38,909 bases of DNA from positions 1-38,909 of the forward strand of contig FLMG01000591.1 of NCBI GenBank assembly GCA_900088475.1, read 5' to 3'. The notes beneath the pieces are model-generated. The model ran no database searches, had not been told where the DNA came from, and worked only from the letters and a program-made list of their open reading frames with translations. Of this stretch, positions 1 through 38,909 are shown piece after piece; position 1 is the first letter of the stretch, and every line of letters starts with the position of its first letter. The position numbers and the translations under genes were made by a program. Origin of the DNA: Hyphochytrium catenoides (Eukaryota > Protista > Hyphochytriomycota).

Positions 1-650
1 AAAAGAAAACAGAGAGAAAGAAGATCAAAGTTTGCAAGTTCATAAGGGCAGGGAGCAGCTGCACTCGCTAAAAAGATCCAGGAGAGTTATACTGAAAGAG
101 TGCATATCCCTAAGACGTGACACTTGGCAAACGAACGGAGAGCTGCAGTCAAGATGACAGCGGGATGCCCTTCACAGAGAGAGAGAGATAGGTGATCTAG
201 ACATGTATTAGTACACTTGGAAGGAGACAGCAAGAGGGAAGACCCGACAGAGTTCAGGACTTCATAGAGCAAACAGTTCATTAACTCGTTTAACTGCTGA
301 CATTGAGGGGCAGCAGAGAAAAAATAAGAAATAACTTAGACATTGAAAGAAACTAGTCAAGCGGGTAGGGAAGAGAGATCTCTCTTTCTTCTCCATTTTA
401 AGATTGGCACTCCGCCACTCTTTCTCTTTAGTGCACTCTGTTGGCACTCGGTCTGGACAGAACTCACAATCTAGTGGGAGAGAATGCCCCGGAAGGGTGA
501 AGCACTAGGGAGATGGTGGAAAAGACATGTGAACCTAGTACTCAATGAGCTATACTGACCCCAAGTCATCCTTTCCTTGGCTAGTGATTCTTATGTTCCC
601 CTTCTCTCGCTCTGTCCTTCACTTGCTTGGGGTCAGTCCCTGCGTTTTAA

Positions 651-3600
651 CTAGAGGATCGTAGGAGGTCGTCCTGCTCCTAGCGCGGCTTCTTCATGCG
701 GTGGTATGCCATAGAGCTTAGGGACCACAGGCATAGGTGCTCCTCTTCTCACCAACGAGGCACTAGTGGTCGGACCGGACATAAGAGAAGGAGGAATCAT
801 CTGTGTAGCAGTAGAGACAGGAAAGGAAGGAGGAGGCGGCTCTGTCGTTGGAGGACGGAGATAGGGAAGAGAGCGCTTCCTATCGGGTTCATAGCCATCG
901 TCGCCCTGGAGGTCAGGGTTGTGCTCCAGGTATGGTGTCTCGAGTCTCTGAGCAGGAGAAAGTGCGGGCTGCACTGTGCTTCTCGTCATCGGGGGATGGA
1001 GGACAGCCCTATCTCCAGCATTGCTCCCTCTCCTTCCATCATGGATTATAGAGAGTGAACGCAGATAGCGATCAACATCTCGCAGCCCCTCTCTACCATC
1101 TGGATGCAGGTCCGCATAACCATAGCAGGCCGGAGTGAGAGCGTCTGCATTGTAAAAGAACATGCTATCGTCCCGCGCGAGGGAGAGGGACCTACGATCC
1201 CCACTGTACCCCGCGATTGAGTGACCTCCTTCCCCTGCACCTCCTGCAGGATAGCGTTGTCCTGCCACTATGCTCTGCGCTATTGACTGAGCGGCGACAA
1301 TGCTTTCGATCCTTCGCGAAAATTGTTTGAGCATGGTTTTCTCTTTGGCAAAATTGGCCTGCAAAGCCGGCTCTTCGGGTGAGAGCTGGGGGCTTCCCCT
1401 TCCATACTCTTGCAAAGAGACAATTTCTGAAAAAAGGCCCTCCTTCTTGGCGACTAGGTCTCTATAAGTCCCTTGCTCTGCAACAACTCCGTCCTTCATC
1501 ACGAAGATCTTGTCCGCTGTCACAGTGGTCTGGTAGCGGTGCGTTACCTAGAAGGGATAGGCAGTCAACAAGGGCATATCGCAGCTTTAGCTCCATGGAC
1601 AGGAAAGGTGGAGATGAGCTCCAATCAGCGAGAGGATGCGAACAAACGAATAAGAATGATGGTAGAGGACGAACGCAGCGCTAGGTAATGGTGAGCGCGC
1701 GGAAGAAGAATCACGTACGGATATTATCGTCATCTTATACTTTCGCTTCAGCTTATCGAAGGTTTGCACGATCGCATACTCCGTCTCCGGATCCAGAGCA
1801 GAAGTTGCCTGTCGTTTGCACAGAAAGAGTTAGATCTCACTAAAGCTACCAGCTAGGAAAAAGTAACCAAGCTTGAAGGAGATAAAACAAGAGAAAGAAC
1901 AATGCCAAGAAAGAGGAAGATGCCAGTCGTCGGCAGAGGCGATAGAGACTAGACAAAGTAGTTTGAAGAGTGACCGGGAGTGGAAGACTCTAATGCTTAC
2001 CTCATCTAGAAGCAGGATCTGCGGCCTCCTACAGAGGGCTCGAGCTAGGCAGACCCTTTGCGCCTGGCCACCAGAGAGGGAGGATGTTGCATGCTGGCCG
2101 ACCACCGTCTCATAGCCTTGAGGGAGACTCATGATGAAGTCGTGACATTCGGCCTCTCTTGCCGCCTCAAAGCATTGCTCGTCCGTCGCTTCCGTCAATC
2201 CATAGCGGATGTTATCGAGAATAGTGCCATTAATAATCATTATATCCTGGAAAACGACGCCCATTTTCTTCGACAAGGACGCCCGGGAGAACAGCTCCAC
2301 GTCTAGTCCGTCCACCACGATATTCCCACTCTCGGGCTTCTCAAAGCCTAAGAGAAGGGAGAGAACGGTAGACTTTCCACAGCCACTGGTGCCGACAATG
2401 CAGTTGTAGGTCCCCTGAGAGAAACAGAAACGATAGAGGAAGAGGACACAGGGAAGGGAGGGTAAGGGTGGAGCCAGGACCTGACGCTAACTAGAGAGAC
2501 AGACCGCAAGACACGTGGTACAGCGCCAACAGGGGCAAACTGTATGCCATGACCGCAGAGAACAATGGCAAAAGTGACAAATGATACGCATACAAACCTC
2601 TCTCTCTCTCTCTGTGTGTGTCTCTCTCTCTCTTTCTTCTTCCTTGGTCCTAATTTCTCAAGCTAACTTCACACCTCAGGACCGTGTCTCTTCTTACCTT
2701 GATAAACTGCATTGAGATGCCATCGAGGGTGTAGGTCGGTGAGGACGGATTGTATTTGAACCTCACATCCATGAGACCCAGAGATTCCTTCATAGTGGGC
2801 AAAGGCGGGGGAATGGAACTGTCCAGCCCCATCACTTTCACATCCTTGATGTCAGGACTTTTCCTCCCTCCTTCTCTCCCTCCGTTTCCGCCCAGACCTC
2901 CTTTCCCTTCTTCTCTGTCGTCGCCTCCATCCTTCTCCAGCTCCTCGAGGACGAGATCCAATCGTTGCAAGCTCCCTGCATTGCCAATAGCCCAACGCAT
3001 AAATCCTCCTAAGGTAATGACTGGATTGGCAAGATTCTGATACAGGGCTATGTATCCGGCGAAGTCTCCAATAGAAGGGCCTGGAATGCCCTTCTTTGCT
3101 GAGTAGAAAATGTTATAGGCCACGGCTGCAATCTGTAATGTCACATAGACATAGACAAAGCCAGAGATGTACGTCTGTACAGCGGTGGCCCAGATTTGAC
3201 TGGAAATGGAAGACTTTCTAAGCTTCTCAACGTGATGTCTGAAGCGAGCGAGATAGGGCTCAAAGATGTCAAACGCCTTGACAACACGCTGGCACTCAAT
3301 GCCATTTTGAAACTCTGCCGCAAGATAAGCGCTCTTCCCTACGTAGTCCTTTGACTTGTGCGCGGCGTGCTCTTGAGGACCGCCGGAAAGAAGCACCCCA
3401 ATGAAGAGGAACCCTAGTATGCCCTGTGCCCAGTCAGTAAGGATGATATAGCCAAGAGCGAAGACTATGCACGCCATAGGGTTCAGCAGGTTCCAGAAGA
3501 CAGCTTGCCATAAGGCATTGACACGCGCAATGTCTGCTGTAAAGAGATTGTTCAAGTCTCCCTCTGAGTGAGAAGCAAAAAATCTCGAATGCATGCGCAG

Positions 3601-5176
3601 TATAGAAGAAGTGAGCCGCAGTTGCATTTTCGTGGTTGCATCCGCAATGATCTTGGCTTGATAGTAACCCACTCCAATATTGCAGAGAATGTACGGCGCG
3701 CACAGAACCAAGAGCCCTGTCACACCGTCAATTAGCGCTTCCTCGGGCGTTGGATCTACGGCGTTCTTCCTCGTCACGTCCAGAGCCTTGTTGAGAATGT
3801 ACTTGATGAAAAAGGACTGCGCCGGAGCGACTGACGCATTCACGAAGACGATGAGGAGCACGACAAACAAGTCAAATTTCTGGCCTGCCCAGTGCTTGAC
3901 AGTGCTAACGATGACCTCCCATGTCCCATATGCACCCTCAACAGTCCCCATGTTTACTGTCTGCATGTAGGACAGAAAGAGAGTTGCAGACATGCCAGGG
4001 GGTCGATGAGGAAGCGCTCTCTCAAGGAAAAGAAGGAAATCCGTCGAGGTCATATAGCCGTGATCATTGCCGGCTGCAATAATGAGCTGTGTGATCATTA
4101 GCTCGTACTGGGGCAAAGCCAGACCAGGAAGACTACTCAGTAGGTCCTTTACAGAGTCTGTAGGCAAAGGAAAGGAGCAAGCAAGTGGCGCCATTAGATA
4201 AGGGACAGAAGTGGCTCATCAGGAAGAACTAACGAAGACAAAATNNNNNNNNNNNNNNNNNNNNNNNNNNNNNNNNNNNNNGAGAGAGAGCGAGATCTGA
4301 CAGTGGCTGTGCACGCGTCAGCATAGCTCCCGTGCACAGCAAGAGAAGTAGAAAGAAGAGGGAAGGTAGTTTGGCGAGAACAATAAACCAAGCGCACTCA
4401 CCAATAGAGATCAACAGACTTGGCTGTTCGTCTAACTGTAAGACCTTGGAGGTGAACTTTCTCGAGTAAGGCTTAATCATCAGCCTCAGTGAGGAGAGAA
4501 AGATGAAGAGAACAGTCGTGATCGACCGCACAGGGACCGAAGAGGAGCCTACCATGTAGGCCAACGGTACTTGTCCCTGAAAGAACTGATAGTATGACCG
4601 ATAAAAGACAAAGGCGGTGATGATAAGGACAAGCAGGGTCTCGGTCATGGAGGATCGGGAAGAGATGATAAAAGATCGGAGCCCTATCGCTCTCGCTCCT
4701 GCTTCTGTGGCGAAGATAACACCGGAGAAGAGGAGAAAGTACGTTCCCCAGACAGGGTAATCAGACGTAGGGGCGAAGGAGAGGATCATGAACTCTTGAA
4801 GGATGTTGAGAAGGATGAGTGCCATGATTCCATAGTAAACTATGTCATCGTCAATCACGCGCATCACTGAGCGAGAGATAGGGAGACGCGAGAGATGTTG
4901 CTGGTTATGACGTTGGACAGAAGGGAGAGATGATGATGGAGTCTCTCGCTCTGTTGGGAGAGAAGAGCGAGAGCCAGAGTCATGTTCGTCTTCTATGACG
5001 ATCACTCTCTCGGCAGGAGACTGTCCACTCTTCTTCCCTGTTAGGAAGGGAGAGAGCTCCGGCTTCTTGGACGGAGGAGAAGAGCGAGGCAGCATTGGAG
5101 AAAGGACACTGCTGCCCACTATCGCACTGCCTTGGGACCTTCTCTTGCGGTCCGGCCGCACAGGAGAAGGTTCCAT
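651..5176 (-). CDS. ABCB-family half transporter (TMD-NBD) with N-terminal four-helix ion-channel-like domain and EF-hand-like linker; exons 5176-4402, 4157-2698, 2414-2001, 1808-1719, 1547-651 (about 1211 aa)
   Basis: Spliced translation gives Walker A GTSGCGKST, Q-loop VVFQD, signature LSGGQAQRVCLARAL, Walker B/D-loop ILLLDE|ATSALD and H-loop ISVTHR. A hydrophobic ABC membrane domain (EGDLNNLFTADI) fills exon 2. All four introns are GT-AG and phase-compatible. The start codon is uncertain, and intron 1 contains an N gap. Confidence 0.9.
2598..2640. repeat. (CT)n/(GT)n microsatellite in ABC intron 2
   Basis: ctctctctctctctctgtgtgtgtctctctctc read directly. Confidence 0.85.
4245..4281. other. 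Assembly gap (N run) inside ABC transporter intron 1
   Basis: Run of n next to a GA repeat. Confidence 0.99.
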
Positions 5177-5739
5177 CCACTTCTCTTCTCTCTAAGGAGA
5201 GAGATGGCAACGAAAGGAAGCCCAGCAGTATACACAGAGAAAGAGGGGCCGAGCGTCTATTCCATGGCACCCTAAGGTGTAAGGGAAGAGGGGAGAGGAG
5301 GAAGAGCGAATGTGCAGAGTGTTTTCTAGGGAGAGAGGACGGATAGTCTTGGTGTCTGCCTATCTCTTCAACAACATGGACCAGCAGGAAGTCTTGACAG
5401 GGGTCTGCGGTCGAGGTCAACAGCACCAACAGGCAAACAGAGCTTCTCCCTCTCTCTTTTTGTTCTGGCGCCAGATCTCAAGAAACAGCTCGGATGCCGC
5501 GATCTATTCAACAGTTAGGATTCCGGCAGTCAATCAGAACGAGAGAGAGTCTCCAATGATCCGGACGGACAGGACGGAGCTGCAATAGGAAGAGGCGATG
5601 GTTGAGATCAATCAATCAACGAGACGGTGGCGCCGCAGTGAGAGAGAGAGGGACAAAGCGAAGAGAAGAGAAGAAAAGAAGCGGGTGATCCTCTCGCACT
5701 ACAAAGGGAAGTACATCTTTTATTATTAGCAGACCTGTA

Positions 5740-6034
5740 GTCTTTCTCTTCTCTTTCTCCCTCTCTTTCCCTCTTTTCTCTCCACGTTGCTCCTCTCTCT
5801 CATCCTGTGGTGCGTCCTGGTCTGTCTCTCTTGCCTGTCGCTTTGCACATTCCTATCCCGCTTCGCTTCGGTTGAAGTCCTACGAGGGACCACCTTCTCT
5901 CTCTTCTTCTTCCTCTTTCTCTTCCTGTCTCTTTCTGTCCCTCTCTCGGCCACTCTCTCTCACTCTCTGTCACTCTCTCTCTCTCTCTGTCCCTCCCTCC
6001 CTCTCTTTCTGTCCCTCTCTCTTTCTGTCCCCCT

Positions 6035-6065
<31 letters not shown>

Positions 6066-6120
6066 CTCTCTCTCTCTCTCTGTCTCTCTCTCTCTCTCCT
6101 TCCTCTCCTTGTCCCTTCTT
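5740..6120 (+). repeat. Long (CT)n-rich polypyrimidine tract
   Basis: Near-continuous CT repeats; the overlapping LSLS/ERER ORFs are artefacts of this tract. Confidence 0.95.
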
Positions 6121-7252
6121 AGGCACGCCAGACTGGCTCCTGCACTTCCAATACTTCCACAGCCGTTACCGGTAATGAAAACGGCTTTTGGCTTGGTTAG
6201 GAAAGCGTAGGTCGTAGAGAGAAAGGGAGGAGAGAGATGGGGCCAGGCCACTGTTAGGTGCAGGTACACTTTCTCTCTTTTCTTTCAGCTTCCTAGTGCT
6301 TCTTTCTCTCGCGCTCTGTCTCTTCTTGTCTCAGGAGGTGCAGTACTTCCATCAGGGCTTACCCATTTCCTTCTCGGTGTCTCGCTGCTCTCTGTCTCTC
6401 GGCAATTTTATCACCTTGTTGCAAACTCCTGGTCTTTGTCTCTTCAGCCTCAGCATTTCTCTTACCGTCACCTTAATCACTAGCCTTTCTTTCATTACTC
6501 TTTCTCTCAGACGAAGCTCTATTTACCTATAGATGACCCCTCTCTCTTCTACCACTCTGTCTTCTGGAAGGTACCTCCTTCTGCCCCATCTTCTTTTCGA
6601 GGGCTATTTCGTACCAGCCACACTGCGGACTGAGGGTTAGTAGGGGCACCTTTTCCTACCTATGGACAAAGCCTGAGTTTGGTTTCAGGAAGGCCTTATA
6701 GAAACCCCTATAACCATATGGGAGGGAAGGGCACCACCAGGATGAATTAAGTTCCCTTTGACCTGTCCTCAGAGTCTCTCAACAGTCTGCTCTCTGGCAC
6801 ACTTCACCCGCTTGTCGACACCAATACCAAGTATAGAAGACAGATTGACCACCAAAGATAGCTTTTTGATAAAGACAGAGTACCCTATAATAAGCTTAAT
6901 CGAAAGGGAACAAGGTGCTCGAGGTGAGAAGCTTTAGACAGAAAGAGCTGTGAAGAGATGTACACTGAATATCTCCGTCCAAGATGTCTGTTGGATTTCT
7001 CACAGCAAAAGCAATCAAAGCCCCTGCTCTTTTGGGTTGACTCCGGTAGCTAGCTCCGGCAGCCGGCTTTAGTTTCGGATCATTATATAACGATTTGGCT
7101 AAAGCAATGCGCCGGCTACCTGCTTTACCTCTTTTTTACTCTTTAATCCCGGATCGGAGGTGTCAAATTATGATCGTTTGGCAGTAGTGCTGGGAAGACA
7201 GGATGGTGAAGATGAAGATTGAAGGAAGATCCATCAAAAATTACCAAGAAAA

Positions 7253-7842
7253 CGTCAGCAGCCCTGCTGGCGACATAAAGCTGCTAGATACTTTTGCTCC
7301 GCTGCATCAGAAGATCAGAGGTTGGAGCGATGATAATGTCAGGGTGACTGATGATGGGGAGCTGCCACTGCTTTTAGCAGGGAAGCTGTTGCTACTCCTT
7401 AGCAGCGGAGCTCCTCCCAATCGTCATCATGAATGCCGGCCGAGCCGAGTGTCGTGTGAATGTAATGCCCTCTGCTTCAGAGATATGACAAGTTTTGGCG
7501 ATGGTGGGAGCTTGAGTAACGATGGGGAGCCGTGAGTGGCTGGCACCAAGCTGTAAATGCCTCCCTGGCAACAATCTGAATCACAAGACCGCTCAGAGCG
7601 ACAATCGTTAGAGCAGCGCCGGCCATAGCCTCAAGCTTGCCATAGCAATAGCCCCCAGGGTCCTTGTTAGCCATCGGTCAAGGAAGGATCAAATCTCACG
7701 ATCATCTTGGTACTCAAGGGCTGTCTTCAAGATGAATAATAGCAAATACGCCTCCGCTGCGTGTCTGTCATCCACCGTGTGAGCGCCACAAAATTACAAT
7801 TAAGAGATCACTCCGAGTGTCGCTAGATCCACAAAGGGCACT
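7253..7842 (-). pseudogene. Degraded cation diffusion facilitator (CDF; MMT1/MTP6/FieF-like) pseudogene
   Basis: Minus-strand fragments occur in CDF order. These are SAL-VDLA-HS-SDLLI-FVAL (cf. ALxADAxHSLSDLxSDFVxL), ANKDPGGYCYGKLEAMAG (cf. DxxHPYGYGKxE), AAKE* (cf. KEWL), HYHRSNL*SSDAA (cf. WHHRSDxxSS) and PAGLLT (cf. DPxAGLLV). They are broken by frameshifts and stops at 7394-7392 and 7317-7315. Confidence 0.6.
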
Positions 7843-8362
7843 CTTTGTAAGTTCGTCTGCATCTTCATATCAACGCTTTGGTTTGTCTACCGACTGTCGT
7901 CAGGCACAGACCCACCGCTTGATGATGTCGTCACGGAACATGGATTGAGACGCTAGTTACATAAATAATGGAAGCTGTTTGCCCCGAAATAGCCTGAGGA
8001 GAGGCAAGGGTCTCCCTTTCCCTCGCGGCATTGCCTCAAAGATCAAGAAAGTCATGGCTATAAAGGCGAAGAGGTGTTCCAAGCCATTTGATGTCAGTAG
8101 ACAATCTCTTTCCAATGCCATCGCTCATGCAGTGATTCCGTAACCTGACCTACAGCAGGGCCTATGGAGACTAACTAGTAAATCTTCTGTTGAAGCTTAA
8201 CGTCACTCAGCAATCCACCATCGCTAGTTAACGATGTTCCAACTTCGCTAAAGAGACAGTAGCAAGCGTACTAAAGGAGTTGGATCTATTCTATTCACTA
8301 TTATGAACTAGGTGTGATTGGTCGAGTCTCCCTCTACCTTTCTATTTCATCGATCGCGTCTC

Positions 8363-10098
8363 TTAGTGCATGACGCTTTGGTATGTAGGGCAGAGGTACT
8401 TGATGTTGATGAAGGCATCCTCTCCTCCTGTGACCTCCAAAAGTTCCAGGGTCTGGTTGATAAGATCGCCCAGGTTGGCAAGCTTCCGCTGAGAGTAATC
8501 TATACTGTCTCCCAGGTTTTCTAAACAACAAAGAGAAGGCCATTAGAGAAAGCGCAAGAAAAAGCTCTCTCAGCAATGGGCATGACAAGCACGAGAAGCC
8601 TTAAACCATGACAGGAATAGCTTGATGACAAGGAGTCAGGAACAAAGGAGGTAGGCAAAGGAAAGAAAGTGCCCCTAAAACCTCATGGAGAAAGCGAAGA
8701 AGAACAATCGGGAGTAGCTCTGTCCAGTAGAAAGAAGCAACCAGTAACAACAGGAGAAGGACGTGATATCTCCTCATTCACCATTGCAGTTCATGAAGAT
8801 GTTGAACACTGGCAATATCTGCCGGTAGTAGGGAACAAGGGCTTGTCCTATTAGGTTGACTTCGCCCTGCTTTTGCGTGCCTTTGACGAGCAGCTGAATG
8901 GTCTTTAGGATCCTGATAATAACATCCTTCTGTCGCGTGTTGAGACCAGCTGCAGAGATTGTCAAAGGAGAGAGATGAGAGGAAGATGAGCCTGGCAGGC
9001 TGTTCTCTCCAGAGAAGAAAGGAGATAGAAGGGTGGACCTTAAACGCTACATGAAGGCGATCAAGAGGCAGGTGGAGGAACTTCATGGATTTTCTCACTT
9101 TTAATGGGCCGAATGAGCTGCGGGATAACAGGAAGGACTTTCTCCTGTCCGCCGTGGAGGAGCATATCTCTACACCCCTGTAGACGAGAAGAAGAAGAAG
9201 AGTAATGGGTATGGTTCAAAGACTCTATGATTGAGGAAGTGCTAACCCAAGGAGTTGCGCTCTTAGATAGCACTTCTCATCAAGCATAAGTCGGAAGGTC
9301 GGTCTGTGAAGAAGTTACGGTTCGGCAATAAACAGTTCGACCAACAGATGGCCAGAGCAATTTCATGAACAATGCTATGGTGGATGATGAAAGGTGAAAA
9401 TAAAGCATTAGATCTAGGAGAAGAAAGAAGAGGCTAGCTTGCTTACCGCTTCTGCCATAAAGGAGTAAGGTACCTCTATTTCCCTGAGGCCATCGAAGAA
9501 GATTGGCAGATAGTGATGGTAATCAAGCTGGCAAGAGGAGCAGAGATGTCATGCTTTGGAAGGCATCTGGCTCCCAGAATCAAGTGTCGAACAGGCTCCC
9601 AGAAACAAGTGTCGAGAAAGGAAGGTATCCGCCTAGACCGAGGACAGGTAACCAAGGAATAAGAGCGCGCCTTACCTTAGTAATCTGGACCTTCCAGTGA
9701 AGGACGTTGGCGCCTGCAGCATGTTCAACTTGGATAGGAAGATCTCCTCGTTCGTAGTACATTCTGAAGTCAGTGTTGGGAGGGTTTGGTCGCTCCATCA
9801 TCGATACCCGCATCAACTGTGCAGACTTAGGCGAAGAAGGAGGTTGAAGACTTCTCGCTCTTCCTCCTCCAGCCCCACCACCACTTCCTTTCTTCACAAA
9901 GCTTTCAGGGGTGACGGGCGATGTGACTCTTTCTATAGAGAAAGCGGATTTATCAATGACATCGTCGGTCTTAATAAATCCTCCGGGACGCTCGAAGTTC
10001 CGCTGTTTGGTTGTGTCCCAACATGACCCTGTCTCCGGATGAGTAAACTCTCTTTCTGTGATCCGGTAGTCGGATGGCTTCGACTTGATCAGAGGCAT
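8363..10098 (-). CDS. PACRG: Parkin co-regulated protein (axonemal inner-junction protein); exons 10098-9676, 9527-9447, 9177-9099, 8949-8782, 8520-8363
   Basis: Diagnostic ParcG blocks [19 protein letters not shown]|[61 protein letters not shown] and [18 protein letters not shown]. Introns are GT-AG and in phase. Confidence 0.96.
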
Positions 10099-10389
10099 CG
10101 TCAGAGCTGCTTTAAAGCAAAGAATCCCTACTTCGCGCTGCAAAAGACAAAGAAGCTAGAAAGAACAAGGCTATAGTGTCTAGAGAATCTCTTGTCAAAG
10201 GACCCGTCTTAACGAATTGGACAAGGAGAAGAGCTCAATGCCAGGCGCTCAGATTGAAAAAAGCTAGCAGGATGCCAACAGAAAGCGCTAGGAGACCCAG
10301 GCGGCAATGGTAGGGGGAGAAGAAAATGACAAAGCCAGAGCAACGGCGGAGATAGCGAATACTTCTGACGTGAGAGAGAGGGCACCACA

Positions 10390-10418
10390 NNNNNNNNNNN
10401 NNNNNNNNNNNNNNNNNN
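10390..10418. other. Assembly gap (N run)
   Basis: Run of n flanked by GA repeats. Confidence 0.99.
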
Positions 10419-10556
10419 GGCGAGAGACACAGAAGAAGGAGCGAGAGACAGAGGGAGAGAGAGACAGAGGGAGAGAGTGACAGAAGGAGACAGAGAGAGA
10501 GATAGGAGAGAGAGAGAAAGACAAGGGGAGAGAGAGACCAGGAGAGAGAGAGAGAA

Positions 10557-10589
<33 letters not shown>

Positions 10590-10590
10590 C
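10419..10590. repeat. (GA)n-rich tract upstream of PACRG (CT-rich on the PACRG sense strand)
   Basis: Read directly. Confidence 0.9.
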
Positions 10591-12591
10591 GGGGAATGGT
10601 GTTGAAGGAGAGGCTTGGTGACCGATATAGCTCCCGGCGATAACGGACGGCATCGGCAAACCCACATAGGATGAAGTTCTCCTTCACCCACACGTCTATC
10701 CAACAGAATAACTCTATGCAAACCCAAGCAAGTGGTGTGGCGCTCTCCAAACACAATTACTGTAGCGTCATTATGTAAGGAAAGACTTTGAGAACTGTTT
10801 TACAGTAGGCGCTGCCGAGCCATCGAAATATTCCCCTTCAAAGTTCCCAAGTAAGAGAAACCTTCGAGAGGGAAAAACCTTGGATTACCTGCCGTGAAAA
10901 AAACAAAGGAAGCATTGTTTCTTACCTTGGGTCACCTCTCTCTCACCTCTCTCTCACTCGTACAGCAGCAGTTGCTTCTTCCTATTTTTGGCTCCTTTGC
11001 CTCCCCTTCCTACTGCTGCTAGAGCACATCGAACCACCCTGGTCAATGGGTGATGGAGACGATAGTCATTATCAGTCATCAGTGACAGCAGGAAGTGAGT
11101 GATGGGCTCGTTCACTGGCAAACTGCTGCTACTACGTGGCGACGCCTTCCTTTCTTTTCCTTACTGCGGGATACTGCGGCCCTAAGCAAGATGAGAAGAG
11201 GATAGGCTTAGAGTATTCTTCACTGTGTAAGGGGAAAGGGGCCTACTACTATCAGCAGGCCTATCTTGATCATCATTGTAAGCATCTTCTCTGTCTTCGC
11301 CTTCTTCAATCTTTTTTTGAGAGTTTGGACTCGACCTACCGCGAAGTTAGGAGGAGGACGGGGTAAAAGAAGCCAATGGTAATGCTATGGGACCATAAGA
11401 AAAGTCAAAGTCCAACTACCTACAGGACAAGCAACAAGAATTCAAACCCTACGAACGCTGCATTTTTCCTACTGTTACAACGGCTACGTAACCTTTGCAA
11501 CCAAGGACAGCCCTGACTGTTGACGGCGATCAGCCATCTGAACAAACCTAGGTAGATGCTGCCATCCTCACATCGATCATGGCAGTAGACCTTTCATTGA
11601 AGGTCTGTCAACAGAGATTGGATGATAGAGTAGGTAGACCAGACCATTGAAAGAGACAGCATGAAATTAGCTGCTCAATGTGAACATTCGTTCACATCTT
11701 CTCTTCCGAGTCGACCCCCCGAACCTAGCGTCATATTTCGGCGGACGTCATCAGTAGGTCCATATGAAGTTTTCCGTGCTAAAGGCCTAAACAACAGCAA
11801 TTTCGTACTGGCGAAGAAGCCCCGGGTGTGGTTGTGTTGCCCTCCTGCTACAGACATATAACCGGTACGTTTCGCTGCTGCGTGAGGTAGCGAGTTTGGT
11901 TGCCTCGAGTCATTAATAGTCACGTTGGAGGAGGTCCTACATCGCCAGCCAGCAGGTTCTAGGCCCTCCTCGATGATGTTTATTATAATGACGACATTAT
12001 AATAGGAGCCACCACCTGAAGAAAAAGTCCTACCAGGAAACTCTATCCTAGCCAGATGGCCTGCCGCTCTAGCCCCGCGTCGAGCATGAAATTCTGGAGA
12101 ACATGGTGCCTTACTCTATTCAACAAGTCTTATCATGGCTGTTATGATCCGTATTATTTAGGTAAGGCAGAGCCGCCTGATGGTGACCAATAACTCTACA
12201 GTCGACGAGGAGAAGAGCAGACCCTTCTGATGAATATATCGCGGTGAACCTCGCCACCATTACTGCTGTTCAAAGCTCTCTTTCTGCTAACGAACTCTCT
12301 ACGTTTACCAGCGCGCCGCGGAAGGGTGGTGTTCTTAGTTAGGTCTGCAGGGCAGCAGACAGCAGATGCCTCATTAGAAGCTTCCTTCGTCCTTCGACCC
12401 TCTAAGCAGTGAAAAGAGTGATGCTGAGAAGACAACCGCTTTCCTCCGTCGCCTATGTTCTATGTTCTAGTGCTGTGGTATAAACCATGTACGAGATGTC
12501 CGTAAGCGTGGGCTTTGCGTATTCCTCCCACTCTTTCGTGGTATAAACCATTTGGAATTGCTCAGCTACTGACATATTAAAAATTGGGGGA

Positions 12592-12599
12592 TTTCCCGC
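12592..12599 (+). promoter_or_regulatory. Candidate E2F site TTTCCCGC upstream of the CHK2-like gene
   Basis: Exact match to the canonical E2F motif, about 170 nt before the CT-rich leader. An 8-mer can occur by chance. Confidence 0.3.
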
Positions 12600-13535
12600 G
12601 TTTTGTATGGGCTATTCTAAATGTACAGGTTGCTATCCCGAATCTATGGACATATTGTGGAAGGATTCCGGTTCTGAACGTCATGATGGCTTCCTCTGCC
12701 CCTCATCCAACTCAAGGAAAAAGTGTCTTTATCGCATCTCTTACACTTCTTCACCATAATTCTCTATACCTCTGTCTCGATCAGTTGGCGCCATCTCTCA
12801 ACTCTCTCTCTCTCTCTCGATGAAGTCCCTTCCCTTGTCTTCTTTTCTTTCTCGACTCCTCTGTCTCTTCCCGGATGCGTTAGGATGCTGCTCTTTTCTC
12901 TTTCATGGTGCTTCTGGTTCGTTCCTCTTCTTCCCCTCAAACCTCTCTTGACCACGTCTCTCTTCTCTCTCTGTGTCTGTCTTCTCTTCTCTCGATTCGT
13001 TCTGTTGATCATCGCATCATCCATCCCTCGTCATCCCTCATCTCTCCCTCGTACGAGAGCTGTTAGCATTGCGGACTCAACAAGCAAGAGCCAAGCTCTG
13101 GTCTTCTTCAACACGTTTTGCCCTGGGCCGGAGAGCGTTGCCATAGAGACAGAGCCCAAGGTTTCCCCACTGAGAGTCAATAGAGATTCTGAGATCTCTG
13201 CTACCCCTGTGGGGGACGCTTTCCGTCTGGTCTTTCCGGATGCTGTAGACACTTGAGGCTAACCACGGGGAAAAGAGAAAAGAGCAGATGTTCTACCCAG
13301 TTGAAACAAGAGACTAATATCCTTGGCACAGGAACGGAGGAAACAGGGACATAGGAGGAAAAAACACCTCCTCTGGACATTATAAAGCTTATCCATCTGA
13401 CTCTTTCCTCTCCTTGCCAAAGTCAGCAAACTGATTGTTGGAGGAAAGAGCGGAAAGGGGGCCAAAGAGAGAGGGAAAGACAAAAAGAACTAGGAAAAGA
13501 GGGAACACCAGCTTGTGGCCCATAGGGTCCAAAAG

Positions 13536-16500
13536 ATGATAGCAGATCTAGAACTAGAAGGGTGCTGCAGCTGGGCCAGCCAGACGCAGGAAGCAACACA
13601 GGCTTTCTCGGATGGAGGAGCTTCAGATGGAGAAGAAGACTCCAACGTACCTCTGCAGCTGAGGGTAGGGCCGCGTCTGTTTTGCCGTCAAGTGTGGTTC
13701 TCTATTGTTCAACTTGTCCAGATCATTCTGCTCTCGTCTCTTCTCTCAGTCCTTCTTCAAGCTCTTTTCACTCGTATGGCACTATGCTTTTTGCCCTTGC
13801 AAACTGGCGTCCTCCATATTATTCCTCCACCGATCTTTGGGTTCTGCGGCAAACTCCGACTTCCCTTGGCCCTACAGAACCGTTGACGCTTGTGTCCAGC
13901 TTTACCCTCTTAGTATCGTCGTTCGGGCTACCTTTCTAAGGCCTTTGGTGCCTAGCGTTTAGATGACGCTGACTGAGCCTTTCCCTCTTTAATGCACCCG
14001 ATTTCGTCTTTAGGCATGGGGTCGACTTGTTCCTATGTTGAAGGGCTTAGAGCCGGTGGATCTAATGAATAACCAGCTCCAATACATCTTCGGGAGAGGA
14101 TCTAAGGTGGATGTCATTTTCAAGAACGTTCACATCAGTTCCATGCATTGCAAAATCTATGCTAGAGAAGAAGGGCCCGACATGAGGAGAGTGATGATTG
14201 AAGATCTAGGAAGTGCAAACGGAACTTTTCTTAACGGAGTGCAGCTGCAGAGAAACCAGCCTCAGGTGGGGCCCTACCTCTCTTACTAAACTATCAAGCG
14301 GGCAGCCCTCCTCTCTCTTACCTCCACTGTCGCCCGTAGTCGGACTGTTCTTTTGCTGTTTTAGGCCTCGCTCTCCTGGCTACCTTCTCCCTTCTGTCGG
14401 TTGCTTCTATAGGTCCCCTCCCATGCTGATATCCCTAACTATGCGCTTCTCTTTCCAGGAACTCTTGTCCGGAGACATTGTCTCGTTTCTTAAAGCATAC
14501 AGTGGAGAAAGAAAGGAGAGGAGGAGAGGAGACGGTCCTCACTCTCTGAAGGAGAAGCCGAAGTCTGTTCCTGCTTATTTATTTACCCAGTTCACCTCGA
14601 GAAAAGGGATGAACGGACAGGCAGATGTCAACGGTGTGGAGAGTGAATACGATATCATGGAAGTACTTGGGGCTGGGACCTTTGCACAGGTGAGACAAAG
14701 GGAATTGGGTGTCCATAGCACATTAGTAAGTCCGGTATGCTGATGCCGAAGGGCAAGAGAGCGGTAACGGCGGAGAAGAAAGAGAGCGAGTTCAATAGAA
14801 AAAGAGATCTGGTAGGCATGCTAACGTTCCTTTCGTCCTTTACAGGTGTGCCGAGCTATACACCGACCCACAGGACAGGAGTATGCTGTTAAGATTATCA
14901 AGAGAAACCAGTTCTCACTCCTTCCGAACTACTCTGAGAACGATGTCCTGCACGAGATAGAGATGCTTCGAAAGCTGGACCATCCCAACATTATCAAGCT
15001 AAGGAACTTTTTCAAGACAGACCAGGCTATATACATTGTAAGGCCAAAATGGAGGAAACTCCTCCTTTCAAACTAAGAAGTAGTAGACTGGTTTTGCCAT
15101 ATGACCATGAGGAGGAGGAGGAGGCAATCCAGTATGGAAGGCTTACGCCGCAAGCTGCCTTTGCTCTTTGAATGTATCTTAAGCTCTACTCTATTTCTTG
15201 ACCATGGGCTATTCCCTTTACTCCTCTGTCCGTTCCCTCTGGTCCTGTTACGACTTGTCTTTTCTCTAACATGTTCTTGATATAAATCAATCTTGATAGG
15301 TTACAGACCTGATGCGTGGTGGAGAGCTGTTCGATCGCATAGTGGACGGAGGGGCGTACAAGGAGAGCTCAGCGAAGAAGCTAGTCGTCAGGATCTTGGA
15401 AGGTAGACTCTTCTTTAAGCTGCGTTAGGATTCTGTCCAGCCCTGGTGTTAGAACTCTCTCTTTCGGTGCATGCGATATCCGCTTCTAAGCTACTGAACC
15501 CTAGGAGTTGCCTACCTTCACGCTCAAGGAGTGGCCCATCGTGATTTAAAGCCTGAGAACATTCTCTTTCCATCCAAGAATGACGACACGTTTCCCAAGA
15601 TAGCAGACTTTGGCATAGCGAAAGAAGGTAGACCTTCGGCTTCCTCTACTAAACTCTACTCGCTCAAGTTGCCCTCGCTCCATATTTTGGCTGTTACTGC
15701 TCTCCCGTTAACTATTCTTTTATCGTCGTGACTCTGCTGACCTTATTCGCTCTTCGCGGGCTTTCTTCTTTCGTAAGCCAACACATTCAAGACCTTCTGC
15801 GGCAGTCCTATGTACTTTGCCCCAGAAGTTCTACGCCGGAAAGACACAGTTCATGAGAGGGGGTCCTACAGCGTCAGTGCAGACATGTGGTCTTTAGGTG
15901 TGATATGTACTCTTCCCTTCGTCTCTCTCCGCGTTTATCTATGCCTCCTGTCAAGCCCTGTCTCAATTCTCTTGCACGGCAGCACTGGGTGGGCTCGTTC
16001 GTGCTATCTATCCTATCTGCCTCGTAGTGCTCAGAAAGTAGGAACTGAATACTCCATGTGCCTTGCCAAATTCTTACTCATTTTCCCTCTGACCCGTATG
16101 GCATCAAGCCCTTTTACTTCTACCTTTTCTGCCTGCAATTGCTGGCTGTCTTTTCTGACTTCTGCTGTACAGGAGTGATAGTCTATATCATCCTTAGCGG
16201 TAGACCGCCCTTTGAGGATGCCTACTTTGATGAAGCAAGCGGAGGGACACGGTACTCCTTTGGTTACCCCGAGTGGGATCATATCTCTGAGCAAGGTGAG
16301 GCTGTTTGTGCTTGGCAGAGCCATCATCGAAGCTGTGCCGTGTACGAGGGAACGCGTCATAGCAGGATCTTCGTCCTCGATAAGGACTGTGGGTGCGATT
16401 ATGGCAAAATTTTATTGCAGGATCCATTGTATAGCAGACGTCGATGTGGCAGCTATCTCACACGGTCCTCCGCATCATCTGGCCCTCGATCCTTTTATCT

Positions 16501-16922
16501 CATTTCTTGCGTTTGTAATAGCCAAGGACTTCATCAGACAGCTCCTGGTATTGGATCCCAAGGGAAGGATGACTGCTAAGCAGTCTCTTCAGCATCCCTG
16601 GCTGAGAGAAACTGTTGAAAAGCTCACGAGAGAAGGCGGCCAGCCTCCTCGTCCTCAACCAGTTGCTCTCGTCTCTGCGCTGGAGCCGTCTCCTAGTGTG
16701 GAGAAAATGGCAACTCTCAGCAGAGATCTTCTCTCTTCATCTATTGCCTGCAGAAGCGACGGTGCTCCAACCCCTAAGGCTGCAGAGGGAGGAGGTGCGG
16801 GCAAGAGATCTCGAAACCAAAGCTCTGCAGAAAGCACTGGAACGGCTACGCGCTCCAGTACCGCAAATAGTGAAGGCGAGACTGAGGAGCCGAGCTGTAA
16901 GCGCCAAAATAGCAATCGGTAA
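13536..16922 (+). CDS. CHK2: CHK2/Cds1-like FHA-domain Ser/Thr kinase; exons 13536-13664, 14014-14265, 14459-14689, 14846-15037, 15300-15403, 15505-15627, 15778-15897, 16173-16295, 16522-16922
   Basis: N-terminal SQTQEATQ cluster and FHA motifs ([27 protein letters not shown]). Kinase motifs are [67 protein letters not shown] and [13 protein letters not shown]. All introns are GT-AG and in phase. Confidence 0.9.
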
Positions 16923-17082
16923 GCAGTAATCTTCTTGTTGTTGCTCTCCGTGTCTTTGCCTCTTTCTGGCCTCTCCTTTTGACAGCATGCCCCTTCAGTC
17001 CGTAGAAGCCATTGTCGAAGCCTGTTTGACGCTTTACATCAGTAGGGAGCTCTAAAATCTGTCAAGTCTACGGAGCCAGGTA

Positions 17083-17189
17083 GCAGACAACCAAATGCTA
17101 AGGAAATGGCAGACAACCAAATGCCAAGGAAATGGAAGACAACCAAATGCCAAGGAACTGGCAGACAACCAATGCCAAGGAAATGGCAG
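17083..17189 (+). repeat. Minisatellite, about 4 copies of a 26-bp unit GCAGACAACCAAATGCCAAGGAAATG
   Basis: Head-to-tail copies with few differences and no spacers. Confidence 0.95.
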
Positions 17190-17511
17190 TATAGGGTGAC
17201 AGTTCAAGCAGGCTAAAGATCAGTCCCTTCCTTCTGTCGTCTGAACTCTATTTGAGGATTATTTATGGACAGAGAACCCCTCAACGGGGACCTGGCGCTT
17301 CTCAATGGAGTCCTTGTTGAGTGTAACAGCGCATGACTAAACCCGACGTTTATCTGTGTGCTGATGCAGATAACTAGTTATGATGTTGAGTTCTCTCACT
17401 AGCATTGGAGAGTGCTACTAATAAAGTCTGATCTTTTTTAAGAAGAGAGCTCTAAAGACGCGTGTTGCCACAAGCAATTCGTTCTTGCATCGCCACAGTA
17501 AAAGTGTGGGG

Positions 17512-17723
17512 TTTGAGCGGTAGGAATAATACTGGATCTCTGCCTTAGGCAGCTCCCGTGTAAAACATATTCTTCGTGTGATAGTCCACAGCTCATCTGA
17601 AGAGTGACCTATGACTGTTTTGAGCGGTAGGAATAATACTGGATCTGCCTTAGACAGCTCCTGTGTAAAACATATTCTTCGTGTGATAGTCCACAGCTCA
17701 TTCGAAGAGTGACCTATGACTGT
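17512..17723 (+). repeat. Tandem duplication, 2 copies of about 106 bp
   Basis: TTTGAGCGGTAGGAATAATACTGGATC...GTGACCTATGACTGT starts at 17512 and at 17619, with a few substitutions and a 2-nt indel. Confidence 0.95.
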
Positions 17724-18930
17724 CGATAATGGTGATAGCAATGGCGAGAACTTCAGAAGAGTTACTGAGTTATTGTGCTATTCTCTGTAAGTTGAAGACT
17801 CTCCAGATCCTTTATTGAAGACGAGCTGCTGCTTTTGAATTGTAGAGCTTCTCATCAACTGCGGGGAAAAAACTATTACTCTCTGAAGCGTCAAGATCAG
17901 GCTTATAGTGATCATTGTCAAACGCTTCCTGAGATCTGATTCTTTTGTACAGTGTCGCTTGGAGCGGAAGAAACCACCTTACACAAGGAGTGATCACTTC
18001 AATGGCTCTATTCGGTATAAAAGAAGCAAGATAAGCCTCTTTAGAGAATAAACAGTAGAGGAATGGCCTCTATCATAAATAATGTATGAACGGGCTGTTT
18101 GATGATGGCATCATGCTGCTTCTTGGGTTGAGCTTCCTGCTTGAAGCTTCGTCCCTAAAGTGAGAACAGCGCAGCAGCCTGTGTGCACCCTGGAGCTAGG
18201 TCCTAGCTGCAAGTGCAGTCCGAAAGGGAAGGGAAGATGGAAGAGAGACAGCGGCTTTATGGCTAAGTAAGGTGATGAAGAACCCGATGGTAGTGGGACT
18301 GCGGAGAAGAGTCTAAGCGAAGAAGGATCACTTTTATCCGCGACAAGTCCTTCCACACGGGTGCGGACGAGACAAGCTGCCGGATCCTGACGGCTTGCGG
18401 GAGGTAGTGTCGCACACTGGGAGGGATACTCTGGCTGACAGTTGGCTGTCAGTTAGACCCTCCTTCCGCCTTGAAGCATTGCGTTTAGTAGCGATATGGC
18501 GATCCACCACTAGCTACTGGTCACTGGGAGGCATCAACCCCTCCGTTGCTCGAATCGTCCGGGGCAAGCCTCTCGTTATTTTGCAAACAAGAAGAGTAAG
18601 GCGGGACAACCTTCTTTCATTGGCAGGATCTATTCCACTTATGCTTCCCCATCGCAGGCTATCAGCGATATCTGGTTTTCCCCTATCTTCTTCGCCTACC
18701 TGGTTCTTTGGTAGAAGCCAGTCGTCTCTCCTCTTGCATGTTTCTTCCCAGTTTTCTTGGTCCTCGTCCCTTCTAGACACTCGCCTCGTGCCTCGTTCCG
18801 CTCTACTCTGGCTGCTGGTTTCACCCTTCTCTCTGTCTCTTGTTGTCGACATCCACTTCAGCGCTCACCAACAATGGCTCTCTCCTCTGTCAACCTTCTT
18901 CCGCGTGATAGTAGCAGCTAGCAAGGGGTC

Positions 18931-21900
18931 ATGTCGTCGTCTCGTCCTTGGGCGTTTGACTCCATATACGGCTCCCTAGATGGGCCCGACTATGAGCACA
19001 AGTACTCGATGATCTCAAGAGATCTGCAGAGCTCTCTTAGACTTGAAAATCATATTGAGAAGCTTCGCGAGATGATAACCTTTATCCGGTCGGACGTGGA
19101 ACAGGCTCTGCAATCTCCCCATCTGCAGTACTTCCTGGAGGTAGCTCTGCCGTTCTTTGTGAAGACGCTCTTGTCCAGAGGCAGTGACTACGAGGGAGAT
19201 GAAGTTATCAAAGTTAATGCGCTCTTTAAGGTATGGCGGCCTATGCGACTTCGGGAGGAAGGGCTTCCAAGTGAAGCCTTAGCGATAGAGGATAGTAACA
19301 CTAGGAGGGGACGAAAAGAAGACAATACTGTCGAAGCAGCCGTAGTTATTTATGAGTAGCGCCAGCAGCGTGGACAAGAGAAAAAAGAGAGGGAGGCAGG
19401 AGCCTTGGAGGAGGATGGGTTGACCTTTGCTTGCCCGAGAGCTGCCTTCCTCAGAATGGTCGAAAAATTATGTTCTAACTCGATCCCTCCCTAGGATGTG
19501 CTGGAGCTTACTACCTTAGCCCTCCCTTATTGCATCGATGGAATGCTCCAGACCCTGATCCGCCTTTTTGAACAGCATAGGAAGTTCTACGAGGACACTA
19601 AGAGAGAAGATGTGGATGGTAGGACCCTACGCTCATTGCCGACTCAATCTCTTCATCCTCCCTCATCCCTCTTGCATAGAAGAGGTGCCACGGCAAGACC
19701 AGGAGGCAGATGCTGCAGTCAACAAGTTTCTTTATTGCACAAGGGATCACAAAGCGGCCTCTCCCTTTTTGGTGGGAAGTTGAAAGACGCACTCGCTATA
19801 GAATTCGATCCCCTTGCTTCATCAATTCTAAGCGCTTTCATTTTTGTCTCTTTTTCTAAAATAAAACTTATACCCACCTTTCCGGCCTTCTGTGGCGTGG
19901 GCTTTTGAGGTCCGTCAGGATCAGTGTGCTTCGTTCCTTACCAAGGTTTTTTGCTGCTCTTAACACCCGGTGCTTCGTGACAATTGCGTCGTGCGATCGT
20001 ATTGCCCGTTTACCTCCTGCTGTCAATGCTTATAAACTAAACAATACCTTGCCGTGTCTACTCTGTCTTAACGCTTAGATTGAGAACATTGACCACTTCG
20101 GGTTAAAAAGTGGCTTCGAGGTTGTCCTGCGCTGCTTGGAGAAGGTGGTGGATGATCCTGAAGAAACGGGTTGGGATAATGGCTCCATCGATGTTATAAT
20201 AGCTCTTGTGGACGTTATTGCGGAGGTTCGAGAGTATCTCTCTCAAGGGACATTGGTTGAGATTGTCCCGAGACTGTACGCCCTGCTGAATGCCTTCTTT
20301 AGCGGTAAGGTCCAGCCCTCAAGTTCTTATATGAAACCCAACCTTGCTCCTATATGAACTTTCGTAGGTCATTTCCCCTTCATATTGCGTACTTCTTGCG
20401 GGTGATACCTTCCTCTGTATGCTCTACATAAGGCAATATACCCTTGCGAAGTAATCGTGCTTCTAACCTCTGTCTTACGCTCACCCAACCATACGGTAGA
20501 TCTCCCTGAAAGTTTAGTTCGCGGTATATCCAAGTCTCAAGTGCTACAGGCGATAGCGTTGCTGAAAGACTTATTGCTAAAGGTGGAGGAAGAAGATGAC
20601 GTCGTGCAGCACGTTGGACGCATTCGGATGAATGTAAGTCGGGAACGGATCAGGGTCCATCGCCAATAAAGTATTATGGTCCATCGCCAATAGTGTCGCT
20701 AATTGAGGGGCCGGAGAGGGACGAAGGAAAGGATCTAGGGAGTGGCTAAATAAAACGAAACGGGCGATAGTATGAATGACTTCCCGGCCCAACATTAGTT
20801 TCTTTCTAACCTCAGCCATGCGTCCGGCCTTACGGTCGTTGGGGCTAACTTGTGCTGACCTCCTTTATCTCCCCTCCATGCTCTTATCTACATTAATTCC
20901 AGGTTGGAGTCAAGTATTTGAAGTCCACGTCTCTTGAGAGGAGGATTGCCGGGTTAACTGACATAGTCGATGCTGTTAACAAGTCACTTCGGTCTTCTTC
21001 CACCTCGTATGCTTCAGGAGACTACGGCTATGGTAAGTAGCTCACTTAGAGAGGGATTTTGGAGTGCAATTGCGAAGAGAGACGGAGATAAACTGCGGAT
21101 CGGCGCAAGAAAGAAAGTCCTCGCCTGTCTAAGCAAGGCTATGGTTTCTCGTAGGGGCTAACGCCGGAGAGTGGGAAACCCTGCCGTCAGATGTCCTGGT
21201 ATCCTGGATAGACTCCAGCAAGGTAACGAGGATGGCCAAGATTATGTAGAAATCTTACATGCATTTCCTCTTGTTTAGAGCTTCGTCGCCTTTCGACAAC
21301 TGCGCTACATCCTGATCCGCAAACACAGTTTATCACCCTCACATCGTTCACTGACTTCACGTCTTTAACATAATGGCCCAAAATGCATTATCAGGTTCTG
21401 GAAGAACTCTTAGGCCCAAATCTGCACCCGGAGCTGGTTAAGCGCTCCTCTCCTCTTTTACATTTTCTCTCGCACTGCAAGGCATTGAGGCCTCAGCATT
21501 TAGACCTGATGTGGGCCGCCGCCAATGGGGATGGCAAGCACGAGGTCGTGGTTACAGCATTGTACCAATGCATACTAGAGGTAAGGATATAGTTCATGAG
21601 ATCGGTTGACCTTCCTGTTGACTGCCAGTGTGCGAGCCCTGGATCTTTGACCATTCTCTTCTCACTCCTAAGCTTGGGCTAATTTCTTTGTGCTAATGTT
21701 GTTATGTCTTAAACGGTTGCGTTCAAAGCTGTTTCATTTGATGGATGTGCATTACCATGTTGTCCCTGACAGTTAGTAGTAGCTTTTATCACTCTCCCAG
21801 TTCCTCTGTACTGTTAACACTGGCGCAACCTTGGTTACCCTTCTAGGTGACTCCACGCATGCAATTGGAGACTCTTGGACATTTCATTTCCCTTCTTACG

Positions 21901-24900
21901 GCGCTGAAACCAGAACAACTTGACGAGAGAAAGCTATGTCTTCTTTCTGGCATTGGAAAGAAGGTGGCGCCCATCGCTTAACTCTCTTGATTCTAAGATG
22001 CTCATACGATCCTCCAAACCCGTATATTTGCAGCGAGACTCTTTTGTCCTCAGAGTTAGTGGAACAATAGCTTAACGCTTTTGTGGCTGATATGTTCCGC
22101 TCTAGGTCTCTGTGGAAGAGAATTTGCGAGGGCAAATCGCGGAGAAGCTTTGGGAAGTTGTCGAGTCTGATGGGAGGATTAAGGGAAAGGTACACCTCTC
22201 ATCATCTTAAAAAGCTACATTGTACCCATATGAAGCTGCCAATCGACCCAGCAATTCTCAGTCGTCCCGGCCTATTGTCGCGTTTGGATCGCACCCTTAC
22301 TAATCCTTTTCTTAAACCCTAGTCGGACCTAGTGGATACAGCGGTGAATCAGCTAGATGAGTTACTGGAGGAACATGGTGTAGCGCACAGAATTCACCAA
22401 GTCGAACGCTGTCTAACCAACGTCAAGCAAAGAAAAGCTGTACCAGCATCGCTCACGCTCTTCCAGAAGGTATGCGGATTCGTGAGAAAGTATTCTCTAG
22501 GATGACATAACCTATGCCTTGAAAGTCTGATCCCAGTCTCTCGCCCTGTCGTATCCGCTTTCGTGGCTCCTGGACTAGGTTATCGAAGGTCTAAGGAAGA
22601 CACAGTCGTCCTCCTGTGGCACAGAAGACTTCACCGAGAGGATCTTGAAGGATCTGAGTGAACGGTCAGCTCCCTTCCCTCCCTTCAACTGAACTTACTC
22701 GTTCATGTCATTCCTTCCCTTTAGAAGCGCTGACACAACTATTCTCTAGTGATTCCCTAGTTCCGCTACTTCTTAGTGAGCTACAGGAGTACAAAGCCAC
22801 GTGCAGGAAGGAAATGGACTTCACGAAGGGTAAGATAAACTGCAGGATGAACGAAACAAGAAAAGTTTGCGCTTGCCCTTATCCTGGCCCACTTTCCCGT
22901 GTTTGCTATACTCATGGTGGTGTTTCAAAGCACTAGCTACGTGCGGGCCCCTATCGCTTGGACGTAGCCTGACACTTCTCCTACCGTCACCATTGCCCTA
23001 CAGAGCCGCTCGTCTTGGAGGGACGGTCGCATGAAGAGCACGTTACGGCGCGGCTAAGGGCACTCAAGTTTGTCTGCAAGAAGATCCCAGAATCGATGGT
23101 GAAAGAGCAAGTGGATGAGCTTTGGTAGGAGGAAGTCTTCCTTTCACTACAACGAGCGGAGCCTTATTCTTGTCTGTCTCTGTTTCGTCCTCATGTTCCC
23201 CTCTAGGGCTTGCTGTTTTGAAGACGCGATTTCAGAAAAGGAAGAAAGTCTATGCCTTCAATGGCTGGAATTGGCTTGCCAACTAGAGGAAGACGAAGAG
23301 GTAAAACTCAGATCTGCTAACGCTGTTCTCTGCAGCGGTTTTATAAAGTGTGCTCTACATGGCTCTCGATGGCGTCCTATCCACTAGTGTATCGTCGTCG
23401 TCTTAGCCCTTGAGAGTTTTTGCGACTTATTTTGTTGTCCATGAAAAGCGCCAGCTCATTATCGTGCCGTCAATTGCCTCATTGTGTCGTCTGACTCTTT
23501 TATCTCGACAGCCGTATCTATCCTCGTCCGTCCTGGCTTACATAATGGAAGAGAAGCTAGGCAAGGGAGTACGGGCAGATCGATGGACCCTGCAGCACTT
23601 AAGGGTTTTCATAGCCTACTTTCGGTACATCAACAGGACCAAAGGAGGGCTCCAGCTAGTGCAAAGAGTACGCATCCGCGGTTCTTCCCTCTCCTCTCAT
23701 GCTTACTACACTCTGAGATCGGAACTTGCATAGATATTTAAGCTTGGTCATTTCGCCACAGGAAAAGGATGAAGAGGAAAGTGCATCATCCGGCGAAGGA
23801 AGTAAAGAAGAGGACACCTACCTCGTCTTAGACCTTGACCTTGAGGGGCTCCCAACCCTTTGGAGGATCTGTCTCACTGCTGCAAACACCAAGGTAAGAG
23901 ATAGGATAAACTCACTTCTGGGGGACCGGGGCAGTAATAACCCTGCTTTCCAGTTCTCCATTTCCCTCCCTGAAAGTCCCCGCTCCTCTTCTTCACCGAT
24001 AAAGTCTCCTATGACAACTAGTCTCTTTCGTCCTGGATGCCACATTTCCAGTCTTATAGACAAAGACTTATCCATCTTCGCGTTCACAGGTAGCAGAGGA
24101 GGCGGTCAAGACTCTTACGGAGGTGTACATGAACTTAGGACCCGACCTCGTGGGTCAAGAAGAAAATGTGCGTGGGAAGTTCCTTAGCACGTGCATGATG
24201 TTCATGGAAGAGGACACGTCAAGAATGCGACAAGGCGCACGACAAAAGCAGTCAGGAAGTGAGGAGGACGAGGAGAGGAAGCAGGCAGAAGGAAGAGTTG
24301 CACGGTGCATTGAGATTTTGAGAGAGTTCATCTCTGCATGTGGAGAAAACATTGGGCCGGAAGACCTCTCGTCAGACATCAATGACGCCCTAAAGTCGTC
24401 AGAGATCAAAACAACGAGGGAGCCTAATGTCCGATCCCCGTCTCGCTTACAAAGAGTTCCTCCTTCTCCTTCTCCGTCTGGAACGATCAGTAACACTTTG
24501 GGCGTCGCTGGCAGTGACGGTAAGGCACTTGTGTCTCTTCCAAGTTCATACTGTTTTTAAATAGCTATGCATACATACACCTGGACGTAACTGCTGGTTG
24601 TTAGCTACGCCATCCAGCACAGCGTTCATTTGATTTTCCTTAGTCTATTCTACTCCTAAAGTTCCAAAGGCAGATGGCTCTGCAGCCTAATAGCTTCAAT
24701 TGTCCGATCTAGCAGTGGACGCAAATCTAAACTATTTCTGATGTCCACCATTTTCGCCTATATTTCTGATTCAATCAGCAATGTCAAAGACTCCTGCGCG
24801 CGCTGCATTGTTTGCACTTGATCTTGAGAACAAGCCTCTCGTTACGCCTTCGCACCTTGGATCACCTCGGAAATCGCCTCAGCGATCACCTGTCAGGTAT

Positions 24901-27900
24901 CGTCAGACCTCATCTTGTCACCCGTTTCGCTCTCTTTGCTAACCTCATCGAGTGGTTGTTCGTAGGTCTCCTACTCGTCGTCCTACTTTAGACCGTCTGC
25001 CACGTCCAAGTCCAACCAAGGGCCCTCCACTTTCTGAAAAGGACCTCAGCGCTGCCTTTGGCATGGTACCTAGAGAAGGCAACCAAGACAAGGGAGAGGA
25101 TATGAAAGAGGTAAGTTGTTGACTAGTGTCGAGCTCTTAGGCAATGTCGGAAGATGTGTTACTTACCATGAAATGCTGACAGAAGTTCGTCTTTGTAATG
25201 CGCCCATCTACCGAGCCTATCCCTGCCCCGTTAGTGAAGGAGAGGCAACAGGAGGTACGGCGCTGAGAGTAAAATTTTGGGTACACGGAGAGCGGGAAGG
25301 ATAGAAAGAGGGCGCAGGAAATGGGAGGGAGGACAAACGCTCTGACTCATTGTGGGTTTGCGTTTGAGATAGACACAGCCATTCTTGCGGGGAACTGACG
25401 CTTGTGCTTACCTCCATTGCATATGCCTCTGTCAGCTTCCCTCTGACGAAGACAAAAGCCGTCCCAGCCTAATCTTGGCGCATAATCAGAAATACTTTGA
25501 TCAGCTTTTTGCTTTGCTCTCGGATTGCCCTAGGGTCGCAGGTGAGGTCAACAAGGCGGGGAGGAGAGATTATGACTATATAGGAGTCCGACCTGATAAG
25601 ATGATATAGTGCCACTCCTCACGACTATTTACGAATGTTATGCCATGTGCTGTGCGAAAGTCTGGGTCAGTGGAACCAACGCAATCGCGTTGCACGCCCA
25701 TTCACTTGACTATGAAGAGCTCGAGAGACTACATAGGGCCTAAACATGCCCCTCGAGATCTATGAGCGCGGCCGCCCGGGTTTTCAAGACCATGTACTTA
25801 CTTTCCTTAATTTCTACCTCATCGCCTTTCTAGAGCGCGCATGGGATCTCCTCTGCAGTCTGCCTACCAACCGGCGTTTCCTGTTTGAAATGGCGTCGCT
25901 TCAAACGGATAATAGAGCTCTGCCGGTTTGGCGCGAACTTTTGGATGCTTCTAATGTCTACAGGTCAGAACAAGGACGGAGGTTACCCATGCACACAGAA
26001 CCATATAGAACTGCATAGAGCGATGGAGGGATACGATGCTCTCACCTTGCAGTCAAGTCCTTGGCTTTCATGCTTGATGTCGTTCTTTCAGCTCTAGGTG
26101 GCACCTTTTTATGTGTGCTTTTCTTTGCTATTCCCGCTCCCGCTGTCTATGCCTCCCATCACTTTCTCTCTCGTGCTCTCTGTCTTTTTCTTTCTATGTC
26201 TCTTTGTCATAATGGTTAGCGAGTTAGAGACTGTCAATTCACTGTGCTTCCCGTCATTGTGGTGTCCTCATTTGCAGGTTGCTTTATGGGCTCAGAATAG
26301 TTGAGAGAATGCTACCTATAGAGCTGGCTTCATCGTCGACCTCTCTCAATGAGAGTGAGGTTGCACACCGGCTAAATTGGTGCCACCAATTCCTTTCCTT
26401 AGGGGGCTGTGACCATGTGTATGACACGTTCAAGACATGGGTGGAGCAAGAGGTATCATCTAACAGCTCTCATTGAGTAGAATGCGCTATTGGCTCTCTT
26501 GGCTTTGTTATTTGCTCCTTGCTTTTTGTCAACTTTCATCGGTGGATCTTGACTCTGAACTGGCACGGATCTGGTGGGGATTTCTTCACCAATCAGCCGG
26601 CTAAGTCCCTGCTAGGCTGACCTTATCTAATGTTTGCTGCCACTGGTCCTCTCTTTGCATTCGTTCACCAGTCAGCCGACTAAGTCCCTGCTAGGCTGAC
26701 CCTTAGCTAATGTTTGCTCTCACTAACCCCTTCTGTTTCGTTTATCTCCGTCTGCGTGATAATCTAGCCAACCAAGGAAAATTATCTCCCAGATTCCCCT
26801 CTCAAGCAAGCTTGCATAGGCGTACTTCTTAGGATACTTACCTTTTTCCTGAACCTCAGTATTTCTCGTTCGTCCTCCTTGTCATCTGCAGAGGGAGAGC
26901 AACTACAGCCTTTGAGGGTAGAAATCCCTTACTCTACGTCGCACTCTCGCTCTCTATCGGACCAACCCACTGCTATCCTCACCAGACGATTAAGAAGCGG
27001 CCGGCTTCAAAAATTTATCTCTTGTATAGACTACGAAAGGTTGGTAGCCAACGTTGTAAGGACAGCTCTATCGGCCTCTTCTTTCAAGAAAGAAGACGCA
27101 AGAGAAGCTGCTTCTCTCGTGCAAAAAGTATGCAAGGTGGGGCACATACTACATACATGTCAGCCCGCCAGGCGCAGGTTTTCTCATCGTCGCGTTTGTT
27201 TATCCCGCATCTAGCCGATCTGTCGTCTCGTTTTCTAGTGTCTTCTTGCTCTCATGGCTATTGGCACTTCCAAATCGCTAGCTTAGGAATCGCAACGGTG
27301 CTTTGCTCCTAATTCTCACCTTGAACCTCTAGAATTTTGTATGCCCATTCTGACGTCTATTGTTGGTCATTGTCCCTCACTTGTGGGTGTTGGTCATTGT
27401 CCCTCACTTGTGGGTCGATCTCTTTCCTATGCAAGACTTTCCAGCAAGCCGAATTCGCCGTGGCGTCCCCTTCCACTTCCTGTTCCTCTCCAGAACATGA
27501 CAGTGCTCTGGCTGCGTCCATCGACCTCCTGTCTTCAGTCTTTGTGATCCGCTGTGACACGCTCCAGCGCATCCTTGCATCTAATGATATGCCAAGAACG
27601 CTGCTGACGCTTGTGTTAGTGCGAAACAAGTCGAAAGATGGCCGGAGCCAAGCAGGTTGAGTGCAGTGCAAATTGCCATACAATTCCAGCTCTACCTCTT
27701 CATTCGTCATTTTTCGCGCTCTTCTGGCTGACTCGTCTGCTGGTTCTTATCTCAATGTTTGCTATTCTTGGCAGTCACCTTTGCCTGGGCCCGAAGGTCC
27801 CCAGTACACTTTTACTTTTTGCCGACCCCGGTTGCCTCTTCTTCGATAGAGCGCCTTCTTCTTTGTCAATTATTTCTTGGTTCTAACAATTTTACCTCCG

Positions 27901-30900
27901 TGACTCTTTATCTCTCTCTTTATCTCTCTTCAGCCGAGGCAATCTACCGTCTCATCGTCAACCTATCGGAACACGAGGCCCTAGCGACGTCGGGGAGCGA
28001 GACAATTCAGACTTCCGATTCCCATTGCTCTTCGGTCCACGACTACCCTCATGACCGGATAGTGGAGTTGTTGGTAGAGATTCTGCTGCAGGAAAACGAG
28101 AGCGATGAAAAAAGTAGTGAAGAGAGCGAAGAGGGAAACATTGGTCACCTCTTTATTCTTCTTCCAAGAGCGCTATCGCACGCCTGCAGCAGAGCACACC
28201 CAGATATCCTGGAGTCAAGGTACCGGGCACTTCTACGGTCCTTCATAGACAGAATTTTTAGCTTCAAAAGAGCGGAAAGAGGCCCATTGAATACACACGC
28301 CACGGGTGCAGATACCAAGAACAGGGAAAGGTTACTTAGTGGACTTTTAAGGGTCACGAGGTATGCGATAACGGACACAGACAACTTTTTTGTGCCTCCT
28401 TTCCAAGGCTTCCTCCCTAGACATCCGTCATCTGTTGAAGGTCGCCTGTCCTTACACTTACACACTTCGATTGGTAGCTTTCTTGGCTAGCTTTTCATGT
28501 CCTCTTCTGTCGAGTTCCCTTATGGCCGGGTTCTTCCTTCTAAACCCGTTGTCCTTTCCAGGGATCTACTATCTCGTAGGCTCCATTCCATCTCGCGTTT
28601 ATTGGTCCCCCTCTACTTATCCAAGCAGTGTCTGCCTCTCTCTCTAATGTCTTGCGGTTGAGCTTTATCCGGCTATTTTGTGTCCAGTAATGCCTATCCT
28701 TCACTTGCTCCCTTCAACTCAAGCTAACCCCAGCTTTTGCACCCATCTATTTATATCTAGTTCTATGGTCTCAAGCTCTGCGTTCCTCCTGGAGGAAGCC
28801 CTTAGGTATAGCCCAGAGAGCTCCCTTAGGCGGCTTCTGTCCTCATCTTCGATTTCGGCTCTCACATTCTCGACAAGTGAGATCAAGTCGCCTCTAGGAA
28901 GACTCCTTTTTGAGGAGTTTCTTCTGCCTAAAGAGACGAAAGCTGGAAACGATTCCACACTAGCGGCCCCTATCTGTCTCTCTCATGAAGCCAGGGCGGC
29001 TGCTTTTGATTTGCTTTTAGCATTAGGAAGAGGCAGCAACCAAGAATATTTACGACAACTAGTGGGGGCGACTGGCAAGCAGCTTGCTGCTGCTCTTCAG
29101 TGTGCAGAGAACCTTGGCTGGAAAGGAGACGTTCAACCTAGGCACGAGGGCAGAGGTAAGAGCATGGACTTGTGAAGGAGGCAGGGAGTGAGCTGGGAGG
29201 CCCAGCTCCTGTGAGAGACAGCGACAGAGCCCAGAAGTGGCCGTCGGGCAAATGAAACAGAGAGCGCCTTCCCGAGAACCCATTAAAACTCACAAATGGA
29301 GTGACACGAGAACGGTTCAGCAGCACTAGTGTGAGACATCGAAGAGACGAGTGCAGAGAAAGGAAAATGTATTACGTTGAAGTGTATTGGCGTCTAGCAA
29401 GAATAGATGCAACCTGGGCCAGCGGGTCTTAGCGGGACGATCTAGGACCTTTGGCCAGGAAGGGCCCCGCGAATTAAGAACCAGGGGATGGTCTTCCGTT
29501 ATCTCATCTTTCGTTCTTCCCAGGGGGCGAGGATGGAACTGACTATGTTGGACTAATCAATCCGGGCTGCATCTGCTATATGAACGCACTGGTGCAGCAG
29601 CTCTATATGATACCAGCGTTCAGAAGGCATCTCCTTGATGTGCCTGTGTCCGGGTAAGTTTGCCTTCCCCTATGTCTTGACTGATACTCTCTCCTTCTCG
29701 CTTATATATGCACCCTATCCAACTTATTGCCTCCATTTACAGATCTCTAGTTTATTTGCTTTACCACTGCAGCAGTCATGTTTTATTTCTCACTCTCTGG
29801 CATGCCATACCTCACCCAGTGCCATTGATTCGTCTAGTTCGGGGCTTGTTCAGCTAGCTTTCTACGCTTCTCAAACCAACTGAAAACCTTCTCCGTCGAA
29901 CACACATTTGTGTCATACCTCACATCAATATGACTCTGGACAGAGACTACGAGGACAACGTGGACAATGTTCTCTACCAGCTGCAGGTCACCTTCAGTCA
30001 CCTGCTACAGAGCAACCGTCGAGCATATGAGCCATCTAGCTTCTGTTACGCCTACAAAGATGAAGATGGGAACCCTACCGACATCCGGGTGCAAATGGAT
30101 GGAAACGAGGTAAGCTATAGGAAATAGAACCTTTACTACTTGGGTGTGAACATGGCAACGGAGAGCAGTAACAGAAGAAGGCAACAAGATGAAAGTCAGA
30201 GGAGAGAATGACGAAGAGAGAGATGACAGGACGAAGAGAGAGGTGACAGGACGAGAGAATGACGAGGAATTGGAGTAGTGAGGCAAAGAATGGCTATGAA
30301 AGCGGTCATGGCGTTTGAGAGGGGCATAAGCCTGAAAGTAAACCTCTGCAGCTTTATCTCACACGTGCTTTACTTCGTCTCCGACATAGTTTTTCTGTAT
30401 GCTCCTGGATCGGTTAGAGTTCCAGCTGAAGAAGATGAAACCTTCTCGCCTCGACACTATCCAACGTTGCTTCAATGGCGCTATCGTGAACCAGATAATC
30501 TGCAGTACGACGTTCACTCACTCTCTTCCTTCTTGTTAGCTAGCCGCATTTTTCAAGGATCTTAGGCCACTCTATCTTAGCTAGCTTGTTAATAGGCGCC
30601 TTCTTTACCACTTAAAGAAAGCCTCCCTCTGCGTTCCTCCTTGGCCATGCCCGTGTACTCGTAATCTGAGCCTCTTCTCAATCTGTAGGGAAGTGCCAGT
30701 ACGTCTCAGAAAGAGAAGAGCCCTTCTTCGCTCTGAGCCTAGATGTGAAGAACAAGGCAATGGTAGAGGATTCTTTGCGGCTTTATGTTGAGGGAGAGAT
30801 GCTAGAAGGGGACAATGCCTACTTCTGCGAGCGGTGCGACGAGAAGGTAAGGAAATCAGAGGAGATTGAACACATGGGACGTGCAACGCCACCATCACAT

Positions 30901-33900
30901 GGATTGAGGAGGTAAAGATGTAGAGGTGGGCTACCTAAACACAATAGATGGGGTTTGTACCGGAGACGAGAGTTCACGAGAGTAACGAGAATACATATAG
31001 AGCAGACGGTCGTGTCCTGGGTAGGGAAGGGTTCAGCCGACCACTTGGGCATGTAATTCTTTAAGCAACTAAGGTTAGGCACTCACTCTACTCTGCTTGC
31101 AAACCTCTCATAGGTTTCGGCGCTGAAAAGAATCTGCCTCCAGCGTCTTCCTTCTTCACTGGTCCTGCATCTTAAGCGCTTTGAATTTGACTTCGACACG
31201 ATGGCAAAGCTGAAGGTCAATGACAACTGTGAGTTTCCAACGGAGCTTAATCTCTTTGAATACACGAAGGAAGGGATTGACCTCGATCCTGCAGACCAGA
31301 AGGTACGATTTCAAGGTTACCTTGACGGCCAAGGTGAACTGGAGTGACGAAAGAGGGGCAGTGCGCGGGATCAAAGGATGTCTCAGCGTAGGGATCAACA
31401 TACGTTGAAAGAGAATCGGAGGAGATGAGAATAAGAGGAAAGAGAAAGAAAGGTTGTGCGCGGGGTGAAAATTATTCCTCCGGTGGGGGTCATAATGCCA
31501 CCCATCGGTTGATAGGATTAAACTCTAGAGTAACGATTTCGCAGACAGAGGTTAGCGCTGTGATGGGAGCCTCCACTTCTTACACTTCAATGCAAAATTC
31601 TCCATCCAGGCCGCTGCAAGTAAGGACTATGCTTATGCTTTAGTCGGTGTCGTGGTGCACACCGGGACATCAGATATGGGCCACTATTACTCTTTTATCA
31701 AAGAGAGGGGGAAGAGAGGAGAGAGCAGCGGTAAGTTAGGGATTGTACTCATTGTGTAGACAGTGCGCAATAGGATGCATGTCCAGGGTTAGTCATGGAC
31801 CAGTTTGATAGCAATAAGAGCTTAGAAGTGGAAACCCATACTTCTATTCTTAGTTAAATCTCCTACAATTCTCTGTGTGCCTCAAGCAGAGTGGTTTGAG
31901 TTCAACGACCAGATTGTTCGGCCATTTGATCCCAAGGACCTAGGAGAAGAATGCTTCGGGGGTGAGGAGGTGGCAGAGAAATGGGACTCAGCCACGCAGA
32001 CAAACACGCGCTACCTGAGGTCGGTTCGTGCCGGACTGTTTCCTCCGAAACCCCCAGCAGACATCCAGAAGCTTCTCATTTTACACTTCCAGTTCTCCGT
32101 TTTCTCGTAAATAGACGTTTGCTTATGGAATGAACCCTTTGGTCTCCGTAATGTCGTTTGTCTCAGCCATGTTTGCTCTTAGGGAATCCCCTTGCGGGAC
32201 ATACTTAACAGTGTCCGGCCCGACCCCGTTCACTCTTCTTTCCCAGTACCGTCCTCGAATTGCACATGTCTCCTTTATTTTCAAAGTACAATGCTCTGCG
32301 CTGACCCTGTGTCGCTTTCGTGTTTAGAGAAAAGCAGCGTAATGCTTATATGCTGGTGTACGAGAAGATTACGGGAAGAGATGACGCTATCCGAGACCAT
32401 GAGGAGGCTAGGGTACCAGAGAAAATATATCGTGAGGTAACGTTTGCAGAGCGCAAACCTCAAGAGTTTCTTGCGCTTCCACTCATGACGCCCTCCGTGT
32501 TCATGCCGTTATTTTAGCTACTGAAAGTGCTCTTTCGGTTCTCCAACTGCATACTGTTCCTCAACTTTTCCAGAGAGAGAGAAAGAGAAAGAGAGAGAGA
32601 GAGATTGAGGAAGAGAGATATCTGATGACTTGCTCTGCATTGAGCCTCTCCTTGAGTGTTTTTCGGCTGGGGCCCCATTATTCTTGTCGTTGTTAGTCTT
32701 TTCCTCCTTAATTACCATATTCTAACTGACAAGCTCCTAATGTAGATTGCTGAGTCAAACGCAATGTTCCGCGCCGCTTCCTGCATCTATGAGGGTACTT
32801 ATGCTGAGTACATTCGGAAACTACTCGGTACAGTCCATAGTCTAACTGAGAAAGAAGCCGCAGGGGAGAAACCGCTTTCTTCCTCAGTCTCTTCTTTAAT
32901 ATCTCAGGCAACGGTAAGCTGTATATCTTGGACCGACAGGTCCTCCGCTCTAGGAAAGAGGGACGCTAACTTCCCATCTTCTTAGCTCCTCTTCTCCATT
33001 ACATCAAGAGGATTTCCTCGGCTTGCTCTTTTATGTTTTGCTCCTCCGATGCTTCGTATGTGGCTCATGAATCTGACTTCGGTTGGCAGACTCTCGGCAC
33101 GGAGTACTGCCTCAACGTCATACCTCGCTCACCTCGCTGCGAGGAAGAGTTCACAGGTCTCTTGCAGGATCTCAGTCACTTATATGCTGGGAAGGGTGGA
33201 GAGGAAGCATGTCTCTGGTTCCTCAAGACTCTAGCCTCGAATTCTGAGTGGCTCAGGACTCTCCTAATTGATCAAGAGAACCAGCAGTTGAGGGAATCGT
33301 TTGCAGATTTTGTCACCATGACGCTGCGAAAGTTGTTATCTCTATGTACAGACGGGGAAGACAAGAACGAGGAGAAAGGAAGAATTCTATCCGAGATCAT
33401 TGTCTCGTACGCCAGCCACGTCGATGAGTTCGTAGGTGCAGCCTGGAGAAACCCTACAGAGTTCCTAAGCATTGGAATGAGGCTGCTGTCTCTCTCATCT
33501 GCACTATCAACTTGGATTAGAGTGCAGTTCCTTACCCGAACACGCTTTATAAACGACGTAGTTTCTCTATTAGTTTCTCTGGATTCCAGTCGAAGGTTAG
33601 GGGTTGTCTCTCGTTATTTCTCCACCTGACCCTTTCCACTTGATCCTTTAGCAAGTCGTACCATCTGGGACGTTCTGTTTACTTCTGAGCCCAAGTGCTG
33701 CTGTAGAGGGTGAGACTGCCATGTAGCTCTAAACTCTGCCCTGCTCATTCCGCGTCACGCTTTATGGCCTTTGACTTTAGGCAACATTCAAAGGACGAGG
33801 ACCCCTTAAAGACTAAAGAGACTCTCAGCGCTCTGTGCATGCAGCTTCTTTCTTCTCTTGTGCTAAGCACGAAGCGTTCCCGAGGCGGGGACGACGAAGG

Positions 33901-35372
33901 GATAGGGAATGAGGAAGAGCAAGAAGAAGAGCTAATCCTTCCGGAATCGCAGAAGATCTCCTTAGTCCAGCAGCCTTTTATGGCTCGGCTTATTCTCCCA
34001 CCCTCACTTGACCCGGTAAGCCAATTTGTAGCATGCCTATCGCTACGACCTTCGGAGAACTTTCATTCGGCCGCTTCTGCCCCCTTTGCCTTCCTTTGAT
34101 GGAGCTTCTTATGGCCTTCTTGTACCGCTCCCTGCAGACGGCGCGTTTCCTGGTGCATTTAAGCTGGAATGATGATGTGGTGAGCGACAAGGTCATTCGC
34201 TACCTCATAGGCGCAGTAGAGAATGCACAGCCCGAGGAGCTGCCAGACATCCTCAGAATCATTCAGCCAGTAGTGGAGATGCAGGATCAGCTTAGCACAT
34301 TAAGGGTGAGCACATTCTGGAGTCTTGTCCCACGCAAGCTAGTCTTCTTCTCTCGCAAGGTTTCCCCTGAGTTTACTGTTGTTCAAAAGCTGGATAGCCT
34401 GTATATGTTTATCTGGTCTACTATGAGTAACTCTTTTCATTGGAACTGACTTTCATCCTAGCATAGTCATGGAGCTCGCTATATGCTCCTATGATAGCCA
34501 CTTTGGCATGTTGTCTTACCCTGACCTCTGTGCAGGCGGAGGTTCTTTTAGGGGCAAGCGACGGCTTGATGGAGGTTGCTTACTATCATCGCCATAGAGC
34601 AAGTCGGTCCTACTCTCTCCTACTGCTCGACTTCCTCCTCTCTCTCTCTGCTCAGTCATCCCTTCGACCGATAATTATCAACATTCTGACGAACGAGCAA
34701 CTGCTTGACGGCGGCGAAAAGATAAGAAACTGGCTTGTGGGTATCGGTGAAGATGAGCTAAGTGGCTCCTCGATGGTCAATCTCCATAGGTCGCCGCAAG
34801 ATCTGCTAGAAGAGGTAAGTGAGAAGAGGAAATATTGAATGGTGGCTATAAGGATGCGAGCGAGGGTAGCGTACGTGAACGAGAAATTGTATCCTGAGCT
34901 GATAGGGGGACGTAGGGAAAAGAGACGAAAGGGCGTTAGGATGGTATCGGGTGGGCATAAACGGTCTATCCTTGAAGTGAACCCAGGCAGGTGAAGAATG
35001 GTGACCCTGTCGCTCGGTGGGAGATGTAGCAGTCGGAGCGACAAAATTTTGTTCTGAGTCGCTTTGTTTACGTAGGTCGAGTCTCTTCTTGCAAGTGCGA
35101 AGGTTGACCAGGCAAGACAACCAGCTCTGTCAGATGATGGCATCGAAGAAGAGACACTGCTGGCGGCAGATGAAGAAGGGGCAAAAGAGCAGCATCCGCA
35201 TTTAGAAAATAACGCTGGGGCCAATGAGAAGGGCTTGGAGGAGCCGGAAAGCTTCCCAGACAACTATACCTGCCACAAACAGGAAAACGAGGAGGCCCCT
35301 GAGGAAGAAGACAGTCAACAAGAGTCACCCTCTATGGATCAAAATATTGTAAGAATGAGCGCAATTGCTTAG
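18931..35372 (+). CDS. Large ubiquitin-specific protease (peptidase C19), USP9X/USP24/USP34-like, about 41 exons
   Basis: Cys box VGLINPGCICYMNALVQQL (about 29550), QMDGNE|FF, LEGDNAYFCERC, LVLHLKRFEFD, KVNDNCEFP, His box GVVVHTGTSDMGHYYSFIK (about 31650), WFEFND and NAYMLVYE. Family-typical N-terminal blocks include SLERRIAGL, NLHPELVKRS, LEGLPTLWRI and AWDLLCSLPTN. The exon chain is phase-consistent by manual splicing. One donor (22658, GTGAAC) is weak. Confidence 0.93.
20654..20692 (+). repeat. Intronic direct repeat GGTCCATCGCCAATA x2 (period 24)
   Basis: Exact 15-mers at 20654 and 20678. Confidence 0.85.
26585..26724 (+). repeat. Intronic duplication of about 60 bp (period about 79)
   Basis: TTCACCA(A/G)TCAGCCG(G/A)CTAAGTCCCTGCTAGGCTGACC...CTAATGTTTGCT starts at 26585 and at 26664. 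Confidence 0.9.
27361..27415 (+). repeat. Intronic perfect 27-bp tandem duplication
   Basis: TGTTGGTCATTGTCCCTCACTTGTGGG x2. Confidence 0.95.
32573..32618 (+). repeat. (GA)n microsatellite in a USP intron
   Basis: Read directly. Confidence 0.85.
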
Positions 35373-35688
35373 GTCACTGATAGTATTATCAATATTCTAT
35401 GTATAATAGTCCAACTAGCACGTGTCAGTTGTCAGCCAAGTGTATATGGGGCGCTGCTGCCGTAGACACTCTGGACGGGAGGGAGGAAGAGATTGAGGGC
35501 AAGCCTAGACCTACTTTTCTTATATGCGACCATTCTGTGTATGAGGGGACCTATAGGCTGAGAGTGGTGCCACTAGTATTCTTTATTCACTTGTCTGTCA
35601 TAGCCACTCCTCTGTCTTGGCTGGTTAAATGGTTGCGGGGACAGTCCTACTGTTCGAGTGTGAGATGGTGACAGAGAGGACATCGCAC

Positions 35689-38523
35689 CTAATCACTCTT
35701 CTTGTGCTGGCTGTCCAGATCCGCATGATCCCAGCAGAATAGGATGTAGCAAAGGAAGGGAAGGAGGAAGAGAGGGACAATTGCTACGACAGAGTACGGC
35801 CACCAGTGCTTCCCGAGGCGGTACAGCCGGTTGTGAATGTTATAAATGCCCTCCCGATAGGGTTGCACCTTCCCTGCATCACGAGCGAGAGATGTTATTT
35901 CGGCAAATCGATAAAAAAGATAGAGCGCTCAAAGACGGACACAAAGGGCCAGAGACAGCTAGACGCATGAGGGTTGAAGAGAGAGAAGGTCATACACTCA
36001 CTTCAAAAGCCAGAAATGATCATCAATGCTGGAGGCGGTGCGATGGAAGATGGGGTCGGAAAATGAGCTTTAACAAACCTGAGATAATGTCAATGAGGAA
36101 GGTCTCAACCTCGTCCTCTTCGTCTACCTCACCATCCTCCCAGAATCGTTCATTCTGCGGGTCAGACAGCGGTTGTAAGCACACATCAACATATCAATGC
36201 CCACTTAGCGCTCTAAGCCTTTCGTTCCTCCACCTTTCATAGATGGGTCCCCTGTTGTGTGTTGGCCTACATTGGCATCTTGCCCTCTCTCTTTCTCAAC
36301 TCAATTGGCTCTCACCGGCATATCCAGCACGAGAATGTGAGGTAGCTGGTCGGGGTAGATGTTGAACTGGCTGACGAAGGACTCCCAGCGTACAGCGTCC
36401 AGGTAACCGAAGCGATATCTGAACGAGAAACATCGTCCATGACAAAAGCACAGCGATAAAAAAAGCGGATCCATGCATCCAGGCACAAATACTGGCACAA
36501 GAGAAATAGAACACAGGAACGTGGACAGGACCAGAATGGAAGGAACTAAGGCAGAGGTAGGAACCACCTCAAGAGAAGAACTGCTTTGTCGGAGGTAAAG
36601 ACGCAGCGTTAGGTAAAAGCAGGATGCAGAAGAGCCACAGCACCTTTCTAGAACTTCCTTCGCCAAAGGAGTTTCACTTGGCCTGGAAAGTCTTCTCAGG
36701 CCTCTCAAGAACGGAAGAGTGGCGGAAACATTCTTCGGGTCCACTGCCCCAACTACTAGGAGCCTGCCTCCGTACGCCATGTCATGGAAAGTAAGGGAGC
36801 TCAGCTCATGGAAGGTGGGCAGTCTTTTATCTTCAATCCACTGGAACAAGACGCACAGAATATCAGCAAGGTTCGAGAGCATGGATGGAGAACTAGAGCG
36901 AGGGTCGGTAGCTCAACAAAGAGTCCCATCCAAGTTCAGGGGTACGTTGGCTGAAATCCACCGCCGTCAAGAGCATTATTAAAAGGAAAGCGAGACTTAC
37001 CTCCTCTACCTTTTCTACAGAAGGCAATCCCGAGTAGGCCTCTGGCTCTTCTTCCTCTTCATACCTCATAAGGACGGGGCCAGAGACCCTACAGAGTCCA
37101 TATTTAAGACGAGCAAGATAGCTCGGCAGATAGCCAAGGATATCATCACTGAAGACTGAACCACAAGTGTGAAGGAAAGATTCTAATAGCAATGAAGTGA
37201 ATAGGAGACTAGCTAGGGAGTATGAGCAGGAGGCACATGATTGGAATAGGAACGCACTTGAAGCTGCTCGTAAGTGCCTTGATGACCTCAGGGTCTCTAA
37301 CGCTGCCGAAGCCCTAAAGTAGTAAGTAGATTAGTCACTTGACCCGGAGCGCTAGAGCTGACAAACGGACTGAGAGGAGGGAACGGACGCTCGATACAAC
37401 GAGAGGTGGTGGTATAAGGGCAAGGACACCCCCCAAGCCGCATTAGCTGCTTGGGTGATTAACGGAGTTTGGGAGAGTAAAAGCATTAACAGAGGCCCCA
37501 ATAACTCAAAATCGCACGCGAAGAACACCTGGACCTACCAGGTCTGTGTCTTGGAAGAGCCGCGCAACTCTTCGGAAAGTTTCCAATGTGTCCTCGTCAC
37601 TCTGTGAGGTCAACAAGGAGGTCAGCCTAGGTGTGACATCCATCTCTGCCCATAATGCGGCAACCGAAGACGCAGAGTCCACTCTCCAGCTCCCTCGAGG
37701 CACCCGCCCCACACATAGAAAGGCAAATGATGCACGCAAAACACATGAGAAAAAGACGGCCCGCCAACAGTCGTTATTCCAAAGACAAGCAGTTAGAATT
37801 CCATACCGCAAACGCTATAAAGGAGATATTATGTGCCGAGCGAAAGCTGTCTAAATCTTTTTGTCCTTTCAACTCCTTGACTTCTTGGCTCGACATTTTC
37901 TTGACAAACTTTTGAAAATCTTCCACGGTCCGTCCTCCCTAACCATAAAAAATATGATAGGATGGTTAGGATCAGAGTTGGGACCGTAGAGAGGGCTACG
38001 AGTGTCCAGAGAAGAGACGCGAGAAGAGCGCAAGAAAGCAGAGCCTGCAAGAGAGAAAAGTTCTGTCCTTCAGTGACAGAGACCACAGAGTAGGTATTGT
38101 CAAGTAGGTCTGCTGTGTCAGGGGCGGCTTCTCATTCACCTTATATTGGCGGACCTTTCCGTCCCTCACAAACTTCAGGGTCGGGTATCCCTTAACGCCA
38201 AATCTCTCTCCCAGATCTGTGTGCACAGTGACATCAACGGTACCTACGAAGGTCTGATCAGCTCAAGAGTGATCAAGTATACAGAGAAGCCGATTGAGCG
38301 AAACGCGCAAGATTGGGAAGCCACACGTGAGGGTTATCACATTTAGGAATTGATGGACAAAAGAGGTAAGAGCTGATTTAGCGCCAGACATGGCGAAAGG
38401 AACTTGCAAGCTAGATTAAGAATCATGACTGAAGGAGATCTTACCTATCCTGAGCTTGTCTCCTGTCGACGCCGCAACGTCTCTCAGGACTGGGTCTAGC
38501 TTCCTGCAGTGTTGGCACCATGG
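35689..38523 (-). CDS. TMX3: TMX3-like ER transmembrane thioredoxin/PDI-family protein, 5' end outside the window; exons 38523-38445, 38243-38140, 37938-37807, 37601-37539, 37313-37258, 37088-37001, 36840-36644, 36418-36316, 36154-36079, 35873-35689
   Basis: PWCQHC active site, FGVKGYPTLKF, YK|GGRT, b/b'-like WIEDKRLPTF and YRFGYLD. A single C-terminal TM helix (WWPYSVVAIVPLFLLPFLCYILFC) is followed by a KKxx ER-retrieval terminus (HKKSD*). Confidence 0.85.
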
Positions 38524-38909
38524 CTAAGAGGGCAAAGATGCAGATCATGAGGATAAAAGCTTACTAAACGACGAGATAGACACAAAGAGCGGAAACTGGA
38601 GGGAGAAGGAAGCGTAGAAGGTTGGAGCATCTGAGAGTCCTTAAGAAAGCCTTGCGGAGAGGAGGACGGGAGGCCACAACACAAGCTGTATGTGAATTGC
38701 GAGAGCGGAGAGAGACTAGGTGGGAACATTAGCGAAGACATAACGTGGAACAAACAGTGAAGATCTAACAGCAAAGACATCGGACTGAGAGCAACACACA
38801 GGAAGATCTGCTGAGGCTGATACTATCAATCAAAGTGGGAAGGGAAATAGGTGTACAGGAGGGGCGACAGTCCATTTCAAGGTCCTTTCCCTCTAAGATA
38901 TACTGAGTA

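Follow-up and report, generated by a model that had tools for sequence, protein, structure and literature searches.

Each context in which a voltage-sensor domain has been found outside a channel has altered the understanding of electrical signalling. Such contexts are few, and comprise phosphatases, Hv1, SLC9C1, some cyclases and TMEM266, as covered in part by a 2023 review (PMC10651576). In the voltage-sensing phosphatases (Ci-VSP, TPTE/TPTE2), an N-terminal pore-less S1–S4 domain with four or five S4 arginines is joined through a basic linker to a non-channel effector, the phosphatase. The sperm Na+/H+ exchanger SLC9C1, a secondary transporter that also contains a cyclic-nucleotide-binding domain, is gated by an S4-type sensor within the same polypeptide; this sensor has a charged S4 and is located C-terminal to the transport domain. 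TRP channels and some two-pore-channel sensors keep the S1–S4 fold with the S4 charges lost, and their S1–S4 domains are still joined to a pore domain. Extra N-terminal helical bundles are also present before the type IV ABC core, as the TMD0 of TAP1/TAP2, ABCB9/TAPL, ABCB6 and ABCC/SUR. The TMD0 of TAP and TAPL consists of four helices in a half transporter, and a TMD0 binds partners and takes part in targeting but not in transport.

The window analysed here is a stretch of 38,909 nucleotides of Hyphochytrium catenoides DNA (contig FLMG01000591.1). From 5176 to 651, its minus strand carries a gene of five exons for a 1211-aa ABCB-type half transporter, in which a voltage-sensor-like bundle precedes the ABC core. 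Compared with the voltage-sensing phosphatases, the effector is an exporter, S4 has one arginine, and S4 and the effector are separated by a conserved helical domain (about 90 aa). Unlike SLC9C1, this transporter is driven by ATP and has its sensor-like domain, which is poor in charges, at the N-terminus. The bundle differs from the known TMD0s in having the sensor signature residues, and from the S1–S4 domains of TRP and two-pore channels in being pore-less with conserved S2/S3 countercharges. The oomycete ABCB half transporters, such as those of Phytophthora sojae and P. parasitica (PPTG_09717), are orthologues with the same architecture as the window's gene. An ABC exporter would be a new partner class for sensor-derived domains. 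Consistent with an earlier sequence-only reading of this DNA, which knew of no characterised sensor–ABC fusion, none was found described in the full-text literature searched, whose coverage mostly excludes subscription journals.

The features of the gene are collected in Table 1. The sequence-only reading had given the gene an extent of 2698–5176, which holds for exons 1 and 2, but three further exons complete the gene. The spliced protein gave a single collinear match to the oomycete homologues with about 40% identity, which spanned every junction, and the exon 1 product was aligned from residue 101 onward. The exon 5 product is about 300 aa in total, and its tail runs for about 230 aa past the alignable region.

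Table 1. Features of the half-transporter gene in the window
Feature	Position	Strand	Description and basis
Exon 1	4402..5176	(-)	Residues 1–258 plus one base; ORF and sequence
N-terminal stretch	in exon 1	(-)	Residues 1 to ~100; Ser/Pro-rich, low-complexity; the voltage-sensor-like domain then starts
S1 helix	4775..4846	(-)	Residues 111–134; AlphaFold helix 12–35 of the domain; hydrophobic segment ~106–134
S2 helix	4661..4753	(-)	Residues 142–172; F155, E158, R162; AlphaFold and column counts
S3 helix	4580..4657	(-)	Residues 174–199; E179, R193 at helix end; AlphaFold and column counts
S4 helix and polybasic continuation	4427..4531	(-)	Residues 216–250; R231, K235, P236, then R239, K240, K244
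Intron 1	4158..4401	(-)	GTGAGT...CAG, phase 1; contains assembly gap 4245–4281
Conserved cytosolic linker domain	3871..4157	(-)	Residues 259 to ~354, between S4 and ABC membrane domain; helical
ABC transmembrane domain	3109..3870	(-)	Type IV exporter, six helices; Pfam ABC_membrane E 2.1e-22
Remaining exon 2	2698..3108	(-)	Membrane domain end, Gly/Glu-rich insert, nucleotide-binding domain start
Exon 3	2001..2414	(-)	Walker A (GTSGCGKST), Q-loop, signature LSGGQ, to Walker B (ILLLDE); Pfam ABC_tran E 1e-13
Exon 4	1719..1808	(-)	D-loop (SALD) and segment downstream; sequence
Exon 5	651..1547	(-)	H-loop (VTHR), nucleotide-binding domain end, low-complexity tail, stop TAG at 653–651

The junction between exons 1 and 2 had been proposed to join a phase-1 donor (ATTG/GTGAGT, intron from 4401) in frame to the acceptor CAG/AC (exon 2 from 4157). 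Both sites are present, and the joined reading, LLISI/DSVK, is gap-free in the homologue alignments. In the environmental homologue P0001/L001, this junction is contiguous and intron-less within a single open frame. The read contigs searched contained none that spans the gap at 4245–4281. The contig from 4244 extends 160 unmatched bases inward, and a (GA)n run is located just before 4282; with such loose ends at both edges, the gap must be longer than the assembly shows. In the metatranscriptome, the sole contig was 198 bases inside exon 1, in one run, and no splice joints were seen. By homology, no additional exon would be needed in the gap, and the exon 1/exon 2 splice is a homology-based model, predicted to be in frame without missing residues. 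Since the gap is unbridged and longer than written, an assembly or annotation artefact was considered, in which a misjoin lies within the gap and exon 1 comes from another gene or a paralogue. It is highly improbable, as the two exons fit together as successive in-frame parts of the protein, the same junction lies within an uninterrupted reading frame in homologues, and even a paralogue swap would leave the architecture unaltered.

The distribution of the fusion was determined by homologue searches. When the window's N-terminal domain was searched by phmmer against 1.84 billion representatives, the single relative found was P0001 (E 9.5e-5). The oomycete relatives were reached via the ABC part, followed by a region search with P0002. 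In some 50 proteins, each around 1000 aa long, this four-helix domain lies N-terminal to the ABC core, and the carriers include Phytophthora, Pythium, Albugo, Aphanomyces, Saprolegnia and others. The fusion is conserved across all the major oomycete lineages and related environmental lineages, and the window's copy groups with unlabelled environmental sequences in a long-branched clade of their own. An exporter of this kind would point to a lineage-specific membrane protein in oomycetes, which are important plant and animal pathogens. The P. parasitica orthologue PPTG_09717 is among the abundant proteins of a published membrane proteome of zoospores, which lists it simply as an ABC transporter and says nothing of a sensor-like domain. 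The database names of the orthologues are likewise plain, for example 'half transporter ABCB family' in P. sojae.

The ABC core has the layout of an ABCB-type half transporter. One six-helix ABC_membrane domain, matched in exon 2 with E 2e-22, is followed by one nucleotide-binding domain (ABC_tran, E 1e-13). The ATPase motif set is intact in the spliced protein (GTSGCGKST, VFQD, LSGGQ, ILLLDE with the catalytic Glu, SALD and VTHR). For the homologue P0018, the closest proteins in PDB were the halves of ABCB1/4/11 (E 1e-97), and ABCB6 was also matched. The cytosolic linker domain has a mean column identity of 68% in 27 sequences. An EF-hand pair was considered for the linker, which is only faintly EF-hand-like, and was not supported. 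Pfam EF-hand families gave E values of 0.05–0.2, each in at most 4 of the 27 members and none in the window's copy, and no EF-hand proteins were found in the PDB profile search with the linker. By eye, the loop positions where Asp/Asn/Ser would be expected are Cys/Ala and Arg/Gly.

The origin of the N-terminal domain was analysed with a family profile and alignment of 33 sequences. The window's domain scored 51 bits against the family profile built without it, compared with at most 6.4 bits in 500 shuffles; its membership in the family is far beyond chance. In PDB, the family profile matched almost only voltage-sensor proteins, and all 60 matches listed were sensor-carrying (best E 9e-4). SLC9C1 was the best match by sequence, and Ci-VSP was also matched (E 0.02). 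S2 and S3 of the family were in register with the sensor signature residues (NavAb, SLC9C1), and S4 had no sequence-level match to channel S4 or any sensor profile in the PDB profile and Pfam searches. Pfam Ion_trans matched 19 of the 33 members at E up to 1 (best E 7.5e-9), and P0055 was the sole member above the curated cut-off (32.9 bits versus 25). The window's own domain alone matched Ion_trans weakly and out of register (E 0.023, not significant). A TPR_DOP1 match in Pfam on this domain was spurious.

The AlphaFold model of the domain from the single sequence was unusable (pLDDT 52), and was replaced by a run with the 33-sequence alignment. This model contains four long helices (pLDDT 84, pTM 0.77), and the best matches of the predicted fold were the sensors of Ci-VSP, TPTE and NavAb. 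TRPV3/4 and TPC2 were also among the fold matches, and Hv1 was matched below the phosphatase sensors. The topology, an up-down bundle with both ends cytosolic, agrees with the cytosolic start of the ABC domain. The proposal that a voltage-sensor-like S1–S4 bundle is in frame with, and fused to, an ABC half transporter is thus supported by the PDB profile, Ion_trans and the predicted fold, and both the sequence profiles and the fold support that the bundle descends from the voltage-sensor domains of ion channels. If it were instead an ordinary four-helix TMD0 with no relation to voltage sensors, the resemblance would be convergent. This is unlikely, because sensors make up all the listed profile matches, the S2/S3 signature residues are in register, and Ion_trans recognizes the family, in one member above its curated threshold. 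Consistently, no ABC protein was among the best 60 PDB profile matches listed, and no TMD0 was among the listed fold matches.

The four hydrophobic segments S1–S4 all lie in exon 1 on the minus strand, as had been described, and the S2 motif F-x-x-E-x-x-x-R/K and the S3 acidic residue were found as F155/E158/R162 and E179. The charge-transfer centre is therefore present in the window's copy. The relatives have Y, D, R and D at these positions in 28–33 of the 33 sequences. Most of them carry Y-x-x-D-x-x-x-R in S2, with R162 invariant, and the Glu at position 179 of the window is Asp in 32 of 33 members. Position 124 in S1 is Asp in 31 of the 33 members and Asn in the window's copy and P0001. 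Residues 155 (aromatic), 158 and 179 (acidic), R162 and, in S4, the basic residue 231 are kept in 30–33 of the 33 sequences, deep oomycete lineages included. S4 has one in-membrane basic residue per member (R231, replaced by His in two members), which is followed by an invariant K235, a near-invariant P236 and a cytosolic polybasic stretch. In all the 33 sequences, no basic residue occurs at -3, -6 or -9 from the conserved arginine and RxxR periodicity is absent, so that the lack of a regular RxxR array, pointed out for the window's S4, is true of the whole family. Where a typical sensor S4 has three or more basic residues spaced by three, that of the window has R231 as its only one within the membrane. 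From the alignment end points alone, R231 would be located near the charge-transfer centre, at about R4 of NavAb or R3 of Ci-VSP.

The protein is an ABCB-type half transporter of ten helices, presumably working as a homodimeric ATP-driven exporter. After the N-terminal S1–S4-derived bundle come the polybasic post-S4 segment and the conserved helical linker in the cytosol, about 90 aa long, which leads into the ABC membrane domain. In the bundle, the internal polar network appears to be kept (aromatic, acidic and arginine residues in S2, the acidic residue in S3 and one S4 arginine) and the outer gating charges lost, and the single S4 arginine may be held in the charge-transfer centre. The loss of the outer gating charges together with the kept polar network makes a largely static, TMD0-like module most likely. 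With moderate confidence, we consider the domain to be such a sensor-derived module of the exporter and not a steep voltage switch. The module would serve to regulate, anchor or target the exporter, or to bind lipids or a partner. A static sensor would be a case of a sensor fold taken over as a TMD0.

A functional sensor is the main alternative, in which S4 is moved by the membrane potential, or by a change of ions or pH that acts through the polar network, and the post-S4 segment and linker pass the movement on to switch export on or off. The conservation of the charge-transfer-centre residues and basic residue 231 in 30–33 of the 33 sequences points in this direction, and so does the order of sensor, basic linker and effector, which resembles that of the voltage-sensing phosphatases, also the best structural matches. 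The best PDB match by sequence, SLC9C1, is a sensor-gated transporter. In addition, an orthologue is abundant in zoospores, the behaviour of which has been linked to ion signals (PMC12223298, PMC7409359). However, S4 has a sole in-membrane arginine per member, His in two, without RxxR periodicity, and matches no sensor profile in sequence. The window's copy is also altered, conservatively or not, at the conserved sites N124, F155, E158 and E179. A functional sensor is the less probable reading. Slightly more doubtful is its specific form, a voltage- or ion-regulated ABC exporter, in which the one-arginine sensor, the phosphatase-like polybasic linker and the cytosolic domain would tie export to the zoospore membrane potential. 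True voltage gating by the domain is possible but doubtful. If the sensor is active, this exporter would be the first primary pump regulated by voltage, and, if the specific form is true, the first under S4-type sensor control among primary active transporters.

The charge-poor sensor might also conduct by itself, forming a constitutive or regulated gating-pore pathway for protons or cations beside the exporter, as in Hv1 or omega currents. The nearly invariant mid-S1 Asp (31 of 33 members) fits such a pathway and is reminiscent of the Asp that confers selectivity in Hv1. According to a review, sensors without S4 charges typically show gating-pore currents (PMC10651576), and Hv1 is among the fold matches. 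Compared with the static module, conduction is quite unlikely, because the S1 position is Asn in the window's copy and P0001, and the fold searches placed Hv1 after the phosphatase sensors.

The gene, on the minus strand, is composed of five exons, and its 1211-aa spliced product carries a voltage-sensor-derived bundle covalently fused, in a compatible topology (4 + 6 helices), to an ABCB half transporter that is competent for catalysis. Pfam identifies ABC_membrane (E 2e-22) and ABC_tran (E 1e-13). The spliced protein retains intact Walker A, Q-loop, LSGGQ, Walker B, D-loop and H-loop motifs, and the nearest solved structures of a full-length homologue are the ABCB1, ABCB4 and ABCB11 halves, and also ABCB6. 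The Pfam domains, the intact motifs and these closest solved relatives mark the core as a type IV half transporter of the ABCB type. The C-terminal tail is about twice as long as that of the Phytophthora orthologues and cannot be aligned to theirs.

Gene features, and N-domain residues as column counts over the 33 aligned sequences (A2)
Feature	Position	Strand	Family	Window
Exon 1	5176-4402	minus		ORF from ATG at 5176 to donor ATTG/GTGAGT
Intron 1	4401-4158	minus		consensus donor at start; polypyrimidine tract and CAG acceptor before 4157
Exon 2	starts 4157, 1460 bases	minus		carries ABC_membrane
Exon 3	2414-2001	minus		GT...AG borders; carries ABC_tran
Exon 4	1808-1719	minus		GT...AG borders
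Exon 5	1547-651	minus		GT...AG borders
Linker	3871-4157 (residues 259 to ~354, ~95 aa)	minus		between S4 and ABC elbow/TM1
C-terminal tail	651-1350	minus		low-complexity, after nucleotide-binding domain, ~230 aa beyond alignable region
Mid-S1	residue 124		Asp 31/33	Asn
S2	residue 155		Tyr 28/33	Phe
S2	residue 158		Asp 28/33, Glu 4/33	Glu
S2	residue 162		Arg, invariant	Arg
S3	residue 179		Asp 32/33	Glu
End of S3	residue 193		Arg 32/33	Arg
S4	residue 231		Arg 30, His 2, Lys 1	Arg
S4	residue 235		Lys, invariant	Lys
S4	residue 236		Pro 31/33	Pro

Three independent kinds of evidence (profiles, language-model features and fold) agree that the N-domain is a voltage-sensor relative, as the sequence-only reading had proposed. 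When an HMM of A2, the N-domain alignment, was searched against all PDB sequences, the best 60 matches listed were sensor-carrying proteins only, including SLC9C1 (E 9e-4), NavAb/CavAb (1e-3), and NavPaS and Ci-VSP (0.02). In these alignments the family S2 motif Y-x-x-D-x-x-x-R is in register with the channel motif F-x-x-E-x-x-x-K/R, and the S3 Asp likewise; S4 was aligned to no sensor profile. Scanned singly, 19 of the 33 members matched Pfam Ion_trans with E values of 1 or less (the best being 7.5e-9), and every other family matched at most two. The full-length Aphanomyces euteiches protein (P0055) reached 32.9 bits over Ion_trans profile positions 2-85 (S1-S3), where the curated cut-off is 25. 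By language-model features, 78 of the 100 nearest clusters of the window's N-domain were Ion_trans (top score 0.91), and the Phytophthora ramorum domain also lay among Ion_trans clusters. AlphaFold, run with A2, modelled the window's N-domain confidently (pLDDT 84.4, pTM 0.77) as four long helices plus a short one before S1. Sensor domains made up almost all of the 50 Foldseek PDB matches listed, with Ci-VSP first (TM 0.61 by query, 0.70 by target); among Swiss-Prot models TPTE and TPTE2 came top (TM 0.64-0.65, rmsd 3.7-3.8 over ~140 residues), followed by Hv1. That the resemblance to sensors arose by convergence is considered improbable.

The unread stretch at 4245-4281 (37 N) lies within intron 1. 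When contigs of three source-organism DNA runs and one metatranscriptome were mapped to 2500-5300, none bridged this gap. No splice joint was seen in the RNA contigs of the metatranscriptome, where the sole RNA evidence was a 198-base contig within exon 1 (4751-4948), and reads therefore do not show continuity or splicing. The phase-1 donor (4401) and CAG acceptor (4157), read earlier as joining in frame with the ABC domain, are present, and the spliced protein gave a single collinear BLASTP match to each of the homologues P0043 (residues 101-994) and P0018 (residues 105-983), both at 40.5% identity and spanning all four junctions. The junction LLISI/DSVK is gap-free in the multiple alignment with homologues, and the environmental homologue P0001, on metagenome contig L001, reads from the N-domain across the junction into the beginning of the ABC domain without a break in frame. 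Homology, not reads, thus argues for continuity and splicing of exons 1 and 2; no hidden exon is required in the gap, and a misjoin there is very unlikely. One contig extends 160 unmatched bases beyond 4244 into the gap, so the real length is well above the 37 N written, and a (GA)n run stands before 4282. The break at the gap is microsatellite-associated. Repeats of (GA)n/(CT)n lie at its flanks and also fill intron 2 (2600-2650), and source-organism contigs break at these repeats.

With the window's N-domain as query, only P0001 was matched among 1.84 billion representatives. The ABC membrane exon retrieved oomycete proteins at 32-45% identity, with the same four-helix domain at their N-termini, before the ABC core. 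When the N-terminus of the P. ramorum protein (P0002) was used in a region search, 52 proteins were obtained, mostly of ~1000 aa, from Phytophthora, Peronospora, Plasmopara, Hyaloperonospora, Peronosclerospora, Globisporangium, Pythium, Lagenidium, Albugo, Aphanomyces, Achlya, Thraustotheca, Saprolegnia and unlabelled assemblies. Against a profile of 31 N-domains, with the window and P0001 left out, the window's N-domain scored 51 bits (best of 500 shuffles, 6.4 bits). In the maximum-likelihood tree the window's protein and P0001 group on a long branch. The well-supported clade around them is made up of unlabelled environmental sequences (P0003, P0004, P0043, P0048) and is distinct from both the Peronosporales/Pythiales/Albugo clade and the Saprolegniales clade. 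The sensor-ABC fusion is under long-term purifying selection.

P0001 (L001:871-2100), the N-domain's only close relative, lies at the end of a 60-kb contig whose remainder encodes clearly bacterial genes (CO dehydrogenase subunits, UbiD, TctC). A one-base deletion near L001:2034 interrupts the eukaryote-like ORF, and sequence character shifts after ~2090. The contig is apparently an assembly chimera rather than evidence of a bacterial copy.

The S2 F-x-x-E-x-x-x-R/K motif and S3 acidic residue of the sequence-only reading fall at conserved columns (F155, E158, R162, E179). Its doubt about S4 extends to the whole family: no basic residue occurs at -3, -6 or -9 from position 231 in any of the 33 sequences, and therefore the classical gating-charge array is absent family-wide, not only in the window's copy. 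Structural-alignment end points suggest that R231 corresponds roughly to R4 in NavAb or R3 in Ci-VSP, which would put it on the inner side, close to the charge-transfer centre. The bundle is probably a largely static TMD0-like module, in which the single arginine would be held by the conserved S2/S3 acidic residues; such a module might serve regulation, lipid or partner binding, or targeting. Beyond Pro236 comes a polybasic consensus, R-A-R-T-F-S-K-K-L-H-K, on the cytosolic side. True voltage or ion gating through this polybasic linker, as in voltage-sensing phosphatases, is an alternative, though a doubtful one.

The mid-S1 Asp is nearly invariant, and Asn at this position is found only in the window's protein and P0001. 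In Hv1, the mid-S1 Asp is the proton-selectivity residue. The conserved Asp prompted the reading of a gating-pore conductance through the charge-poor sensor, and such currents are said to typify sensors lacking S4 charges (PMC10651576); however, the window's copy has Asn, and this reading is rated quite improbable.

Within the N-terminal half the linker is conserved most strongly (68% mean column identity); it carries the motifs G-R-x-x-G-D-M-T-x-x-E-L and F-L-E-R-A-L. A calcium-binding EF-hand was considered and is unsupported: Pfam EF-hand families reached no better than E 0.05-0.2, none of them in more than 4 of 27 members, and the window's copy had no match. A PDB profile search with the linker gave nothing meaningful. 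The linker is a conserved cytosolic helical coupling domain.

The P. parasitica homologue P0021 bears the name PPTG_09717, which is listed in Supplementary Dataset 1 of a zoospore membrane proteome with 9 predicted transmembrane segments and 30 unique peptides (PMC12223298). Its spectral counts were 45-101 in cell-body and 24-50 in flagellar fractions, and the ratio between cell body and flagella was 1.00:0.19 (PMC12223298). That paper presents sensor-cyclase fusions as a novel family; PPTG_09717 is classed simply as an ABC transporter, its N-domain unmentioned (PMC12223298). Databases name the orthologues variously 'half transporter ABCB family', 'ABC transporter' or 'hypothetical protein'. 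Consistent with the earlier statement that no characterised sensor-ABC fusion was known, none was found in full-text literature searches or in a 2023 review aiming at all sensor-domain protein families (PMC10651576). The homologous proteins are already public, at least one with an above-threshold Ion_trans match, and the architecture is therefore discoverable in domain databases.

Over 2900-4100 and 4380-5160, DNA run X2 is nearly identical to the window. The older runs X3 and X4, of the same species label, show ~5-10 single-base differences per kb in exons 1 and 2, which suggests strain polymorphism. Small parts of the gene occur in a soil metagenome (X5) and a plant metatranscriptome (X1). 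Elsewhere in the window, ORF fragments at 14200-16950 on the plus strand carry protein-kinase motifs (glycine-loop-like G-A-G-T-F-A, later S-G-R-P-P-F), suggesting a multi-exon Ser/Thr kinase gene.
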